64,000 bases of DNA, taken from assembly GCA_965207305.1 (NCBI GenBank), contig CBDBMB010000002.1:193777-257776 (forward strand). Direction: 5' to 3'. The DNA comes from Dehalococcoidia bacterium. Lineage in GTDB: Bacteria > Chloroflexota > Dehalococcoidia > Lucifugimonadales > JAGWBF01. The position numbers and the translations under genes were made by a program. Shown here one piece after another: positions 1 to 64,000 of this stretch. Under the pieces are notes generated by a model, which worked only from the letters and a program-made list of their open reading frames with translations, made no database searches and was not told the DNA's origin. Numbering within the stretch: position 1 is the stretch's first letter; each line of letters begins with the position of its first letter.

Positions 1-1
1 T

Positions 2-415
2 ACTAGGCTGTCTATCATAGCTCTTGTCCTTGCGGTTGTTACGTTGATAAGCGGCGTCGCCTGGGCCGCAAACAACCCCGGCCCCAGTGCCCAGGTACAG
101 ACCTCGGTCGTGGAGATCCAGCCCATCCCCATGCAGGTCGAGGTTGGTGGCACCCTTCAGGTCGCGGGCGCCGGTTTCCAGCCCAATGAGTGGGTGCTGT
201 TCGAGATAGTGACCGGTAGCGGCCCCAACATCGTACTGGAAGGCGGCCAGGCGAACTCGGCGGGAGCGTTCCTCGCCGATACCACCAACGCCACGGCCAC
301 CGGCGGCCTCCCCGATACCCTCAGCCAGGGCGTCTATACCATCGTGGCCCGGACCGCGGCCAGCGGCCACATCGCCAGCGCCCCACTGGTAGTGGTGGAC
401 CAAAAGAAGCGCTAG
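2..415 (+). CDS. Small secreted protein of unknown function, 5' end probably outside the window
   Basis: The frame is open from nt 2. Upstream in-frame residues RLSIIALVLAVVTLISGVAWA-ANN look like a signal peptide with an AxA cleavage site. I recognise no family. Confidence 0.5.
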   Translation, partial: TRLSIIALVLAVVTLISGVAWAANNPGPSAQVQTSVVEIQPIPMQVEVGGTLQVAGAGFQPNEWVLFEIVTGSGPNIVLEGGQANSAGAFLADTTNATATGGLPDTLSQGVYTIVARTAASGHIASAPLVVVDQKKR

Positions 416-524
416 TCACAAAGATCAGGAACCGATCGTGAGTAGGGGCCTCTTCATAGAGGCCCCTACTATTTGTCCCCGGAGACGGCGGCCGCGCCGG
501 ACCCTACGCAGCCGATGGCGGCCC

Positions 525-1715
525 TCACCCCTGAGCACGGCTGAGCTTGAGCTTGCGGATACGGCGGCCCAGCAGGGACATGACCTCTATCCGCAGCCCG
601 TCATGGGTCACGGAGTCCCCCACCTGGGGTATCTTGCCCAGGGATGTGTACACCAGGCCTCCCACGGTGTCGACGTCGTCCAGGCGCAAGGGGCTCGACA
701 GCAGGTCGGACAGGTACTCGAGGCTCACCCGGGCGTCGGCGATTATGTCGCCGTTGGCCATGGGTACGACCCTGGGCTCCATGCCCGGGGAGAACTCGTC
801 CTCGATCTCGCCGACGATTTCCTCCAGCAGGTCCTCCAGTGTTACCAGCCCCTCCACCCCGCCGTATTCGTCGACGACCATGGCCATGTGGACGCGCTTC
901 TCCTGCATCTCTCGCAAGAGGTCGTCTAGACGCTTGGACTCCGGGGTGAAGAATGGGGGCCGGGTCACCTCGGCCAGGGGAGGGTGCTCCTCGGTGCGGG
1001 CCAGGAAGGGTAGGAGGTCGCGGGAGTGGACGACGCCGATGATGTTGTCGGTGGTCCCCGTGTAGACGGGAATGCGGCTGTGGCCGTGCTCCTGCATCGT
1101 GCCGGCCACGGTGCTCAGGGACGTGCCGGCGTCCACGGCCACCATGTCGACCCGGGGCACCATGACCTCTTTGGCAGTCGACTCGTCCAGGCGGAGGATG
1201 GAGCGGATCATCAGGCGCTCCCGGTCGTCCAGCGTAGCCTGGCCCTCCTCGGTGATGACGACGGTGGTGGAGTCGTGGTCTCCCTCGGCGTCGGCCGCTT
1301 CGTCTCCGGCGCCATCTGCGCCGTTGTCCGGCGCCTGGGGGAGCCTGACGGCGCGGACATGGAGAGGGCCCAGGAGAGGGGATACCAGGAGACCGGCAAC
1401 GGAGGGGAACCGCCGGGAGACGGCGCCGGCCGCGCCCTCCAGAAGCACCATGAAGGCCAGGAAGCCCAGGGCGGCGGCGGCGTGGACTGCTATCGCCGGG
1501 GATGCAGTGCCCAGTAGCAGCACCTGGAACGAGAGGGCGGCGGCAACCACCGCCGCCAACCGGAGGTAGCTCAGGGCAAGCAGGCCGCGCGAAGCGGGGC
1601 CGGCGGGCGCCGCCTGGCTACCGGACGTGGCGTGGGCACGGGCCATTCCCAGGTAGAGGAAGAGCACGAGGAAGAGTGCCAGGGAAAGGCTGGAAGATAA
1701 GTCGTCGGTATCCAA
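525..1715 (-). CDS. CNNM/DUF21 membrane domain, CBS pair and CorC_HlyC domain protein (hemolysin/CorC family, putative divalent-cation transporter)
   Basis: Hydrophobic N-terminal segments are followed by CBS-pair sequence ([11 protein letters not shown]...IPVY...[11 protein letters not shown]). The C-terminal CorC_HlyC-like part is [28 protein letters not shown]. The ORF-track start is TTG and is uncertain. Confidence 0.8.
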
Positions 1716-1777
1716 GCCCTGCCGTGCTCCCTACTTTGGGGAACGTGGATGGATCGGGTCTCCGGTTGGCGGCCTGT

Positions 1778-3139
1778 TCAAGTGGAATGAGACCTCTTAC
1801 TCTCTACTATTCTAGCAGGTACACCCACCGCCAGTCTACCCGGAGGGACGTCCCCGGTCACCACCGCCCCCGCCCCGGTCACCGCCCCCGGGCCCACGCT
1901 GACGGGAGCGACGAGCATGGTGTCGCAGCCGATGAAGGCCCCTTCGCCCACCACGGTCCGATGCTTCTCCACCCCGTCGTAGTTGCAGGTTATCATGCCC
2001 GCGCCCAGGTTGACGCCGGCCCCGATGGACGCGTCCCCGATGTAGCTGAAGTGCCCGGCGGCGACTCCACGCTCCAGACGGCTCTCCTTCACCTCCACGA
2101 AGTTGCCCAGGTGCACGCCCGTCTCCAGGTAGGCCCCCGGACGGAGACGGCTGAAGGGGCCGACCTCCACCGACGCCTCGATGGTGGCCCCTTCCACGAA
2201 GGACGCGACCACGCGGGACCCGTCGCCGATGGACGAGTCCCGGATGACGGTGCCCGGTCCGATGGTACAGGACTCCCCGATGGTGGAGGCGCCCAGCACC
2301 ATGGTGTTGGGTTGGACCACCGTGTCCCGGCCCAGGACCACCGAGGCGTCCAGGAAGATGGAGTCGGGGTCGACCAGGGTCACTCCCTCCAGCATCCAGT
2401 GGTCACGGACCCTCGTCCTGGCCTCGGCCTCCGCCCGGGCCAGGTGCCTGCGGTCGTTGACGCCCATCACCTCGGACGGGTCCTCGACCAGGAGGGCGCC
2501 GGCGCCTTCGGGCCGGGAGGCCGCCATGGGTATGAGGGACGTGAGGTAGACCTCGCCGCCGGGGGATGGCCCCACCTCCTGAAGGCTTTCCCACATCCAC
2601 GAGGCCCGGAAGCAGTAGACTCCGGCGTTGGTCTCGTAGGGCGCGGCGTCCCCAGGCGGGAGGTCCTGGAACTCGCACACGCCCGAGACCCTTCCTGCGG
2701 CGTCTCGCTCCACCATGCCCAGCCCGTCCCGCGGGTCGCACACGGCGGAGAGGAGGGTGACCAGGGAGCCGTCCTCCAGGTGGCGCCCGGACAGCTCCCG
2801 CAGGGTCCCGGCCCTGACCAGCGGAGTATCGGCTCCAATGACCAGGACGTGGTCGGCATGGTCCCTCAGTAGGTCGGCGGCCCTCAGCAGGGCGTCTCCC
2901 GTGCCCCTCGGCTCCTGCTGGAGGACGTATTCCACGGACTCGCTAAGCAGCCCTCTCATGGCCTCGGCGTTGTCGGGGGAGACCACGACGACGATGCGGC
3001 CGATGCCTGCGTCCTTCATCGCGGCCACGGGATAGGTTACCATCTCCCTGCCGCAGACCTTATGCAGAACCTTGGGTGTGCCGGACTTCATCCGGGCGCC
3101 CCTGCCCGCCGCCAGCACGACCCCCGCCCAGCGTTTCAT
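1778..3139 (-). CDS. glmU: Bifunctional UDP-N-acetylglucosamine diphosphorylase / glucosamine-1-phosphate N-acetyltransferase
   Basis: N-terminal nucleotidyltransferase motif MKRWAGVVLAAGRGARMKSGTPKVLH, plus a C-terminal hexapeptide-repeat (left-handed beta-helix) region. Start set to the ATG at 3139 (M19 of the track ORF). Confidence 0.9.
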   Translation of the reverse strand: MKRWAGVVLAAGRGARMKSGTPKVLHKVCGREMVTYPVAAMKDAGIGRIVVVVSPDNAEAMRGLLSESVEYVLQQEPRGTGDALLRAADLLRDHADHVLVIGADTPLVRAGTLRELSGRHLEDGSLVTLLSAVCDPRDGLGMVERDAAGRVSGVCEFQDLPPGDAAPYETNAGVYCFRASWMWESLQEVGPSPGGEVYLTSLIPMAASRPEGAGALLVEDPSEVMGVNDRRHLARAEAEARTRVRDHWMLEGVTLVDPDSIFLDASVVLGRDTVVQPNTMVLGASTIGESCTIGPGTVIRDSSIGDGSRVVASFVEGATIEASVEVGPFSRLRPGAYLETGVHLGNFVEVKESRLERGVAAGHFSYIGDASIGAGVNLGAGMITCNYDGVEKHRTVVGEGAFIGCDTMLVAPVSVGPGAVTGAGAVVTGDVPPGRLAVGVPARIVESKRSHST

Positions 3140-3359
3140 AGGTGCCACCCCCTGACTTGTCGTTGATCCACGCCGCCGCAAAATCCGGGTCACCTGCCGT
3201 GACTCAGGTCAATGGTAAGAGGGCGTTCGCGCAAGAGTCAAGACAAGGGGCCATGGCCGGGCCCCCGTGGTTCCTTGCCGGGGTCTGCACGGACGGTTAC
3301 AATGGTACCGTCGCCGCAGCCCACCGGACCGTGCCGGCGACGACGGATAGGAGGCCGTG

Positions 3360-5006
3360 ATGAAGGTGGTCGACGCCATAGCCGAGATACTGAAGAAGGA
3401 AGGGGTGGACTACCTTCCGTGCTATCCTACGACCCCCATCATCGAGGCCGCGGCCGGCGCGAAGATACGCCCCGTCGTGTGTCGGCAGGAGCGCGTGGGC
3501 GTCGGCATAGCCGACGGGTTCAGCCGTGTGACCAACGGCTGCCCCCCCGGGGTGTTCGCCATGCAGTACGGCCCCGGCGCGGAGAACGCCTTCTCGGGGG
3601 TGGCCACGGCCTACTCGGACTCGGTGCCCATGCTGCTGCTCCCGGCGGGGCACCCGGGGGAGAGGATGGGTGTGCCTCCCCACTTCGACTCGGTGCGGGT
3701 CTACGAGCCTGTCACCAAGACGGTGGAGCGGATCAACACGTCGGAGAGGGTCTCCGAGATAATGCGGCGGGCCTTCAGCAACCTGAGGATGGGACGGCCT
3801 GGGCCGGTGATGGTTGAGATCCCGTCGGACATCGCCCTGGAGGAGGCGGACGAGGCTGTCGCCAAGTACCAGCCGGTGCGCGCTACGTGTGCGGTGGCCA
3901 ACCCCAGGGACGTGGACGACGCGGCGCAGGCGTTGCTGGCGGCGAAGTCTCCGGTGATATACGCAGGCCAGGGTGTCATGTACGCGGGCGCCTGCGAGGA
4001 GCTCAAGCAGCTTGCGGAGCTGGTCCAGGCGCCGGTGATGACTACCCTGGTGGGCAAGAGCGCCTTCCCCGAGGACCATCCCCTTGCGCTGGGCACCGGG
4101 GGAGCCACCTCGGCGGGCCCTGTGGTGACCTTCCTGAAGGACGCGGACCTGGTGTTCGGGGTGGGCACCAGCTTCACCAGGCACGGCATGACCATTACCA
4201 TCCCCCCTGGCAAGGTGATGGTCCAGGCCACCAACGACCCCCGGGACATCAACAAGGACTATACCATCGACCATCCCATCATCGGCGATGCCAGGCTGGT
4301 GCTGCTCCAGTTCATCGAGGCGGTGAAGGACCGGCTCGGCAAGGGCCGCCCCGCCGACGGAGAACGGGCCGCGCAGGTCAAGGCGGCCCGAGACGCCTGG
4401 CTGGCCGAGTGGATGCCCAAGCTGACCTCCGACGAGACGCCCATGACCCCGTACCGGGTCATATGGGACCTGATGAAGACGGTGGACCCATCGGAGGCCA
4501 TCGTCACCCACGACTCGGGAAGTCCCAGGGACCAGATGATACCCTTCTACCGCGCCGCCGGACCGCGAACGTACCTGGGCTGGGGCAAGTCCCACGGCCT
4601 CGGCACGGGGCTGGGGCTGGCGATGGGAGCCAAGCTGGCGGACCCGGACAAGCTCTGCATCAACTGGATGGGGGACGCCGCCTTCGGCATGGTGGGGCTG
4701 GACTTCGAGACCGCGACCCGGGCCGGGGTGCCAATCCTGACCATGGTCTCCAACAACTCGACCATGGCCGCGGAGACCAACCAGATGCGCGTGTCCCACG
4801 ACCTGTACAATACCCGGGACATAGGCGGGAACTACGCCGACATGGCCAGGGCGATGGGAGGCTACTCGGAGAGGGTGGAGCAACCGTCGGAGATAGGCCC
4901 GGCGATAAGGCGCGCCAAGGAGGCCACAGAGGAGGGGCGGGCTGCGCTCCTGGAGTTCATCACGTGCTCCGAGACCGCCGCCTCCCACCGCCGCGCCTTC
5001 GGATAG
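3360..5006 (+). CDS. Thiamine-pyrophosphate-dependent enzyme (acetolactate-synthase-like superfamily, substrate unknown)
   Basis: The N-terminal TPP pyrimidine-binding domain pattern is VDAIAEILKKEGVDYLPCYPTTP...RQERVGVGIADGFSRV. The C-terminal TPP-binding part is GWGKSHGLGTGLGLAMGAKLA...MGDAAFGM. AGGAGG lies 5 nt before the ATG at 3360. Confidence 0.8.
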   Translation: MKVVDAIAEILKKEGVDYLPCYPTTPIIEAAAGAKIRPVVCRQERVGVGIADGFSRVTNGCPPGVFAMQYGPGAENAFSGVATAYSDSVPMLLLPAGHPGERMGVPPHFDSVRVYEPVTKTVERINTSERVSEIMRRAFSNLRMGRPGPVMVEIPSDIALEEADEAVAKYQPVRATCAVANPRDVDDAAQALLAAKSPVIYAGQGVMYAGACEELKQLAELVQAPVMTTLVGKSAFPEDHPLALGTGGATSAGPVVTFLKDADLVFGVGTSFTRHGMTITIPPGKVMVQATNDPRDINKDYTIDHPIIGDARLVLLQFIEAVKDRLGKGRPADGERAAQVKAARDAWLAEWMPKLTSDETPMTPYRVIWDLMKTVDPSEAIVTHDSGSPRDQMIPFYRAAGPRTYLGWGKSHGLGTGLGLAMGAKLADPDKLCINWMGDAAFGMVGLDFETATRAGVPILTMVSNNSTMAAETNQMRVSHDLYNTRDIGGNYADMARAMGGYSERVEQPSEIGPAIRRAKEATEEGRAALLEFITCSETAASHRRAFG

Positions 5007-5085
5007 GGCGCGACCTGCCCGTCCGCAGGGTAGACGGGAGGGCCCCGGAGAGTGGTCGGCCCGGAGATTGGCCGGATAACCGGAT

Positions 5086-5619
5086 ATGGACGCAAGCAAG
5101 GCGAAATACAGGTTCGGGAGCCCCTCCCGTGTTACGCCGGAGGCCATCGGCGAGCCGGGCAAGAGGACCTTCCGGCTCATCCTGGAATCGGGGGAGGCAT
5201 CGGCGTCCCTGTGGCTGGAGAAGGAGCAGCTCTACCAGCTTGCCATCTACATCCAGGAGATCGGCAGCTCACTGTCGGATGCCGACGATGAACCGGGCGG
5301 CGCGGCGCCCGAGCCCCAGTGGAGCGGCGGCCCCACCAACGTGGAGTTCAAGGTCGGCAGGCTGGCCCTAGGCCACGACGGCGCGAACAAGTGCTTTCTG
5401 CTGCTGGCCCACGCCGCCGGGGCCGAGGACGAGGGCCAGGACGAGGACATGGCTACCCTGAGCTTCTGGCTCACCGCCAGCCAGGGGCGGGAGCTGGCGG
5501 CCGAGGCGCTGAAGGTCTGCGCGGCCGGCCGGCCCCGGTGCTTCCTGTGCGGCAAGCCCATCGACGCCGACGGCCACATGTGCCCCCGGGCCAACGGGCA
5601 CGGCCCCGTGGACTTCTGA
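5086..5619 (+). CDS. DUF3090 family protein
   Basis: EAIGEPGKRTFRL...LWLEKEQL... and a C-terminal CFLCGKPIDADGHMCPRANGH zinc-ribbon-like tail match my recollection of the DUF3090 (TIGR03847) family. Confidence 0.7.
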   Translation: MDASKAKYRFGSPSRVTPEAIGEPGKRTFRLILESGEASASLWLEKEQLYQLAIYIQEIGSSLSDADDEPGGAAPEPQWSGGPTNVEFKVGRLALGHDGANKCFLLLAHAAGAEDEGQDEDMATLSFWLTASQGRELAAEALKVCAAGRPRCFLCGKPIDADGHMCPRANGHGPVDF

Positions 5620-5654
5620 TGCCGGCGTGATCATCCCCGGCAGCTAGACCAGCA

Positions 5655-6365
5655 ATGCCTCTGGACTCGCCGGAAGACGTGACGCGTCTGATGAGCCGGG
5701 GGGAGATAACCTCCCTCCAGCTCTATCCCTGGGGGTCCAACTACACGTTCGTGGCCAGGGTGCGCGACTCCAACGCAGAGTGCCTTGCCATCTACAAGCC
5801 CCGGGACGGCGAGATCCCCCTCTGGGACTTCCCGGACCACACCCTCTACAAACGGGAGTATGCGGCCTACTTGCTCAGCCGGGTCCTGGGGTGGGACTTC
5901 ATACCCCTGACCGTCATCCGGGAAGGGCCCCACGGCATCGGGTCCCTGCAATACTACGTGGACCACGACCCGCGGGTAACCTACTACGACCTGCGGGAGA
6001 CCGACTCGGATGCCCTGCGCACCATGGCGTGCTTCGACCTGGTCAGCAACAACGCCGACCGCAAGGCGGTGCACTTCCTCCGGGACACGGTGGGCAAGGT
6101 GTGGGGCATAGACCACGGGCTGACGTTCAACTCGGCGATGAAGGTCCGGACGGTGATCTGGGACTTCGGGGGCGAGGCCATACCGGCCCACCTGCTGGAG
6201 GCGCTGTCGGGGTTCCTGAGACGCCTGGTCAGGCCCGACGACGACGTGGCGGAGCTGATGGATCTGCTGGACGAGGATGAGGTGGCGGCCCTGGTCCACC
6301 GGATAACCTGGGTACTGGACGCCGGAGAGTATCCCGCCATCCGGCGCCGCAGACACCGCCGGTAG
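5655..6365 (+). CDS. SCO1664-family protein (PI3/PI4-kinase-like fold, function unknown)
   Basis: GSNYTFVARV...AIYKPRDGE.PLWDFP...REYAAYLLS...NNADRKAVHFL...WGIDHGLTF resembles the SCO1664 family (TIGR03843), which is usually adjacent to DUF3090. Confidence 0.7.
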   Translation: MPLDSPEDVTRLMSRGEITSLQLYPWGSNYTFVARVRDSNAECLAIYKPRDGEIPLWDFPDHTLYKREYAAYLLSRVLGWDFIPLTVIREGPHGIGSLQYYVDHDPRVTYYDLRETDSDALRTMACFDLVSNNADRKAVHFLRDTVGKVWGIDHGLTFNSAMKVRTVIWDFGGEAIPAHLLEALSGFLRRLVRPDDDVAELMDLLDEDEVAALVHRITWVLDAGEYPAIRRRRHRR

Positions 6366-6421
6366 GAATCAGGGCGGGAGCGGTTGCCGTAACGGCCAAG
6401 GCGGCCGGGTGAGCGGCGGGC

Positions 6422-6931
6422 CTACTCCCGTGAAGGCCAGTTGTCCTGGTCGTCGGGCTGCTGGTACGGGGCCTCGCCCTGGGGAGGTTGCTGCTGTTGC
6501 TGTTGCTGTTCCTGCTGCTCCTGGCCCCCGTACTGCTGCATGTAGCTCTCCAGGGCCCCCTGGAACCTGCTCTCGAACTCCTCGGCGTCCCTGGGCTGTA
6601 TCAGGATGCGGCTGCCCTTGTGGAGGCGCACCAGCAGCCTGGAGCCGAAGGCGAACTTGAGCATCTGTACTTCCGCGATGTCCCGGAAGAGCACGTGGCG
6701 TATCCTTGGCTTTCCGTAGGCGATTATGAGCCTGTCGGGGTATAGCATGTACTGGCCCGGTGTCGTCAGCCAGCTGAAGGCGGCGACGGCAAGTCCGACG
6801 GCCACCATGAGCGGGTCCTGGGCGATCACTATGCCCATGGCCAGAACCACCAGGGCTATCACCAGGGTCAGGTTGAAGGACGACCCGTGTCGGTCGGCGT
6901 GTACCGGCTGATACTGTTCCTGTTGCTGCAT
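6422..6931 (-). CDS. Membrane-anchored bacterial PH-domain-like protein with a Gln-rich C-terminal tail
   Basis: Two hydrophobic helices are followed by YMLYPDRLIIAYG...FRDIAEVQ...LVRLHKGSRILIQP (bPH-like). The tail is QQYGGQEQQEQQQQQQQPPQGE. Confidence 0.6.
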   Translation of the reverse strand: MQQQEQYQPVHADRHGSSFNLTLVIALVVLAMGIVIAQDPLMVAVGLAVAAFSWLTTPGQYMLYPDRLIIAYGKPRIRHVLFRDIAEVQMLKFAFGSRLLVRLHKGSRILIQPRDAEEFESRFQGALESYMQQYGGQEQQEQQQQQQQPPQGEAPYQQPDDQDNWPSRE

Positions 6932-7005
6932 GGGGATATTCTATCATATCCTTACAGGGCTGATGTAATAGGCGCGCGGCGATTTCCGGGCGGGTTGTCG
7001 CGCGG

Positions 7006-7392
7006 GTGCGGGAGGACGGCAGGCCGATGGACGGTGGCCCAGGCAAGAGCAGACAGGTCAGGCTGGCGGTGTACCAGAACGAGTCGCTGGCCCGGCTGGC
7101 GGAGCAGCGCCTAAACCAGCAGCTCATCGGCTGCGTCGTCCGGTCCCTGGTAGCGGGCTCCGGGGCGTTGGGGCTGCCAACCAACGTGCCTCACGCTCTA
7201 TACGTCCTTGCGGAGGAGGAGATGAGGGCCCGGGAGGTGTTGAACATCCCTCCGGCGGAGATCGCCGAGCGGGAGGGTAGGCCCGCCCATCCCCGTAGGG
7301 TGTCCACATCCATGGTCGCGGTCCTAGTCGTGGCCGCCGGGGCGGCGCTCATACTGGGTGTCGGGATCGCGTACACCTGGGTCCTCGGTTGA
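7006..7392 (+). CDS. Hypothetical protein with a C-terminal transmembrane helix (DUF2007-like N-terminal part?)
   Basis: The ORF has a hydrophobic tail MVAVLVVAAGAALILGVGIAY. Start is ambiguous (GTG at 7006 or ATG at 7027). Family assignment is weak. Confidence 0.4.
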   Translation: MREDGRPMDGGPGKSRQVRLAVYQNESLARLAEQRLNQQLIGCVVRSLVAGSGALGLPTNVPHALYVLAEEEMRAREVLNIPPAEIAEREGRPAHPRRVSTSMVAVLVVAAGAALILGVGIAYTWVLG

Positions 7393-7438
7393 GCCTCGAG
7401 CTTCCCTTCCGGCTGGGCCCCGGCGGCCCATCGAACAC

Positions 7439-8656
7439 ATGGACCGGTCCTTGAAGTTCCATGTAGAGCACACCTGCGGGTCGGCCCGGGCTGGCGTGCT
7501 GGCCACGTCTCATGGCAGCGTGCCCACGCCGGCATTCATGCCGGTCGCCACCCAGGGCAGCGTCAAGGCGCTGGGACCCGACGAGGTCGAGGAGATAGGC
7601 GCCCGCATAGTCCTGGCCAACGCCTACCACCTGGGCCTCCGTCCCGGCGTCGAGTTGGTCCGCGAGCTCGGCGGCCTCCACGCCTTCTCCGGGTGGGGTG
7701 GCCCGATGCTTACCGACAGCGGAGGCTTTCAGGCCTTCAGCCTGGGCAGACTGGGGCGGCTGACCGAGGACGGTCTCCTGTTCCGCTCTCACATAGACGG
7801 CAGCGAGCACCTGTTGACCCCCGAGTCGTCCATGCGCGACCAGCTGGGCCTGGGGGCCGACATGATCATGTGCCTGGACCAGTGTATCGCCGTGGGGGAG
7901 GGGCGGGAGGCGGTGGGGCTGGCCATGGAACGCACCCACCGCTGGGCCCTCCGTTGCCGGGACGCCAGGCGCGGCTATCCGCAGGGGGAGAGTGGGGCCC
8001 TATTCGGCATAGTCCAGGGGGGCGTGTTCGAAGACATGCGGAGAGAGTCCGCGGAGTGCGTCACGTCGCTGGGCTTCGACGGGTACGCCATCGGAGGGCT
8101 GGCCGTGGGGGAGTCCAAGGCGGAGATGTACGCCGTAGCGGAGCTGGTGACGCCGCTTCTGCCGCGGGACAGGCCCAGGTACCTGATGGGGGTTGGCGCA
8201 CCAGAGGACCTGGTGGAGTGTGTCTACCGGGGCGTCGATATGTTCGACTGTGCCCTGCCGACCAGGGTGGCGCGCAACGGCGCCCTATACACGCCCCAGG
8301 GCCGGGTGGACGTTACCAGCGGGCGGTTTCGGGACATGGCCGGGCCCGTCCAGGACGACTGTGACTGCTACGCGTGCCGCCGGTTTTCGGCGGCCTACCT
8401 GCACCACCTGTTCAAGACGAAGGAGGTCTTGGGCCTGAGACTGGCGTCGATGCACAACCTTCGCTTCGTCCTGCGGTTGATGGAGGACATGAGGCAGGCG
8501 ATTGCCGAGGGGGAGCTCGAGGCGTTTCGCCGGGACTTTCTGGCTTCGTTCACGCCGACGGACGAAGGGGCCAGGCAGAGCAACAAGGAGGCGTGGATGC
8601 GGGCCAGGGGAATGCTGGGGTCCAGCGGGCCCGCCCAGGGCCGGGATGGCCGCTAG
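7439..8656 (+). CDS. tgt: Queuine tRNA-ribosyltransferase (tRNA-guanine transglycosylase)
   Basis: Motifs present: GSARAGVL.T.HG.V.TP.FMPV.T.G.VK, LANAYHL, GGFQ, GLAVGE and the CDCYAC zinc site. Start moved to the ATG at 7439. Confidence 0.9.
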   Translation: MDRSLKFHVEHTCGSARAGVLATSHGSVPTPAFMPVATQGSVKALGPDEVEEIGARIVLANAYHLGLRPGVELVRELGGLHAFSGWGGPMLTDSGGFQAFSLGRLGRLTEDGLLFRSHIDGSEHLLTPESSMRDQLGLGADMIMCLDQCIAVGEGREAVGLAMERTHRWALRCRDARRGYPQGESGALFGIVQGGVFEDMRRESAECVTSLGFDGYAIGGLAVGESKAEMYAVAELVTPLLPRDRPRYLMGVGAPEDLVECVYRGVDMFDCALPTRVARNGALYTPQGRVDVTSGRFRDMAGPVQDDCDCYACRRFSAAYLHHLFKTKEVLGLRLASMHNLRFVLRLMEDMRQAIAEGELEAFRRDFLASFTPTDEGARQSNKEAWMRARGMLGSSGPAQGRDGR

Positions 8657-8934
8657 CAGCCGCCGGCAACGGCCGGAACGATGCTGACCTCGTCTCCGGA
8701 CTTGGTGGACGTGTCGGTCCCCTGGAGGAACCGGACATCCTCGCCGTTGATGTAGATGTTCACGAAGTAGCGCAGCTCTCCCGACTCGTCCAGCAGGCGC
8801 TCCTTGAACCCCGGGTAGTCCGACTCCAACCTGTCTATGATCTCGCCCAGGTTGGACGCCTCTATCTCGACCTTGTCCTGCCCGTTGGCCATACGGCGCA
8901 GAGGTGTGGGGATTCGAACCAAGATGCCGCTCAT
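8653..8934 (-). CDS. MoaD/ThiS-family ubiquitin-like sulfur-carrier protein ending ...VAGG-C
   Basis: 93 aa with a beta-grasp pattern (VRIPTPLRR...VEIEA...NIYINGEDVRF...GDEVSIVPAVAGGC). The Gly-Gly is followed by one extra Cys before the TAG stop. AAGGAGAG lies 8 nt upstream of the ATG. Confidence 0.75.
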   Translation of the reverse strand: MSGILVRIPTPLRRMANGQDKVEIEASNLGEIIDRLESDYPGFKERLLDESGELRYFVNIYINGEDVRFLQGTDTSTKSGDEVSIVPAVAGGC

Positions 8935-8951
8935 CTGTACTTTCTCTCCTT

Positions 8952-8981
8952 GAACGTAGGGTCGGGGAACGTAGGGTCGGG
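8952..8981. repeat. Perfect 15-bp tandem duplication GAACGTAGGGTCGGG x2 in the thrC-moaD intergenic spacer
   Basis: Read directly: 8952..8966 is identical to 8967..8981. It sits just upstream of the MoaD-like ribosome-binding site on the minus strand. Confidence 0.9.
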
Positions 8982-9045
8982 CCCAGCCGGCGTTCGATCC
9001 TCCACCAAGGCGGGGTATCCAGGGGGTGCTGTCTCTCGTTGGCCC

Positions 9046-10287
9046 TTACTTGCCGTTGGAGCCGACGGCCTTGATGGCCTCCTCGAAGGAGCTCATGGTG
9101 GGGGTTACGGGCAGGGGATGGACCACGTCCTCCACCGCCTCCTGGGTCTTGAGGCCGTTGCCCGTGATGTACGCTACAGTCAACTCGTCACGCTTGATGG
9201 CGCCGGTCTCGGCCAGGTACCGGAGACCGGATACCACGACGCCCCCGGCCGTCTCGGTGAATATCCCCTCGGTCTCGGCCAGGAGCTTCATCCCCTCGGC
9301 GACTTCCTCCTCGGGGACGGCGTAGCCCGTGCCCCTGGACTCGTGCAGGGTCTTCAGCGCGTAGATGCCGTCGGCGGGGTTGCCTATGGCCAGGGACTTG
9401 GCCACCGTGTTGGGCCTCACGGGCCGGACGACGTCCTCCTCGTCGTTGAACGCCTGCACGATGGGGGAGCAGCCCATCGCCTGGGTCAGGTGCATCCTGG
9501 TGTCCACGGGGCCGTCCACCAGGCCCAGGGAGGCGAACTCGTGGAAGCCCCTCCAAATCTTGGTGTACAGGGCGCCCGAGGCCCCGGGGACCACGCAGTG
9601 CTCCGGGAACCTCCATCCAAGCTGCTCGGCCACCTCGTACCCCAGGGTCTTGCTGCCCTCGGCGTAGTAGGGGCGCATGTTGATGTTGACGAAGGCCCAG
9701 GGGTAGTTGTCGGCCACCTCGCTGCACAGGCGGTTGACGTCGTCGTAGCTGCCGTCCACGGCTATTACGACAGGCGCGTAGATGGCGGCGCCCACGACCT
9801 TGCCCCGTTCCAGGTCCGAGGGCATGAACACCACGGCCTTCATGCCGGCGCGGGCCGCGTGGGCCGCCACGGCGCAGGCGAGGTTGCCGGTGGAGGCGCA
9901 GGCCAGGGTCTCGAACCCGAACTCGCGTGCCTTGGTGGCTGCGACGGAGACGACCCTGTCCTTGAAGGAGTAGGAGGGGTTGACGCTGTCGTTCTTAAGG
10001 TACAGGTTGTCCAGACCCAGCAGCTTGCCCAGGTTCTTCGACCTGACCAGGGGGGTGAAACCGGCGCCGATGTCCACCGCGTCGCCGGCGTCCACGGGCA
10101 GGAGGTCCTGGTAGCGCCAGATGGTAAGGGGTCCGCCCGCGACCCGCTCCCGGCTGACGGTGTTGCCTATCCCGTCGTAGTCGTAGTCCAGCTCCAGGGG
10201 ACCAAAACAGAAGTCGCAGACGTTGATGGGCTCGACGGGGTACTCTCTGCCGCATTCACGGCAACGGAGGCACTTTACGAATGACAC
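9046..10287 (-). CDS. thrC: Threonine-synthase-family PLP enzyme with an N-terminal zinc ribbon (ThrC, or a MetM-like O-phosphohomoserine-dependent enzyme)
   Basis: The zinc ribbon is CLRCRECG...VCDFC. The PLP lysine context is NPSYSFKDRVVSVA, with a glycine loop ASTGNLA. GTG start as in the track. Confidence 0.8.
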   Translation of the reverse strand: MSFVKCLRCRECGREYPVEPINVCDFCFGPLELDYDYDGIGNTVSRERVAGGPLTIWRYQDLLPVDAGDAVDIGAGFTPLVRSKNLGKLLGLDNLYLKNDSVNPSYSFKDRVVSVAATKAREFGFETLACASTGNLACAVAAHAARAGMKAVVFMPSDLERGKVVGAAIYAPVVIAVDGSYDDVNRLCSEVADNYPWAFVNINMRPYYAEGSKTLGYEVAEQLGWRFPEHCVVPGASGALYTKIWRGFHEFASLGLVDGPVDTRMHLTQAMGCSPIVQAFNDEEDVVRPVRPNTVAKSLAIGNPADGIYALKTLHESRGTGYAVPEEEVAEGMKLLAETEGIFTETAGGVVVSGLRYLAETGAIKRDELTVAYITGNGLKTQEAVEDVVHPLPVTPTMSSFEEAIKAVGSNGK

Positions 10288-10337
10288 GGTGTGAAAACCC
10301 GGTTGCTCGTCCTCTTTAGGCTGAAACAGTATTGCCG

Positions 10338-10366
10338 ATGGTAGCAGAGCCCCTATGGGATGTCAA
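10338..10366 (-). promoter_or_regulatory. Candidate sigma70 promoter for the thrC-like gene: TTGACA-17 bp-TACCAT
   Basis: On the minus strand the -35 TTGACA is at 10366..10361 and the -10 TACCAT at 10343..10338, with a 17-bp spacer. It lies about 50 nt upstream of the GTG start. Confidence 0.5.
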
Positions 10367-10452
10367 TAAAGCGTGGGCACTGCAACGGCACTGGGAAGAG
10401 CATCAGTTCTGGTATAATCAGGGAAAGAAAGTCTGGCGGAGGAGGTCGTGCA

Positions 10453-10833
10453 ATGGGAGCGACGCGCGTAACCGTGGCCATACGAAACCCCGCCGAACCC
10501 GAACGGGTGTGGCAAGGGCTCTTCCTGGTGGACACCGGGGCAACCGACTGCCTTGTGCCCCGGCAGCACCTGGAGTCCATCGGCCTGACCCCCAGGGCAC
10601 AGCGAACGTACGCTTTGGCCGACGGCAGCGAGGTCAAGCTGGACGTGACCGGCGGAGAAATAGCATTCATGGGAGAGTTCACCTGGGGGACCATCGTGTT
10701 CGGTGAGGAGGACGCCGAGCCCCTGCTGGGCGTCACCGCGCTGGAGTCGGTGGGAATAGAAGTGGACCCCCGCAACCAGACCCTCAAGCGACTTCCCGCG
10801 GTGCTCCTCAGGGGATTCCGGCCCCGGGCATAG
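10453..10833 (+). CDS. Retropepsin-like (clan AA) aspartic protease
   Basis: FLVDTGATDCLVP carries the D-T/S-G-A active-site motif. Size is about 126 aa. Start at ATG 10453, preceded by GGAGG. An extended -10 (TGgTATAAT) is at 10410..10418. Confidence 0.7.
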   Translation: MGATRVTVAIRNPAEPERVWQGLFLVDTGATDCLVPRQHLESIGLTPRAQRTYALADGSEVKLDVTGGEIAFMGEFTWGTIVFGEEDAEPLLGVTALESVGIEVDPRNQTLKRLPAVLLRGFRPRA

Positions 10834-10916
10834 CCCCACGGCCGCAGGTTGACTGTTCGCCGGTCCCGCTTGCGTACAGGCTACCGCGGTGCGGTGAGGG
10901 ACTGAACGACAAACAA

Positions 10917-10959
10917 GGGGGTCGCGGCAGCGAACTGCCGCGACCCCCTCTCTTTGGTT
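10917..10959 (+). terminator. Rho-independent terminator after the aspartic-protease gene
   Basis: Perfect 14-bp stem GGGGGTCGCGGCAG-CGAA-CTGCCGCGACCCCC (10917..10948), followed by TCTCTTTGGTT. Confidence 0.65.
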
Positions 10960-11039
10960 CGGTAGGGTGCCCGGAGCCGTTTGGCCTCCGGGCCCTCTCC
11001 AATCACAAGGGGGAGAGGGCCCGACGGGCCGGCCCCGGA

Positions 11040-11507
11040 CTAGGACTTGGAGCCCTCCAGGGCATTGACGTTGATCTCGAGGCTCCTCTTCCCGGCCTGC
11101 TCCGCCCTGGGTATCCTGACGGTGAGGACACCGTTCTCGTATGTGGCCTCGGCCTCGTCGGTGTTCAGACCCTTGGGCAGTCGCACCACGCGGCGGAACT
11201 TCCCGAAGCGGTGCTCGCGGTGGAGGTACTCCTCCTGCTTGACCTCTTCCTCCAGGGCGCTCTTGGCCTCGATGGTGAGGGTGTTGTCCGTGATGGACGC
11301 GTCCACGTCCTCGGGCTTCACGCCCGGCAGGGTGGCGCGGACCACCAGGTTGTCCCCCTCCTCGTATACGTCGACGGCTACGGGACCGAAGTAGCTGGCC
11401 ACGGGCCGGCGGGAGTAGGTCCGCGGGAAGGCCCTCCGCCAGAAACGGTCGAGCTCGCTTTCGCCTCGCCTGAAGTCCCCGAATGGCTCCCATCGCTTCA
11501 GCAACAT
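11040..11507 (-). CDS. Hsp20/alpha-crystallin small heat-shock protein
   Basis: The alpha-crystallin domain is VDVYEEGDNLVVRATLPGVKPEDVDASITDNTLTIEA...FGKFRRVVRLP...ATYENGVLTVRIP. Start at ATG 11507 with GGAGGAG upstream. Confidence 0.9.
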   Translation of the reverse strand: MLLKRWEPFGDFRRGESELDRFWRRAFPRTYSRRPVASYFGPVAVDVYEEGDNLVVRATLPGVKPEDVDASITDNTLTIEAKSALEEEVKQEEYLHREHRFGKFRRVVRLPKGLNTDEAEATYENGVLTVRIPRAEQAGKRSLEINVNALEGSKS

Positions 11508-11559
11508 GTTGTGTCTCCTCCTCTTTTCCTGATAAGGCTTGGATGACCTTTCAAGGCCT

Positions 11560-11588
11560 ATTATAGAAACTTGAGTGTAACTTGTCAA
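11560..11588 (-). promoter_or_regulatory. Perfect-consensus sigma70 promoter for hsp20: TTGACA-17 bp-TATAAT
   Basis: The minus strand reads TTGACA (11588..11583), then agttacactcaagtttc (17 nt), then TATAAT (11565..11560). It lies about 50 nt upstream of the hsp20 ATG. Confidence 0.7.
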
Positions 11589-11589
11589 G
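11570..11589. promoter_or_regulatory. HAIR-like inverted repeat (candidate HspR operator)
   Basis: The sequence is CTTGAGT-GTAACT-TGTCAAG. The HAIR consensus I recall is CTTGAGT-N7-ACTCAAG. The right half-site coincides with the hsp20 -35 box, and hspR is encoded 1 kb away. Confidence 0.55.
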
Positions 11590-11639
11590 TTAATGATTGC
11601 TGACTAGTAGCAATAGATGATGCTATACATAATAGATAA

Positions 11640-11669
11640 TTGACAGTCATACCTTATATAGGGTATCAT
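11640..11669 (+). promoter_or_regulatory. Candidate sigma70 promoter for the dnaJ-like/hspR/clpC-like operon: TTGACA-18 bp-TATCAT
   Basis: TTGACA is at 11640..11645 and TATCAT at 11664..11669. The spacer contains the inverted repeat ATACC-N8-GGTAT (11649..11666). Confidence 0.45.
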
Positions 11670-11688
11670 TGCCGTAGCAGGTGTGACT

Positions 11689-12600
11689 ATGGCGCGGACT
11701 GAAGACTTCTACTCGCTGCTGGGCGTTTCCCGGGATGCGTCGGACAAGGACATAAGGCAGGCCTACAGGAAGCTGGCCCGTCAGCTCCATCCCGACGTGA
11801 ACCCCGGGAACAAGGAGGCCGAGGAGAGGTTCAAGCAGGTAAACGAGGCCCACGAGGTCCTCTCTGACCCGGAGAAGCGTCGTAAGTACGACGCCTACGG
11901 CCACGATTGGAAGCATGCCGACGACATCGAGCGGGCCCGGGCCTCCCAGGGCGGCGGGTTCGACCACTGGTTCGCCGAGGGGCGGGTGCCGGGCGACGCC
12001 TTCGGGTTTGGGGGCGTGTCCACCGGGAACCTCTTCGACGACCTGTTCTCCGGCGGCGGGCACCGGGGGTTCGCCCGGGCGGCGGTGCGGTACCCGGTGG
12101 AGGTGAGCCTGGACGAGGCCTTCCGCGGTACCACCAGGCGAATCCGGATATCGGACCCCGGCGAGGCGGAAGGCGGGCAGAGCCTGGAGGTGAAGGTGCC
12201 GCCGGGGGTCGACACGGGGTCGACGATACACCTGTCTCGGGGCAACGGCCGCCGCCCGGACGTCAATCTTGAGGTGACGGTACGCTCCCACCCCGGCTTC
12301 CGGCGCTCGGGGTCCGACCTGTACACCGACGTGCAGGTCCCCCTGGAGGACCTGGTGCTGGGGGCGGAGGTGCCCGTCACGACCCTCAAGGGCAAGGTCA
12401 TGCTGACGGTGTCGCCCGAGACCCAGAACGGGCAGACCTTCCGGCTGGCGGGCCAGGGGATGCCCCAGCTTGGCAATCCCAAGGACCGGGGCGACCTGTA
12501 CGCAACAGTCAGAGCGGTGCTGCCCAGTGAGCTGACCGACCGGGAGCGGGAGCTCTTCGAGGAGCTCAGGCGTATCCGGTCGGGCATGGAGGCGATCTAA
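11689..12600 (+). CDS. DnaJ-class co-chaperone without the Cys-rich zinc-finger domain (CbpA-like)
   Basis: The J domain is [35 protein letters not shown] with the HPD motif. A Gly-rich linker and DnaJ C-terminal domains follow. There are no CxxCxGxG repeats. Confidence 0.85.
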
Positions 12601-12954
12601 GTGACTACCCAAAGACCGGTGGACGACGAGCCGTGCTACGTAATCAGCGTGGCGGCGCGCATGGTGGGTGTCCACGCTCAGACGCTGAGGTACTACGAGA
12701 GGGTGGGGCTGGTGCGGATTCCCCGTTCCCAGGGGAGGCGCCGCCTCTACTCTCCCAGCGACATAGCCAATCTGAAGCGCATCAAGGCGTTGACCGAGGA
12801 CCTGGGCATCAACCTGGCGGGGGTGGAGGTCGTCCTCAAGCTGATGACGCGCATCAACCAGCTGGAGAAGAGGAACCAGCAGCTAGTGGACGAGGTTGGC
12901 AGGCTCCGGTCTGCCCTCGCCTCCGGGGCCGAGGAGAGTCACGTCCGGGCGTAG
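12601..12954 (+). CDS. hspR: MerR-family heat-shock repressor HspR
   Basis: YVISVAARMVGVHAQTLRYYERVGLV.P.RS.G..RLYS..DI..L..I..L is a MerR helix-turn-helix typical of HspR. The gene follows the dnaJ-like gene with no gap (TAA then GTG). Confidence 0.8.
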   Translation: MTTQRPVDDEPCYVISVAARMVGVHAQTLRYYERVGLVRIPRSQGRRRLYSPSDIANLKRIKALTEDLGINLAGVEVVLKLMTRINQLEKRNQQLVDEVGRLRSALASGAEESHVRA

Positions 12955-13008
12955 TCACGCCGTGGCCTCTCGGCCGCCGTCAGACCGCAGCAGGAGGTAG
13001 ACGAGAAG

Positions 13009-15453
13009 ATGTTGACACCAGAGAAATTCACGGAGCAGGCACAGCAGGTGCTGTCCCACTCCCAGGAGATCGTCCGAAAGTTCAAACACAGCCAGTGGGA
13101 TGTCGAGCACGTCCTGCTGTCCCTCCTGGAGCTGGAGCAGGGCTTGCCCCAGGACATCCTGAAGGAGCTGGACGTTTCGGCCGATGCGGTCAAGGACGAG
13201 CTGCGGGAGGCGCTGGATCGGTCGCCGAAGGTGGTCAACGAGTCCACCGCCATCTATGCCACTCCCAGGGCGGGCCGCCTGCTGGAGAACGCCAGGGTCG
13301 AGGCCGAACGCATGAAGGACGAGTTCATCGGCACCGAGCACCTGCTGATAGGGGCGACCCTCGAGCGGGAGGGGGAAACGGCCCGGATCCTGGGCGCCCA
13401 CGGCCTGGACCAGGAGAAGGTGTACCGCGCCCTGATGCAGATAAGGGGCAGCCACCGGGTCACCGACCCCCGCGCCGAGAGCAAGTACCGCTCCCTGGAG
13501 CGGTACAGCGTCGACCTCACGGAGCTGGCGCGCCAGGGAAAGCTGGACCCCGTGGTGGGCCGGGACGAAGAGATCCGGCGCGTCATGCAGACTCTCACGC
13601 GGCGCAAGAAGAACAACCCGGTGATCATAGGAGAGGCCGGCGTGGGCAAGACGGCCATTGCCGAGGGTCTGGCCCAGCGCATCATGGTCGGCGACGTGCC
13701 GGACGTGCTCAAGGACCGGCGGGTGCTGGCGTTGGACATGGGCGCCCTGGTGGCGGGCAGCCAGTTCCGGGGCCAGTTCGAGGAGCGCTTGAAGGCCGTA
13801 ATGGACGAGGTGAAGAGCGCCCAGGGTGAGGTGATCCTGTTCATCGACGAGATACACACCGTCGTGGGCGCCGGCGGGGCCGAAGGGGCCATCGACGCCA
13901 GCAACCTTCTGAAGCCGGCGTTGCAGCGGGGAGAGCTCCAGTGCATCGGCGCGACCACCATCCAGGAGTACCGGCGGTACATCGAGAAGGACTCGGCCCT
14001 GGAGAGGCGGTTCCAGGCCGTGTACCTGGAGGAACCCACTGTCGACGACACCGTGGAGATCCTGCGGGCCCTGAGGCCCAGGTACGAGGCCCATCACAAG
14101 GTGCAGATAGAGGACTCGGCCCTGGTCGCGTCTTCACGCCTGAGCCACCGGTACATCGCCGACCGCCGCCTGCCCGACAAGGCGGTGGACCTTATCGACG
14201 AAGCGGCCAGCAAGCTGCGCATCGACGTGGAGAGCCTGCCGGCCGCGCTGAAGTCGAGGGAGAGGCGGATACAGGAGCTGGCCAACGAGGAGGAGGCCGC
14301 CGCCCAGCGGTCGGAGTACGAGGAGGCGGCGCGGCTCAGGACCGACCGCCTTCGCCTGGAGGAGGACTACAACCGGGACCGGGACGACTGGCTGAAGGAC
14401 AACAAGACCGACATGATAGTGGACGAGGCGGACATCGCCGGCCTCATCTCCAAGTGGACCGGCATACCGGTGTCCAACCTTCTGGAGGGGGAGGCCCAGC
14501 GTCTACTGCACATGGAGGAGAGCCTGCACGAGCGGGTGGTGGGCCAGGACAAGGCGGTGGTCGCCGTCGCCGAGGCGATACGGCGGTCGAGGTCCGGGCT
14601 GAGCGACCCGAAGCGGCCAATAGGCAGCTTCATCTTCCTCGGACCCACCGGGGTGGGCAAGACGGAGCTGGCCCGGGCCCTGTCCGAGTTCCTGTTCGAC
14701 GACGAGGCCAACATGATCCGGATCGACATGTCCGAGTACATGGAGAAGCACACCGTGTCGCGCCTCATCGGAGCGCCGCCTGGCTACGTGGGATTCGACG
14801 ACGGGGGGCAGCTCACCGAGGCGATACGACGTCATCCCTTCAGGGTGGTGCTGTTCGACGAGATCGAGAAGGCCCATCCCGAGGTGTTCAACCTCCTGCT
14901 GCAGGTGCTGGAGGACGGGCGGCTCACCGACGGCCATGGCCGCACGGTCGACTGCCGCAACACGGTGGTCATCATGACCAGCAACCTGGGCACGGGCGAA
15001 GCCGGCCGGCAGGCCTTCGGGTTCCGCAGCGACGGGAGGGAGGCCGTGGACGACCAGCGCCTCCGGGAGTCGGTCCAGGACGCGCTGAAAAGGGCGTTCC
15101 GGCCCGAGTTCCTCAACCGAATCGATGAGATCATCATCTTCGACCCGCTCACCCAGGAGCAGATCGAGAGCATCGTGGGCCTGATGGCCGCCGAGGTGTT
15201 GCAGCGGCTGGAGGACCGGCAGATCACTTTCGAGCTGGACGCCGGGGCGGTCAAGTGGCTGGCCCAGGAGGGGTTCGACCCGACCTACGGCGCCAGGCCC
15301 ATACGCCGGGCCGTGCGCAGGTATCTGGAAAACCCCCTGTCCACGGCGATCCTGACCGGGGAGTTCAAGGCCGGGGACCACGTGTACGTGGAGGCGGGGG
15401 GCGACGGGCTGACCTTCACCAAGGCCGCCGTCGCCTCGGCCACCGCCGCCTAG
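13009..15453 (+). CDS. clpC: Clp/Hsp100 AAA+ ATPase, ClpC-type (two NBDs, short UVR-like middle domain)
   Basis: Features seen: Clp_N repeats, Walker A GEAGVGKT and GPTGVGKT, and a short M-domain with a UVR-like motif [17 protein letters not shown]. At 814 aa it is shorter than ClpB. The FGF loop could contact ClpP. Confidence 0.8.
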
Positions 15454-15465
15454 AGGCCCCGGTCT

Positions 15466-16851
15466 CTAGTACAGCTTTCCCGGGTTCATGATGTTGTCGG
15501 GGTCCAGAGCGGCCTTGATGGCCCTCGCCACGTCGAAGCCTTGGCCCATCTCCCTGGACAGGAGATGGGCCAGCTTTATCCCGACCCCGTGACAGTACTC
15601 CATCGCCCCGCCCATGTCCTGGGCCAGGACCAGTATTCGGTCCACGGTCTCGCCCAAACGGCGCAGGTCGGCTTCGGCAGAGTCGCCGTCGGGCACCAGG
15701 AGCAGGGAGAACAGCTCCGGCCTGGTCCAGATGGCGTACTCGACAGCCCTGGCTCCACCGGCGGCGAGAATGCCGTCGCACTCGCGCCTGAAGGGCAGCA
15801 CCCTGGACGTGGGGAGCGCCACGTGGAGGTAGTCGAAGCTCCTGCCGTGGCGGCCCCAACGCACCTGCCGGGGCTGTCCCAGCATGTCCCGTTTGTAGCT
15901 CTCCCCGGCCCGGTGGCGGGTGCGCCAGTAGGACACGGTCTCCGAAGGGCCGATGTCCTTGCCTCCGAAGGTCCGGCAGACCCCAAGGGACCTGGCTTCG
16001 GCGGCGTCGACACCCTCGGAGTATCCCTCGTACGTCATGAACAGCCGGACGCCCGAGCCGTCCTCCTCGGAGAGGTCCACAAGGGATGGCTTCAGGCCCA
16101 GGGCGAAGAGCTCGGCCACGGCTTCGAATCCCCTGTCGAAGTCGGGGAAAGCCATGGTGGCGAAGGCGCGCTTCTCGGGCTCCCGCCAGACGCGGAGGGT
16201 GGCCCTGGTGATTATGCCGAAGACGCCTTCCGAGCCGATGAACAGGTGGTTCAGGTTGGGTCCCGCCGAGTATTTGGGGACGGCCCTGGTGGCCAGCGTC
16301 TCGCCCGACGGCAGCACCACCTCCAGTCCCAGGACCTGGTCCCCCATGGGACCGTGGCTGGCCCCCAGGTACCCGACCCCGTTGGTGGAGATGGCGCCGG
16401 CGACGGTGGCTATTGGCACGCTCCACGGGTCGTGGCCCAGCATCATTCCGCGGTCCTTCAGGGCCCGGGACAGGTCCTCCAGGACCACGCCGGCCTCGAC
16501 CGTCGCCGTCAGGTCCGTCGGGTTGATATCGACGATGCGGTCGAGGCCCTTCATGTCGATGACGATGCCGCCCTGGATGGGCGCAGCCGCGCCCATGACG
16601 CCGGTGCCGCCGCCGTAGGGAACGACGGGGACCCGGTGTTGCCTGGCGAGCTTCACCACCTGGGCCACCTGGTCTGCCGACCGGGGTACGACCACCACGT
16701 CGGCCATGCGCTCCAGCACTGCGGCGCCGGAGAAGACCCGGGCGGGGGAGAGGGCGTCGGCGGAGTACCGGTCCAGGTCGGGTAGGTCCGTGAGCACGTT
16801 CGCCGCGCCCAAGAGCCGGACCAGGGATGGGATCAGGTCGCTGGGAAGCAT
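15466..16851 (-). CDS. FAD-binding (PCMH-type) oxidoreductase, GlcD / alkyl-DHAP-synthase-like
   Basis: The FAD_binding_4 pattern is VVVPRSADQVAQVVKLARQHRVPVVPYGGGTGVMGAA. The C-terminal FAD-oxidase_C tail is HGVGIKLAHLL...LDPDNIMNPGKL. Confidence 0.8.
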   Translation of the reverse strand: MLPSDLIPSLVRLLGAANVLTDLPDLDRYSADALSPARVFSGAAVLERMADVVVVPRSADQVAQVVKLARQHRVPVVPYGGGTGVMGAAAPIQGGIVIDMKGLDRIVDINPTDLTATVEAGVVLEDLSRALKDRGMMLGHDPWSVPIATVAGAISTNGVGYLGASHGPMGDQVLGLEVVLPSGETLATRAVPKYSAGPNLNHLFIGSEGVFGIITRATLRVWREPEKRAFATMAFPDFDRGFEAVAELFALGLKPSLVDLSEEDGSGVRLFMTYEGYSEGVDAAEARSLGVCRTFGGKDIGPSETVSYWRTRHRAGESYKRDMLGQPRQVRWGRHGRSFDYLHVALPTSRVLPFRRECDGILAAGGARAVEYAIWTRPELFSLLLVPDGDSAEADLRRLGETVDRILVLAQDMGGAMEYCHGVGIKLAHLLSREMGQGFDVARAIKAALDPDNIMNPGKLY

Positions 16852-16868
16852 GGCCCTGGGAGGTGTGG

Positions 16869-18218
16869 CTACCGGTACGTCCAGGTGGAGCCGCCCGCGC
16901 CGTCCTCCACAGCCACTCCAAGGTCGGTAAGCCGGGAGCGTATCTCGTCGGCAAGCTGGTACTGTTTGGCCGTCCTCAGCGTCGTGCGTATCTCCACCAG
17001 CAGGTCGATGAAGGGGCTTCCATCGTCACGGCCCTGGTCCGAAGGCTGCTCGAAGGTCAGTCCCAGGACGCCCCCGAGGGACCTGAGGGCATCCTGGGCA
17101 TGGCCCAGGGCCAACCCCGACTCCCTGCCCCGGTTGATGGCCCGTGCCAGGTCGAAGAGCGCGGCCAGTGCCTGGGGAGTGTTCAGGTCCGAGTCCATGG
17201 CCTCCAGGAAGCGGGTCTTGAAGGGGGCTGGATCCAGGACCTCCCCGCCGTCGGCCCCGTCGTGGCGCAGGGCGTTGCGAAGGCGGTCCGTGGAGGGAAG
17301 GCCCGTGTCGTTGTATGTCAGGGGGCTCCGGTAGTGGGAGCTGAGAAAGAAGATGCGCAGCGTGTCGGGGCTGTATCGGCGCAGGCTCTCCTGGAGCGAG
17401 ACCAGGTTGCCCAGGGACTTGCTCATCTTGTCATGGCCCATGTGGAGAAGGCCGTTGTGCACCCAGTGGCGGGTGAAGGGCTCCTTGCCGGTGTAGGCCT
17501 CGCTCTGGGCCGTCTCGTTCTCGTGGTGGGGGAAGACCAGGTCCTGGCCACCGCCGTGGATGTCCAGGGTCTCTCCCAGGTAGCTGAGGGCCATGGCGGT
17601 GCACTCGATGTGCCAGCCGGGCCTGCCGGGCCCCCAGGGGCTCTCCCATGACGGCTCCCCGGGCTTTGCCCCCTTCCAGAGGACGAAGTCCATGGGGTTC
17701 TCCTTGGACGGGTCCACCTCCACCCTGGCGCCCGCCATCATCCCGTCCAGGGTCCTGTGGCTCAGCTTGCCGTACATGGGCGACCTGCTGACCCGGAAGT
17801 ATACGTCGCCGTCGGAGGGGTAGGCGTATCCCTTGTCGATGAGGGAGCCGGTCACCTCGATGATCTTGGGTATCTCCCGGGTGGCCCTGGGATACACCGT
17901 TGCACGCTTCACGTTGAGGGCGTCCATGCTGCGCATATACTCGGCTATGTGCCTGTCGGCCAGCTCGTCGGGGGAAGTCCCTTCCTCCTGGGACCTCTGG
18001 ATGATCTTGTCATCCACGTCGGTGAAGTTCTGGACGTGCTGCACGTCGTGCCCGAGGTACTCCAGGTAGCGTCTCAGGACGTCGAAGATGACGTAGCTCA
18101 TGGCGTGGCCCAGGTGGCAGGGAGCGTACGGGGTGATGCCGCAGACGTACATCTTTACGACGTTCCCCGACGGGCGGAACTCCTCCAGCTCGCCGCTCAG
18201 GGTGTTGTAGAGCTTCAC
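16869..18218 (-). CDS. cysS: Cysteine--tRNA ligase
   Basis: MYVCGITPYAPCHLGHA carries the HIGH-type motif, KMSKSLGN is present, and the CysRS zinc-ligand contexts are seen. Confidence 0.95.
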   Translation of the reverse strand: MKLYNTLSGELEEFRPSGNVVKMYVCGITPYAPCHLGHAMSYVIFDVLRRYLEYLGHDVQHVQNFTDVDDKIIQRSQEEGTSPDELADRHIAEYMRSMDALNVKRATVYPRATREIPKIIEVTGSLIDKGYAYPSDGDVYFRVSRSPMYGKLSHRTLDGMMAGARVEVDPSKENPMDFVLWKGAKPGEPSWESPWGPGRPGWHIECTAMALSYLGETLDIHGGGQDLVFPHHENETAQSEAYTGKEPFTRHWVHNGLLHMGHDKMSKSLGNLVSLQESLRRYSPDTLRIFFLSSHYRSPLTYNDTGLPSTDRLRNALRHDGADGGEVLDPAPFKTRFLEAMDSDLNTPQALAALFDLARAINRGRESGLALGHAQDALRSLGGVLGLTFEQPSDQGRDDGSPFIDLLVEIRTTLRTAKQYQLADEIRSRLTDLGVAVEDGAGGSTWTYR

Positions 18219-18697
18219 GGGGTCTCCTCCAGGAGCGCCACGGCGTAGGCCGACATGCCCTCCTCCCTGCCCACGAAGCCCAGATGGTCCGTGGTGGTCG
18301 CCTTGATGCTGACGTTGGCGGGAGGGACGGAGATGGCGCCGCCGACCTTTTCCTTCATGGTGTCGATGAAAGGGCCCAGCCTGGGACTTTGAGCCAATAT
18401 TGTAGCATCAACGTTTACGACGCGCCAACGCGCCCGGGATAGAAGCCGGGCCACGGCGGCCAGGAGGCCCAGGCTGTCCGCCCCCTCGTACCGGGGATCG
18501 GAGGGCGGGAAATGGCTGCCCTTGTCTCCCAGGCCCGCGGCCCCCAGCAGAGCGTCCATGATGGCGTGGACCAGCACGTCGCCGTCGCTGTGGCCCGAGA
18601 GGCCCAGGTGGTGGGGAATCTCCACGCCGCCCAACACCAGGGCGCGCCCCTGGACCAGGGGGTGGGCGTCGAACCCGATGCCGACCCGGTCAGCCAT
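18215..18697 (-). CDS. ispF: 2-C-methyl-D-erythritol 2,4-cyclodiphosphate synthase
   Basis: GIGFDAHPL...GHSDGDVLVHAIMDALLGAAGLGD.G..FP is present. The gene overlaps cysS by 4 nt. Confidence 0.95.
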   Translation of the reverse strand: MADRVGIGFDAHPLVQGRALVLGGVEIPHHLGLSGHSDGDVLVHAIMDALLGAAGLGDKGSHFPPSDPRYEGADSLGLLAAVARLLSRARWRVVNVDATILAQSPRLGPFIDTMKEKVGGAISVPPANVSIKATTTDHLGFVGREEGMSAYAVALLEETP

Positions 18698-19460
18698 CGG
18701 ACGCCGGCGATCGGCCGCCCTGGGCCCTGCTCCGGAGGAGCGCCTCGGCTATGTGCATGTCCTCCTGGCTGGTCACCTTCAGGTTGGCGTAGGACCCCAT
18801 GAACACGTGGACGTCGTGGCCGAGGCGCTCGACCATGGACGCGTCGTCGGTGACGTCGTCTTCGCAGGCCCTGTGGGCCTCTTGAAGGATGTCGTACAGG
18901 AACACCTGGGGGGTCTGGACCAGCCACAGGGTCTCCCGGGGAGGGGTGGCGTCCACCCTGCTCCCCTTGGTGACGACTTTGATGGTGTCCTTGGCTGGGA
19001 CGGCGGCAACGGCGGCGCCGGACTGCGAGGCCGCCTCCAGCCCGCGCCGGAGGGTGTCGCCGTCCACGCACGGCCGGGCCCCGTCGTGGACGGCGACCCA
19101 GCGGCAGGGAGACAGACGCTCCAGACCGAGACGGACAGAGTCCTGGCGCCGCGCCCCGCCGGCGCAGACGGACTCTGGAGGGAGCTTAGTCCACGCCCGG
19201 TCCCTGGCCAGCGACCTGCCCAGCACGACCTTCTCGGGGGACAGGACGAGGACCAGCTCGCCCACCAGTGGGCTGGCCTGCAAGGCCTCGACCGTGTGGG
19301 CGATGAGGGGCTTGTCCAGGACGTGTGCGAAGATCTTATCCACGCCGGCCATGCGGCGGCTCTGCCCGGCGGCCACCACTATGACACCCAGGGAACCGTT
19401 GGCAAGGGGTGCGGCGGCCCGCGCCGCTGTGCTGCCCGTGGTCGTGTCGGGGACGGGCAT
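18690..19460 (-). CDS. ispD: 2-C-methyl-D-erythritol 4-phosphate cytidylyltransferase
   Basis: VIVVAAGQSRRMAGVDKIF and ...VAVHDGARP... motifs are present. The gene overlaps ispF by 8 nt. Confidence 0.9.
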   Translation of the reverse strand: MPVPDTTTGSTAARAAAPLANGSLGVIVVAAGQSRRMAGVDKIFAHVLDKPLIAHTVEALQASPLVGELVLVLSPEKVVLGRSLARDRAWTKLPPESVCAGGARRQDSVRLGLERLSPCRWVAVHDGARPCVDGDTLRRGLEAASQSGAAVAAVPAKDTIKVVTKGSRVDATPPRETLWLVQTPQVFLYDILQEAHRACEDDVTDDASMVERLGHDVHVFMGSYANLKVTSQEDMHIAEALLRSRAQGGRSPASDG

Positions 19461-19469
19461 CCTGGGCCG

Positions 19470-20393
19470 TTACTCTACCTTGGGCTGGGCGAAGATTATC
19501 CGTCCGGCCGCGGTCTGGAGCACCCTGGTGACGGTGACGTCGCGGAAGGTGTTGAGGTACCTGCGGCCTCCCTCGACCACCACCATCGTGCCGTCGTCGA
19601 GGAACGCCACGCCCTGTCCCACCTCTTTGCCTTCCTGGATGATGTTGACCGTCAGGTTCTCGCCGGGAATGACCATGGGCTTGAGGGCGTTGGCCAGCTC
19701 GTTGACGTTCAGGACGCGGATGCCGTGGACCTCGGCGACACGGTTGAGGTTGAAATCGGTGGTAAGGATGGGGGCTTCCATGGCCTTGGCCAGCTTGACG
19801 AGCTGGCCGTCGACCTCGGTGCCGTTGAGCAGGGAGGCGTCCAGCACCTGGATGGGCACGCCGGTCTCCTTGCGGATCTTGGCCAGGGTTTCCAGGCCGC
19901 GGCGGCCCCGGTTTCGCCTCAGGGAGTTGCTGGAGTCGGCTATGTGGCGCAGCTCGTCGAGGACGAAGCCGGGTATGACCAGGGTACCCTGAAGGAAACC
20001 GGTCTGGCCGAGGTCGGCGATCCGGCCGTCTATGATGGCGCTGGTGTCCACCAGGATGTTGCCGGTCAGGGCGTTGGCGTAAGGATCTTCCGTCGCGTCG
20101 CGGGGAAAGAACCTGCGCATGTCCCGCTCGCGGCCGGCCCCAATCAACAGTCCCAGGGAGCCCAGGCAGCCGGTGATGGCCAGGGGCACTCCCCAGGACA
20201 TCCAGCCGTCCAGGTTGAACAGGGGCACGGAGATCAGGGCCGCCACCACTAGGCCCACGACCAGCCCGATGGTGCCCGCCACCATCGTCGACGCGGGCAC
20301 CCGACCTATGGCGTCTATCAGATTGTTAAACGGCCTGAACAGATAAGGCGTTTGGTCCCTCCGGGCTGCGTGCCCCGCCGGCGTCGGCCCCAT
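19470..20393 (-). CDS. PIN/TRAM domain protein (YacL-like), membrane-anchored
   Basis: N-terminal TM helices, a PIN core ILVDTSAIIDGRI...VIPGFVLDELRHIADS, and a C-terminal TRAM domain (VNIIQEGKEVGQGVAFLDDGTMVVVEGG). The yacL-ispD-ispF-cysS order is known from Firmicutes. Start placed at ATG 20393; the track ORF extends to 20561. Confidence 0.75.
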   Translation of the reverse strand: MGPTPAGHAARRDQTPYLFRPFNNLIDAIGRVPASTMVAGTIGLVVGLVVAALISVPLFNLDGWMSWGVPLAITGCLGSLGLLIGAGRERDMRRFFPRDATEDPYANALTGNILVDTSAIIDGRIADLGQTGFLQGTLVIPGFVLDELRHIADSSNSLRRNRGRRGLETLAKIRKETGVPIQVLDASLLNGTEVDGQLVKLAKAMEAPILTTDFNLNRVAEVHGIRVLNVNELANALKPMVIPGENLTVNIIQEGKEVGQGVAFLDDGTMVVVEGGRRYLNTFRDVTVTRVLQTAAGRIIFAQPKVE

Positions 20394-20585
20394 GGCAGGG
20401 GAACCGTCCACTGCCGGGACCGCTGGCGACGCGCGGCGGAAACGGGCTTCCTTGACTTCTCCCACGTTCGAAATAGGACGCCCTGAGTCTCGACCGGATG
20501 CGTCGCTAACTGATACTAGAATACCATAAACCATATGCGCAGAAAAAGAACGTAATGGCACTCGGATGGCGTGTTTTGAGGCCTT

Positions 20586-21233
20586 GTGTAGGGTAGGCCC
20601 CCGGCGGGTTACCCAGATTGCTCAGGGCACTTTTCCGTCGGCCCCCTCCGAACTGGACGTGCGGGTTTCACCGCATCCGGCTCTCCAGTGGCCTATGTCA
20701 GCTTCTGCGGCCTATATTCCGTCTAAACCACCTGACTCCCTCTCGCCATGTACCGGGCTTTCCCCGGCTCGGACTACTATGGAGGCTCCGTGACCATAGG
20801 AGTCTCCCCCCGTAGGCCATCCCGCGTTCCGTTGACGTTGGAGTTTTGGCTCGGCTATTCTCAATTTATGCCCATAGCGATTGAGGGCCATTGCCAGGCA
20901 CTGCCAACAGGAGGAACCGTATGACAGCCCGTTCTACTTTGGGCAGGTTTTTGTCGGGTCGTCGAGTCCTCGTTTTGGCGGCAGTTGTGGTAACTGCGCC
21001 GTTGGTCTCTGTGGCCTACTTTCTGGTGTGGCATTATCTCAGTGAAGATGGTGAAGATGCGGTATGCTGCGAGGTGAAGGTGGAGAAAGCGGTGGATTCA
21101 TCCTCGCTGGATTATCCTTCGCGGTGGCTCACGTTTTTGGTTAGCTCTTGTGTTGGAGCCCCACCTCCACAGGTATCGTCGCTGCGGGAGACCGACGACG
21201 AAGTACAGGTCAGGGTGGTCGTCGTCTCCACAC
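20586..21233 (-). mobile_element. ORF-less (or decayed) group II intron. The 3' two-thirds are confident; the 5' boundary is unresolved (GUGUG at 21233 or GUGCG at 21377)
   Basis: Reading the minus strand:
- Domain III-like CAUAGUAGUCCGAGCCGGGGAAAGCCCGGUACAUGGCGAGAGGG at 20781..20740.
- A 40-nt domain IV hairpin at 20736..20697 with no room for a reverse transcriptase.
- Domain V at 20683..20650.
- A domain VI candidate with a bulged A in GGCCUACCCUAC(AC), ending about 20586-20588.
- DI-like CUAUGGG...GCCGAG at 20878..20850.
There is no RT/maturase ORF on this strand. Confidence 0.7.
20650..20683 (-). ncRNA. Group II intron domain V (catalytic hairpin)
   Basis: The 34 nt are GAGCCGGAU-GCGGU-GAAA-CCCGC-AC-GUCCAGUUC. 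They show the AGC catalytic triad at nt 2-4, a 2-nt AC bulge and a GAAA loop. This is near-identical in layout to the canonical GAGCCGUAU...GAAA...AC GUACGGUUC. Confidence 0.8.
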
Positions 21234-21364
21234 CGGTCCGAGATTGTGAGTACAGCCCAGATGCCGTTACAGTCCAACTGCAAAGGCCATTAGGGGGTCG
21301 GGTCGTCATCAACGATACCCGGGTTGTGCCAGTCGATCGAGTCACCCCTGTGCCTACGCAGTGA
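20891..21364 (+). CDS. Questionable ORF (157 aa, one predicted TM helix), antisense to the putative intron domain I
   Basis: The ORF is open with a TTG start (ATG at 20921) and has a hydrophobic segment VLVLAAVVVTAPLVSVAYFLVW. Codon usage is atypical for the window. It lies wholly inside the region where intron domain I is expected on the other strand, so it may be spurious. Confidence 0.25.
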   Translation: MPGTANRRNRMTARSTLGRFLSGRRVLVLAAVVVTAPLVSVAYFLVWHYLSEDGEDAVCCEVKVEKAVDSSSLDYPSRWLTFLVSSCVGAPPPQVSSLRETDDEVQVRVVVVSTPVRDCEYSPDAVTVQLQRPLGGRVVINDTRVVPVDRVTPVPTQ

Positions 21365-21388
21365 GGGCTTGACGCACGACTGGCGGCT

Positions 21389-21412
21389 CAACCGACCACC
21401 GTAGGTCGGTTG
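21389..21412. other. Perfect 9-bp stem-loop CAACCGACC-ACCGTA-GGTCGGTTG
   Basis: Read directly. It lies 11 nt upstream (minus-strand sense) of the GUGCG at 21377. It could be a terminator-like hairpin of the kind some group II introns insert behind. Confidence 0.5.
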
Positions 21413-21563
21413 ACCCAGAAGCTTCCTCCGAGTTTCTCCCGGCTTAGCCGGGTATCCTATGCCGCGTTATGCGGCGCACCCTCCATGCCGCCGAGGGGCC
21501 GCAGCCCTTACTTGCGAGTCCTGCTACACTATTGCGTGATGGAACCGCGTCGGGACGGAGTCG

Positions 21564-23033
21564 ATGGCGGCCGCTAACGGGACGGCGTCCACCCCTGCCC
21601 TCCTCTGGGCCGGCCGGTTGGCCGGGGCCCTGGAGGCTACGTGGCTCCTGACGGTGGCCCTGGTCCCCCTGATATTCGTCCCCACGGACTTCATGTCGTC
21701 GGAGGCGGTGAACGCCTACGTCGAGGTGCCCAAGACGACGGCGCTGCGCCTGCTGGCCGGCGTCATGGTCATCCTCTGGACCGTCGAGTGGCTGCTGAGA
21801 GGCGGACTGACTCGCCCCCCGCAGGCGTCGCGGCCCCTTGCCAGGCTCCAGGCCTGGCTGATGGAGCAGCCCAGCCGCTGGATAGTCGTGGCCGCCACGA
21901 TCTATATCGTGGTAGCCACCATCTCCACGGCACTGTCCCAGTCCTTCTTCATCAGTCTCTGGGGTGAGGTCTCGGGTCAGTTCGGGTACTCGCTGTACAC
22001 CACCCTCTCCTACTTTGTCCTCTTCGCCGTCATCGTCACCCACCTGAAGACCAGGCAGCAGCTCTACCGTCTGCTGGCGGTGATCGTGACCGCCGGTTTT
22101 CTCGTGGCGGTGTACGGAATAGTCCAGAGGTACGAGGGCGACCTGTTGAACGTCGGTGAGGCGGGCAGCATCCGTGTTGCGTCGACGATGGCCAACCCGG
22201 TCTTTACCGGGGCCGCCCTGGTAGGCACCGGCCTGCTGAGCTTGGGGCTGGCCCGGGCCCTGCTGGAGACCTGGGGCCTGACCTCCGGGCGGGCGGCAGC
22301 CGTCGTGCTTCTGACCCTCGCGGTCGGCGCGGGTCACCTGCTGGCGGTGTGGTTCACGGACTCCCGGGGCTCTTGGCTCATCGGCGTTCCGGCCGGCTTG
22401 GTGGCGCTCCTGGGGTTGCCCGCGGCCTTCGACACGCTGGAGGGCGCAGTCAGGCGACGGGCCGTCCCGGCCGACCTCCTGCTGCTGACCGGCTTCATCG
22501 TCGTGCTCACGGCGGCAGTGCTGGCGGCGCAGATGGACGTGATCGGCATCGAGGAGTTCGCAGGGGTCTCGATGGTTCGTGTGCTGGCAGCCCTGATTGG
22601 GGTCCTCGCGTTGTCGAGCATCCTGGCGGCCATCTTCCCCGACAGATTCTCGGAAGGAGTGCGCGACTTCGGCAAGACCCTCCTGCTGGTGGGCTCGGCC
22701 CTGCTGGTCTCCCTGCTGGTCGTGACCTACAGCTACTCTCCCGCGGGAACGGTGAAGCTGGCGTTCCGCGACCTTGCGTTCCTCGATGCCCGGGCGCTGC
22801 TGGCGGTCTTCGGCGCGGCCGGGCTCCTGGGACTGCTGGCGCTGGCGGTGCGCGAGCCAGGGGCTTTACTGGATGCGCGAGACAGGTGGAGGGAGGACCC
22901 ACTCCAGACGCGACGGGCCTCCTCCGCGCCTGCCGTGGGCTGGCGGGTCCGTCTCTCCGCCGCGGCCCGGAACGCCGGCGCGAGGTGGCCAGGGCCGCCA
23001 GGGTCGCCTTGGTGCTGGCATCGGTGGTGGTGA
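21564..23033 (+). CDS. Polytopic membrane protein, N-terminal part of a Wzy_C/O-antigen-ligase-like protein (about 12 TM helices)
   Basis: Many hydrophobic helices are present. The motif LAVWFTDSRGSWLIGVPAGLVALL resembles the start of the Wzy_C domain. The reading frame ends at 23033 in an Arg/Trp-rich tail. Confidence 0.6.
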   Translation: MAAANGTASTPALLWAGRLAGALEATWLLTVALVPLIFVPTDFMSSEAVNAYVEVPKTTALRLLAGVMVILWTVEWLLRGGLTRPPQASRPLARLQAWLMEQPSRWIVVAATIYIVVATISTALSQSFFISLWGEVSGQFGYSLYTTLSYFVLFAVIVTHLKTRQQLYRLLAVIVTAGFLVAVYGIVQRYEGDLLNVGEAGSIRVASTMANPVFTGAALVGTGLLSLGLARALLETWGLTSGRAAAVVLLTLAVGAGHLLAVWFTDSRGSWLIGVPAGLVALLGLPAAFDTLEGAVRRRAVPADLLLLTGFIVVLTAAVLAAQMDVIGIEEFAGVSMVRVLAALIGVLALSSILAAIFPDRFSEGVRDFGKTLLLVGSALLVSLLVVTYSYSPAGTVKLAFRDLAFLDARALLAVFGAAGLLGLLALAVREPGALLDARDRWREDPLQTRRASSAPAVGWRVRLSAAARNAGARWPGPPGSPWCWHRWW

Positions 23034-24835
23034 TAGCCATGCTGGTTGGCGGGCTGGTCCCCACCGTATCATCGGGCGCGCAGCCGCCCGCCATGGACGT
23101 GGCTGAAGGGGACGTCACGGACACGGTTGCCACCGTGGTCCCTGCCGGGCCGGAGGGCCGGGGGCTGAGCTTCCGAAACGACATCTGGGCGGCCTCGTGG
23201 AGACTCGTCAGGGACCGTCCGTGGTTCGAGTACGAGGAGCTGTCGTATGCCCTGGTACGGCCCCTGGTCGGCTACGGCCCCGAGCTGTTCAAGTACACGT
23301 TCCCCCTGGAGAGCCCGCGGGGCGGCCTCCTGAGCCAGGCCCACAACTTCTTCGTGCACCATTTCGTGGAGCAGGGGATACTGGGCGGCTTCGCTTCCGT
23401 GGGCCTTGTCGTGTCTTTCTTCGCCGTGGGCGCGGCCCAGCTCTGGCGCAGCCGGGAGAGGCTCTCCACGGCTCACAGGTGGGTCCTGATCGCCCTCATG
23501 GCGACCGTGGCGGGCCGCGTGGCCGAGATGATGGTCGGGGTGGCCCGGGAGCCGGACCTGGTCACGTTCTGGGTCATGCTGGCCGTCCTGGTAGTCCTGC
23601 CGTCGGTGATGGGGCGGTCCGAGGGGGCGGTTGCCGGGCCGGCTCCAGCGGCCGAGGTCCAGAGGGGCGCCGGAAGGCGGGAGCGGCGGGCCAGGCGGCA
23701 GCGGGAGCGCAGGGCCAGGGGCGCCGCCGGCCTGGGAGCCGCTATATCCCCGGTGAGGGCGCTTGTCCTGGGGGTGATGTCGGCGGGCATCGTGTTCGTC
23801 GGCTGGCTGTCCTGGGACAAGAACGTGGACTACGCCTGGGCGGCTGCCATCGCCGGGTCCGCGGCCGAGAAGCTGTCCGAGGGGGACCTGCGAGCAGGTC
23901 ACCGGCTCATGTCACAGGTGGTCGCCAAGGCCCCGGACGTGCCCGTCTACTACCAGAACCTCGCCCGGGTCTACGACGGCTACAGGAAGTTCGCCACCGA
24001 GAGCCAGGGTGACGTCCAGTCGTGCGAGGAGTACTTCTCCCTGGAGCCGCGAGAGGGGAGGCACCAGGTTGCGGACGGGAGCTTTGCGGAGTGCGCGGAG
24101 GAGTCGTATCTCATCGCCCGGCGGGGGTTGTTGAAGAACGAGGACGCCGCCCAGAACAAGCTGGTCGCGGCCAATTCAGCCATGGCGCTGGCCCTGTTGG
24201 ACTACGAGGGGCTGGACGAGGAGGCCATCCGCTACTACGAGGAGTTGACGGGGATGCTGCCCAAGTCGTGGCGGCAGGAGTACCTGCTCCGCAGGTCCCA
24301 GGTGCGTCTCGGCATGCACCAGGACGTCGTGGAGGGGTCCGAAGAGACGATGGCCAAGGCGCGCACGTCGGGGGAGAGGTCCCAGTCTCTGTACGTTCTG
24401 GGTCTGGCCCACGAGGGTCTTGACCAGCGCGAAGAGGCCATTGACGCCTTCGAGAAGAGCCTGGACCAGCCCGACACCGGCAGTATAGACGCAGAGGTGC
24501 GCCGGCACCTGTTCGCCGCGTACGAGGCCCGGGCCGCGGCGCAGCTGGAGGTCGAGGCCGAGGAGGAGGCGCTGGCAACCCTCGACAGGTATCTTGCCAG
24601 GACCGAGGGCTCCCCTGCCGCCGCCCGCCCCCTGTACCTCAAGGGCTTGGCCTACTACCGGCTGCAGGAGCTGGACCAGGCGCTGGAGGTCCTCCAGGAG
24701 AGCCTGGAGGTGGACGGGGCGGGCGCCATCGCCGCCGACGTCCACTACCTGATGTCCACCGTTTACACGGAGCTGGAAGACGCCGACGCCGCGGCCGAGC
24801 ACGACAGGCTGGCCAGCGAGCTGGAGCAGGGCTAG
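22985..24835 (+). CDS. C-terminal part of a Wzy_C/O-antigen-ligase-like protein fused to TPR repeats
   Basis: RNDIWAASWRLVRDRPW.GYGPELF...QAHNFFVHHFVEQGILGG is the O-antigen-ligase signature loop. TM helices and about 350 aa of TPR-like repeats follow. A possible GTG start at 22985 overlaps the previous ORF by 49 nt in another frame. Confidence 0.6.
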   Translation: MARAARVALVLASVVVIAMLVGGLVPTVSSGAQPPAMDVAEGDVTDTVATVVPAGPEGRGLSFRNDIWAASWRLVRDRPWFEYEELSYALVRPLVGYGPELFKYTFPLESPRGGLLSQAHNFFVHHFVEQGILGGFASVGLVVSFFAVGAAQLWRSRERLSTAHRWVLIALMATVAGRVAEMMVGVAREPDLVTFWVMLAVLVVLPSVMGRSEGAVAGPAPAAEVQRGAGRRERRARRQRERRARGAAGLGAAISPVRALVLGVMSAGIVFVGWLSWDKNVDYAWAAAIAGSAAEKLSEGDLRAGHRLMSQVVAKAPDVPVYYQNLARVYDGYRKFATESQGDVQSCEEYFSLEPREGRHQVADGSFAECAEESYLIARRGLLKNEDAAQNKLVAANSAMALALLDYEGLDEEAIRYYEELTGMLPKSWRQEYLLRRSQVRLGMHQDVVEGSEETMAKARTSGERSQSLYVLGLAHEGLDQREEAIDAFEKSLDQPDTGSIDAEVRRHLFAAYEARAAAQLEVEAEEEALATLDRYLARTEGSPAAARPLYLKGLAYYRLQELDQALEVLQESLEVDGAGAIAADVHYLMSTVYTELEDADAAAEHDRLASELEQG

Positions 24836-24889
24836 GCCCGTGCTCCCGGCCCCGGCGCCGGGCCGGACGTCGCTACCGGGCCCGGAGGA

Positions 24890-25297
24890 CTAGGCGGTGG
24901 CGGAGAGGCCCGCGGCCTGTATGCCCGTCAGGGCCGCTTCCTCGTCCTGCTCGGCGCTGCCGCCGCTGCCCCCCACGGCGCCGACGACTTGGCCGTCCTT
25001 GAACACGGGCAGGGCTCCCTTGCCGGGGACGAAGTGGCCGCCCTCGATGGTGGTGAGAGACCGTACGACGGCGTTGTCGGCGATGTCGCCACTGGGCCTG
25101 CCGAAGGCGGCTGCCGCTGCCGCTTTGCCGCGAGAGACCAGGGCGGTCCTCCAGAGGGCACCGTCGACCCGGAACATGGCGATCAGGTCTCCCCTTGCGT
25201 CGACCACCGACACGCTCATGCCTACGCCCCATCCCAGTATCTTGGCCTTGGCCGCCGCCAGGATCTGCTCCGCTTCCGCCAGGGTCAATGTGGCCAT
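24890..25297 (-). CDS. GlcG/HbpS-like (DUF336) heme-binding family protein
   Basis: SVSVVDARGDLIAMFRVDGA....LVSRGKAAAAAAF...GG.PVFKDGQVVGAVGGSGGSAEQDE is typical of the DUF336/GlcG family. Confidence 0.8.
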   Translation of the reverse strand: MATLTLAEAEQILAAAKAKILGWGVGMSVSVVDARGDLIAMFRVDGALWRTALVSRGKAAAAAAFGRPSGDIADNAVVRSLTTIEGGHFVPGKGALPVFKDGQVVGAVGGSGGSAEQDEEAALTGIQAAGLSATA

Positions 25298-25481
25298 TGG
25301 TCGCCTCCTCGGTCAGTATTGCCACTAGATTATATGGGAGAATCGGTGCTATGGATACCGTCGCGGGCCGTCGTGTGGCCGTGTGGCGAACCCACGGGCC
25401 CGATAGTATAATCGGCCCGCGTTCCCGGTATAGCCTCCCGCACTCTGCCAGCGGGTGGAAGGGGCTCCGGAGGTGCCTTTC

Positions 25482-26666
25482 ATGAGGGATGTCATAGTGG
25501 TGGGTGCGGGGCCCGCCGGCAACAACACTGCCTTCAACCTGGCCGACCGGGGATACGACGTGGTGGTGGTCGACCTGACCCGGCGCATCGGCGACAAGCT
25601 GTGCACCGGCATAGTCGGCCGGGAGTGCCTGGCCCGGTTCCCCATCGACCCCAAGTTGGTCCACCGCGACGTCAAAACGGCCGTGGTAGCCGCTCCCGGG
25701 GGCGAGGTGGTGAGGCTGGGCAGGCAGGACGTCCAGGCCCACGTGGTGGACCGGGTCTCATACGTGGACTCCCTGGCGGAGAAGGCCAGGAACGCGGGCG
25801 CGGAGTACCTGCTGGGCCACAGGGCCACGGAGGTGGTCCGCGATGACCAGGGTTGGAGGGTCGAGACGGTCAACGGCTCCGGCGGGCGTACCCTGAAGGC
25901 CAGGGCGCTGGTGCTGGCCAGCGGGTTCGGCTCGGACCTCACCGGCCGAGTGGGGTTGGGGCGTGTGGGCGACTTCGCGACGGGGGTGCAGGCGGAGGTG
26001 ATGGCCCCCGGAGTGGAGGACATTCACGTCTATTTCGGTCAACGAGTAGCTCCCGGATTCTTCGCGTGGATGGTCCCCACCTCCGGCGGAAGGGCCCTGG
26101 TCGGGCTTCTGTGCCGGAGGCGGGGCCTGGGCCACCTGCAGAAGCTGGTCCTCCGCCTGCAGATGGAGGGGAAGGTGACGCGGGTAACCAGGGCCCCGGC
26201 TAGGTGGGGCGTGCCCCTCCGGCCCCTGGCACGTACCTTCGGCGACGGGCTGCTGGCGGTGGGGGACTCGGCCGGCCAGCTCAAGCCGACCACGGGCGGC
26301 GGCATCTATTACGCCCTGCTGGCCAGCGAGATCGCCGCGGGCACCCTCCACGGGGCGTTCGCGCTGGGAGACCTTTCCTCCGACCGGCTCTCGGCCTACG
26401 AGCGGGAGTGGAAGGACCTCCTGGGCCACGAGATGGACGTGGGGTACTCCGCCCGCCGCATGTTCGAGGTGCTCAAGGACTGGCAGATCAACCTGCTGAT
26501 GCACATGTTTGCCAGCGGCAGGGTCTTCGAGGAGCTGGCGGACCTTCAGTCCCTGTCCTTTGACTGGCACAGCGGCGTGATTGCCAGGCTCATGGACCAT
26601 CCGATGCTCAACCGGGCCCTCACCTTCATGAACCCGGTGCTCGCGACCCTGGCCCCCCGAAGCTGA
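25482..26666 (+). CDS. FAD-dependent oxidoreductase of the geranylgeranyl-reductase family
   Basis: The dinucleotide-binding motif is DVIVVGAGPAGNNTAFNLADRGYDVVVVD, followed by ...LCTG... and VGDSAGQLKPTTGGGIYYAL. GGAGGTG lies upstream of the ATG at 25482. Confidence 0.75.
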   Translation: MRDVIVVGAGPAGNNTAFNLADRGYDVVVVDLTRRIGDKLCTGIVGRECLARFPIDPKLVHRDVKTAVVAAPGGEVVRLGRQDVQAHVVDRVSYVDSLAEKARNAGAEYLLGHRATEVVRDDQGWRVETVNGSGGRTLKARALVLASGFGSDLTGRVGLGRVGDFATGVQAEVMAPGVEDIHVYFGQRVAPGFFAWMVPTSGGRALVGLLCRRRGLGHLQKLVLRLQMEGKVTRVTRAPARWGVPLRPLARTFGDGLLAVGDSAGQLKPTTGGGIYYALLASEIAAGTLHGAFALGDLSSDRLSAYEREWKDLLGHEMDVGYSARRMFEVLKDWQINLLMHMFASGRVFEELADLQSLSFDWHSGVIARLMDHPMLNRALTFMNPVLATLAPRS

Positions 26667-26737
26667 CGCAGGTTTCCCCTGTCGCCAAGTTTTCGCATTT
26701 TTTGGCCCTTTCTTAAACGTGTCTTAAATCCTGCCTT

Positions 26738-26759
26738 TTGCTAGAATCGATACTAGCAA
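26738..26759. promoter_or_regulatory. 22-bp near-perfect palindrome TTGCTAGaATCGATaCTAGCAA overlapping an extended -10 (TGcTAGAAT)
   Basis: Read directly in an AT-rich spacer about 60 nt upstream of the TolB-like gene. The arms TTGCTAG/CTAGCAA are perfect and the centre ATCGAT is self-complementary. Confidence 0.5.
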
Positions 26760-26817
26760 CGTCGGTGGGGGGTGGAATTTGTTCGAGAACTTTGGCCCGA
26801 GGGCTGGTGGCGAGGCC

Positions 26818-27867
26818 ATGATGTCGACCACCTCCCGCTCGGATGGGAACGGACCGGTTCGCCTGGGACTGCGTCTGCTGGCGGCGGTGGCGGGCGGCGC
26901 GATGCTTCTCCTGGCCATGGGCTGCTCCGGTGGTGAGGACCCGAAGTTAGCCTTCGTATCAGACAGGGACGGGAACCCGGAGATATACACGGTTAACGTC
27001 GACGGCTCGGAACAGACCCGGCTCACGGTCAACAACGCGGTCGACAGCCGCCCCCTCTGGTCCCCCGACCGGAAGTGGGTGGCCTTCGTCTCCGAGGAGT
27101 CGGGCGATCCGGAGATAAACCGTCTTCAGGTGGGGCCCGAGGAGGCCAGGCCCCAGCGGCTGACCCACAGCCCCGGGGCGGATCACATGCACTGGTGGTC
27201 CCCCGACGGGTCCCGCATCGCCTTCATCTCCGACCGTTCGGGACAGCCCGAGGTGTACGTGATCGGCACCGATGGGTCCAAGACAGGCATCACGAGGATA
27301 ACCTCGGGTGAGTTCGCCGAGCTGAGGCTGGACGGATGGTCCTCCGACGGCCGGTGGCTGGCCTTTGTCCCCAACACCGGCGAAGAGGGCCCCGGGATCA
27401 TGATCCGCAACCCGGACGGCGTCAACCTGATGCGGCTCACGAGCTTCCTGGACTACGATGCCCGGTGGTCCCCGGACAACCAAAAGATAGTCTACACGTC
27501 GGAGAGGGACGGCAACCGGGAAATCTACGTAATGAACACCGACGGGTCGAGCCAGACGCGACTGACCCACAACGACAGCGCCGACTACTCGCCATCCTGG
27601 TCCCCCGATGGCTTGAAGATAGCCTTCGTGTCCGAGCGTGACGGGAACCCGGAGATCTACGTGATGAAGGCCGACGGCGCCGGGGTTACCAGGTACACGT
27701 CCAACGAGGCCGTCGACGAGTCGCCGGTGTGGTCTCCCAACGGGAAGATGCTCGCCTTCGTATCCTACATCTACGACACGGGCGAGATATTCGTTATGAA
27801 CGTCGAGGACCGCAACCAGACGCGCCTCACCAACAACAACGCCAACGACACCGACCCGGTCTGGTAG
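26818..27867 (+). CDS. Periplasmic beta-propeller protein with TolB-like PD40/WD40-like repeats
   Basis: A signal-anchor sequence (LLAAVAGGAMLLLAMGCSGG, possible lipobox) is followed by six or more repeats of the form F.SDRDGN.EIYVMN.DGS..TRLT.N...D..P.WSPDG..IAF. Confidence 0.85.
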   Translation: MMSTTSRSDGNGPVRLGLRLLAAVAGGAMLLLAMGCSGGEDPKLAFVSDRDGNPEIYTVNVDGSEQTRLTVNNAVDSRPLWSPDRKWVAFVSEESGDPEINRLQVGPEEARPQRLTHSPGADHMHWWSPDGSRIAFISDRSGQPEVYVIGTDGSKTGITRITSGEFAELRLDGWSSDGRWLAFVPNTGEEGPGIMIRNPDGVNLMRLTSFLDYDARWSPDNQKIVYTSERDGNREIYVMNTDGSSQTRLTHNDSADYSPSWSPDGLKIAFVSERDGNPEIYVMKADGAGVTRYTSNEAVDESPVWSPNGKMLAFVSYIYDTGEIFVMNVEDRNQTRLTNNNANDTDPVW

Positions 27868-27920
27868 CCGCCGTGGCGGCGCGGCTCCGGCGCCCCGCGA
27901 CCTCCCCGTGCGCCCGTGTC

Positions 27921-28226
27921 ATGGCCCGGGCGGTTGCGACGGCGATACTCGCCTCACTTGCCATCGCCTGCAACGGCCCATCCACCGGTCCAGAGGATAC
28001 GATGACGGTTCGGGGCATGGTCGTGGAGGTAGGGGCGAAGTCCATTACCGAGCTCGAGCTGCTGGCCATCGTGGACGAGGCGGGAGACCGCTGGGAGTTC
28101 TATGCCGACGGGTTCGCGGGCTTCACCCCGGCGCATCTCAGGGAGCATCAGGCCTTCGGCCAGCCGGTGACCGTAACCTACAGGGAGACCCGGGACGGGT
28201 TGCTGGTGGTGGGACTGGCGGACTGA
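27921..28226 (+). CDS. Small lipoprotein of unknown function
   Basis: MARAVATAILASLAIAC is a lipobox-like signal peptide. About 100 aa, with no recognised family. Confidence 0.5.
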   Translation: MARAVATAILASLAIACNGPSTGPEDTMTVRGMVVEVGAKSITELELLAIVDEAGDRWEFYADGFAGFTPAHLREHQAFGQPVTVTYRETRDGLLVVGLAD

Positions 28227-28234
28227 GCCGGAGC

Positions 28235-29152
28235 CTACTGGAGCACCGATGCGAGGCCCTCCTCGATCTCTTCGGCGGTGGCGAAGGCCTCCAACTTGGC
28301 GGACACCGCGCCGCCGCCGTCGACGATGAACGTCCACGGCTCGGTGGGCAGGCCCCACTCACCCACCGACGGCACCGCCCGGGCCCTGCCCAGGTCCCCC
28401 TGGATCTCGTGGGGGTCTTCGAACACCTCCACGTGGATGAAGTTGGCCCGCCCCCGGTACCGCTCCTTGACCTCCGACAGCACCTCCACCTGGGGACCGC
28501 ACGTGGCCGTCTGGCAGTAGCCTGGAGTGGCGAAGGAGACCACCAGGGGCATGCCCGAGGCCAGCGCCTCTCGTATCGTCATCCGGTACAGGTCCGGGTC
28601 GGGGACGGACGCGGTGGTCAGGCGGTCCAGGGTCTGCACGTCCCGGCCCGTCTTGTTCACCGAGGCGGGGGCCGGCGAGCCGACGGCGGGTGTGCTGCTC
28701 TCCTCCTTCACCTGGATGGTCGTGGTGAGGTCGCCGGCGGCGTTCCCCGGCCCGTACAGGGACACCACGGCCTCAGGGCTCCTGACCGTGGTGTTGGAGG
28801 CGCGGTCCCGTATGGCGAAGGCGAGGCGGTTGGTCCCCACTCCCAGGTCGGTGGATATCACCGTTGCCGACAGCGTGGGGGTGTCGGGGCCGGGGTCGGT
28901 CGACGAGGAGGGGGGCACCATGGTCCCGTCGACGGATACGACCATCCCCCATTCGCCCGCTTGGTCGAAGGCGACCTGGGCGGTGTACACGCCGAGGTCT
29001 CCCAGCGGCCACGCCCGGAACCTGGCCGTGGCCGTGACGTCGGGCTCCACCGGATCCGGTCCCGAGCAGGCTGCAAAGAGCACGGCGGCCAGCGTCGCGA
29101 GGACGGCGGCGGCCGCCGGTATGGTGGTGGGTCTACTAGGCATGGGTCGCAT
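28235..29152 (-). CDS. Thioredoxin-fold lipoprotein (TlpA/redoxin-like) with an atypical C-x4-C motif
   Basis: AAVLATLAAVLFAACSG is a lipobox. The C-terminal thioredoxin-like domain is PLVVSFATPGYCQTATCGPQVE...PTEPWTFIVD. Start chosen at ATG 29152; a minus-strand TATAAT at 29206..29201 argues against longer versions. Confidence 0.6.
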   Translation of the reverse strand: MRPMPSRPTTIPAAAAVLATLAAVLFAACSGPDPVEPDVTATARFRAWPLGDLGVYTAQVAFDQAGEWGMVVSVDGTMVPPSSSTDPGPDTPTLSATVISTDLGVGTNRLAFAIRDRASNTTVRSPEAVVSLYGPGNAAGDLTTTIQVKEESSTPAVGSPAPASVNKTGRDVQTLDRLTTASVPDPDLYRMTIREALASGMPLVVSFATPGYCQTATCGPQVEVLSEVKERYRGRANFIHVEVFEDPHEIQGDLGRARAVPSVGEWGLPTEPWTFIVDGGGAVSAKLEAFATAEEIEEGLASVLQ

Positions 29153-29270
29153 CGGAGGTCGTGTTGTAGATGCCGTCTGGTCGAGGCGTGCGTCCGCTCC
29201 ATTATAGTCCAAAGCCATGGTCTGAACATCATTGGCCGGCGGTGGGCCGGCTTGCATTGCCGGGGAGGGA

Positions 29271-29299
29271 ATGACCCTGTTCCGGACATGAAGTATAAT
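29271..29299 (+). promoter_or_regulatory. Candidate promoter for the acetamidase gene: ATGACC-17 bp-TATAAT
   Basis: ATGACC is at 29271..29276 and TATAAT at 29294..29299. An approximately 85-nt leader contains the hairpin GGCCGGC-gccgta-GCCGGCC. Confidence 0.45.
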
Positions 29300-29390
29300 C
29301 TCCGTACGTGCCAAGACAGGCCGGCGCCGTAGCCGGCCCCGTGGAGCGGACCTGAGCGGAAACGCTACTCGGGCGATTAGGAGGACCTCG

Positions 29391-30305
29391 ATGAAGCGGA
29401 TCACCAAGGACAAGTACGTGTACGACCTGGACCCCGACGCGCCCCCGGCCATAACCATCGAGTCGGGCGAGGAGCTGATAGTGGAGACCTGGGACGTGTT
29501 CCAGGGCCTCCAGGACTCGGAGTCCATCCACCAGAGATTCGAGCTGGGGCCCGACCCGTCGGCCCTGCCCATACCGGCTACGGGCCCCATCTACGTGCGG
29601 GACGCCATGCCCGGCGACGCGTTGAAGATCGACTTCATACGCATGACGCCCATCGACCACGCCATCCAGCGGCAGAGGCCGGGCAGCGGCTACCTGGACG
29701 AGGAGTTCCCGGACATACACGTGACCTTCATGCCCATCGAGGGCGACCACCTGGCCTTCCCCGGAGGTATCCGGATACCCCTCAGCCCCGACATGGGGAT
29801 GGTGGCCACCACGCCCACCTACGTGCTCCACCCATCGGGGCGCATCGGGCCCCATGGCGGTGACATAGACCTGCACGACCTGGGTGAGGGCACGACGCTT
29901 CATCTCCCCGTATTGGTCCCGGGAGGGCTGCTGGTGATGGGCGACGGGCACGCGGCCGCGGGCGAGGCCACCATGGCCGGCACGGCGGCGGAGGCGCAGC
30001 TGGAGGTACACATCCGCGTTACCCTGGAGAAGGGGCGCAACCTGAAGTCTCCACGGGCGTTGACCCGGAGCAACTTCGTCATACTGGGCCACGACAAGAA
30101 CGACGGGGATCTGACCGAGTGCCTGACTCGGGCCGTGAGGGAGATGCTGGACGTGCTGGTGGATGAGAAGGGCATGAAGCCCAACGACGCCTACGCCCTG
30201 CTTAGCGTGGCCGGAGCCGTGGTTGGTCCGGCGTCGAACCGGCGGCTCTACATGAGCTCTCCCAAGGTCACCCTGGACCGCCAGGTCTACGAGCAGCTTG
30301 GATAG
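29391..30305 (+). CDS. Acetamidase/formamidase family protein
   Basis: ITIESGEELIVETWD...ATGPIYVRDAMPGDAL.I.F......G......GGDID...L..G.TLHLPV is the typical FmdA_AmdA layout. Confidence 0.8.
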   Translation: MKRITKDKYVYDLDPDAPPAITIESGEELIVETWDVFQGLQDSESIHQRFELGPDPSALPIPATGPIYVRDAMPGDALKIDFIRMTPIDHAIQRQRPGSGYLDEEFPDIHVTFMPIEGDHLAFPGGIRIPLSPDMGMVATTPTYVLHPSGRIGPHGGDIDLHDLGEGTTLHLPVLVPGGLLVMGDGHAAAGEATMAGTAAEAQLEVHIRVTLEKGRNLKSPRALTRSNFVILGHDKNDGDLTECLTRAVREMLDVLVDEKGMKPNDAYALLSVAGAVVGPASNRRLYMSSPKVTLDRQVYEQLG

Positions 30306-30355
30306 CCGGGGCCGCGTCGGCCGCGTGAGCAACGAGGAATAAGGAGGGTGCAATC

Positions 30356-30745
30356 ATGGCGCAAAAGACGGTGATCAGGCCGCCCGGGTTGCCCGAGTCG
30401 GGCAGTCCTCTCTCCCGGGCCATCCGGGCGGGGGACTTCGTGTTCGTATCGGGTACTCCGGCCAGTCCCAACCCGGCAACGGGCCAGCTCGACCCGGACA
30501 TCAGGGCGCAGGTGAGGAGCTGCCTGGAGACCATCGATACCATCCTGCGGGAGGCCGGTACGTCGCTGAGCAACGTGGTGGCCGTGACGTCGTACCTCAC
30601 CGACGCCGGCTATTTCGCCGCCTACAACGAAGAGTACCGCAAGTTCTTTCCCAGCGACTACCCGTCGCGTACGACGGTCAAGGCGGAGCTGATGAGGCCC
30701 GAGATGCTGGTGGAGATCACCGTCACCGCGGTGGTGCCTTCTTAG
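30356..30745 (+). CDS. RidA/YjgF-family reactive-intermediate deaminase
   Basis: SRAIRAGDFVFVSGT...Q.R.CLE.I..IL.EAG.SL..VV.VT.YL.D......N..Y..FF....P.RTTV.A is present. 129 aa. Confidence 0.85.
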   Translation: MAQKTVIRPPGLPESGSPLSRAIRAGDFVFVSGTPASPNPATGQLDPDIRAQVRSCLETIDTILREAGTSLSNVVAVTSYLTDAGYFAAYNEEYRKFFPSDYPSRTTVKAELMRPEMLVEITVTAVVPS

Positions 30746-30760
30746 CAGTGGTGGGGGCAG

Positions 30761-30835
30761 TGGTCGGGGCGGGCAGGTTCGAACTGCCGACCTCCTGGTC
30801 CCAAACCAGGCGCGCTACCGCTGCGCCACGCCCCG
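30761..30835 (-). tRNA. tRNA-Pro (anticodon UGG), CCA encoded
   Basis: The minus strand reads CGGGGCG-TG-GCGC-AGCGGTA-GCGC-G-CCTGG-TTTGGGA-CCAGG-AGGTC-GGCAG-TTCGAAC-CTGCC-CGCCCCG-A-CCA. This folds as a cloverleaf with anticodon loop TT-TGG-GA. Confidence 0.9.
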
Positions 30836-31024
30836 AGAAGAGTCTATATTGTGGGAGCTGTGGTGCCATTGCGGAAACCATAACGCGGTTGTCCGCAGCC
30901 CCAGTATAGATGATACATCGGGGAGGGCTGCCAGGCAATTGCAGTAAGGCCGCATAGCGCCGCGGTCGTCCGGTAGGCTATAATGGCTCATATTCACTCA
31001 CGGGATGGAGAGTGTGCAAGCATC

Positions 31025-31672
31025 ATGCTGAGATTCGCCGAGGAAATTATCCTGCTCCTGCTCAACGACGATGACGGGAGGTTCGCCCATGTGCCGAGCT
31101 GGTCCTTCGACTACGCCCTGGCCGGCGGTGTGCTGATGGACCTGGCCCTGGAGAACCGAATCGACACCGACCTGGAAAACCTGATCCTGGTGGACGCCAC
31201 GCCGGTGGGCGACAGCCTGCTCGACCCGACGCTGGCGGAGATAGACGCGGGAGAGAAGCACAACGCCCGCTACTGGGTGGAGCGGACGGCGAACCGGGCC
31301 CAGGAGATCCGCGAGCAAGCACTCGCCCGGCTGGTGGCCCAAGGCATACTGGAATGCCGGGACGACCGTTTCCTGTGGGTGTTCCGGTCCAGGCGCTATC
31401 CTGCCATACAGGGGGAGGTGGAGCGCGAGGTGAAGCTGCGCATCATGGGGGTGCTGTTCAGCGACGACATCCCGGACCCTCGTGACGTGGTCATCATCTG
31501 CCTTGCCGACGCGTGCGGCATCTTCAACGGGCTGCTGTCCAGGCAGGAGCGGGACAGGGCCGCCCCTCGCATAGAGCAGGTGCGCAGGCTGGACCTGATC
31601 GGTCAGGCGATGTCCGCGGCGATCCGGGACATCGAGCTGTCGGTGGCAGCCTCGGTACAACCGCACATGTAG
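31025..31672 (+). CDS. GPP34/GOLPH3-like family protein
   Basis: LRFAEEIILLLLNDDDGRF........DYALAGGVLMDLAL..RI resembles the bacterial GPP34 family as I recall it. Start at ATG 31025. Confidence 0.6.
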   Translation: MLRFAEEIILLLLNDDDGRFAHVPSWSFDYALAGGVLMDLALENRIDTDLENLILVDATPVGDSLLDPTLAEIDAGEKHNARYWVERTANRAQEIREQALARLVAQGILECRDDRFLWVFRSRRYPAIQGEVEREVKLRIMGVLFSDDIPDPRDVVIICLADACGIFNGLLSRQERDRAAPRIEQVRRLDLIGQAMSAAIRDIELSVAASVQPHM

Positions 31673-31868
31673 CAACCCACGGCTTGACGCCGGCCCGTCA
31701 ACCGACGGAGCAATGGCGCCCATCCCATCGTGATGGCCACGGCTTGGCCCGTTGTCCGCAGTCTCCAGATGCCTCGTACCCGTCTGGGTTGCGTCATTCG
31801 GATGGTGTGCACGGGGATCTTCCTGGACCATGGGAGTGAGGTGAGGGGGCAAAGGCCCGCTAGGAGAA

Positions 31869-33068
31869 TTGCTGAGTCTTCGTGGGGTCTTTGGTTGGAA
31901 GGGGATCCTCGTGGTCCTGTGCGTGGCCCTCATGGCGCTCACCTCCCGGCCTTACCACGAGGTCGGTGGACAAGAGCCACCGCCGGTGGTGAGCCTGGTG
32001 AGCGTAGAGCCGTCTCCGGTGAGGGAAGGCGGCCGGCTGAGAATCGTCGTAGACATCGACCCACCCCGCCCATCGGGCGCCACCGAGAATATCAGTGGTG
32101 GGGTCATAGTATACGACTCGTCGCAGGGCCCATTCGCGGACGCGCTCATCGCCTTCGTGTTTCGCGCCGGTCACGAGACCCGGAGCATGGGCTATACGGT
32201 GGACGACGACGGGGTGGCCACGACGAGCCGGACCATTCGAATTGAGGTCAATCCCGTCTTCGACGGCTACCGGGTAGGCGGGGGACCGAAGACCATCTCC
32301 GTGTTGGACCAGGGCTCCACCGATCCAGGTCCCGTTCCAGATCCGGACCCCGATCCTACCCCGACCCCAACACCCACCCCCACACCTACGGCGACGCCGA
32401 CGCCCACGCCGACCCCGACTCCCACTGAGACGCCCACGCCGGGGCCGACTCTCACTCCAACCCCCAGGCCAACGGCGACTCCCACGCCAAGGCCGACGTC
32501 GACTCCCACGCCCACGCCGACGCCAACTCAGACGCCCACACCAACCCCGCCGCCTACGCCAACACCGACCCCTACGCCGGCACCAACCCCCACACCGCGT
32601 CCGACGCCAACCCCGACCCCGACGCCGACGCCCACGCCCACGCCGACCCCGACGCCAACCCCTACGCCTACGCCGACTCCGACACCCACCCCCACACCGA
32701 CGCCAAGGCCCGCAGCCACGCCGACGCCAACCCCCACGCCGATACCGACGCCGACGCCCACGCCGGCTCCAACTCAGACGCCGGCGCCCATACCGATACC
32801 CACACCTACTATTGTTCCAACGGCCACTCCCGCGCCCACCATCGAGGCGGCGGCGTTACCTGACGCGGGAACGCCGGGGACAACCCCTCGACGCGAGCTG
32901 GAGCGGGCGGAGATCCCGGTCATCGGAGACGCCATACCCCGCATCCGCAACACCCTGGGCGGGGCCGCGTCCACTCCACGAAGACGCACCACGCTGATCG
33001 TCATCCAGGGTGTCACCAGCGCCTTTGCGCTCAGCGTCTTCAGCTACCTGATAGTGCGGCGCCGCTGA
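31869..33068 (+). CDS. Tail-anchored extracytoplasmic protein with an approximately 170-residue Pro-Thr repeat linker
   Basis: An N-terminal signal/anchor is followed by a globular domain of about 130 aa, then (PT)n with PRPT/PAPT variants. The end is a C-terminal TM helix [21 protein letters not shown] plus RRR. TTG start with AGGAGAA upstream. Confidence 0.7.
32337..32840 (+). repeat. Degenerate hexanucleotide tandem repeat (CCNACN)n encoding the Pro-Thr tract
   Basis: Read directly: runs of ccgacgcc/acccccac units across about 500 nt. Confidence 0.9.
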
Positions 33069-33112
33069 GGCCCAGGCCTGTTTCGGGGACGGGAGGGGGT
33101 CCGACCCGTCGG

Positions 33113-35035
33113 TCAGTCGACTTCCTGAAGCTCCGGCACCGGGGCCGTGGCCGCCGTAGCCGGCAGGGTCATGGTGAACTCGGCGTACTCTCCGTACACG
33201 GTGTCCACTGACAGGTCGCCCCCCATGCGCCGGGCCACGTCGGCGGCGATGGGCAGGCCCAGCCCGGCCCCCGCCGCGCCGTCCCGCGTGGAGAAGAAGG
33301 GGTTGAATATGTGGCCAATGACGTCATCGGCGATCCCGGGACCGTTATCCCGGACCCGTATCTCGGCGGTGTCGTCGACCAGGCGGGTCGAAACGGAAAG
33401 GACCGGCTCGTAGGCGTCGCCCTCGGCTTCCCGCTTCTGCCGCATGGCATGGCAGGCATTGGACACCAGGTTCAGGATCGCTTCCCCGAAGTCGTGCTGC
33501 ACCAGCAGCACCTCACCCAACGATGCGTCCAGGTCGTACACAGGTCTCACGGCGAGGTCCTGCCCCTGTTCGTGTAAGGCCTCGAATCCCGCCTGAACGG
33601 CGTTCCGGAGCTCCGAGTTCAGGTCTGTCATCATCGGGTCTCCACCCACCACGCCGAAGCTGCGCATGCGCTCCACGATGGCAAGCGCCCGCCCCCCGTT
33701 GGCGAGCACGCGATTCAGGCTGTCGGTCAGCTCCTGGCTGATCTCGTCCAGCAGGGCCGAATCGTCTTCCGACATCCTGTCCCGGTAGTTCTCCAGCATC
33801 TCCGTCAGCTCCCGGTACAGGTCGATGGAGCCCTCGGAGAAGTTGTTGACGAAGTTGAGGGGGTTGCTGATCTCGTGGGCCACGCCGGACACCAGCTCAC
33901 CCAGGGCGGCCAGCTTCTCCTGGGCCACGAGGCGGGCCTGCAGCCGCTGCAGCTCCGCGTTGGTCTGGCGCAGCTCCTCGTACAGCTGCTCGACGAGGTT
34001 TAGACGCTGGACTTCCAGGGCCTGTTGCCGGAAAACCTCCAGGGCGCCGGCCAGCTCTCCGATCTCGTCGGTCCCCACTTCCGGCACCGGTGTTTCCAGG
34101 TCTCCGTCGGCCATGCCCCGCATACGGTCGGACATTCGCGAAAGCCGCCGCACCATGCCGTTGCCGACCCACAGCCAGGCCGCCAGGGTGGCCACGATCA
34201 CGCTGATCACGCTGATGCCCGTCAGGAGGGTCCGTCCCTCGTCGAAGCTGCTGACGGCCAGGCCGAGGGTATCCGAAGAGTGGGCCTGGGAGGCCGCCAG
34301 CAGGCCCGATACGGACTCATCCAGGGACGCGCTGGACACGTCGAAGGAGGCCGCCAGGTCCCTGACGGTCGCCTCCAACGCGAGCTGCAGGCCGCGGACG
34401 TAGAACGCTCCCTCACCCTCTCCCAGAGCTGCTACGGCAGGGTCGATGCCGGCCGCGTTGAGCCGGGTGAACTCGTCCCACAGGGCCCGGAGGGTGTCCT
34501 CGTCGTTCGCTTGCAGCGCCTGCCTCAACACGGCCATGGCCGCCTCGGACTCGCCGATGCCGGAGGAGGTCGTCGCCAGGCGCAAGCGATAGCCGGCGGC
34601 GGACTCGTTGGCGCTCAGCAGGTCGCTCCGGTTCGCCGCAAGGTTGTCGATTATCCCGGCCAGGTCGTAGGCCGCGTCGTTGACGGCCTGGGCGTTCGAC
34701 GCCAGGGACGGGACTAGGGTTACCTCTCCCAGAGCGGTCTCCAACCTTTGCAGGGAGTTGGCGACGGCATCGGCTTCCAGGCCCTGGAACCCGGACTCGG
34801 ATTCGGCCACCACCTCCAGCCCCAGACTACGCAGACGCTCCGCCTCCCGAGCGGCTGTCCAGGACCCTTCGAGGGCCGGTACGGTCTCCGACTGCACTTC
34901 GTAGTTGACGTCGCCGCTCTGCTCGAAGTAGTAGACGCCCACCGCCGCCGACACCAGGGTCAGCGCCACCGCAAATCCCAGGGCCAGGTACAGCCGGGCG
35001 CCGATACGCCGCCACCTGTCTATCAAGAAGCGCAT
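33113..35035 (-). CDS. Sensor histidine kinase (two TM helices, large extracytoplasmic domain, HAMP, HisKA, HATPase_c)
   Basis: HAMP is MVRRLSRMSDRMRGMADGDLETPVP..GTDEIGELAGALEVFR. The H-box is LVSGVAHEISNPLNFV. The ATPase G-boxes are DNGPGI and GAGLGLPIA. No response regulator is adjacent. Confidence 0.9.
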   Translation of the reverse strand: MRFLIDRWRRIGARLYLALGFAVALTLVSAAVGVYYFEQSGDVNYEVQSETVPALEGSWTAAREAERLRSLGLEVVAESESGFQGLEADAVANSLQRLETALGEVTLVPSLASNAQAVNDAAYDLAGIIDNLAANRSDLLSANESAAGYRLRLATTSSGIGESEAAMAVLRQALQANDEDTLRALWDEFTRLNAAGIDPAVAALGEGEGAFYVRGLQLALEATVRDLAASFDVSSASLDESVSGLLAASQAHSSDTLGLAVSSFDEGRTLLTGISVISVIVATLAAWLWVGNGMVRRLSRMSDRMRGMADGDLETPVPEVGTDEIGELAGALEVFRQQALEVQRLNLVEQLYEELRQTNAELQRLQARLVAQEKLAALGELVSGVAHEISNPLNFVNNFSEGSIDLYRELTEMLENYRDRMSEDDSALLDEISQELTDSLNRVLANGGRALAIVERMRSFGVVGGDPMMTDLNSELRNAVQAGFEALHEQGQDLAVRPVYDLDASLGEVLLVQHDFGEAILNLVSNACHAMRQKREAEGDAYEPVLSVSTRLVDDTAEIRVRDNGPGIADDVIGHIFNPFFSTRDGAAGAGLGLPIAADVARRMGGDLSVDTVYGEYAEFTMTLPATAATAPVPELQEVD

Positions 35036-35191
35036 GCCGGAAACAACTCCTGGCAGTATCTAGGGCCGACGGAACAAGTGCGGGAGCAGCCTATTCCGGC
35101 CCATTCCGATAGGTAGGATACCACAGCTTGCTTGCCTGATGACAAGGCCGCCGTCGGCGGGAGAAATGCTCGGTAGCGCCGTGGACCCGGG

Positions 35192-36256
35192 TCAGTCCGA
35201 GATCGGGACAGTGGCGGCCCGCGTGGTGGACCAGGTGGGGAGCCACGCCGAGTGCCTCCCGTCGCCGCCCGCCACGACTATGAGTATGTTCAGGGGGGAG
35301 GACACGGGCGGGACCATGAAGCCGTCGTCGTGCTCGTTGACCCACGTGGGCCAGGTGCGGCTGGACCAGTAACCCCGACCCCGGAGGCGGCCGACGGGCA
35401 TCCGGGCGTTCTCCATCACGTAGGCCTTGACGTCGTCCTTGCCGAACCCGTCCTCGTGCATCTCCTGGGCGTGCTCGGGCCCGATGACCAGGAGCATGTG
35501 GGTCTCGCGGCCGATGACGTAGTGGCCCATGTTGCCGGGGCTGACCAGCGAGCTGCAGATGGTGTCGAGGACGTCCCGGCCCGACGTGACGGTCATGTCG
35601 CTGATCTGGTGGAAGCCAGTGACGCCCACGACGGTGACGGCGCTGGTCCCCGCGGGGCTGCCCCGCTCCACGTGCAGGGGCTCCCAGGGGCTGCGGCCCT
35701 CGTTCTCGGCGATGCACATGGTGTACTTGCCGGGGTGACCCAGGGTCGACTTGTCCGTCACTCCAGGTATGGCGCCGCCTATGTTGCGCATGACGAGGCG
35801 GAGGGCCCTGCCTATGGTGGCGTTGGCCCGGTAGCCGTGGCCGAAGACCCCGGTGTCGGCGTTGACCTGCAGCCGGGCGGCAGCCGGGCCGTTGACGATC
35901 ACCAGCGGGGCTGCCCCTCCGGTGGTGGACTGGATGCCGCCAACGTTGAACCCCTCGGTGCAGACACCCTGCACTGCTGCCAGGACCACCGGGAAGTAGC
36001 TGGGGTCGCACCCCGCCATGACGGCGTTGATGGCGACCTTCTCGACGGTGGCTGTGCCGTCGCCGGGAGGGAAGCGCCCCAGGACCTCCGACGGGTCTCG
36101 CTCGCAGCCTCGGAGCATCTCGACGACACGGTCCTCGGAGGGGGGCACGATGGGCAGGCCGTCGGTCCAGCCGCGCTGGTAGTACAGGTCGTTTATGGCT
36201 TCCGGGGAGGCCGATACCTGGAGCCGCCGCGACCTCAGCTGCGGGTTGGATGGCAT
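35192..36256 (-). CDS. Conserved-looking protein of unknown function (354 aa), translationally coupled to the UGSC selenoprotein gene
   Basis: The ATG at 36256 overlaps the upstream TGA by 1 nt (TGATG). Motifs seen are YYQRGWTDGLPIVPP, VAINAVMAGC, GGIQSTTGGAAPLVIVNGP and GHPGKYTMCIAE. I cannot assign a family. Confidence 0.7.
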   Translation of the reverse strand: MPSNPQLRSRRLQVSASPEAINDLYYQRGWTDGLPIVPPSEDRVVEMLRGCERDPSEVLGRFPPGDGTATVEKVAINAVMAGCDPSYFPVVLAAVQGVCTEGFNVGGIQSTTGGAAPLVIVNGPAAARLQVNADTGVFGHGYRANATIGRALRLVMRNIGGAIPGVTDKSTLGHPGKYTMCIAENEGRSPWEPLHVERGSPAGTSAVTVVGVTGFHQISDMTVTSGRDVLDTICSSLVSPGNMGHYVIGRETHMLLVIGPEHAQEMHEDGFGKDDVKAYVMENARMPVGRLRGRGYWSSRTWPTWVNEHDDGFMVPPVSSPLNILIVVAGGDGRHSAWLPTWSTTRAATVPISD

Positions 36257-36804
36257 CAGGATGAGGTCCCTCCGGTGAGGGACTGGACGATGTCGGGCAG
36301 GGCCCCCAGGGCCATCTCCGCGATGTCGTCGGGCTTCTTGCTGGCTATGGGGTGGCCAATCACTACCACGGGATGGGCCGGCATCCCCAGGGTCTCACCC
36401 CTGAGCCGGGCCAGGCGGGTGAAGGCGTTGGTGATCACCGTCACGGCGGGAACGCCCCTCTTCTCGGTCTCTATTCCGTCGTGGAGACCCCACGACGTGC
36501 AGGACCCTCAATCGGCCACCGCGTGGATCACCGCGTCGCACGGCGCTGCGACCTGGTCGATGAGGTCGGGCGGCGCCGGGGTATTGGCGTTGGCCTTGCG
36601 GCGGTACACGACCTGGGACACGCCGTACCGGTCTCTCAGGAGGGCTTCCATGTTTTCGAGGAACACGTCGGAGTTGTGCTTGGTGTTGTCCACCAGCCCG
36701 ATGGTGGTCCCCTGAAGCGAGGCCAGCCGAGCTGCCAGGGCGTGCTCCTCTGGCACGTCCTCGGCTGATGGGTCCAACAGGGTCACGGTTTCGCTCGCCG
36801 TCAT
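36256..36804 (-). CDS. UGSC-family selenoprotein (182 aa, Sec at residue 99 encoded by TGA 36508..36510)
   Basis: Track ORFs 36508..36804 and 36256..36444 are in the same frame, joined by TGA plus 21 sense codons. Read through, the product is ...DAVIHAVAD-U-GSCTSWGLHDGIETEKRGVPAVTVITNAF... A SECIS-like hairpin follows the TGA. AAGGAGG precedes the ATG at 36804. Confidence 0.8.
36478..36496 (-). promoter_or_regulatory. Bacterial SECIS-like hairpin GUCGUGG-GGUCU-CCACGAC
   Basis: A perfect 7-bp stem begins 11 nt after the UGA. The apical loop GGUC starts at nt 22 counted from the U of UGA. As I recall, this matches the loop sequence and spacing of the E. coli fdhF SECIS. A lower helix GGUC/GACC is possible. 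Confidence 0.7.
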
Positions 36805-36854
36805 TACCGGGCCTCCTTGGAGTGGGGAGTCCGACCGCAGCGGCGGTTGGGCCG

Positions 36855-36883
36855 ATTATAGCGTCTTGGACGGGCGCGGGCAA
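36855..36883 (-). promoter_or_regulatory. Candidate internal promoter for the UGSC gene pair: TTGCCC-17 bp-TATAAT
   Basis: On the minus strand TTGCCC is at 36883..36878 and TATAAT at 36860..36855. It lies in the only sizeable gap (95 nt) of the operon. Confidence 0.45.
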
Positions 36884-36899
36884 AGCCCGGGGGCAGGCC

Positions 36900-37850
36900 T
36901 TACTCCTCCAGGGCCCGCCGCTTCTCGCCGTCCCTGGCCCGGCAGGCGGCGGACCTGCGCAGCACGTCCTTGGCCCACTCGTCCACGGGCACGTCGATCA
37001 TCCGGCCGGCGAAGGGCACCGCAGCAGTGCCTGCCGCGACGGCCTGGGCGAACACCTCTCTAACCTGGGTATAGTACTCCACCAGCTCGGGGGCCGGCGT
37101 CATGGCTGTGTTGACCAGCTCCACCCACGAGGCGTCGCGGCACACGACGCCCTTGAATCCCATGTTCCTCCCGTCCGTCGCCATCTGGAAGACATCGTCC
37201 CTGCCGGGGTCCGTCGCCGCCAGGTCCAGGGGGCGGGCGATGCCCACCGGCTGGACTCCGGCGTGGGTGGCCTCCATGATCAGCCGGCCCAACGCGAACT
37301 CCAAGGGGTCGTGGACGGTCGAGGGCCAAACGCCTATGTCGGCGCAGAAGTCCGTCTCTGCCAGACCGACCTGGGTCACCCTCGGGTCCGCGCCGACGAT
37401 CTCCCGGACGTTCCACACGCCCAGCGCCGACCCCAGGAGCGCTATGATCTCCAGGGAGCCTTCCCTGATCCCTCGGAGTCTCTCCATCTCCAGCAGGAGC
37501 TTGGCGGCTGCCGCTACGTCCTGGGCAGTCCCGACCTTGGGCAGCACGATGCCCGAGACGCCCTCCCATATGCCCGCCTCCAGGTCCGCGTGGAGGAAGG
37601 GTGGGTTCACACGCAGGAACACCTCCGAGGCTCCCGCGGCGGCCCTGGGAACGGCCTCGCGAACGGCGGCTCGGGCCTCGGCCTTCCGGGAATCGGGGAC
37701 GCCGTCCTCCAGGTCCAGTGTCACGGCGTCGGGGTGACCTTCCCAGGCGCCCTTGGGCGATTCCAGAGACGCCAGGGCCTCTCCGTCGGTCAGGGAGACG
37801 ACCAGGTTGGAGCGGCGGACGAAGTCCAGGGTGTGTTCCGGGCGTGGCAT
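36900..37850 (-). CDS. HpcH/HpaI aldolase / citrate-lyase beta-subunit (CitE)-like acyl-CoA lyase, paralog 1
   Basis: AVTLDLEDGVPDSRKAEAR carries the DLED motif. Also seen are IIALLGSALGV.N..EI, GLAETDFCADIG and GRMIDVP. The C-terminal tail is AACRARDGEKRRA. Confidence 0.8.
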   Translation of the reverse strand: MPRPEHTLDFVRRSNLVVSLTDGEALASLESPKGAWEGHPDAVTLDLEDGVPDSRKAEARAAVREAVPRAAAGASEVFLRVNPPFLHADLEAGIWEGVSGIVLPKVGTAQDVAAAAKLLLEMERLRGIREGSLEIIALLGSALGVWNVREIVGADPRVTQVGLAETDFCADIGVWPSTVHDPLEFALGRLIMEATHAGVQPVGIARPLDLAATDPGRDDVFQMATDGRNMGFKGVVCRDASWVELVNTAMTPAPELVEYYTQVREVFAQAVAAGTAAVPFAGRMIDVPVDEWAKDVLRRSAACRARDGEKRRALEE

Positions 37851-38803
37851 CAGGCGGACTCCCCGCGCTCTTCCACGGCCCTGGTGCGCGAGACTGCCTC
37901 AGCCTTCTCCCGGTCCCGCTCGGCGCAGGCCTCGGCCCACTCCAGGAGCTCCCGGGCCTTGCGAGCCTCGTACTTGTCGACCACCCTCCCGTTTACCTCT
38001 TCCCAGGTCTTGCCCTGGGCCACCAGCTGCCGGTAGGCCTCCAGCACGCCGCTGGCATCCTCCACCTCGTCGGGAGGCGGGGTCAACCCGCGTATCTGGG
38101 GCTCCACCACGTTGGGATGGAGGCCGCTGCCGTGGCGGAGGCCGCACTTTCTGGCGGTATCTGCCTCCTGGAAAGCGCGGTCGGGGTCGCTGACGCTGCC
38201 GGTGGTGTTGGCGACGAAGGGCATGTTGGTCGGCTCCAGGCCCAGGACCCGGGCGGCCAGCTCCAGCTCCCCCTTGCTGTACACGAACTGGTCGAACCCC
38301 ACGAACATCTCGATGCCCAGGTCTCGGGACATGTCGTAGCCTGTCCCTCCGCCCAGGTCTACGATGCGGGCGCTGGCGGCGGCCATCTCGTACCCGTTGA
38401 CCACGCCCGTCGCTGTCTCGATGTTGGCCCCTATCTGCACGGTGCCGGGCCTGATGCCTCGCTCTCTCTCCAGGCGGGTAATGATCCGGTCCAGCTTGCG
38501 GATCTCGTCGGCCGTTTCGGCTTTGGGATAGTTGACACGGGCCAGGCCCGGCCAGACGATGGCCTCCAGGTCCGCTTGGACGTAGTCGTGGTTGATTCGG
38601 GTAAACACCTCGGCCCCGCCCTTGGAGACCTTGCCGATGGCCTCCCTCACCAGGGTCCTGGCGTGGGGCTTTCTCCACTCGGGGACCGAGTCTTCCAGGT
38701 CCAGGTTTATGTAGTCGCAGCCCCTGGTCCAGGCCCGGTCCACGAACCGCGGGGTGTTCACCGGCATGGTCAATCCGGACCGGCGGACGGCTCTACTGGT
38801 CAT
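37850..38803 (-). CDS. HpcH/CitE-like acyl-CoA lyase, paralog 2
   Basis: Motifs seen are YINLDLEDSVPEWRKPHAR, IGANIETATGVVN and GRVVD. The tail is EACAERDREKAEA. Its ATG (38803) overlaps the upstream stop as ATGA, and its own stop overlaps the paralog 1 ATG. Confidence 0.8.
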   Translation of the reverse strand: MTSRAVRRSGLTMPVNTPRFVDRAWTRGCDYINLDLEDSVPEWRKPHARTLVREAIGKVSKGGAEVFTRINHDYVQADLEAIVWPGLARVNYPKAETADEIRKLDRIITRLERERGIRPGTVQIGANIETATGVVNGYEMAAASARIVDLGGGTGYDMSRDLGIEMFVGFDQFVYSKGELELAARVLGLEPTNMPFVANTTGSVSDPDRAFQEADTARKCGLRHGSGLHPNVVEPQIRGLTPPPDEVEDASGVLEAYRQLVAQGKTWEEVNGRVVDKYEARKARELLEWAEACAERDREKAEAVSRTRAVEERGESA

Positions 38804-39774
38804 GGGGCTCCGCTCTCCTCCGCGTCCTCCCTGGCCAGCTCTACGGCCCGGGCCTTGGCGTCGTCCCTGGCCGCACAGGCCCGGGCTCGGGCGGTCAGCT
38901 CCCGGGCGGCCCTCGCCGTGGCCGGGTCCACCGTCCGCGTGCCCAGGTGGGCCAGGGCCTTGCCCTCGTGCTGGGCCTGCTCCCAGGCCCGTATCACTGC
39001 CTCGGCCTGGGCGACGTCCTCCGGGTCCGGGGCGTACCCCAGGTTGAGCGCCTCCACCTGGTCGCTCCCCAGGCATATGGAGCCCCGGAAGCCGATGGCC
39101 CTTCCCCGCCGGGCGGCCTCCAGGGTATCCTCCGGACTCGCGGCGAGTCCCCGGGCGGGGGCCCTCCACCAGGCTCCCAGCGGCACGACGCCTGCTGCGT
39201 TGGCAGCGGCGATGAGGCGCTGCATCAGGTAGGGCATCATGTGGAGCTCTCCAGAGGGCTCCGGACGGAGGTCCATCTCCAGGTCGGCGCGGCCCAGGGT
39301 CAAGCCCCATACCCTCTGGCTGGCCCTGGCGATCTCCATGGCGTTGAAGTTGCCCACGGCCGTCTCCAGCGCGGGCACCATCTGGAGGGCGCCGGGCAAC
39401 AACCCCAGCTCCTCTTCCATCTGCGACAGGAGGCCGTCAGCCTCCGCGGCTTCATCCGCCGACTCCAGCCGGAGGACGACGCCGGCCAGCCCGCGGCATA
39501 CCGAGGCACTGAGGTCGGCGTAGAGCAGCTCCCGGTCGGCGAGAAGGAACACATCCGCGCCGCCCTTGGAGACCGACTCCACGGCCTGCCTGGCCCCCTC
39601 CCTGGCGGCCGGCTTGTCCACTTCGGCCACCATCTCCGCCAGGTCGAGCAAGACCACGTCCGCCCCCCAGGTCCAGGCGTCCTCTATGGCGGCCCTGTCG
39701 GAAAGGGGCACCAGGAGCCAGGAGCGGCGGACGGACTTGCCGTCGGCGACGTCGCTGGATGGCGGGGACGTCAT
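38800..39774 (-). CDS. HpcH/CitE-like protein, paralog 3, with a degenerate metal/active-site motif (DLAE instead of DLED)
   Basis: Motifs seen are RRSWLLVPLSD...ADVVLLDLAEMVAEVDKPAAR, MVPALETAVGNFN and LGRADLEMDL. The tail is RACAARDDAKARA. Start set at ATG 39774, which overlaps the upstream TGA as ATGA. Confidence 0.75.
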   Translation of the reverse strand: MTSPPSSDVADGKSVRRSWLLVPLSDRAAIEDAWTWGADVVLLDLAEMVAEVDKPAAREGARQAVESVSKGGADVFLLADRELLYADLSASVCRGLAGVVLRLESADEAAEADGLLSQMEEELGLLPGALQMVPALETAVGNFNAMEIARASQRVWGLTLGRADLEMDLRPEPSGELHMMPYLMQRLIAAANAAGVVPLGAWWRAPARGLAASPEDTLEAARRGRAIGFRGSICLGSDQVEALNLGYAPDPEDVAQAEAVIRAWEQAQHEGKALAHLGTRTVDPATARAARELTARARACAARDDAKARAVELAREDAEESGAP

Positions 39775-39962
39775 CCGCACCGGAGGCATCGGACCTCGCT
39801 GAAGACGCTGTCCTGGATGTCGCGGTCGGACATAATGTAGTCCATCACCACGCGCACGGCCTTGTTCTCGTCGGCTATGCCGTACTTCTCGGCGGCCGAG
39901 CGCAGGAAATTCATCTGGTCCACCTCCAGGGTCAGCTCATAGGCCTGTTTCTCCTTTGGCAT
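39771..39962 (-). CDS. Small protein (63 aa), ribbon-helix-helix-like pattern, C-terminal RCLRCG
   Basis: The sequence is MPKEKQAYELTLEVDQMNFLRSAAEKYGIADENKAVRVVMDYIMSDRDIQDSVFSEVRCLRCG. GGGAGG lies 7 nt upstream of the ATG at 39962. It is the first gene of the operon. The fold assignment is a guess. Confidence 0.55.
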   Translation of the reverse strand: MPKEKQAYELTLEVDQMNFLRSAAEKYGIADENKAVRVVMDYIMSDRDIQDSVFSEVRCLRCG

Positions 39963-40128
39963 CGAAAACCTCCCACGCGGCAAGGTTTGGCGTTGCGCGG
40001 GAGCGTCGAAAGGCCGGCTCCGGCGCGGGAGGATTATATGACACGGTGGGTGTGCTGACAACCGACGCGGGCCTGCTGCTATAATCGGGAGACTTGGCGC
40101 CGTCGAAACACTGCCGGGGAGGACGACG

Positions 40129-41058
40129 CTGGCCCACCCTCTGGACGAAACCCTGGCCCGGGAGCTGGAGCTCCTGGCCGAAGACGCCGCCAGGGGCGCG
40201 GGCGAGCTGCTCCGGGGCTACTTCGGTGGCTCCATTCAGGTTGACTACAAGGACGAGAAGAAGGAGCGAGACCCCGTTACCCAGGCCGACAAGGAGGCCC
40301 AGGAGTACCTGAGGGATAGGATCCTGGCCCGGTTCCCCGACCATGAGGTGCTGGGAGAGGAGGACGCCGAGAGGGACGAGGCCCCATCTTCGGACTTCTT
40401 GTGGGTGCTCGACCCGCTGGACGGCACCACCAACTTCCTGAACGGGCTGCCGGTGTACGCGGTCTCCGTGGGAGTGCTGTACCGTGGCGGGCCCGCGGCC
40501 GCCGCGCTGTTCCTGCCATGGCCCGGGGAGGCCTCGGGCCGTGTCCTCCATGCAAGGAGGGGAGGCGGGACGTGGGACGGAGACGCACCCATCGCCCCAT
40601 CCCCCCAGGACGGGCCGCGCCCCAACCGTCTGACGGGCCTGCCCGGGTCCTTCGGGGGCGGCTTTCGAGTGCGACGCCCTCTGAGGGGCAAGCTGGGTGA
40701 GCCGAGGGTGACGGGCAGTATCGCCTACGAGCTGGGGATGGCCGCCACGGGGGTGTTCCAGTACGTGCTTCTGGGAGCCCCGAAGCTGTGGGACGTGGCG
40801 GCGGGCGTCCTGGTGGTGGCGGAGTCGGGGGGGTCCGTGCTGGTCGGGCCGGAGCGTGGAGGGACGTGGCGGCCTCTGGAGACCCTAGGCCCCCCCTGGG
40901 ACGGCGGGCGTCCCAGCCTGAAGGCCCTGCGGGGATGGAGCCGCCCCATCGTGGCCGGGCGGCCGGAGGTGGCGCAGTTCGTGGCCGGGAACCTCGTGCG
41001 CCAGCGTTCGTTGCGCGGGAGGCTGCGGCGTCTGCTGGCGGGGCTGAAACGCCCCTAG
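40129..41058 (+). CDS. Inositol-monophosphatase-family phosphatase (SuhB/CysQ/HisN-like), probable CTG start
   Basis: Motifs seen are DPVTQADKEAQEYLRDRI...FPDHEVLGEE, WVLDPLDGTTNF and WDVAAG. The conserved N-terminus lies upstream of the first ATG/GTG/TTG in the frame. GGAGG (40118..40122) is 6 nt before the CTG at 40129. Confidence 0.7.
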   Translation: MAHPLDETLARELELLAEDAARGAGELLRGYFGGSIQVDYKDEKKERDPVTQADKEAQEYLRDRILARFPDHEVLGEEDAERDEAPSSDFLWVLDPLDGTTNFLNGLPVYAVSVGVLYRGGPAAAALFLPWPGEASGRVLHARRGGGTWDGDAPIAPSPQDGPRPNRLTGLPGSFGGGFRVRRPLRGKLGEPRVTGSIAYELGMAATGVFQYVLLGAPKLWDVAAGVLVVAESGGSVLVGPERGGTWRPLETLGPPWDGGRPSLKALRGWSRPIVAGRPEVAQFVAGNLVRQRSLRGRLRRLLAGLKRP

Positions 41059-42230
41059 GCCTGGTCGGGCTCCCAACCCCAGGGGCGCGGGCCGAACTCG
41101 GGGGCGAACACCTGGCCCCGTTTCACGGTGACGAAGGGGAGGAAGGCCTTGTCCACCCTCAGCGTCTCGCCGGGCACGTCGTACACCACCCAGTCGCCCT
41201 CCCTCAGCTCCAGCACCGATACGTCGGCTTGGCGCCCCACAGCCAGGCTGCCCAGCCGGTGGTCCTCGCCGATGGCCTTGGCGGGGTTGGCGGTGCACAT
41301 GGTCACGACCTGCTCCACGGTGAAGCCCAGGCCCAGGAAGCGTGTCATGATCTCCACCAGGCCGTGGACCGGGTCCAGCCTGCCCGGCGCCGTCAGGTCG
41401 GTGCTGATGCAGTGGGGGAGCAGCCCCTGGTCTATGATGCGGCGGCCCTGGTCGAAGCCGAAGTTCTGGCGTCCGTGGGCCGTGTCGAACCATACGCCCC
41501 GGTCCGCGGCTTCTTTCGCCTCGGGGACCAGCTTGCCGTTGGCGTCCAGGACGCCGCCGGGCAGGGTCGTGAAGAAGTGGGTGATGATGTCCCCCTCCTC
41601 CATGATGGGGAGGAGCTGCCGTATGACGTTGGGGTCGTAGCGTTCCTCGGGGTCGCCGATGTGGGCCATGAGCTTCAGGCCGCTCTCCTTGGCCGCCCGC
41701 TTGGCCAGCCTGGGCATCTCCATGCCGAATATCTCCAGGGCGGGCGAGACCATGCGGCACTTGATGCCGCGGACCAGCCCCCGGTGCTGCTCCACGGCCC
41801 TGAGGGTGCCCTCGAAGTCGATGGCGCTCTCGGCGATGATGTCCGGCGTGGTGGCCAGGCCCGTCTGGCAGATGTGCATCAGCGGGATGATCTCGGTATG
41901 GCAGTTGGGGATGATGTGCTGCGGCATGGCGGCGAAGGTGGCGCAGCCGGCGCTTCCCGCGTCCACCATCGTGGTGACGCCGGCGTAGACGCCTCCGAGG
42001 TCGGCCTGCACCCCGATGCGGGTGAAGGAGTCGAGGACGTGGGTGTGCAGGTCTATCAGCCCGGGGGCCACTATCTTGCCCGACACGTCGATGACTCGTG
42101 CGGCGTCTTCATCGGGAATGCCGGCCTGTATGGCGGCTATCTTCCCGTCCTGGATGGCCACGTCCTGCCGGCCCCGCAGGTCTTGTGACGGGTCGACCAG
42201 CGTCCCGCCCTTCAGCACCAGGTCGTACAC
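41055..42230 (-). CDS. Amidohydrolase/deacetylase-family metallohydrolase (dihydroorotase-like)
   Basis: YDLVLKGGTLVDP......DVAI.DGKIAAI.......A..VIDVSGKIVAPGLIDLHTHV is present. 391 aa. Confidence 0.8.
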   Translation of the reverse strand: MYDLVLKGGTLVDPSQDLRGRQDVAIQDGKIAAIQAGIPDEDAARVIDVSGKIVAPGLIDLHTHVLDSFTRIGVQADLGGVYAGVTTMVDAGSAGCATFAAMPQHIIPNCHTEIIPLMHICQTGLATTPDIIAESAIDFEGTLRAVEQHRGLVRGIKCRMVSPALEIFGMEMPRLAKRAAKESGLKLMAHIGDPEERYDPNVIRQLLPIMEEGDIITHFFTTLPGGVLDANGKLVPEAKEAADRGVWFDTAHGRQNFGFDQGRRIIDQGLLPHCISTDLTAPGRLDPVHGLVEIMTRFLGLGFTVEQVVTMCTANPAKAIGEDHRLGSLAVGRQADVSVLELREGDWVVYDVPGETLRVDKAFLPFVTVKRGQVFAPEFGPRPWGWEPDQA

Positions 42231-42355
42231 GGCTCCACCTCCATCTTGTGGCTTCTTGGGGCTATGGGTCCGTGGTGGGGGCGGTTTGCAAGCGGCCAGT
42301 ACGTGAATACGTCGGCTTCCTTGACATTCCTGCCCCTAGTGTGTCTTCTATACAC

Positions 42356-42550
42356 ATGGACAGCCGAGAGGTGATACGGTGACTACTTCGGGATGGCTGG
42401 GTGCTCGACCGAGTACGGGGCAGCCACCGCCATTTCATCCATCCCGAGAGGCTGGGACGGGTAACCGTGATGCATCCGGCAAAGGACATCCCTCTGGGAA
42501 CACTTCGAAGTATCTTCCGACAAGCCGGATGGGATTGGAGGGGACGCTGA
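42356..42550 (+). pseudogene. hicA: hicA toxin gene interrupted by an in-frame TGA at codon 9 (42380..42382)
   Basis: The frame reads MDSREVIR-*-LLRDGWVLDRVRGSHRHFIHPERLGRVTVMHPAKDIPLGTLRSIFRQAGWDWRGR. This is the HicA/YcfA pattern (GSH...HP...TV..H..KD...GTLRSI..QAG). Its stop overlaps the hicB ATG. Confidence 0.75.
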
Positions 42551-42960
42551 TGCGATTTCCGATTGTGGTCCACAAAGACGAGGGAAGCAGCTATGGGGTT
42601 ACGGTCCCGGACCTGCCCGGCTGTTTCTCCGGCGGCGATACCCTGGATGACGCCTTCTTGTCCGTCCAGGAGGCGATTCTGCTCCACTTGGAGGGGATGC
42701 TGGCCGGCGGGGATCCGCTTCCCCAGACCAAGCCCATCGAGGTGCACTTCTCCAACGCGGACTACGGGGGCGGCATCTGGGGCTTCGTAGACGTGGACTT
42801 GGCTGACATTCCGGGCGACAAGGCGGTACGGGTCAACATCACCGTGCCGTCCCGGGTGCTTGCGACGATCGACAAGCAGGCCAAGCGGGACGGCGAGACA
42901 CGGTCGGGATTCCTGGCCAAGGCCGCTTTGGAGCATATCGCGGCCCGGGCCTCGGGATAG
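42550..42960 (+). CDS. hicB: HicB-family antitoxin
   Basis: MRFPIVVHKDEGSSYGVTVPDLPGCFSGGDTLDDAF..V.EAI..HLE is the HicB N-terminal fold. The C-terminal part is RHH-like (VNITVPSRVLATIDKQAKRDGETRSGFLAKAAL). GGAGG lies upstream. Confidence 0.85.
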   Translation: MRFPIVVHKDEGSSYGVTVPDLPGCFSGGDTLDDAFLSVQEAILLHLEGMLAGGDPLPQTKPIEVHFSNADYGGGIWGFVDVDLADIPGDKAVRVNITVPSRVLATIDKQAKRDGETRSGFLAKAALEHIAARASG

Positions 42961-43053
42961 ATGCGCCACGTTCATGCCGGGCCGCCATCCATCGGAATGA
43001 ACCTGCCCATTGATGAGATAGGTGCCAAACTGCTGGCAAGGGAGAGGTAGATC

Positions 43054-43341
43054 ATGGCTGAGACATTTACCAAGTGGGATGTGACGGATCGCCTGCGCAC
43101 CAAAGAAGAGGCCTGTCTCTATCTCGAAGCGGCAGCGGAGGAGGACCCGGGCGACGGCAGCCTGATTCGCGCGGCCCTGAACGATATCGCGCGTGCCCAC
43201 AACATGAGCCGCCTGGCCCTCGATGTTGGCATGACTCGGAAGGGCCTCTACAAGGCTCTGTCGGAAGACGGCAACCCATCCTTCGCTACGGTGATGCGAA
43301 TCACCCGTGCCTTGGGGATGCAGCTACGGATCACCGCGTAG
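43054..43341 (+). CDS. Addiction-module antidote protein (HigA-type HTH, TIGR02684-like)
   Basis: FTKWDVTDRLRTKEEACLYLEAAAEEDPGDGSLIRAALNDIARAHNMSRLALDVGMTRKGLYKALSEDGNPSFATVMRITRALGMQL matches my memory of this family. Confidence 0.8.
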   Translation: MAETFTKWDVTDRLRTKEEACLYLEAAAEEDPGDGSLIRAALNDIARAHNMSRLALDVGMTRKGLYKALSEDGNPSFATVMRITRALGMQLRITA

Positions 43342-43342
43342 A

Positions 43343-43675
43343 TTACTTCCGCTGGCGGAGGCCGTCCAGGACCTCCTGCAGCATCGTCTCTTCGCTCTCC
43401 TGGGAGGCCTGCTTCAATCGTTCCAGCACGAGGTCGTACAGCTCGTCGACCGCCGGCGAAGGGCGGATGCTTATCTCCCTCTTGGTCCCGCGGTTGTCGG
43501 TGGCTATGCTGACGTTCACCGAGTGGTGGGCCGAGTCTTTCGCGGGGTTCTTGTTGATCGTGAACGTGTAGTTGTCCACCCCGGCTACAACGGCGATGGT
43601 CACGTCCTTCCAGGTGATCTCGCCGTTTCGAGTCTGCCTGATCAGCTCCGATAGTATGCCGTCCGGTGTTGCCAT
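43343..43675 (-). CDS. Hypothetical protein (110 aa)
   Basis: An open frame in a lower-GC patch, with plausible composition and no recognised family. Confidence 0.4.
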   Translation of the reverse strand: MATPDGILSELIRQTRNGEITWKDVTIAVVAGVDNYTFTINKNPAKDSAHHSVNVSIATDNRGTKREISIRPSPAVDELYDLVLERLKQASQESEETMLQEVLDGLRQRK

Positions 43676-43723
43676 GGTCCTCTTCCCTCTCTTGTATGGT
43701 GTTTGCCGGAGCGCCCCAATACC

Positions 43724-44908
43724 CTATCCCAGAACCTGCTCGGCCCGTAGCTCGTCGAGCTGCTCCGGCGTGTAGTCCAGAAGGCCGGTCAGCAGCTCGT
43801 CGGTGTGCTCGCCCGGCATCGGAGTGGGGCCGACCACCGCGGGGGTCCTGCTGAAGTGCCAGAAGTCGCCGGAGACGTTGATCTTCCCGGCGATGGGGTC
43901 GGGCACCTCGACCAGGGCCCCGCGTTCCCACGGGTGGGGGTCCTCGGCGGCCTGGGCGATGGTGTTGACCGGCGCCGCCGTAACGTCGTGGGCGGTGAAG
44001 TGATCGATGCCCTCCCGCATGGTCTTGTCCGCCAGGACCTCCCGGACCGCCGCGTCTACGGCTTCGCCGTTCTTGGACCTGTTGTGCCGCTCGGTGAACC
44101 TGTCGTCCTCCATCCACTCGGGCCTGCCCAGCGCCCGGCACACCCTGGGCCACTGGTGCTGGTCGCCGGCGGAGATGAGGACCCATCCGTCCTTGCACGG
44201 GTACGCCCCGCTGGGCGGGGCCGCCGACTCTCCGCGCTTGGGCAGCTCCCCTCCGCCGGTGTACGCCGTGATGGGTATCTCGGTGTAGCTGTACCCCGTG
44301 TCCGCCAGGCATACGTCGAGGGTCTGACCCTCGCCGGATATCTCCCTCTCCCGCAGGGCCGCCAGGGTGCCGATGGCGGCGTGCAGCGCGGTGGTCCGGT
44401 CGATGATGGGGACGCCGGCGCGGATGGGAGGCATTCCCTCCTCGCCGGTGATCATCATGATCCCGGACATGGCCTGGCCTATGGGGTCGTAGCCTATTCG
44501 CTCCTTGTAGGGGCCGAACTGGCCGTAGGCCGATACGTTGACCATTATTATGCGGGGGTTGAGCTCGTAGAGGACGTCGTAGCCGAAGCCCATCTTGGCG
44601 ATGGTGCCAGGCCTGAAGTTCTGGAGGAAGACGTCGGACACCTTGACCAGGTCCCTCAGGATGCCCTTCGCCTTGTCCTTCCTCAGGTCCATGGCGATGC
44701 TCTTCTTGCCGCTGTTGTACTGGACGAAGTAGGCGCTCTGGCCGTTGGCCCAGGGTCCGTGGGTGCGGGTCTCCTCGCCCCCCAGGCGCTCGATCTTGAT
44801 GACCTCGGCGCCCAGCCTTGCCAGGACCTGTGCGCACCGGGGTCCGGCCTGGTGCCGTCCCAGGTCCAGGACCCTTATCCCCTCCAGTGGAGAACTCACC
44901 GCTCCCAT
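43724..44908 (-). CDS. Family III CoA-transferase (CaiB/BaiF family)
   Basis: LEGIRVLDLGRHQAGPRCAQVLARLGAEVIKIE and GRPEW are present. Start at ATG 44908 with AAGGAGG upstream. Confidence 0.85.
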   Translation of the reverse strand: MGAVSSPLEGIRVLDLGRHQAGPRCAQVLARLGAEVIKIERLGGEETRTHGPWANGQSAYFVQYNSGKKSIAMDLRKDKAKGILRDLVKVSDVFLQNFRPGTIAKMGFGYDVLYELNPRIIMVNVSAYGQFGPYKERIGYDPIGQAMSGIMMITGEEGMPPIRAGVPIIDRTTALHAAIGTLAALREREISGEGQTLDVCLADTGYSYTEIPITAYTGGGELPKRGESAAPPSGAYPCKDGWVLISAGDQHQWPRVCRALGRPEWMEDDRFTERHNRSKNGEAVDAAVREVLADKTMREGIDHFTAHDVTAAPVNTIAQAAEDPHPWERGALVEVPDPIAGKINVSGDFWHFSRTPAVVGPTPMPGEHTDELLTGLLDYTPEQLDELRAEQVLG

Positions 44909-45120
44909 GCGTACCTCCTTCTCGGGCCGGCAGGGCTGGCGGCCCGGGAACGACGCCCAGGAACGTGCGACCCGCCGTTGCCGGTATTCTACGCCGGGCC
45001 ATGGAAAAGGGCAACAATAGGAGCGCGGGCAGGGCGCCCGATACGGAAGCCCGGTGCAGGCCGGTAGGCGCTGTGCTATACTCCCTAGCGAACACGGGAA
45101 CATAGCTAAGGAGGCGGAGA

Positions 45121-46548
45121 ATGATAGACCTGATCGTCAGAGGAGGCCAGGTGGTGACTCCGTGGGGCGTCGGGGACTGGGACGTGGCCATCGAGGGTGA
45201 TAAGATCGCCGCGGTGGCCTCCCCGGGCTCTATCCCCGCCGAGGTTGGCAGGGTTATCGACGCCTCGGGCATGATCGTGGTGCCGGGGGGAATCGAGCCC
45301 CATGCCCACGTGTCCGCCCCGGTGGCGGGAACGAACCTGCTGACGGCTCCGCCGGAGGAGGTGAGCCGGTCGGCCCTCTTCGGCGGGACGACGACCATAA
45401 CCGACTTCGCCATCCAGGGTCCCGGCGTGGACATCCCGGCGGCCATCCAGGAGAGGACGGATACCTGGAAGGGCCACTCCTACTGCGACTACTCCCACCA
45501 CGTCATGCTGCTGGGGGAGATCCCGCCCGAGATCATCGCCCAGATGAACGACGCCGTCGTGGATGGCTTCCCCACCTTCAAGATATTCACCACCAACATA
45601 CGCCCGGTGGCGGGCATCCCGGTGGACGAGCGCCGTCTAGTGGGCATGGGCCACCTGACGGGGGTGATGGAGGAGGCGGTGACCCGGGGGGGCCTCATAT
45701 TCGTCCACGCCGAGGACGACGATATCGTCCAGTACATGTACAACAAGCTGATCCGCGAAGAGAACACCGAGTGGCACAACATGCACGTCGTCCACAACAA
45801 CATGTCCGAGGACCTGTCCTTCCGGCGGGTGCTGCGGGTGGCCGAGTGGACGGGCGCCGCCACCTACTTCGTCCACGTCAGCGCCAAGGAGGGGGTCAAC
45901 GCCATACAGGAGGCCCGGGGTAAGGGCATGCCCATCTACGGCGAGACCTTGCACAACTACGCCTGCTTCAACTCGGACAACTACAAGGAAGAAGACGGGA
46001 TGAAGTACCATACCTACCCGTCGCTGAAGTCCGAGGAGGACCGGAAGTCCCTGTGGGAGGGGATCATCAAGGGCGGCATCAACAGCATGGCCACCGACGA
46101 GTACTGCACCAGCTACGCGGTGAAGACCCAGGGCCGGTCGGTGCTGGACGTCACCGGCGGGCACAACGGCGCCGAGGCCCGCGTCGGCATCACCTTCAGC
46201 GAGGGCGTCAGCAAGCAGGGCATGTCCCTGCAGCGGTTCGTGGACGTGACCTCCGCCAACGCCGCCAAGATCATGGGCTACTACCCGCGCAAGGGGGCCC
46301 TGGCCCCCGGCAGCGACGCCGACATCGTGCTCATCGACCCCAGCATCCGCAAGACCCTGTCCATGAACGACTTCCACATCGGCGACTACAGCGTCTGGGA
46401 GGGCAGGGACATCATCGGCTGGCCCGTCACCACCATCCTGCGGGGCAAGGTGGTGGTGGAGAACGGCCAGTTCCACGGCGCCGGAGGGGGCGGACAGCTC
46501 ATCCCCCGTAAGATAGACCAGGACGTGCTGAACCGCCCGGCCTGCTAG
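45121..46548 (+). CDS. Dihydropyrimidinase / D-hydantoinase-type cyclic amidohydrolase
   Basis: Motifs seen are DLIVRGGQVVTP......DVAIEGDKIAAV, VIDASGMIVVPGGIEPHAHV, FKIF, VHAED and DADIVLIDP. AAGGAGG lies upstream, and an extended -10 (TGcTATACT) is at 45074..45082. Confidence 0.8.
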   Translation: MIDLIVRGGQVVTPWGVGDWDVAIEGDKIAAVASPGSIPAEVGRVIDASGMIVVPGGIEPHAHVSAPVAGTNLLTAPPEEVSRSALFGGTTTITDFAIQGPGVDIPAAIQERTDTWKGHSYCDYSHHVMLLGEIPPEIIAQMNDAVVDGFPTFKIFTTNIRPVAGIPVDERRLVGMGHLTGVMEEAVTRGGLIFVHAEDDDIVQYMYNKLIREENTEWHNMHVVHNNMSEDLSFRRVLRVAEWTGAATYFVHVSAKEGVNAIQEARGKGMPIYGETLHNYACFNSDNYKEEDGMKYHTYPSLKSEEDRKSLWEGIIKGGINSMATDEYCTSYAVKTQGRSVLDVTGGHNGAEARVGITFSEGVSKQGMSLQRFVDVTSANAAKIMGYYPRKGALAPGSDADIVLIDPSIRKTLSMNDFHIGDYSVWEGRDIIGWPVTTILRGKVVVENGQFHGAGGGGQLIPRKIDQDVLNRPAC

Positions 46549-46570
46549 GGTGTCCCAAAGGAGCCGAACG

Positions 46571-46906
46571 ATGATGTGGAGACTCTACTCCGGGGACGAC
46601 GGCCAGTCCCACTTCGAGGAGCTGAGGCCCCCCACGGGCCCGCTGGAGGCCTCGCCCATGCAGGCGGCCACCGGCATCACCTTTCGGCAGTCCGAGCCGG
46701 GGGAGTTCATCGACTTTCACGTGGCCCCCAGGCGGCAATACGTCATAACGCTGGCGGGATACGTGGAGATCGGCCTGGGAGACGGCACCTCGAAGGTGCT
46801 CGGCCCCGGAGACGTGATGCTCGCGGAGGACCTTACAGGCAAGGGTCACACCACGCGGATCGTGGGCAACGAGACCCGGCTGTCGGTGGCTGTGCCGTTG
46901 GCCTGA
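46571..46906 (+). CDS. Small cupin-like protein, paralog A (function unknown)
   Basis: The sequence is MMWRLYSGDDGQSHFEEL...FHVAPRRQYVITLAGYVEIGLGDG....LGPGDVMLAEDLTGKGHTTR. Start at ATG 46571 with AAGGAG upstream. The fold assignment is tentative. Confidence 0.55.
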   Translation: MMWRLYSGDDGQSHFEELRPPTGPLEASPMQAATGITFRQSEPGEFIDFHVAPRRQYVITLAGYVEIGLGDGTSKVLGPGDVMLAEDLTGKGHTTRIVGNETRLSVAVPLA

Positions 46907-46991
46907 CCGCCCCGGACTTGGGACCCCCCCGGATGGGGGAGGCTGGAACGCAGGGGCGCATGGTTGTGCGCCCCTACTCGTAGGAGGAGCC

Positions 46992-47357
46992 GTGGCCACC
47001 TTTGCGAGGATATACGTGGGTGAGGATGGCCTGTCCCACGTCGAGGACATCGAGCCGCCTTTCGGGGCGTCGGCGGACCCCGAGGGCGCCCTGGAGGCGA
47101 CCCCCTTCAGCCGTGCCACGGAGGTGGCCTTCCGCAGGTCGCCCCCGGGCCACTTCCAGGACTTTCATACCCCGCCTCGACGCCAGTACACGGTGACCCT
47201 GTCCGGCGAGATCGAGGTGACGCCCGAGGACGGCAAGACACGCCGCTTCGGGCCCGGCACGGTCCTTCTGGTGGAGGACCTCACGGGGAGGGGTCACACC
47301 ACCCGGGTCGTGGGGTCGGAGGTGCGGGTGTTCATGGTGGTTGCCCTGGATGACTGA
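46992..47357 (+). CDS. Small cupin-like protein, paralog B (tandem duplicate of 46571..46906)
   Basis: FARIYVGEDGLSHVEDI...FHTPPRRQYTVTLSGEIEVTPEDG....FGPGTVLLVEDLTGRGHTTR is clearly alignable to the preceding gene. GTG start with AGGAGG upstream. Confidence 0.55.
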   Translation: MATFARIYVGEDGLSHVEDIEPPFGASADPEGALEATPFSRATEVAFRRSPPGHFQDFHTPPRRQYTVTLSGEIEVTPEDGKTRRFGPGTVLLVEDLTGRGHTTRVVGSEVRVFMVVALDD

Positions 47358-47415
47358 GGCGGACTAGAATGACCGGGACTCTCTGGGGAACCTCTAGAGC
47401 ACAGATCGAGGAGCC

Positions 47416-50130
47416 ATGACGGAGATACCCAAAGCGTACGATCCGGCGGAGGTCGAGGGCCGCATCTACGACACCTGGCTGGACCAAGGCTACTTTGCTC
47501 CCTCCTCCGACCCGGACAAGAGGCCCTTCGTCGTCATCATGCCCCCGCCCAACGTGACCGGCCAGCTCCACCTTGGCCACGCCCTGACGGCGGCCGTGGA
47601 GGACGTGCTTTGCAGGTGGCACCGTATGATAGGCGACGCGACCCTATGGCTGCCCGGCAAGGACCACGCCGGCATCGCCACCCAGTGGGTGGTGGAGCAG
47701 CAGCTCGCCCGGGAGGGCACCAGCCGCCAGGAGCTGGGCAGGGAGAGGTTCGTGGAGCGGGTCTGGGAGTGGGTCCGCGAGTACGGAAACGCCATAGACG
47801 AGCAGCACAAGCGCCTGGGGGCGTCCTGTGACTGGTCGCGCCTGCGGTTTACCCTGGACCCGGGGCCCAGCAGGGCCGTCCGCACCACCTTCGTCGACCT
47901 GTACGACAGGGGCCTCATCTACCGGGGAGAGAGGATCATCAACTGGTGCCCCCGGTGCTCCACGGCCCTATCGGACCTCGAGGTGGAGCACGAGGAACGA
48001 GAGGGACGACTGTACTACATAAGATACCCGCTGGCCTCGGGCAGCGGACACGTGGTGGTCGCGACCACCCGCCCGGAGACCATGCTGGGCGACACCGGAG
48101 TGGCCGTACACCCGGAAGACCCCCGCTACGAGGAACTGGTCGGGAAGGACGTGACGCTGCCCATCGTGGGCAGGCCGGTCCCCATCGTCCCCGATGGGGC
48201 GATAGACCCCGAGTTCGGCACCGGCGCCCTGAAGGTCACCCCCGGGCACGACCCGGTGGACTTCGACATCGGCCGTCGCCATGGCCTGGCGGTGATAACC
48301 GTCGTCGCCCAGGACGGCAGCATGACCGCCGAGGCGGGTCCCTACCAGGGCATCGAGCGGTTCGAAGCGCGGGACGCCCTGGTCGCCCAGCTCGAATCCG
48401 AGGGGCTCCTGGAGCGGACCGAGGAGTACACCCACTCGGTGGGCCACTGCCAGCGGTGCAAGACGGTGGTGGAGCCCCTGGTCAGCACCCAGTGGTTCAT
48501 GGACGTGGGCAAGCACGACGACGCAAGCTCCATAGCTGGCCGGGCCTACGCCGCGGTGGACGAGGGACGGGTACGGGTCGTGCCGGACCGTTTCACCCGC
48601 GTCTACCTGAACTGGCTGGAGAACATACGGGACTGGTGCATCAGCCGCCAGCTCTGGTGGGGGCACCGCATCCCGGTGTGGTACTGCGGTGACTGCAGGG
48701 CGCTTACGGTCCGGGTCGAGGACCCCGAGGCCTGCGCCGAGTGCGGTTCCGCGAACCTGGAGCAGGACCCCGACGTTCTGGACACCTGGTTCAGCTCCGG
48801 GCTGTGGCCCCACTCCACCCTCGGCTGGCCCGGGGACACCGACGACATGGCGCGGTTCTATCCCGGGGCGGGGTTCCGCCCGGAGGACGGCGGCCACGAC
48901 TCCTTCGTCATGGAGACGGGCTACGACATCCTGTTCTTCTGGGTAGCCCGCATGATAATGATGGGGCTGGCCAACACGGGCCGGGAGCCCTTCCATACAG
49001 TGTTCCTGCACGGGCTCATCCGGGACACCCAGGGCGTCAAGATGAGCAAGACCAAGGGCAACGTCCTCGACCCGCTGGAGCTAATCGACGAGTTCGGGAC
49101 CGACGCCATGCGCTTCGCATTGACGACGGGGACGGCCCCCGGGAACGACCTGCGGGTGGGCGAGTCGAAGCTGGAGGCGGGCCGCAACTTTGCCAACAAG
49201 CTGTGGAACGCCGCCCGGTTCGTGATGACGAGCCTGGACGGAGCGGATGCCCGGTCCCTGGAGGGGTGGTACGACCCGCGCGGCGTGGACCACCGGCAGG
49301 ACCGCTGGATCCTCCATCGGCTGAACGTGACCGTCGCCTCCGTGGGAGACTACCTGAAGACCTACGAGCTGGGCGAGGCCCAGAGGGTCATGTACGAGTT
49401 CCTGTGGGGCGAGTTCTGCGACTGGTACATCGAGATGGCCAAGGTCAGGCTGCGCGATGGGGAAGGGGCTCCCCTGAGGGTCCTGGCCCACGTGCTGGAG
49501 CGCACCCTCCGCCTGCTCCATCCGTTCATGCCCTTCATCACCGAGGAGCTGTGGCAGGCCCTCCTCAGGCGGCTGCCCGCGGAGGGCGACCCTCCGGCGT
49601 CCATCATGGTCGCGGCCTACCCTGCGGCGGACCCGGCCCAAGTGGACCCCCAGGCGGAGCGGGAGATGAGGGCCCTGGTCCAGATGGTCCGGGCCATACG
49701 CAACGCCCGTGCCCAGCTCCGGATACCGGCGGCCCAGTTCCTGGAGGCCGCCGTGGAGGCCAACGGCCTGCGAGACGTGGTGGTCCAGGAGTCGCCGGCC
49801 ATCCGGACCCTGGCGCGGGTGGAGCCCCTGCGTATCGTGGATGCGGCAGCCGAGGGGCCGGCGGGGCACTCCATGACCCTGGTGGTGGACCCGCTGGTGG
49901 TCCGGCTGCCCCTGGCCGGCGTGGTGGACGTGTCCGCCGAGAGGACCAGGCTGGGCAGAGAGCTGGAGGAGTGCAGGACCAACCTCGGACGGGTCAGCGG
50001 CCTCCTGAGCAACCCCAAGTTCAGCGGCAGGGCACCCGAGGAGGTGGTGGAGCGGGAGCGGGAGAGGCTCGGGTCCCTGCAGGAGCGGGAACGCCGGCTG
50101 CAGGAGGTCCTCTCCCAGCTGGGCGATTGA
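47416..50130 (+). CDS. valS: Valine--tRNA ligase
   Basis: PPPNVTGQLHLGHA is the HIGH-type motif and KMSKTKGN the KMSKS motif. The CP1 editing domain and a C-terminal coiled coil are present. 904 aa. Confidence 0.95.
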   Translation: MTEIPKAYDPAEVEGRIYDTWLDQGYFAPSSDPDKRPFVVIMPPPNVTGQLHLGHALTAAVEDVLCRWHRMIGDATLWLPGKDHAGIATQWVVEQQLAREGTSRQELGRERFVERVWEWVREYGNAIDEQHKRLGASCDWSRLRFTLDPGPSRAVRTTFVDLYDRGLIYRGERIINWCPRCSTALSDLEVEHEEREGRLYYIRYPLASGSGHVVVATTRPETMLGDTGVAVHPEDPRYEELVGKDVTLPIVGRPVPIVPDGAIDPEFGTGALKVTPGHDPVDFDIGRRHGLAVITVVAQDGSMTAEAGPYQGIERFEARDALVAQLESEGLLERTEEYTHSVGHCQRCKTVVEPLVSTQWFMDVGKHDDASSIAGRAYAAVDEGRVRVVPDRFTRVYLNWLENIRDWCISRQLWWGHRIPVWYCGDCRALTVRVEDPEACAECGSANLEQDPDVLDTWFSSGLWPHSTLGWPGDTDDMARFYPGAGFRPEDGGHDSFVMETGYDILFFWVARMIMMGLANTGREPFHTVFLHGLIRDTQGVKMSKTKGNVLDPLELIDEFGTDAMRFALTTGTAPGNDLRVGESKLEAGRNFANKLWNAARFVMTSLDGADARSLEGWYDPRGVDHRQDRWILHRLNVTVASVGDYLKTYELGEAQRVMYEFLWGEFCDWYIEMAKVRLRDGEGAPLRVLAHVLERTLRLLHPFMPFITEELWQALLRRLPAEGDPPASIMVAAYPAADPAQVDPQAEREMRALVQMVRAIRNARAQLRIPAAQFLEAAVEANGLRDVVVQESPAIRTLARVEPLRIVDAAAEGPAGHSMTLVVDPLVVRLPLAGVVDVSAERTRLGRELEECRTNLGRVSGLLSNPKFSGRAPEEVVERERERLGSLQERERRLQEVLSQLGD

Positions 50131-50141
50131 CCCGCCGGTTG

Positions 50142-51083
50142 CTAGCCGGACTGCGCGTGGTCGTAGAGCCTGTCGGCCATCGAGGCGATCTCCGCCGTCA
50201 TCGTAAGCCGTTGGCGCCACTCCTCCGGCACGCTTGTTGCCCCGTAGTGGGCCCCGGCGATCTGGCCGTAGATCGCGGCGGTGGTGTCCGCGTCATCCCC
50301 CAGGTTGGCGGCCAGGAGGGCCCCCTCGCGAAAGTCCCGCGACCGGTGGAAGGCCCAGAGCGCCGCCTCCAGCGATTTGACGACGTAGCCCGACCCCTCG
50401 ATCTCAGGGGGTTCCCGGTCCTTGAAAGACCCTTCGGCTATCTCCGCAATCTTCTCCGACAGCGGGCTTCTGTCCCACAGGCCCTGGACAGGGCAATAGC
50501 GGGGGGAGAGAAGGGTCCCCTTGTCGATGCCGTGTAAGGCGCCCACGAGCAGGCCGGAGAAGTATCGGCAAGCGTCGACCGCCTCTTCGGCCCCGTGGGT
50601 GGTCCTGGAGCTGTCGGCGCTCCGGTCGATGGCCTCCTCGGCATGGCCGGCGAAGTACATGGGCACCGGGGCCAGCCGCATCAGCGAGCCGTTCCCCGCG
50701 GAGTAGGCGTCGGAGGAGCCCGAGTAGGGATCGCCGGTCCGCTGGAAGCGCGACAGGGCGCTTGCGACGGTGTTGCCTATGTCGAAGCATGACCCCGTCG
50801 AGGACAGGTACCCCTCCTCCCGCCAACGCAGGTAGCGTTGCATCTGGTCCATGGGGTCGAAGCCGCCGGTCTCGATGAGGCTGGCGGCCAGGCACAGGGC
50901 CATGGACGTGTCGTCGGTCCACTGGCCGGGCTTCAGACCGAAGGGTCCGCCGCCGACCATGTCGTCGATGGGTCGGAAGGTGCCTGGGGCCCGGAATTCC
51001 AGTGCAACGCCCAGGGCGTCACCCGCGGCCAGCCCCAGCAGGCAGCCGCGAAAACGGTCCCGGGCCGTCGTGGCTGCCGTCAA
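50142..51083 (-). CDS. ADP-ribosylglycohydrolase-family protein
   Basis: [35 protein letters not shown] and [20 protein letters not shown] are present. A possible TTG start at 51083 overlaps the upstream TGA (TTGA). The track ORF extends to 51179. Confidence 0.75.
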
Positions 51084-51808
51084 GAAGCCTGGGCCTCGCG
51101 CCTGGGGATGGACGTCCGCAGCGCCTCCAGCCTGACCAGGCCCTTCTTGGTGTCCGAGGCGACCCGGGCCGGGTCCCATATCTCCACCCTTCGCTTGAAG
51201 AGTCCGTAGGTGAACTCCTTCATCTCGGTGACGTTCACCGACCGGCCGCTGGGCCTGCCCCGTCCCTTGATATACTCCTTCAGCAGGTCGGTCCTGGTCT
51301 CACTGTACAGCCGCATGAAGGCCTGCTCCACCAGGTCCTCGCTGTCGGGGAAGCCCCGGGCCCGGTGCTGCTTTCGGACCTCCTCCTCCACGGCGAGCTG
51401 CAACGCCTCCTCGACTACCACGCCGTACCAGAAGTTGAGGAAAGCCCGGTGCTTGTTATAGCCCAGGTAGTCTCGAAACTGGGAGGCGCTGATTCCGCCG
51501 GGCAGCTCTCCCTCGAAGAGGAGGCGTTCCTTGTCGTTGGATGAGACCAGGCCGTCCAGCTCGCCGCACAGACGCTCGGCCAGCAGCAGCCAGTCGAAGG
51601 CCTCGTCCCGGATCAGGTAGCGGTAGGTCCTGCCCCGGTGCCACTCCTCGGGGAGGGTCCACATGCCCACCGCTTCGAGGAGCGCCTCATGCCAGGGCTT
51701 GCCACCGTGGACCGCCCTGCGGAGGTGGACGACGGCCTCGGGCTCCCCGGTGGCCGGCACACCGGGCCTGGGGTCGGTTGCATCCTCGTCGCTGGGGGTC
51801 TTGGGCAT
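51080..51808 (-). CDS. Hypothetical protein (242 aa), translationally coupled to the ADP-ribosylglycohydrolase gene
   Basis: The open frame has host-like codon usage. There is no family I recognise ([18 protein letters not shown]..., [20 protein letters not shown]...). Confidence 0.55.
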
Positions 51809-51823
51809 GACCGGCTTCCCAGG

Positions 51824-53587
51824 CTAGCCGCGCCCCGCCAGCAGGGAACGACGGTGGGGTTTCGGCGTACTCAGGTAGGCCAGGAGGTCCGGCGCAGGAA
51901 GGGTGTTGAGGATGTGCCGGGACTCGCACCACCCGCGGCGGGCCATGGCGACACCGAACCGGACGTGGGCCAGGTCGGGGATGCAACGGGCGTCGCTCCC
52001 GATGGCCAGGGGCGCCCCCAGGTCCATGGCTCTCTGTACGTGGCTGTCCTTCAGGTCTAGGCGGTCGGGGTTTCCGTTGATCTCCAGGGCCGTTCCCGTG
52101 GCCGCCGCGGCGGCGAACAGGGCCTCCACGTCCACGCCCTCGGACTCCCGCGCCCCGACCGTGCGGCACGTGGGGTGGCCCACGACGTCGACGTTGGGGT
52201 CGTCCATGGCACTGACGATGCGCCGCGTCATCTCCGCCGGACTCTGGCCCAGGGCGGTATGGACCGAGGCGACGACTATGTCGAGCTGCCGGAGGACCTC
52301 CTCGGGGTGGTCCAGGGAGCCGTCCGGGAGTATCTCGACCTCGCACCCCGACAGCACACGGATACCGCATCGTTCCCCGAGGGAGGCCAGGGTCCGGACC
52401 TGCTCCAGGAGGTCCCTGGACGACAGGCCGGCGGAGGTCCCCCGCCCCGGTGAGCGGTCGGTGATGGCGACGTACTCCAACCCCGAGGCGGCGGCTGCGC
52501 GGACCATCGCCTCCAGCGAGTCGGCGCCGTCGGCCCAGTCGGAGTGGACGTGGATGTCTCCCCGGAGGTCGCCAAGCTCGACGAGCCGCGGAAGCCGGCC
52601 CTCCCGTGCCAGGTCCAGCTCCCACATCCCCTCCCTGATCTCCGGCGGTATCAGGGGGAGCCCCAGCCGCCGGTAGAAGCCCTCTTCGTCGGCCTGCTTC
52701 TCCAGGACGCCCGACTCCAGGTCGCTGATGCCGTACTCGTTCAGGGACAGGCCCTGCTGGTTGGCGTAGTCCCTGAGCAGGATGGAGTGCTGCTGGCTTC
52801 CCGTGAAGTACTGGAGCATTGCGCCCCAGGAGTCGGCGTCCACCATGCGAAGGTCGATCTGGAGGCCGGACTGGACCACGACGCTGGACTTCTTGCTGCC
52901 GTGGCCCAACACCTCCCGCACCTGGGGAAGCGCCACCAGGGCGTCCATGACGGCGTCTGGATCGTCGGACGTGCCCATGATGTCGATGTCTCCCACCGTT
53001 TCCTTAGACCTGCGAAGGCTGCCGGCGGGGCTGACCCTGTCCAGGCCGGGGCAGGCCTGGCGTAGCTGGGAGATGATCTCCTCGGCCATGGGCAGCGCGG
53101 CGCCGATGGGAACGCGGCTCTTCTTGCTGCGCATGCGGCGCACGTGGCGGAGGATGTTCTGCGCCGTCTTCTCGCCCATGCGTGGGACGTCGGCCAGGCG
53201 TCCCTGCAGGATGGCCCGCTCCAGCTCCTCCACCGTCCCGGCGCCCGTCTCCCGCGCTATGAGCACCGCGGTCTTCGGCCCCACCCCGGGGATGTTCATG
53301 AAGGTGAGGGACCCCCTGGGGAGCTCTCCCTTGAGGCGTTCGTAGGCGTCCACCCGGCCCGTGGTCACCATCTCCTGGATCTTCTTGCTGATGGCGTCGC
53401 CGATCCCGGGAATGGCCTTGAGGTCCTCTCCCTCGCGGACCGCCTTCTCCAGAGACATGGGTAGCTGCTCCACCGTGCGCGCCGCCCGCTGGTAGGCGCG
53501 CACCTTGAAGATGCTGTCTCCCTTCATCTGGAGGAGGGTGGCCATGTCGTCGAACAGGCCGGCTATCTGGTCGTTGGTGCTGGACAT
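51824..53587 (-). CDS. polX: DNA polymerase/3'-5' exonuclease PolX (Pol X domain plus PHP domain)
   Basis: Seen in order: N-terminal 8-kDa/HhH (IAGLFDDMATLLQMKGDSIFKVRAYQRAARTV, IPGIGDAISKKI), the GDIDI palm motif, and a C-terminal PHP domain (GDIHVHSDWADG). Confidence 0.9.
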   Translation of the reverse strand: MSSTNDQIAGLFDDMATLLQMKGDSIFKVRAYQRAARTVEQLPMSLEKAVREGEDLKAIPGIGDAISKKIQEMVTTGRVDAYERLKGELPRGSLTFMNIPGVGPKTAVLIARETGAGTVEELERAILQGRLADVPRMGEKTAQNILRHVRRMRSKKSRVPIGAALPMAEEIISQLRQACPGLDRVSPAGSLRRSKETVGDIDIMGTSDDPDAVMDALVALPQVREVLGHGSKKSSVVVQSGLQIDLRMVDADSWGAMLQYFTGSQQHSILLRDYANQQGLSLNEYGISDLESGVLEKQADEEGFYRRLGLPLIPPEIREGMWELDLAREGRLPRLVELGDLRGDIHVHSDWADGADSLEAMVRAAAASGLEYVAITDRSPGRGTSAGLSSRDLLEQVRTLASLGERCGIRVLSGCEVEILPDGSLDHPEEVLRQLDIVVASVHTALGQSPAEMTRRIVSAMDDPNVDVVGHPTCRTVGARESEGVDVEALFAAAAATGTALEINGNPDRLDLKDSHVQRAMDLGAPLAIGSDARCIPDLAHVRFGVAMARRGWCESRHILNTLPAPDLLAYLSTPKPHRRSLLAGRG

Positions 53588-53608
53588 CGGGATCGGGTGG
53601 GGGAGGCC

Positions 53609-56245
<2,637 letters not shown>

Positions 56246-56255
56246 ACGGGCTCCC

Positions 56256-57203
56256 CTACTTGAACATCTCCCCCACCGACTGCCCCTCGTGGATGCGCCG
56301 GATGGCCTCGCCCAGCAACGGTGCTATGGACAGGACGTTTATCTTGCCGTTCCGCTTGTCTTCGGGCACGGGGATGGTGTCGGTGACCACCAGCTCCGTC
56401 AGCGGACTCTCCGCCACCCGGGAGGGGGCCTGGTTGGAGAGGATGGGATGCGTGACGCAGGCGTAGACCTCCCGGACGCCTCGCTCCGCCAGGGCCTCTG
56501 CGGCCGAGGTCAGCGAGCCGCCGGTGCTCACCTCGTCGTCGAAGGTGAGGGCCGTCATCCCCTCCACGTCTCCGATGACGTTCAGGCTCTCGGCATGGTC
56601 GTCGTTGCCGACGCGCCGCTTCTCGATGATGGCGAGGGGGCACTGCAGCAGCTCGGCCATGTCCCTGGCCCGCTTGGTTATGCCGGTGTCGACGGCCACC
56701 ACCACCGGGTTGTCCAGGCCCTTGTCCTGGAAGTAGCGGCCCAGGGTCGTCAGGGCCGTCAGCTCGTCCACGGGTATGTTGAAGAACCCCTGGATCTGCC
56801 CGGCGTGCAGGTCGATGGTCAGCAGCCGGTCGGCCCCCGCCGCCGTCAGCAGGTCGGCCACCAGCCGGGCGGTGATGGGCACCCTGGGCTGGTCCTTCTT
56901 GTCCGTCCTGCCGTAGCCGTAGTAGGGCACCACCGCCGTGATCCTGCCAGCGGAGGCCCGCTTGGCGGCGTCTATGAGTATCAGGAGCTCCATGAGGTTG
57001 TCGTTTACCGGGGTGCAGGTGGACTGGATGATGAACACGTCCCGTTGGCGGATGTTCTCCAGTATGCGGACGAAGGTGTTGTCGTTGCTGAACTTGAACA
57101 CGTCGGCCTTGCCGATGGGTATGTTCAGGTAGTCGCAGACGGACTGGGCAAGCTCGGGATTGGCGTTGCCGCAGAACACTTTCAGCTCGTCGAATGCGCC
57201 CAT
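56256..57203 (-). CDS. prs: Ribose-phosphate pyrophosphokinase
   Basis: Motifs seen are LKVFCGNANPELAQSVCDYLNIPIG...KFSNDNTFVRI, YYGYGRTDKKD and DLHAGQIQGFF. Start at ATG 57203. Confidence 0.9.
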   Translation of the reverse strand: MGAFDELKVFCGNANPELAQSVCDYLNIPIGKADVFKFSNDNTFVRILENIRQRDVFIIQSTCTPVNDNLMELLILIDAAKRASAGRITAVVPYYGYGRTDKKDQPRVPITARLVADLLTAAGADRLLTIDLHAGQIQGFFNIPVDELTALTTLGRYFQDKGLDNPVVVAVDTGITKRARDMAELLQCPLAIIEKRRVGNDDHAESLNVIGDVEGMTALTFDDEVSTGGSLTSAAEALAERGVREVYACVTHPILSNQAPSRVAESPLTELVVTDTIPVPEDKRNGKINVLSIAPLLGEAIRRIHEGQSVGEMFK

Positions 57204-57462
57204 GTCGTCACCTATCACCTGGTGTTGCCTCTCCTCTCCGGCTTCAGAGCGAGCCCGGCTTGGCGCACGTTCGGGCCTCGGCGTCCTTGTCCCGACGCGA
57301 GGCGGGGGTACACCAGGATTATAGCATAGGGCTTTCTTTCTTCCCAAGGTTGGGCATTCTTTGATATACTCCCCCAGGGTTGCCGGGCGGGTGCGCGCCT
57401 GCCGGCGACCCCAGGCTTTGTCGCCCCGGGCCTTGCCGCCCAGGGGCTTTGTCGGAGGAGAG

Positions 57463-58746
<1,284 letters not shown>

Positions 58747-59134
58747 GGCGGGTCGTCCATCCCACTTCGGCCACCACCATCCCAGCGCGCGCTGGAATAG
58801 ACGCCCGCGATATCACCATTGACGCTCTCATGGAGTAGCCCACGGTCCTCCCGGTGCCATACCTGCCAAGGTTGACGGTCGGGGCCCCGCTGACCGTATC
58901 GGTCCATTGGGTCTTTGATATGTAGTCAACGTGGCGGACCGCTCTGGCGTTGCCTACTGAATGGTTCCCCACGCTGCTGATCGCACGACCATCCGTTCCT
59001 TAGGTCAAGGTCATCGGCGGCATGATGTGAGTCGGGTTCTCGTGTGCCTCGCTGCAGGTTGCATGCTAAAGGACCACGGCCACGGCTGCCAAATCCACAG
59101 GCAGTAGGAGGGGCCTTCTCGCGGTGGTCAATTC

Positions 59135-60250
59135 CTACCCTTGCAACTCCTTCAAACTTCGTCCCTCCGCGTCTTTCCACGCCCTGGGCCCGCTCCAAGG
59201 GGCCCCCATCACAAATACGGCTGCCCCAGATGAAGAGCCAAACCGATGATCCTGGGTCAGGCGGTACAGATCTGGCCCATCATCGACCAATTGCCCATTC
59301 TTCAACATGGACTCCCTCAAGTCGCTGTAGGTTCTAGCCAGATTCGGTCCCGTCTGCTTCCGTAGCGTGGAGCCAGCCAACAAGATGAAGGCATCGGCCT
59401 CTTGGCGTCCCATGGCATTGATCCCGGAGCGCGTTTTGCAAAACACATCCAGCGGGAGTTCCGTAGCGGAGCCTCGCACCGGGGCAGGTTGCGGTTTTTG
59501 GGGCGCATCCACGGGCCCACCGATCTGTTCGTTGCTCCGCTCTAGGGCCGACTTCAACCGGGCGTCCAGCAGGTCTTTCACGAAGTTAGAGAATGCCGAC
59601 TGCACCAGGGGGGTAAACTGTTCGATGCGCTGCTTGGTCTTAAACCCCGGATACTCGATCCGGTCTAGGATGAAGCGGACGAACGGCTCACACGGGCCCT
59701 TCATTTCCTCAGATAGTACCCGTTTAACCTCGTTCGTGTACTTGAGCTCTCGGGCGGCTTCGATGGTCTCCGCCAGGTTGAAATTGTCCTTGTGGAACTG
59801 TTTCAGTTGGTCAACTTGGCTGTCGGTGAAGTCCAGCATGTTGAACTCGAAGAACGGCTTCGAGTCCATCTTCTTCTGTTCGTCGAGGTCGGAGTAGAAC
59901 TTGTAAATGATGCCGTCGGTCAGAATTCCGAACCGCGTGTCCGTGGCCGCGAAGTAGCGGAATAGTTGTGATTCTTGCTCCACTCTCAGGGGGGCACCGT
60001 ACTTCTTGGCCTCAATGAGGAGTATTGGGAGGTCATCTTGCATGATGGCGTAGTCGACCTTTTCGCCCTTCTTGGCTCCGAAGTCGGCTGTGAACTCGGG
60101 CAGGACCTCACTCGGGTCGAAGACGTTGTAGCCGAGCATCTGAATGAATGGCATAACAAGGCCAGTCTTGGTGGCCTCTTCCGTGTTCAGGCGATCCAAC
60201 CGTTGGGAAAAGCGGCTGGAGCGGGTTCGCACTTCGTCGATGAAGTCCAT
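59135..60250 (-). CDS. Restriction-endonuclease-like protein: HsdR_N-type PD-(D/E)xK nuclease domain fused to a DUF4357-like C-terminal domain
   Basis: The N-terminus EEATKTGLVMPFIQMLGYNVFDPSEV.PEF....G...KVDYAIMQDD.PILLIEAKK resembles type I restriction HsdR N-terminal domains. The C-terminus is F.LLAGST.....GPNL...Y..LR..ML..G.L.....LYRLTQD..F.SSSGAA.FV.G...SG...WK. The gene is markedly lower in GC than its neighbours. Confidence 0.65.
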   Translation of the reverse strand: MDFIDEVRTRSSRFSQRLDRLNTEEATKTGLVMPFIQMLGYNVFDPSEVLPEFTADFGAKKGEKVDYAIMQDDLPILLIEAKKYGAPLRVEQESQLFRYFAATDTRFGILTDGIIYKFYSDLDEQKKMDSKPFFEFNMLDFTDSQVDQLKQFHKDNFNLAETIEAARELKYTNEVKRVLSEEMKGPCEPFVRFILDRIEYPGFKTKQRIEQFTPLVQSAFSNFVKDLLDARLKSALERSNEQIGGPVDAPQKPQPAPVRGSATELPLDVFCKTRSGINAMGRQEADAFILLAGSTLRKQTGPNLARTYSDLRESMLKNGQLVDDGPDLYRLTQDHRFGSSSGAAVFVMGAPWSGPRAWKDAEGRSLKELQG

Positions 60251-60362
60251 CCGTACTCCTTCTACTCCCTGGCGAAGTAAATCTGGCAGCTAGCCTCCAA
60301 CTTCACGTGGATGATGTGCTTCCCCGGAGTAGGTGGCTGGCGAGAATCCCCGTGCCCCCGCG

Positions 60363-61259
60363 TCAGCCGTGTACCGGCAGGTCCATCTCGTAGCGGTCGA
60401 GGACTGCGTCTATGGCTGCCGCGGCCTTCTCGTCGGCGGGCACCAGGGGAAGGCGGGGGTTGCCCACGTCGAAGCCGATCCGGTTCAGGGAGTGCTTGAC
60501 CGGGATGGGGTTGGAGACTACGAACAGGACTTTGAAGAGCTCCAGGAGGCGGCGGTGCTCGGACCCCGCCTGCTCCACGTCGCCCTCCAGCAGCAGGCCC
60601 ATCATGTGCTTGATCTGGTCGCCCACCAGGTGGGAGGCCACGCTGACTATGCCGTAGCCGCCCATGGCCATTATGTAGAAGGTCTCGTTGTCGTTGCCGC
60701 TCCAGACCCTGAAATCGCCCCGGGCCCCGGAGATGATGCGGGCGATCTGGTCCATGTCGCTGCCCGCCTCCTTGACTCCCACGATGTTGTCGACGCCGCT
60801 GAGGCGTATGGTGGTGTCGTGGGTCATGTTGAGGCTGGTGCGGCTGGTGACGTTGTACAGGATGCAAGGGATGTGCACGCTGGAGGCCACGGCCTTGAAG
60901 TGCTGGTACAGCCCCTCCTGGGGCGGCTTGTTGTAGTAGGGCACCACCAGCAGCAGGCCGTCGACCCCCGAGGCCTCGGCCTCCTTGCTCAGCTCGATGC
61001 TCTCGGCGGTGCTGTAGTTGCCGGTGCCCGCGATGACCGCGCCCCGGTCTCCGATGGAGGACTTGATCTCCGAGAAGAGCCTCAGCTTCTCCTCGGTGGA
61101 CAGGGTGGGCGACTCGCCGGTGGTGCCCGACACGATCATGCCGTCGCTGCCCGAGTCCAGGAGAGCGTGGGCCAAGCGCTTGGCCTGGTCGTAGTCCACC
61201 TTCCCCTCCTGGTCGAAGGGTGTGACCATCGCCGTAAGCAACCTGCCTATCTCCGTCAT
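60363..61259 (-). CDS. dapA: 4-hydroxy-tetrahydrodipicolinate synthase
   Basis: Motifs seen are TAMVTPFD..G.VDY........LL.SG.DG..VSGTTGESPTLS.EEK, VPYYNKP and GVKEA. Start at ATG 61259. Confidence 0.9.
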   Translation of the reverse strand: MTEIGRLLTAMVTPFDQEGKVDYDQAKRLAHALLDSGSDGMIVSGTTGESPTLSTEEKLRLFSEIKSSIGDRGAVIAGTGNYSTAESIELSKEAEASGVDGLLLVVPYYNKPPQEGLYQHFKAVASSVHIPCILYNVTSRTSLNMTHDTTIRLSGVDNIVGVKEAGSDMDQIARIISGARGDFRVWSGNDNETFYIMAMGGYGIVSVASHLVGDQIKHMMGLLLEGDVEQAGSEHRRLLELFKVLFVVSNPIPVKHSLNRIGFDVGNPRLPLVPADEKAAAAIDAVLDRYEMDLPVHG

Positions 61260-61322
61260 AGCGGCCCTCCTCGGTGTTTCTTGTCCTGGGCTGTCCCCCA
61301 CAGGAATCTCTATCCGGGTTGG

Positions 61323-61577
61323 TTAGACGCCGCACCTCTCGAAAGCACGGGGCGAACGCACGTTCACCACCGGAGGCTCTCTCTCCGCACGGGTCATCAC
61401 GATGGCGCGGTAGCCGTACGTCCTATAGATTCGTTGTGACAGGGTCCCGAATTCATAGTCCGAGTCTACAACCGTCCCATCCACTATGGCCACAAACTTT
61501 CCGTCATAGTCCTTCGAGAGCCGGTCGCGGTTTGCCTCGTAGTAGGCCCAGTCTTCTAGGAAGGTCGAGTTACCCAC
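61323..61577 (-). CDS. Small DUF5678-like protein inserted between asd and dapA
   Basis: The sequence is FLEDWAYYEANRDRLSKDYDGKFVAIVDGTVVDSDYEFGTL... The pattern resembles DUF5678 as I recall it. It is lower in GC than its flanks, and its ATG lies 1 nt after the asd stop. Confidence 0.5.
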   Translation of the reverse strand: MGNSTFLEDWAYYEANRDRLSKDYDGKFVAIVDGTVVDSDYEFGTLSQRIYRTYGYRAIVMTRAEREPPVVNVRSPRAFERCGV

Positions 61578-61578
61578 T

Positions 61579-62643
<1,065 letters not shown>

Positions 62644-62661
62644 CCTGTTGCTTCCCCGTAT

Positions 62662-63444
62662 CTATAAGCCGAGTATCTTGTCCAGGCCGACGACCAGTCC
62701 CTTCACGTTCACGACCTCGCGGACGGCCCGCATGACGCCGGGCATGTAGCAGTCCCGGCCCAGGGCGTCGTGGCGCAGGGTGACCGTCTGCCCCGCTGTG
62801 CCAAGGACGACCTCGTGGTGGGCGCTGCGCCCGGCCATGCGTATGCTATGGAGCCCGACGCCGTCCATCTCGCCGCCCCTGGTGCCGGCCAGCGTCTGCT
62901 TCTCGGTCTGGTTCCGCTTGTATTGCCCGGCCCCGGCCACCGCCCTTGCGATGGCCATGGCCGTGCCCGAAGGGGCGTCTATCTTGTTCTCGTGGTGGCT
63001 CTCCACGATGTCCACGTAGTCGAAGAAGGGCGCGGCCTGCTTCGCTAGGTGTAGCAGCAGCACCGCCCCCAGGGCGAAGTTGGGGGCGGAGATGATGCCA
63101 ACCGAGTACTCCCGGGAGATGCGGTCCATCTCCCGGAGCTGGTCTTCGGACAGGCCGGTGGTCCCGGAGACCACTGCCACCCCCGACGCGGCGGCCACGC
63201 CCGCGGCGGCCGTCGCCACGCCGGCCGTGGTGAAGTCCACCAGCACCTGGGGCCTGGTGGCGTCGAGTATCTCATGGAGGTCCACCGAGATGGGGATGCT
63301 GCCCGAGCCGTCTGGCAGATCCAGCCTTTCGCCGTGGTCCCGTCCCGAGACGGCCCCCACGGGCTCCATGTCGGGTTCCCGGCAGAGGGTGGCCACGACC
63401 TCTCTTCCCATCCTGCCCGTGGCGCCGTTTACGGCCACCCTCAT
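62662..63444 (-). CDS. dapB: 4-hydroxy-tetrahydrodipicolinate reductase
   Basis: Motifs seen are MRVAVNGATGRMGREV, DFT, ESHHENKIDAPSGTA and HSIR.....A.HEV.LG. Start at ATG 63444. Confidence 0.9.
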   Translation of the reverse strand: MRVAVNGATGRMGREVVATLCREPDMEPVGAVSGRDHGERLDLPDGSGSIPISVDLHEILDATRPQVLVDFTTAGVATAAAGVAAASGVAVVSGTTGLSEDQLREMDRISREYSVGIISAPNFALGAVLLLHLAKQAAPFFDYVDIVESHHENKIDAPSGTAMAIARAVAGAGQYKRNQTEKQTLAGTRGGEMDGVGLHSIRMAGRSAHHEVVLGTAGQTVTLRHDALGRDCYMPGVMRAVREVVNVKGLVVGLDKILGL

Positions 63445-63578
63445 GGGAGCCACTTCGTCCTCCGCGCCGGTGGTGTTGGACCCGTCTTCAAGGGATGGTC
63501 TCACCGGGGTTTTCGGAGATGATAATATTCCCCGGCGACCGGGTCAATACGCGGCGACGCCGGGGTGGGTTACGGATA

Positions 63579-64000
63579 TCAGCGGCCGGGGCCGCGGAAC
63601 CCGGGCCTGGAGGGCGGCCTTCGTCCTCCTCCCCCTGGTCCGGAACGCGGCGGGCCTCCGCGTCCGCGCCCCATGGGCGGCCGTCCGTCCCGGCCCCCCG
63701 GCCTGGGACCCCGGCCTCCCATGGGGGCCATGCCCGGGCGGGGTCCCGGACGGGGAGCCGCAGCTCTGTCGCCGGGCTCCGAGGAATCGGAGTCGCCGAA
63801 CAGGGCGCGGCGGGAGAGGTTGATCCTGCCCAGGTGGTCGATCTCCTGGACGATCACCGTGATCTCCCTGCCGATGTCCAGGTCCTCCTGGGCGTCTCCC
63901 AGCTCCTCCATGCGCACCAGGCCGTCCTTGCCCGGGGTCAGCTCTACGAAGGCGCCGAAGCTGGTGAGCCGGACGACCTTGCCGGTGAAGATGTCCCCCA
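63579..64000 (-). CDS. pnp: C-terminal end of an S1-domain protein with an Arg/Gly/Pro-rich tail, probably polynucleotide phosphorylase (partial; continues beyond the window)
   Basis: The in-frame sequence GDIFTGKVVRLTSFGAFVELTPGKDGLVRMEELG......IGREITVIVQEIDHLGRINLSRR is an S1 domain of the PNPase type. Only about 140 aa are visible. Confidence 0.6.
   Translation of the reverse strand, partial: GDIFTGKVVRLTSFGAFVELTPGKDGLVRMEELGDAQEDLDIGREITVIVQEIDHLGRINLSRRALFGDSDSSEPGDRAAAPRPGPRPGMAPMGGRGPRPGGRDGRPPMGRGRGGPPRSGPGGGGRRPPSRPGFRGPGR

Follow-up and report, generated by a model that had tools for sequence, protein, structure and literature searches.

A decayed Ll.LtrB-like group II intron with an antisense passenger gene upstream of the ispDF-cysS operon in a Dehalococcoidia bacterium

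Locus and boundaries of the element

We analyzed a 64,000-nt stretch of DNA from a Dehalococcoidia bacterium (the window), in which a short spacer separates a 12TM/Wzy_C-TPR gene from the divergent PIN/TRAM-ispD-ispF-cysS operon. The spacer is occupied by the relic of a group II intron (Table 1). The original prediction, made from the letters of the window, had placed a group II intron sequence without maturase upstream of this operon, with a 34-nt domain V hairpin and a domain VI carrying a bulged A near a CCCUAC end. These features were borne out. Rfam model RF00029 (Intron_gpII) matched domains V and VI at 20588..20685 on the minus strand with 52.3 bits, above the gathering cutoff of 40; computed over the whole window, E is 2e-7. 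The element in the window derives from a group II intron and, taken as a relic, is an ordinary one. The second set of Rfam models proposed as a check, D1-D4, had no match in the window (E≤10). Since the same models also miss intact relatives (full-length relative L003, E≤1), the lineage is not covered by them and this null result is uninformative. Weak matches in the region, among them twister-P1 at 21420..21473 (17 bits) and snoRNA or lncRNA models, all fell far under threshold and were put down to chance.

The ends of the element were fixed by comparison with related contigs. In L021, a 98%-related Dehalococcoidia contig, the flanks are collinear and precisely 892 nt are missing, which makes it an empty site; compared with it, the element shows no target-site duplication. 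Four other contigs (L020 and L022-L024) also lack the element. Among eight related copies, shared similarity begins precisely at GTGCGCCGC and stops at CCUACCYUAC. The 5' terminus is therefore GUGCG at 21479..21475, coinciding with the insertion boundary, and the 3' terminus (...CCCUAC) lies at 20588 rather than at 20586 as first placed. The two earlier candidates for the 5' end, GUGUG at 21233 (for an intron of about 650 nt) and GUGCG at 21377, are both internal to the 892-nt element. With its exact termini and no target duplication, the intron reverse-spliced into the spacer between the 12TM/Wzy_C-TPR and PIN/TRAM genes.

Table 1. Features of the relic and its surroundings (window coordinates)
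Feature	Position	Strand	Remarks
PIN/TRAM (YacL-like) gene	19470..20393	-	Start ATG 20393, located 195 nt downstream from the relic; product of 307 aa
Whole element	20588..21479	-	892-nt relic classed as ML/IIA by homology; both termini intact, two internal deletions
Domain VI	20588..20649	-	Bulged branch-point A at 20594, 7 nt before the 3' end (Rfam alignment and empty site)
Domain V	20650..20683	-	34-nt hairpin with AGC triad, 2-nt bulge and GNRA (GAAA) loop; two pairs broken
Domain IV stub	20693..20734	-	5' strand 20734..20715, deletion-2 junction, IEP tail
Domain III	20781..20738	-	Homologous to domain III of intact relatives; resembles Ll.LtrB domain III
Domain II	20818..20792	-	CCUACG/CUAUGG receptor-like motif
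Domain I 3' closing strand, UCAACGGAACGCGGGAU	20819..20835	-	Kept in all copies
Passenger promoter (predicted)	20832..20861	+	Sigma-70-like, TTGACG-N18-TATTCT
Retained passenger insert	20836..21400	-	70-73% identity to inserts of L002a, L001, L003-L007 and L010
Passenger RBS	20909..20914	+	AGGAGG
Passenger gene	20921..21364	+	147 codons, start ATG 20921; antisense to the intron
Deletion-1 junction	21386..21410	-	Break between 21401 and 21400
5' piece	21401..21479	-	79 nt: GUGCG, basal domain I 5' strands, hairpins D1a and D1b, start of D1c
Hairpin D1b	21437..21417	-	
Hairpin D1a	21452..21438	-	

For the neighboring operon, orthologs of the PIN/TRAM protein are called at 265-307 aa, including one of 307 aa with 98% identity (P0123). 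The AT-rich spacer at about 20500..20585 is also kept in relatives without the intron and is probably the operon's own promoter. The operon would then run from its own promoter region, downstream of the relic, and the essential ispDF-cysS operon would have no dependence on splicing.

Surviving ribozyme parts and intact relatives

The surviving parts of the ribozyme are well conserved. The 79 nt at the 5' end share 80-86% identity with the 5' ends of intact copies, and compensatory changes were found in 8 of 17 predicted pairs of this region in a 17-copy alignment. Domains II and III (20738..20818) are 88-89% identical to those of L002b and L002c, with changes at only 2 of the 67 positions that are invariant among intact copies; domain III is homologous to that of intact relatives and, as proposed at the outset, resembles that of Ll.LtrB. 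We read the conserved UCAACGGAACGCGGGAU strand as the likely counterpart of ...CUGGGGAU in LtrB. The names of domain I substructures are given by analogy with LtrB, to which a credible alignment was obtained only for D1c, for the basal strands and for domain III. The LtrB sequence used in these comparisons is 100% identical to Lactococcus plasmid records.

Full-length relatives encode an intron-encoded protein (IEP) of 596 aa with RVT_1, Intron_maturas2 and HNH domains, which matches LtrA (5g2x_C) over its full length (E=1.2e-126, the best PDB match). The intact copies show an EBS1-IBS1 pairing of 5-7 bp that ends at -1 and an EBS2-IBS2 pairing, likewise of 5-7 bp. By the sequences of these relatives, the class is ML for the IEP and IIA for the ribozyme, the Ll.LtrB-like kind that had been proposed; it extends to the window copy only because the surviving parts share 70-90% nucleotide homology with the relatives. 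The likeness to Ll.LtrB (Lactococcus lactis, IIA, LtrA) goes beyond an IEP that aligns end to end: the 5' GUGCGCC is shared, there is similarity in a D1c segment (GCGAAAGC...GGGGA.CA..AGCA) and close similarity in domains III and V, and domain VI is arranged in the same way, with a 4-bp helix and AC after the branch A. Unlike Ll.LtrB, the lineage described here has a 260-635 nt insert with an antisense gene at the base of domain I, and in the window copy both the domain I core and the IEP are gone.

Internal deletions and probable loss of function

Two internal deletions separate the window copy from its relatives. The first removed about 378 nt within domain I compared with the closest intact relative, L002a (alignment and BLAST segments). 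The missing sequence takes in the remainder of D1c, the whole of D1d (EBS1 and EBS2 included), the 3' strand CCUAUG and ~90 nt at the start of the insert; within it lies a domain I core of about 290 nt that is kept in every intact relative. The joined ends happen to make a hairpin of 9-10 bp, and the perfect 9-bp hairpin at 21410..21386 in the original prediction is in fact this junction. The second deletion took the entire IEP and left its last five codons and TAG (20710..20693, PQKLT*), comparable to the C-terminus of the L003 IEP (...NPQKQT*). Domain IV is indeed small, as predicted, with only a stub and this tail left, and the predicted absence of an RT ORF from the minus strand holds for both strands across the 64-kb window.

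The remaining ribozyme also carries point changes. In domain V, a G to C substitution beside the GAAA loop and a G to A substitution in the lower helix both break pairs present in all intact copies. Overall, 8 of 193 positions invariant in intact copies are altered in the window, two of them in domain V, and the RF00029 score of the window copy compares with 65.6-68.4 bits in the intact copies with the 147-codon ORF insert and their sisters.

The original prediction had left open whether this was an ORF-less intron or a decayed copy, and only the second description stands. According to the first, a complete, splicing-competent intron of 650-790 nt would have its maturase supplied from elsewhere, and the plus-strand ORF would be a spurious frame over domain I. 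Such introns exist in bacteria, where a related IEP is used in trans (PMC4424553), and domains V/VI above the Rfam threshold, as well as the good preservation of domains II, III and the two termini, are compatible with one. However, the window copy has neither a complete domain I with EBS1/EBS2 nor an RT/maturase ORF in domain IV. The missing domain I core contains both loops that co-vary with the 5' exons, two domain V pairs are broken, the proposed 5' ends are internal, and the ORF has relatives among stand-alone genes of its protein family and a confidently predicted fold (see below). An ORF-less intron able to splice would have an intact six-domain ribozyme and, in the same genome, a related copy bearing an IEP; here the ribozyme is incomplete and no IEP lies within 64 kb. 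This reading is refuted on the boundaries and on the ORF, and we give it almost no chance of being correct. A CCUCCAU motif (20785..20779) complementary to the 5' exon AUGGAGG was considered as a substitute EBS1 and rejected; the match is a coincidence because L031 has the same sequence at a different target site.

Decay remains the preferred account: the domain I segment with EBS1/EBS2 and the RT/maturase gene have been lost, and two pairs of domain V are broken. Because of the two internal deletions and the two domain V changes, we infer that the window RNA would no longer recognize the exons or fold its core, and that it could neither splice nor move.

The antisense ORF is a gene

On the opposite strand, a 157-codon ORF (20891..21364) had been taken as possibly spurious and antisense to domain I. 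Both points need correction. Domain I has lost its conserved core, and what lies opposite the ORF is the passenger insert; the putative domain I elements CUAUGGG...GCCGAG also fall in this insert and are not conserved in relatives. Judged from its homologs, its pattern of selection and its modeled fold, the ORF is a real gene, with its start at ATG 20921, and its predicted product is a small, membrane-anchored, all-beta protein. An N-terminal transmembrane helix precedes a domain of ~95 aa with two conserved cysteines, and residues C77, P83 and L120 are near-invariant in the family. The protein is probably extracytoplasmic. AlphaFold2 modeled a helix (residues 11-43) and nine strands with a pLDDT of 85.9; a Foldseek search of this model against the PDB returned nothing better than E=0.2. 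An exact-sequence look-up in the protein collection found neither the ORF (two start versions) nor IspF.

Homologs of the passenger share 52-62% identity over the full length, and more distant ones (37-46%) are found as stand-alone genes whose surroundings contain no intron sequence (L009, L013, L017-L019). Between copies, dN/dS is 0.36-0.66. The frame contains no stop across five lineages, compared with 1-10 in every other frame, and its indels (12, 9 and 3 nt) are all in frame. Clear protein homologs and purifying selection, which the original prediction had named as grounds for its own refutation and as a sign of a truncated intron remnant, are thus both seen. In addition, the ORF is itself part of the intron lineage.

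Conservation of the ORF could alternatively be a side effect of constraint on the ribozyme-strand RNA, with no protein encoded. The ORF does sit within an intron, its product matched no family in Pfam or NCBIfam, and the reverse-strand frame that shares its third codon positions has a similarly low dN/dS (0.46-0.56). Nevertheless, we find this hardly credible. The distant homologs are ordinary genes in intron-free surroundings, the family counts 118 cluster representatives and its domain occurs repeated in giant proteins. This frame is the sole one open in all lineages, with every indel a multiple of three, the fold is confidently modeled, and the sense strand in this region is C/A-rich and G-poor, unlike structured ribozyme RNA.

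The gene has its own predicted expression signals. The sigma-70-like promoter is the sole promoter-like site within 20300..21700, compared with 0.3 expected from shuffled sequences, and its -35 hexamer is complementary to GUCAA, a conserved sequence of the ribozyme. The elements TTGAC, TAYTCT/TATTAT, AGAGGAG and ATG are kept in nine copies. In the window, the passenger gene, its predicted promoter and its RBS are still intact although the RT is gone and the ribozyme is probably dead. The gene may nonetheless be drifting here, since at codons on which three other copies agree, the window branch has 18 non-synonymous changes against 6 synonymous ones, a ratio close to the neutral ~2.8:1. As a counterpoint, all three indels of the window lineage are in frame. 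In L002a, only one lineage-specific change of the passenger is non-synonymous and seven are synonymous.

Taking these observations together with the decay of the ribozyme, we consider it very probable that the locus holds an inactive, internally deleted Ll.LtrB-like intron relic with a real antisense passenger gene. The passenger rides antisense at a fixed site in domain I, with its own predicted promoter and RBS.

One insertion site in domain I, several passengers

At the base of domain I, intact copies have an insert of 598-635 nt that is bordered by CCUAUG and UCAACGGAACGCGGGAU, always at one fixed site on the 3' side of an internal loop. Relatives without an insert (L027, L029, L030 and L031) have only 8-9 nt there. 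The same site carries an Excalibur lipoprotein (PF05901) gene, also antisense, in L002b and L033. Altogether, three or four unrelated inserts were found at this site, and inserts range from 260 to 635 nt across the lineage. Intact ORF-carrying copies occupy five other genomic sites, of which four or five show a matching EBS1-IBS1 pairing (the match is weak in L002a and made by eye only in L006). The related contigs were assembled from long metagenome reads at low coverage, and the IEP of L002c is frameshifted. We infer from these sequences that the intron moves with the passenger gene aboard.

It is also conceivable that the insert is no cargo in a functional sense. It would then be a small mobile element in its own right, or a piece of captured host DNA, hitch-hiking in a permissive loop of the intron after one or a few landings, and relic and ORF would be neutral debris in this genome. 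An imperfect direct repeat of a UCAACGGAAC-like sequence flanks the insert, unrelated inserts share the site, the window branch of the ORF is near-neutral and bacterial intron copies are mostly inactivated debris (PMC4424553). However, beyond the UCAACGGAAC-like repeat, nothing convincing was found in or around the inserts in the way of terminal inverted repeats, a transposase or a clear target duplication. Passengers of intact copies are under purifying selection, as in L002a, and retain promoter and RBS. The two passengers that were verified both lie antisense and code for small envelope proteins, an argument that what is carried is under some selection. We therefore regard hitch-hiking as unlikely.

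For the lineage as a whole, our judgment is evenly balanced on a broader proposal. A Dehalococcoidia ML/IIA lineage, mostly found in ICE-like regions, would possess a domain I cargo slot for antisense genes of small envelope proteins from at least two unrelated families. These genes would have their own promoters, with a -35 borrowed from the ribozyme, and would be spread by retrohoming; the passenger in the window would have outlived its vehicle.

Relation to known systems and implications

Bacterial group II introns are generally seen as retroelements reduced to a minimum, encoding only their own RT, and we know of cargo delivery only from engineered targetrons, with the cargo in domain IV. 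Truncated copies, to our knowledge, more often show a simple loss of the 5' part. The window relic differs in keeping exact termini, its losses being two internal deletions; it resembles the truncated or inactivated bacterial introns (Zimmerly and Semper 2015, PMC4424553) in being probably non-functional, intergenic and absent from close relatives of its host. Like the ORF-less Thermosynechococcus copies and C.te.I1 (PMC4424553, PMC2882425), it has no IEP in domain IV, and in both cases IEP remnants show that the loss was secondary. Those introns, however, retain a complete ribozyme and splice, whereas the window copy is without the exon-binding part of domain I.

With engineered targetrons (PMC3898094), the lineage would share the carriage of an unrelated gene to new DNA sites by a group II intron. 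Its cargo, in contrast, is natural, antisense, located at the base of domain I and equipped with its own predicted promoter. Group II introns encoding LAGLIDADG endonucleases, and B.c.I4 with its 3' extension (PMC4424553, PMC1865049), are natural examples of extra non-canonical modules. The LAGLIDADG ORFs are sense-oriented and serve mobility and the B.c.I4 extension is RNA only, whereas the passengers described here are genes for envelope proteins that have no obvious part in splicing or mobility. Our full-text literature search, which reached few of the subscription journals, turned up no natural group II intron with antisense cargo or with cargo other than an IEP. An antisense passenger in a natural group II intron lineage thus appears not to have been described before.

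For the locus itself, the annotation is corrected: the intron is 892 nt long and probably dead, and the ORF on the opposite strand is real. Unlike the window relic, a lineage carrying cargo is out of the ordinary. If our broader proposal is true, an antisense gene and its promoter reside inside a catalytic RNA, which raises the matter of sense/antisense interference between intron and cargo expression, and the ribozyme offers a second insert-tolerant site for targetron engineering. Group II introns could then serve as natural gene vectors, and a passenger outliving its vehicle, as proposed for the window, would be a first step of domestication.

Boundaries and identity of the intron

In an alignment of the window with eight related copies, all lying in unrelated flanks, similarity starts exactly at GTGCGCCGC (window 21479) and stops at CCUACCYUAC (20588). 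An independent test came from the host's close Dehalococcoidia relatives (PIN/TRAM proteins 90-98% identical), which keep the synteny between the 12TM/Wzy_C-TPR gene and PIN/TRAM-ispD-ispF-cysS. One of their contigs, L021, is collinear with both element flanks, and because these abut in it (898/899), the window has exactly 892 additional bases and no target-site duplication. Such a clean insertion is the signature of reverse splicing. By the alignment and L021, the 5' ends originally proposed at 21233 and 21377 are both internal, and the 3' end lies at 20588 rather than 20586.

Rfam model RF00029 matched the minus strand over its whole length with 52.3 bits (gathering score 40), bearing out the domain V hairpin and the bulged A of domain VI in the original prediction; the 3' end of a true group II intron is present on this strand. 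The Rfam D1-D4 models had no match in the window, which is not informative because they also miss an intact full-length relative. The only other Rfam match in the window was a tRNA gene (67.2 bits).

Five homologs (52-62% identity) of the ORF antisense to the intron (ORF147, the passenger gene) were found. On every carrying contig, they lie on the strand opposite a ~596-aa protein and directly 5' of it in the intron sense. This protein has RVT_1, Intron_maturas2 and HNH domains and is followed by domains V/VI scoring 65.6-68.4 bits in Rfam. Its full length aligns with LtrA of Ll.LtrB (5g2x_C, E = 1.2e-126), so these loci are full-length ML/IIA introns with an intron-encoded RT/maturase protein (IEP).

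Coordinates of the relic, its surroundings and related elements (window positions unless a contig is named)
Feature	Position	Strand	Remark
Intron relic	21479..20588	-	892 nt
5' flank	21620..21480		L021 758..898
3' flank	20587..20350		L021 899..1136
RF00029 match	20685..20588	-	
Domain V		-	34-nt hairpin of the original prediction, within RF00029 match
Domain VI	20594	-	bulged A; RF00029 match
Deletion 1	21401 (intron position 79)	-	joined to passenger insert; alignment to intact relatives
Deletion 2	20734..20715	-	domain IV 5' strand joined to IEP tail; IEP removed
CCUCCAU	20779..20785	-	just 5' of domain III
Passenger gene	20921..21364	+	147 codons
Promoter-like site	20832..20861		
12TM_1/Wzy_C-TPR protein	21564..24835	+	two overlapping ORFs, 489 and 828 aa
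tRNA gene	30764..30835	-	
L002b lipoprotein	L002 9172..9459	+	95 aa
L002c ORF	L002 2165..2389	+	74 codons
L006 ORF	L006 3334..3948	-	204 aa
L033 intron	L033 5' end 4756; domain V at 2007		insert 418 nt; IEP 612 aa
L033 Excalibur homolog	L033 4001..4309	+	
Loci with a passenger-DUF6174 ORF	L011 994..2218; L014, L015, L016 4698..5930; L012 3330..5930	sense	

Decay of the window copy

Two internal deletions set the window copy apart from its intact relatives. The first, of ~378 nt relative to L002a (one of three copies on contig L002), removed most of D1c, all of D1d, the CCUAUG that forms the 3' strand of the second basal stem, and the passenger insert's first ~90 nt. The perfect 9-bp hairpin noted earlier is the junction of this deletion. 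The lost segment held two hairpin loops that co-vary with each intact copy's 5' exon (seen in L001/L008, L002b, L002c, L003/L005, L004 and L010): EBS1 forms 5-7 bp with exon positions ending at -1, and EBS2 5-7 bp with the block just upstream of the EBS1 target. A CCUCCAU motif that could pair with AUGGAGG, the final 7 nt of the 5' exon, was rejected as a chance match; L031 has CCUCCAU at another target site.

Of the IEP, the second deletion left the final five codons with their stop (CCGCAGAAGCTGACATAG = PQKLT*; the L003 IEP ends in ...NPQKQT*) in domain IV, so the ORF-less state is secondary. The element, first described as ORF-less or decayed, is thus a decayed copy, and the reported lack of a maturase was confirmed: the 64-kb window has no IEP, further intron fragment or ORF paralog. 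The surviving parts are the 5' 79 nt (hairpins D1a and D1b, with compensatory changes in 8 of 17 predicted pairs in a 17-copy alignment), the domain I 3' closing strand and domains II, III, V and VI. Eight of the 193 positions invariant in seven to eight intact copies are altered, and two of these changes break domain V pairs, explaining the lower Rfam score. Such a relic RNA would have neither exon binding nor a domain I scaffold, and is presumably dead.

The antisense passenger gene

Four metagenome relatives (L027, L029, L030, L031) read ...ACGUCCUAUG-UCAACGGAAC-GCGGGAU..., with 8-9 nt separating two conserved blocks, and have a normal pre-IEP length (509-560 nt, against 573 nt in LtrB). 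Inserts occur at exactly this point in other copies: 263 nt in L026, 309 nt in L002c, 404-418 nt in L002b and L033, and 598-635 nt in the ORF147 type. In our reading, by comparison with CCCAG/CUGGG in LtrB, the two basal stems of domain I are formed by CAUAGG (nt 19-24) with CCUAUG and by CCGCG with CGCGG; this would place the insert in the internal loop that separates them, on its 3' side. The conserved GUCAA of this loop is complementary to TTGAC, the -35 element of the passenger promoter.

The ORF, previously suspected to be spurious, is a real gene by its open frame, in-frame indels, dN/dS and stand-alone homologs. Its frame has zero stops across five lineages (1-10 in each other frame), indels in the coding part are all multiples of three (12, 9, 3 and 3 nt), and pairwise comparisons give dN/dS of 0.36-0.66, whereas the two shifted frames give about 0.9-1.9. 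Nine copies conserve the start ATG, an AGGAGG/AGAGGAG RBS and a promoter-like TTGACN-N18-TAYTCT/TATTAT; the window site is the only one within 20300..21700 (0.3 expected). With one genome scanned per species, 13 family loci came up, 12 in Dehalococcoidia MAGs and one in an Acidimicrobiia MAG. Five (L009, L013, L017-L019; 37-46% identity) stand as ordinary genes: neither domain V nor an IEP or intron 5' end lies near them. Searching 1.84 billion representatives with a family profile recovered 118 members at E<=1e-3, of which 57 reach E<=1e-10; most are 115-145 aa long, and the C-terminal domain is repeated in 1,929-aa and 3,889-aa proteins. The protein had no Pfam, NCBIfam or PDB fold match. 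AlphaFold2 (50-sequence alignment; pLDDT 85.9, pTM 0.66) placed a helix at residues 11-43 ahead of nine strands, an architecture suggesting a membrane-anchored, extracytoplasmic, disulfide-containing domain.

The window gene is intact, with promoter-like site and RBS, and each of its three lineage-specific insertions preserves the frame. At codons identical in three other copies, its branch has 18 non-synonymous and 6 synonymous changes (neutral expectation 2.8:1), and that of L002a has 1 and 7. Whether the window gene is still selected or merely not yet hit is close to an even call.

Other passengers and mobility

Antisense in the 404-nt insert of L002b lies a gene for a lipoprotein, which has the lipobox VAGC and an Excalibur calcium-binding domain (PF05901, E = 1.2e-7, 32.4 bits, cutoff 22). 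It is unrelated to ORF147 and uses the same domain I site. A 56%-identical homolog occupies the matching position and orientation in the complete intron L033, from a different sample, and L032 is a truncated copy retaining this ORF. The L002c insert has a candidate antisense ORF with two TM/hydrophobic helices; a promoter-like TTGACT...CATACT 7 nt upstream suggests a leaderless transcript. In L006, otherwise a typical copy, domain IV may hold a further extra gene: an ORF without family match follows the IEP stop and precedes domain V.

Intact copies of the ORF147 type are found at five further target sites (L002a; L001/L008/L010; L003-L005; L006; L007), four or five with an EBS1-IBS1 match (L002a weak, L006 by eye only), so the intron has probably moved together with its passenger. 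The association is old, as copies differ by a synonymous divergence of 0.5-0.7. Intact introns (L001-L006, L033) lie in integrative/conjugative element-like regions with genes for SSB, RadC, Rad52, primase, TSCPD, DUF7007, DUF6094 methylase, helicase and Prok_Ub, with up to three copies in a single 19-kb contig (L002).

Five Dehalococcoidia loci have a sense ORF fusing a 39-40% identical passenger homolog to DUF6174 (PF19671, E = 3.8e-33), flanked by the family's first ~135 intron nt and by a 58-bit domain V/VI; the IEP and domains II-III are absent between these ends. All five share one larger flanking element, and L012 has an inserted 414-aa transposase gene.

Host operon and significance

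The PIN/TRAM start is the ATG at 20393, since orthologs are called at 265-307 aa (the ortholog P0123 has 307 aa and 98% identity). The 195-nt spacer between relic and PIN/TRAM includes an AT-rich stretch kept in intron-free relatives, and the operon likely has its own promoter there, independent of the relic. The divergent 12TM_1/Wzy_C-TPR membrane protein gene, split in the window by either a frameshift or real variation, is a single 1,133-aa gene in L020 and split otherwise in L022-L024.

Group II intron cargo is reportedly known from engineered targetrons, placed in domain IV (PMC3898094). Bacterial copies are mostly truncated or inactivated, ORF-less introns are rare and co-resident with related IEP-bearing copies, and LAGLIDADG endonucleases are the only non-RT ORFs given for group II introns (PMC4424553). 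A full-text literature search of incomplete coverage found no natural group II intron described with antisense cargo or with cargo unrelated to mobility. The window element is a genuine intron relic, presumably dead, and its ORF is a true gene. The relic itself is ordinary; the novelty, probable but not certain, is the natural cargo-carrying intron lineage revealed through it.

What the first reader, a model, noticed from the sequence alone, without database searches (positions are those of the whole stretch)
35192..36804. UGSC-motif selenoprotein with an fdhF-like SECIS, coupled to an unassignable 354-aa partner
**In-frame TGA.** Two minus-strand ORFs (36508..36804 and 36256..36444) share one frame. 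They are separated only by TGA (36508..36510) and 21 sense codons. Read-through gives a 182-aa protein, ...APCDAVIHAVAD-U-GSCTSWGLHDGIETEKRGVPAVTVITNAF...

**SECIS.** Eleven nt after the UGA there is a perfect 7-bp hairpin with apical loop GGUCU (36478..36496). The loop begins at nt 22 from the U of UGA. As I recall, this matches the loop sequence and spacing of the E. coli fdhF SECIS.

**Family.** Proteins with a UGSC/CGSC motif were predicted as selenoproteins from marine metagenomes, and the name is used as a family label. To my knowledge no function is assigned.

**Partner and expression.** The gene's stop overlaps (TGATG) the start of a 354-aa protein I cannot place in any family (GWTDGLPIVPP, AINAVMAGC, GGIQSTTGGAAP motifs). 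The pair has its own candidate promoter (TTGCCC-17-TATAAT) and a strong SD.

**Interpretation.** A Sec-dependent two-gene module of unknown chemistry sits inside a CitE-like acyl-CoA lyase operon. This is the best candidate in the window for an undescribed system.
Basis: partly seen in the sequence, partly recalled or inferred. Interest (0 to 1): 0.8.

Follow-up and report, generated by a model that had tools for sequence, protein, structure and literature searches.

The report
UGSC selenoprotein with conserved unknown partner
This is a genuine selenocysteine-encoding gene of the known but functionally uncharacterised UGSC family, joined to a widespread partner gene of no described family; the two probably form a thioredoxin-recycled reductase distantly related to the glycine and proline reductases of anaerobes.

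Summary
A minus-strand gene (36256..36804) carries one in-frame TGA (36508..36510). Both flanks have gene-like codon composition, and an 8-bp hairpin with a GGUCU loop follows the TGA. The read-through product passes the curated cut-offs of NCBIfam NF041046 and Pfam PF24696 (UGSC family).

In 80 related loci, 83 of 87 UGSC copies keep TGA at this site and 4 have TGC. The hairpin covaries. Its loop G23-U24 is present in 74/81 Sec forms and 0/5 Cys forms.

The 354-aa neighbour matches no Pfam or NCBIfam model but is a very large family (5,696 clusters at 50% identity). It lies within 400 bp of a UGSC gene, on the same strand, in 79 of 96 copies. The two are also fused in either order.

UGSC folds as a flavodoxin-like domain, not a thioredoxin fold. 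It matches selenoprotein B models (GrdB/GrdF/GrdH/PrdB) weakly but repeatedly. Relatives carry trxB or trxB-trxA in the operon, or are fused to TrxR-like or ferredoxin:thioredoxin-reductase-like domains.

The most likely function is a two-subunit, thioredoxin-recycled Sec reductase of unknown substrate.

The CitE-like neighbourhood is lineage-specific and not part of the system. The UGSC family is already known, and a 2008 paper noted a fusion of UGSC to an unnamed domain. Function remains unknown. The Sec machinery of this genome could not be checked.

The parts
36855..36883 (-). Sigma-70-like promoter candidate, TTGCCC-17-TATAAT, in the 95-nt gap after the last CitE-like gene
   Evidence: 10 of 12 matches; 1 site found against 0.2 expected. 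This is a consensus match only; function was not shown.
36812..36818 (-). Shine-Dalgarno AAGGAGG, 7 nt upstream of the ATG
   Evidence: Read directly.
36256..36804 (-). UGSC-family selenoprotein gene. It encodes 182 aa, with Sec at residue 99 and Cys at residue 102 (U-G-S-C).
   Evidence: frame and translation. NF041046, 150.7 bits against a cut-off of 125. PF24696, 186.5 bits. GC3 is 0.87 on both sides of the TGA.
36508..36510 (-). UGA selenocysteine codon (codon 99)
   Evidence: the aligned codon is TGA in 83 of 87 homologs and TGC in 4. The tblastn alignments run through it.
36477..36497 (-). SECIS-type hairpin. It has an 8-bp stem and a 5-nt loop, GGUCU, with G23 and U24 counted from the U of UGA. 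A weaker lower stem extends it to 36466..36506.
   Evidence: -21.2 kcal/mol, z = -2.85; 7 of 8 pairs change on both sides; pair 21-27 is GC in 51 sequences and CG in 25; 0 of 500 shuffles reach the covariation score. G23-U24 in 74/81 Sec forms and 0/5 Cys forms. No Rfam model matches it.
36254..36258 (-). TGATG overlap between the UGSC stop and the partner start (translational coupling)
35192..36256 (-). Partner gene, 354 aa, of a family with no Pfam or NCBIfam model. Conserved motifs are GWTDGLPxxPP, AINAVMAGC, TTTGG, FGxGxRANATIGRALR, KYTxCxAENE, GPEH and AGGDGRHS.
   Evidence: no family match; conserved columns; 7,977 homologs; 5,696 clusters at 50% identity; 79 of 96 copies lie next to UGSC; model pLDDT 85.5, pTM 0.87.
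36900..39789 (-). Context only, not part of the system: three tandem HpcH/HpaI (CitE-like) paralogs at 38800..39789, 37850..38803 and 36900..37850
   Evidence: The association with the pair is seen only in near-identical contigs.

Best explanation
The two genes encode a selenocysteine-dependent, two-subunit oxidoreductase.

**Shown**
- Gene 1 is a UGSC-family selenoprotein. Its UGA-99 is decoded as Sec with the help of a SECIS hairpin placed 10 nt downstream.
- Gene 2 is translationally coupled to gene 1. It is UGSC's evolutionarily obligate partner, either adjacent or fused.

**Inferred**
- The small subunit is a flavodoxin-like domain related to the Sec-bearing region of 'selenoprotein B' of the Stickland reductases (GrdB/GrdF/GrdH/PrdB). 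It carries a U-x-x-C centre at the start of a helix.
- The large subunit, rich in invariant Arg, Thr, Asn, Glu, His and Cys residues, binds a small carboxylate or amino-acid-like substrate.
- The selenol attacks or reduces the bound substrate and becomes a selenenyl-sulfide with Cys-102.
- That bond is re-reduced by a thioredoxin-type system: NADPH through TrxB and TrxA, or a ferredoxin:thioredoxin-reductase-like module.

The closest analogy is D-proline reductase PrdA/PrdB, which also works without protein A or protein C, but here the substrate-binding subunit is unrelated. The substrate is unknown, and neighbourhoods vary from genome to genome. That pattern suggests a substrate-diversified catabolic enzyme family.
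For: **Selenocysteine coding**
- TGA is conserved in 83 of 87 homologs and TGC occurs in 4.
- The motif at residues 99-102 is U/C-G-x-C in 82 of 87 copies.
- SECIS covariation is seen, and the loop GU is tied to TGA forms.
- The protein passes the curated family cut-offs.

**Partnership**
- 74 of 80 partner-selected loci carry UGSC.
- 79 of 96 partner copies have UGSC within 400 bp on the same strand, upstream in 52 and downstream in 27.
- In-frame fusions occur in both orders: P0149, P0134, P0123, P0053 and L096.
- A look-up starting from a distant UGSC fragment again found the partner.

**Relation to selenoprotein B**
- Of 34 UGSC members, 17 hit GrdB TIGR01917 (best E 4.9e-6), 11 GrdF, 9 TIGR01918, 8 GrdH and 6 PrdB.
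- For the window protein the match covers residues 85-156, around the Sec, against GrdB profile positions 333-398.

**Thioredoxin-type recycling**
- Arthrobacter sp. ERGS1:01 has the operon trxB-trxA-partner-UGSC.
- Variovorax SRS16 has trxB-TTT-SDR-partner-UGSC.
- TrxR-like genes lie within 10 kb in L048, L018, L080 and L072, and directly upstream of UGSC in L048 and L018.
- P0211 is a partner fused to Pyr_redox_2. P0198 is a UGSC-partner protein fused to FeThRed_B.

**Fold**
- The UGSC model has pLDDT 87.8 and five parallel strands. The Sec loop sits between strand 3 and helix 3.
Against: - No biochemical data exist for any member.
- The selenoprotein B similarity lies far below the curated cut-offs (13.5 bits against 602 for the window protein). 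It was not confirmed residue by residue.
- The partner shows no similarity to GrdE or PrdA (Pfam and NCBIfam scans). The substrate-activation chemistry is therefore unknown.
- No trxB or trxA lies near the pair in this window.
- Some fused relatives lack Sec or Cys at the site (Vibrio europaeus, 'ADMGTSVM'), so not all members can be redox enzymes.
- The Sec machinery was not seen in the 64 kb.
Confidence: 0.6

Rival explanations
1. The pair is a non-redox, two-subunit hydro-lyase or isomerase built like class I fumarate or tartrate hydratases (an alpha-like large subunit plus a small subunit). Sec/Cys would serve as a metal or cluster ligand or as an acid-base group, not as a redox centre.
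For: - The only Foldseek matches at or below E 0.001 for the partner model are class I Fe-S fumarate hydratases (6uqn_B at E 6.5e-5, probability 0.98; M. jannaschii alpha subunit 7xky_A at 8.2e-5).
- The architecture parallels TtdA/TtdB and FumA: two genes, or one fused protein of about 550 aa.
- Fused forms without Sec or Cys sit next to aconitase X plus DUF126 in Vibrio and Sporomusa.
- Neighbours often act on carboxylic acids or acyl-CoAs: family III CoA-transferases, enoyl-CoA hydratases, PrpD and TTT transporters.
Against: - TM-scores are only 0.23-0.27 and rmsd is 16-17 A.
- hhalign of the partner profile against E. coli TtdA, and of the UGSC profile against TtdB, gives probability 0.1.
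- There is no Fumerase Pfam hit even at E <= 10 in 43 members.
- Only two conserved Cys are present (C83, C181), and C181 is lost in some members. A three-Cys cluster site is therefore not evident.
- Foldseek finds only flavodoxin-like proteins for UGSC (lumazine synthase, flavodoxin, sugar isomerases) and no hydratase subunit.
- This reading does not explain the trxB/trxA and FTR links.
Confidence: 0.15
2. One reading: the pair is an integral, Sec-dependent step of the CitE-like (malyl- or citramalyl-CoA lyase type) pathway encoded immediately upstream.
For: - Three HpcH/HpaI genes lie directly upstream on the same strand.
- A family III CoA-transferase is also in the window.
- The order CitE x3 - UGSC - partner is kept in five contigs (L003, L081-L084), some of which may come from the same organism.
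Against: - CitE-like genes occur in 1 of 80 species-level loci, and that one is the 97%-identical relative.
- The pair has its own promoter-like site and a 95-nt gap.
- In other genomes the pair sits with quite different genes.
Confidence: 0.1
3. UGSC is a free-standing general thiol-disulfide oxidoreductase or antioxidant of the thioredoxin type, as the literature guessed, and the neighbour is functionally unrelated.
For: It has a UxxC motif. Zhang and Gladyshev suggested a Trx-like fold.
Against: - The model is a five-stranded parallel alpha/beta fold. Its hits are lumazine synthase, RpiB and flavodoxin, not thioredoxin.
- Gene adjacency and fusion with the partner are near-obligate.
Confidence: 0.05
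4. The TGA is a real stop, so the locus holds either two small ORFs or a pseudogene.
For: Public gene callers split it into ORFs of 98 aa and 60 aa. TGA is the ordinary stop codon of this genome; both genes of the pair end in TGA.
Against: - TGA is conserved at the same codon in 83 of 87 homologs across phyla, and Cys replaces it in 4.
- GC3 is 0.87 on both sides.
- The SECIS covaries.
- The 21 codons between the two called ORFs encode the most conserved motif of the family.
Confidence: 0.02

Closest known systems
UGSC family (seleno)protein (NCBIfam NF041046, Pfam PF24696; 'UGSC-containing protein' of Zhang and Gladyshev)
   Same: The window protein matches full-length above both curated cut-offs. 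It has the U-G-S-C motif, Sec predominates over Cys, and a SECIS follows the UGA.
   Different: Nothing differs at family level; this is one more member. New here are the fold assignment (flavodoxin-like, not Trx-like), the link to selenoprotein B, the measured partner association and the thioredoxin-system links.
D-proline reductase PrdA/PrdB, and protein B of glycine, sarcosine and betaine reductases (GrdB/E, GrdF/G, GrdH/I)
   Same: - The small Sec subunit has a UxxC motif (the GOS table lists PrdB as UxxC).
- There is weak but repeated sequence similarity around the Sec.
- The layout is two subunits.
- Thioredoxin-system genes lie in the operon in some relatives, as in grd operons (my own knowledge).
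   Different: - The partner is not a PF09338 (GrdE/PrdA) protein.
- None of the neighbouring genes scanned against Pfam is GrdA- or GrdC/D-like; these were not searched for directly.
- UGSC is shorter, at 182 aa.
- Hosts include aerobes and haloarchaea.
- Scores are far below the family cut-offs.
E. coli fdhF-type bacterial SECIS
   Same: The hairpin starts 10-11 nt after the UGA. The apical loop contains G23 and U24 at the same distance from the UGA. That G23 and U24 are the SelB contacts in fdhF is from my own knowledge.
   Different: The window's stem is perfect, with no bulged U17. The family's usual loop is AGUNU, and GGUCU occurs in this subgroup. No Rfam model detects it. SelB binding was not tested.
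Class I Fe-S fumarate hydratase / L-tartrate dehydratase (FumA, TtdAB, MjFH alpha-beta)
   Same: It is the best Foldseek match for the partner. Both occur as two genes or as one fused protein.
   Different: TM-scores are low, there is no profile similarity, there is no three-Cys cluster motif, and the small subunit has a different fold.

Membership tests
UGSC family (NF041046 / PF24696) | Score above the curated whole-protein cut-off | tested here: met
   NF041046: 150.7 bits against 125. PF24696: 186.5 bits against 25. Both used the U-to-C read-through sequence.
UGSC family (NF041046 / PF24696) | U/C-G-S-C motif at the conserved position | tested here: met
   The window has AVAD-U-GSC-TSW. 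Among homologs the motif is UGSC in 69, UGAC in 6, UGGC in 4 and CGSC in 3 of 87.
Bacterial selenoprotein gene | In-frame UGA with Cys or Sec aligned in homologs, and conservation downstream | tested here: met
   83 TGA and 4 TGC of 87; alignments span residues 1 to about 180. GC3 is 0.87 on both sides.
Bacterial selenoprotein gene | SECIS hairpin just 3' of the UGA, with structural conservation | tested here: met
   Covariation is seen in 7 of 8 pairs, and 0 of 500 shuffles reach the score. Loop G23-U24 occurs in 74/81 Sec forms and 0/5 Cys forms. z = -2.85.
Bacterial selenoprotein gene | selA, selB, selD and tRNA-Sec present in the genome | not testable with these tools
   None is in the 64-kb window or the fetched loci.
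fdhF-type SECIS | Bulged U17 in the upper stem | tested here: not met
   The window's stem is a perfect 8 bp. That this feature is needed for E. coli SelB is from my own knowledge, and it is not universal.
Stickland-type selenoprotein B reductases (Grd/Prd) | The Sec subunit belongs to the GrdB/GrdF/GrdH/PrdB family | tested here: inconclusive
   17 of 34 members hit TIGR01917 (best E 4.9e-6), and 6 to 11 hit GrdF, GrdH, PrdB or TIGR01918. All lie far below the curated cut-offs. This indicates remote homology, not membership.
Stickland-type selenoprotein B reductases (Grd/Prd) | The partner is a GrdE/PrdA-type (PF09338) pyruvoyl proprotein | tested here: not met
   The partner and 42 homologs give no Pfam or NCBIfam hit even at E <= 10.
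Stickland-type selenoprotein B reductases (Grd/Prd) | Thioredoxin system encoded with the reductase | tested here: inconclusive
   Absent near the pair in the window. Present in Arthrobacter, Variovorax, L048, L018, L080 and L072, and as domain fusions in P0211 and P0198.
Class I Fe-S hydro-lyase (fumarate/tartrate) | Fumerase-type domains and three Cys cluster ligands | tested here: not met
   No Pfam hit. hhalign probability is 0.1. Only C83 and C181 are conserved. Foldseek gives E 6.5e-5 but TM 0.27.
Thioredoxin-fold oxidoreductase | Thioredoxin fold around the UxxC motif | tested here: not met
   The AlphaFold model (pLDDT 87.8) has five parallel beta-alpha units. Its best hits are lumazine synthase, RpiB and flavodoxin.
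CitE-like acyl-CoA lyase operon | Co-conservation of the pair with CitE-like genes | tested here: not met
   A CitE-like hit occurs in 1 of 80 loci, the 97%-identical relative.

The most novel reading that the evidence does not exclude
UGSC plus its partner would define a large, uncharacterised class of thioredoxin-dependent selenoenzymes. They would be evolutionary cousins of the Stickland reductases with a completely different substrate-binding subunit, and would carry out reductive cleavage or reduction of small organic acids or amines in aerobic and marine heterotrophs (SAR202/Dehalococcoidia, Proteobacteria, haloarchaea). This would give a function to one of the most abundant selenoprotein families in ocean metagenomes.
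Probability: 0.4. Interest if true: 0.75.

Novelty: new member of a known kind. Interest (0 to 1): 0.55.

Why it matters
**An abundant family with no function.** UGSC was among the three to five most abundant selenoprotein families in the Global Ocean Sampling data, with 255 Sec forms against 21 Cys forms. A 2026 review still groups it with prokaryotic selenoproteins whose biological functions remain largely uncharacterised.

**What this analysis adds.**
- UGSC almost never occurs alone. It comes with, or fused to, a very large partner family that has no Pfam or NCBIfam model.
- UGSC is related to selenoprotein B of the Stickland reductases and does not have a thioredoxin fold.
- Dedicated trxB/trxA genes, or TrxR- or FTR-like domains, accompany it in several lineages.

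**Why the question is now testable.** Cultured organisms carry Cys-type versions: Arthrobacter sp. ERGS1:01, Variovorax sp. SRS16, Natrinema zhouii and probably Paracoccus versutus, where only the partner match was seen. These can be expressed without Sec machinery and assayed with their own thioredoxin systems.

**Annotation.** The gene is split into two ORFs in the one public genome record examined and in the gene calls of five further assemblies.

Tried and rejected
- **Rfam.** Scans at the gathering threshold (whole window) and at E <= 10 (36200..36900) found no SECIS family.
- **PDB sequence searches.** Profiles of both proteins gave nothing meaningful.
- **Family scans of the partner.** Pfam and NCBIfam scans of 43 partner homologs at E <= 10 gave only scattered noise.
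- **Fumarate-hydratase lead.** It came from Foldseek. hhalign against E. coli TtdA and TtdB did not support it. It is kept only as a rival.
- **The 2008 'Unknown_1' domain.** The figure is an image, and the sequence supplement is truncated and lacked partner motifs. Identity with this partner is therefore unverified.
- **Search for GrdB/PrdB sequences.** A third homolog search with a 34-sequence UGSC profile returned only UGSC fragments among its top 120 hits, mostly N-terminal pieces of about 100 aa cut at the Sec codon.
- **Sec machinery.** tblastn with E. coli SelA, SelB and SelD against the window and all loci gave only generic GTPase hits.
- **Other selenoprotein genes in the window.** A screen by codon-position GC found none.
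- **Stem pairing as a Sec/Cys control.** It barely differs (6.46 against 6.4 of 8 pairs, with only 5 Cys forms). Only the loop GU and the inner pairs discriminate.
Full report
**1. The observation**

On the minus strand, ORFs 36508..36804 (98 aa, ATG start) and 36256..36444 (62 aa) share one frame. Translating 36256..36804 gives a 182-residue product with a single internal stop at codon 99. That stop sits inside ...APCDAVIHAVAD*GSCTSWGLHDGIETEKRGVPAVTVITNAF....

The sequence after the TGA reads GGGUCCUGCA-CGUCGUGG-GGUCU-CCACGACG. This is a perfect 8-bp stem at 36477..36497. The loop begins at nt 22 counted from the U of UGA. The 45 nt from the UGA fold at -21.2 kcal/mol, with z = -2.85, and 1 of 200 shuffles folds as well.

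The UGSC stop overlaps the ATG of a 354-aa ORF at 35192..36256 (TGATG). A TTGCCC-17-TATAAT site lies at 36883..36855; it is the only such site in the scanned 2.2 kb, against 0.2 expected. AAGGAGG lies 7 nt before the ATG.

Third-position GC is 0.87 on each side of the TGA, and neighbouring genes have 0.87-0.92. A screen of all in-frame TGAs in the window found no other with this coding signature and with G+C at the first and second codon positions like that of the neighbouring genes. TGA is otherwise the normal stop codon here, since both genes of the pair end in TGA. Any recoding is therefore site-specific.

**2. A UGSC-family selenoprotein gene with a SECIS**

With U replaced by C, the product scores 150.7 bits on NCBIfam NF041046 'UGSC family (seleno)protein' (cut-off 125). 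It scores 186.5 bits on Pfam PF24696.

I fetched 80 loci from species-representative genomes, using the partner protein as bait. Of these, 74 contain UGSC homologs, 87 copies in all, and the tblastn alignments run straight through the site. The aligned codon is TGA in 83 copies and TGC in 4. The motif is UGSC in 69, UGAC in 6, UGGC in 4, CGSC in 3 and other in 5.

I aligned 80 distinct 45-nt segments starting at the TGA. The 8-bp helix is paired in 81% of cells, against 73% after shuffling (0 of 500 shuffles reach it). Seven of its eight pairs show changes on both sides. The closing pair is G-C in 51 sequences and C-G in 25. The covariation score of 0.228 exceeds every shuffle and every slid register.

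The G-C to C-G switch matches a Trp-to-Cys codon change on the 5' side, compensated by a synonymous GUC-to-GUG change on the 3' side (read). That compensation is an RNA-level signal, not a protein-level one.

Loop positions 23 and 24 are G and U in 74 of 81 Sec-type sequences and in 0 of 5 Cys-type sequences. Keeping T-ending codons (AGT, GGT) at this point is unusual in genomes with GC3 near 0.9. From my own knowledge, G23 and U24 are the SelB contact bases of the E. coli fdhF SECIS. The bulged U17 of that element is absent here.

No Rfam family detects the element. The window holds no tRNA-Sec, selA, selB or selD, and the rest of the genome is out of reach. Public gene calls split the gene into ORFs of 98 aa and 60 aa.

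**3. The partner**

The 354-aa protein has no Pfam or NCBIfam match. Scanning 43 family members at E <= 10 gave no consistent weak match either. A profile search found no sequence relative in the PDB.

The family is nevertheless very large. One search scored 7,977 homologs at E <= 0.001, the cap of that search; all those listed are unnamed or 'hypothetical'. An exhaustive search found 5,696 clusters at 50% identity.

Members occur in Dehalococcoidia, Betaproteobacteria, Methylomirabilota, Binatia, Actinomycetota, Bacillota, haloarchaea and Nitrosocosmicus. L003, from a Dehalococcoidia MAG, is 97% identical to the window's partner protein, which places the window in that class.

Many polar residues are invariant or nearly so: D32, E72, K73, N77, N104, T111, T112, N145, R150, R157, N158, K169, T171, C181, E184, N185, E261, H262 and H335. 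C83 is nearly invariant. This is the pattern expected of an enzyme active site.

The AlphaFold model is confident (pLDDT 85.5, pTM 0.87). Its only Foldseek matches at or below E 0.001 are class I Fe-S fumarate hydratases, at E 6.5e-5 to 9.8e-5 and probability 0.90-0.98. TM-scores are only 0.23-0.27. hhalign of the family profile against E. coli TtdA gives nothing. I treat this resemblance as inconclusive.

**4. The pair is one functional unit**

- Of 96 partner copies in the 80 loci, 79 have a UGSC gene within 400 bp on the same strand. UGSC is upstream in 52 and downstream in 27.
- Most of the remaining copies lie at contig ends or are separated from UGSC by one inserted gene.
- The two proteins occur fused in one frame in both orders:
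  - UGSC(Cys)-partner: P0149, P0134.
  - Partner-UGSC: P0123.
  - Sec-type fusions, which gene callers truncate: P0053, P0058, P0044 and P0091.
  - L096:4001-5734, a Sec-type fusion that reads ...GMGC-U-GSCTPAV...EWSDGLPVVPPT....
- L096 was reached from a distant UGSC fragment, so the association also holds when starting from UGSC.
- Zhang and Gladyshev (2008) reported a 'UGSC/Unknown_1' fusion. The figure is not machine-readable, so identity with this partner is likely but unverified.

By contrast, CitE-like genes accompany the pair only in the near-identical contigs (L003, L081-L084) and in none of the other 79 loci. Across loci the recurrent neighbours are:

| Neighbour | Loci |
|---|---|
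| SDRs | 20 |
| Family III CoA-transferases | 17 |
| Luciferase-like oxidoreductases | 17 |
| NHL-repeat proteins | 14 |
| Enoyl-CoA hydratases | 10 |
| FMN alpha-hydroxy-acid dehydrogenases | 10 |
| TTT-type binding proteins | 8 |
| PrpD/MmgE | 7 |

A DUF6282 gene lies between or beside the pair in six loci. The neighbourhood is therefore catabolic and variable, which suggests that substrates differ between subfamilies.

**5. How it probably works**

The UGSC model was built on a 47%-identical Cys homolog and has pLDDT 87.8. It is a five-stranded parallel alpha/beta domain. The Sec lies in the loop between strand 3 and helix 3. Its structural neighbours are lumazine synthase, RpiB and flavodoxins. 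It does not have the thioredoxin fold guessed in the literature.

At sequence level the window protein matches the GrdB model weakly over residues 85-156, around the Sec (E 0.025). Across 34 diverse UGSC proteins the signal is consistent: 17 match GrdB (best 4.9e-6), 11 GrdF, 9 TIGR01918, 8 GrdH and 6 PrdB. No other family recurs. UGSC is therefore a remote relative of the Sec-bearing region of selenoprotein B of the glycine, sarcosine, betaine and D-proline reductases.

Independent evidence points to a dithiol/disulfide electron supply:
- Arthrobacter sp. ERGS1:01 has the operon trxB-trxA-partner-UGSC.
- Variovorax sp. SRS16 has trxB in the operon.
- TrxR-like genes lie within 10 kb in L048, L018, L080 and L072, and directly upstream of UGSC in two of them.
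- By my own rough estimate, a single-copy gene in a genome of about 4 Mb would fall within 10 kb of a given gene in about 0.4 of 80 loci, against 4 observed.
- One partner is fused to a pyridine-nucleotide disulfide reductase (P0211).
- One UGSC-partner protein is fused to a ferredoxin:thioredoxin reductase catalytic domain (P0198).

I therefore propose the following cycle, which is inferred and not shown. The partner binds the substrate. Sec-99 attacks or reduces it and ends in a selenenyl-sulfide with Cys-102. A thioredoxin-type system then restores the selenol and thiol.

This is closest in logic to PrdA/PrdB. The partner, however, is unrelated to PrdA or GrdE, and none of the neighbouring genes scanned against Pfam is GrdA- or GrdC/D-like, though these were not searched for directly.

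Caveats:
- No trxB lies near the pair in this window.
- Some fused relatives have lost the Sec/Cys ('ADMGTSVM' in Vibrio europaeus) and sit beside aconitase X genes. Part of the family is therefore probably not redox-active.
- The fumarate-hydratase-like resemblance keeps a hydro-lyase reading alive.

**6. Novelty and verdict**

The selenoprotein is a new member of a known, curated family. It has been described since 2007-2008 as a selenoprotein of unknown function, and it is still listed without a function in 2022 and 2026 reviews. No functional study turned up.

Its interpretation is right about Sec, the SECIS, the family and the coupling to the partner. It is wrong to tie the module to the CitE-like operon, and somewhat too strong in calling it undescribed.

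What is new is at the level of the family:
- a near-obligate, unmodelled partner;
- a flavodoxin-like fold related to selenoprotein B;
- thioredoxin-system linkage;
- cultured hosts with Cys forms that are suitable for experiments.

My confidence that this is a real Sec gene with a functional partner is about 0.9. My confidence in the reductase mechanism is about 0.45. I score interest as moderate to high, because this makes an old open question (what does the abundant UGSC selenoprotein do?) directly testable.

Noticed in passing
window 36900..39789 (-): Three tandem HpcH/HpaI (CitE-like) paralogs of 329, 317 and 316 aa have overlapping stop and start codons, which suggests a hetero-oligomeric lyase. 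A 63-aa ORF precedes them in the public gene calls. The arrangement is conserved only in near-identical contigs.
   Followed up: partly
window 20588..20685 (-): A group II intron catalytic domain (Rfam RF00029) scores 52.3 bits, above the gathering score. A mobile intron probably lies about 15 kb from the finding.
   Followed up: no
window 31869..33068 (+): A 399-aa ORF contains a Pro/Thr repeat of about 200 residues (TPTPTP...) followed by a C-terminal hydrophobic segment. It is probably a cell-surface protein.
   Followed up: no
window 30983..31672 (+): A bacterial homolog of the GPP34 (Golgi phosphoprotein 3) family, PF05719, at E 5e-45.
   Followed up: no
L081-L086 (public records of the same locus): Public gene calls split the UGSC gene into a 98-aa ORF and a 60-aa ORF, both hitting PF24696. 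The selenoprotein is therefore not annotated as such in the source MAG.
   Followed up: yes
L096:4001-5734; also L048:11992-12510, L070:13541-13972, L072:16316-16804: A divergent UGSC subfamily has the motif G-(C/G/A)-U-G-(S/A)-C-(T/S)-P-A-V and a longer N-terminus (ICELWD...FRGDE). In L096 it is fused in frame to the partner as one Sec-containing polypeptide of 577 residues, directly after a TctC-type binding-protein gene.
   Followed up: partly
L094:5371-7056 (Vibrio europaeus pVEu); L092:5329-7053 (Sporomusa termitida pSPTER): Fused UGSC-partner proteins of 561 and 574 aa lie next to aconitase X and DUF126 genes. The Vibrio protein has Met-Gly-Thr-Ser in place of U/C-G-S-C. This may be a non-redox branch of the family.
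   Followed up: partly
L048:5803-6681, L018:1061-1921, L014:3013-3864, L036, L080, L028; L093:7072-7905: A DUF6282 (PF19799) gene of about 285 aa lies between or just after UGSC and the partner in several distant lineages, including haloarchaea. It may be a third component. In L048 and L018 the order is trxB-like, UGSC, DUF6282, partner.
   Followed up: partly
P0273-P0277 (haloarchaeal and related Cys-type UGSC); L091:7069-7884: Cys-type UGSC proteins often carry C-terminal extensions with an extra conserved Cys. Haloarchaeal proteins end in ...SLYCPI/L, and the Arthrobacter protein has an extension of about 90 aa containing ACSDC. These could be extra redox-relay sites.
   Followed up: no
L091:3740-4528 and L093:2904-3371: Phosphosulfolactate synthase (ComA-like) genes lie near the pair in both Arthrobacter and Natrinema. 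This is a possible hint at sulfonate or sulfolactate-type substrates.
   Followed up: no
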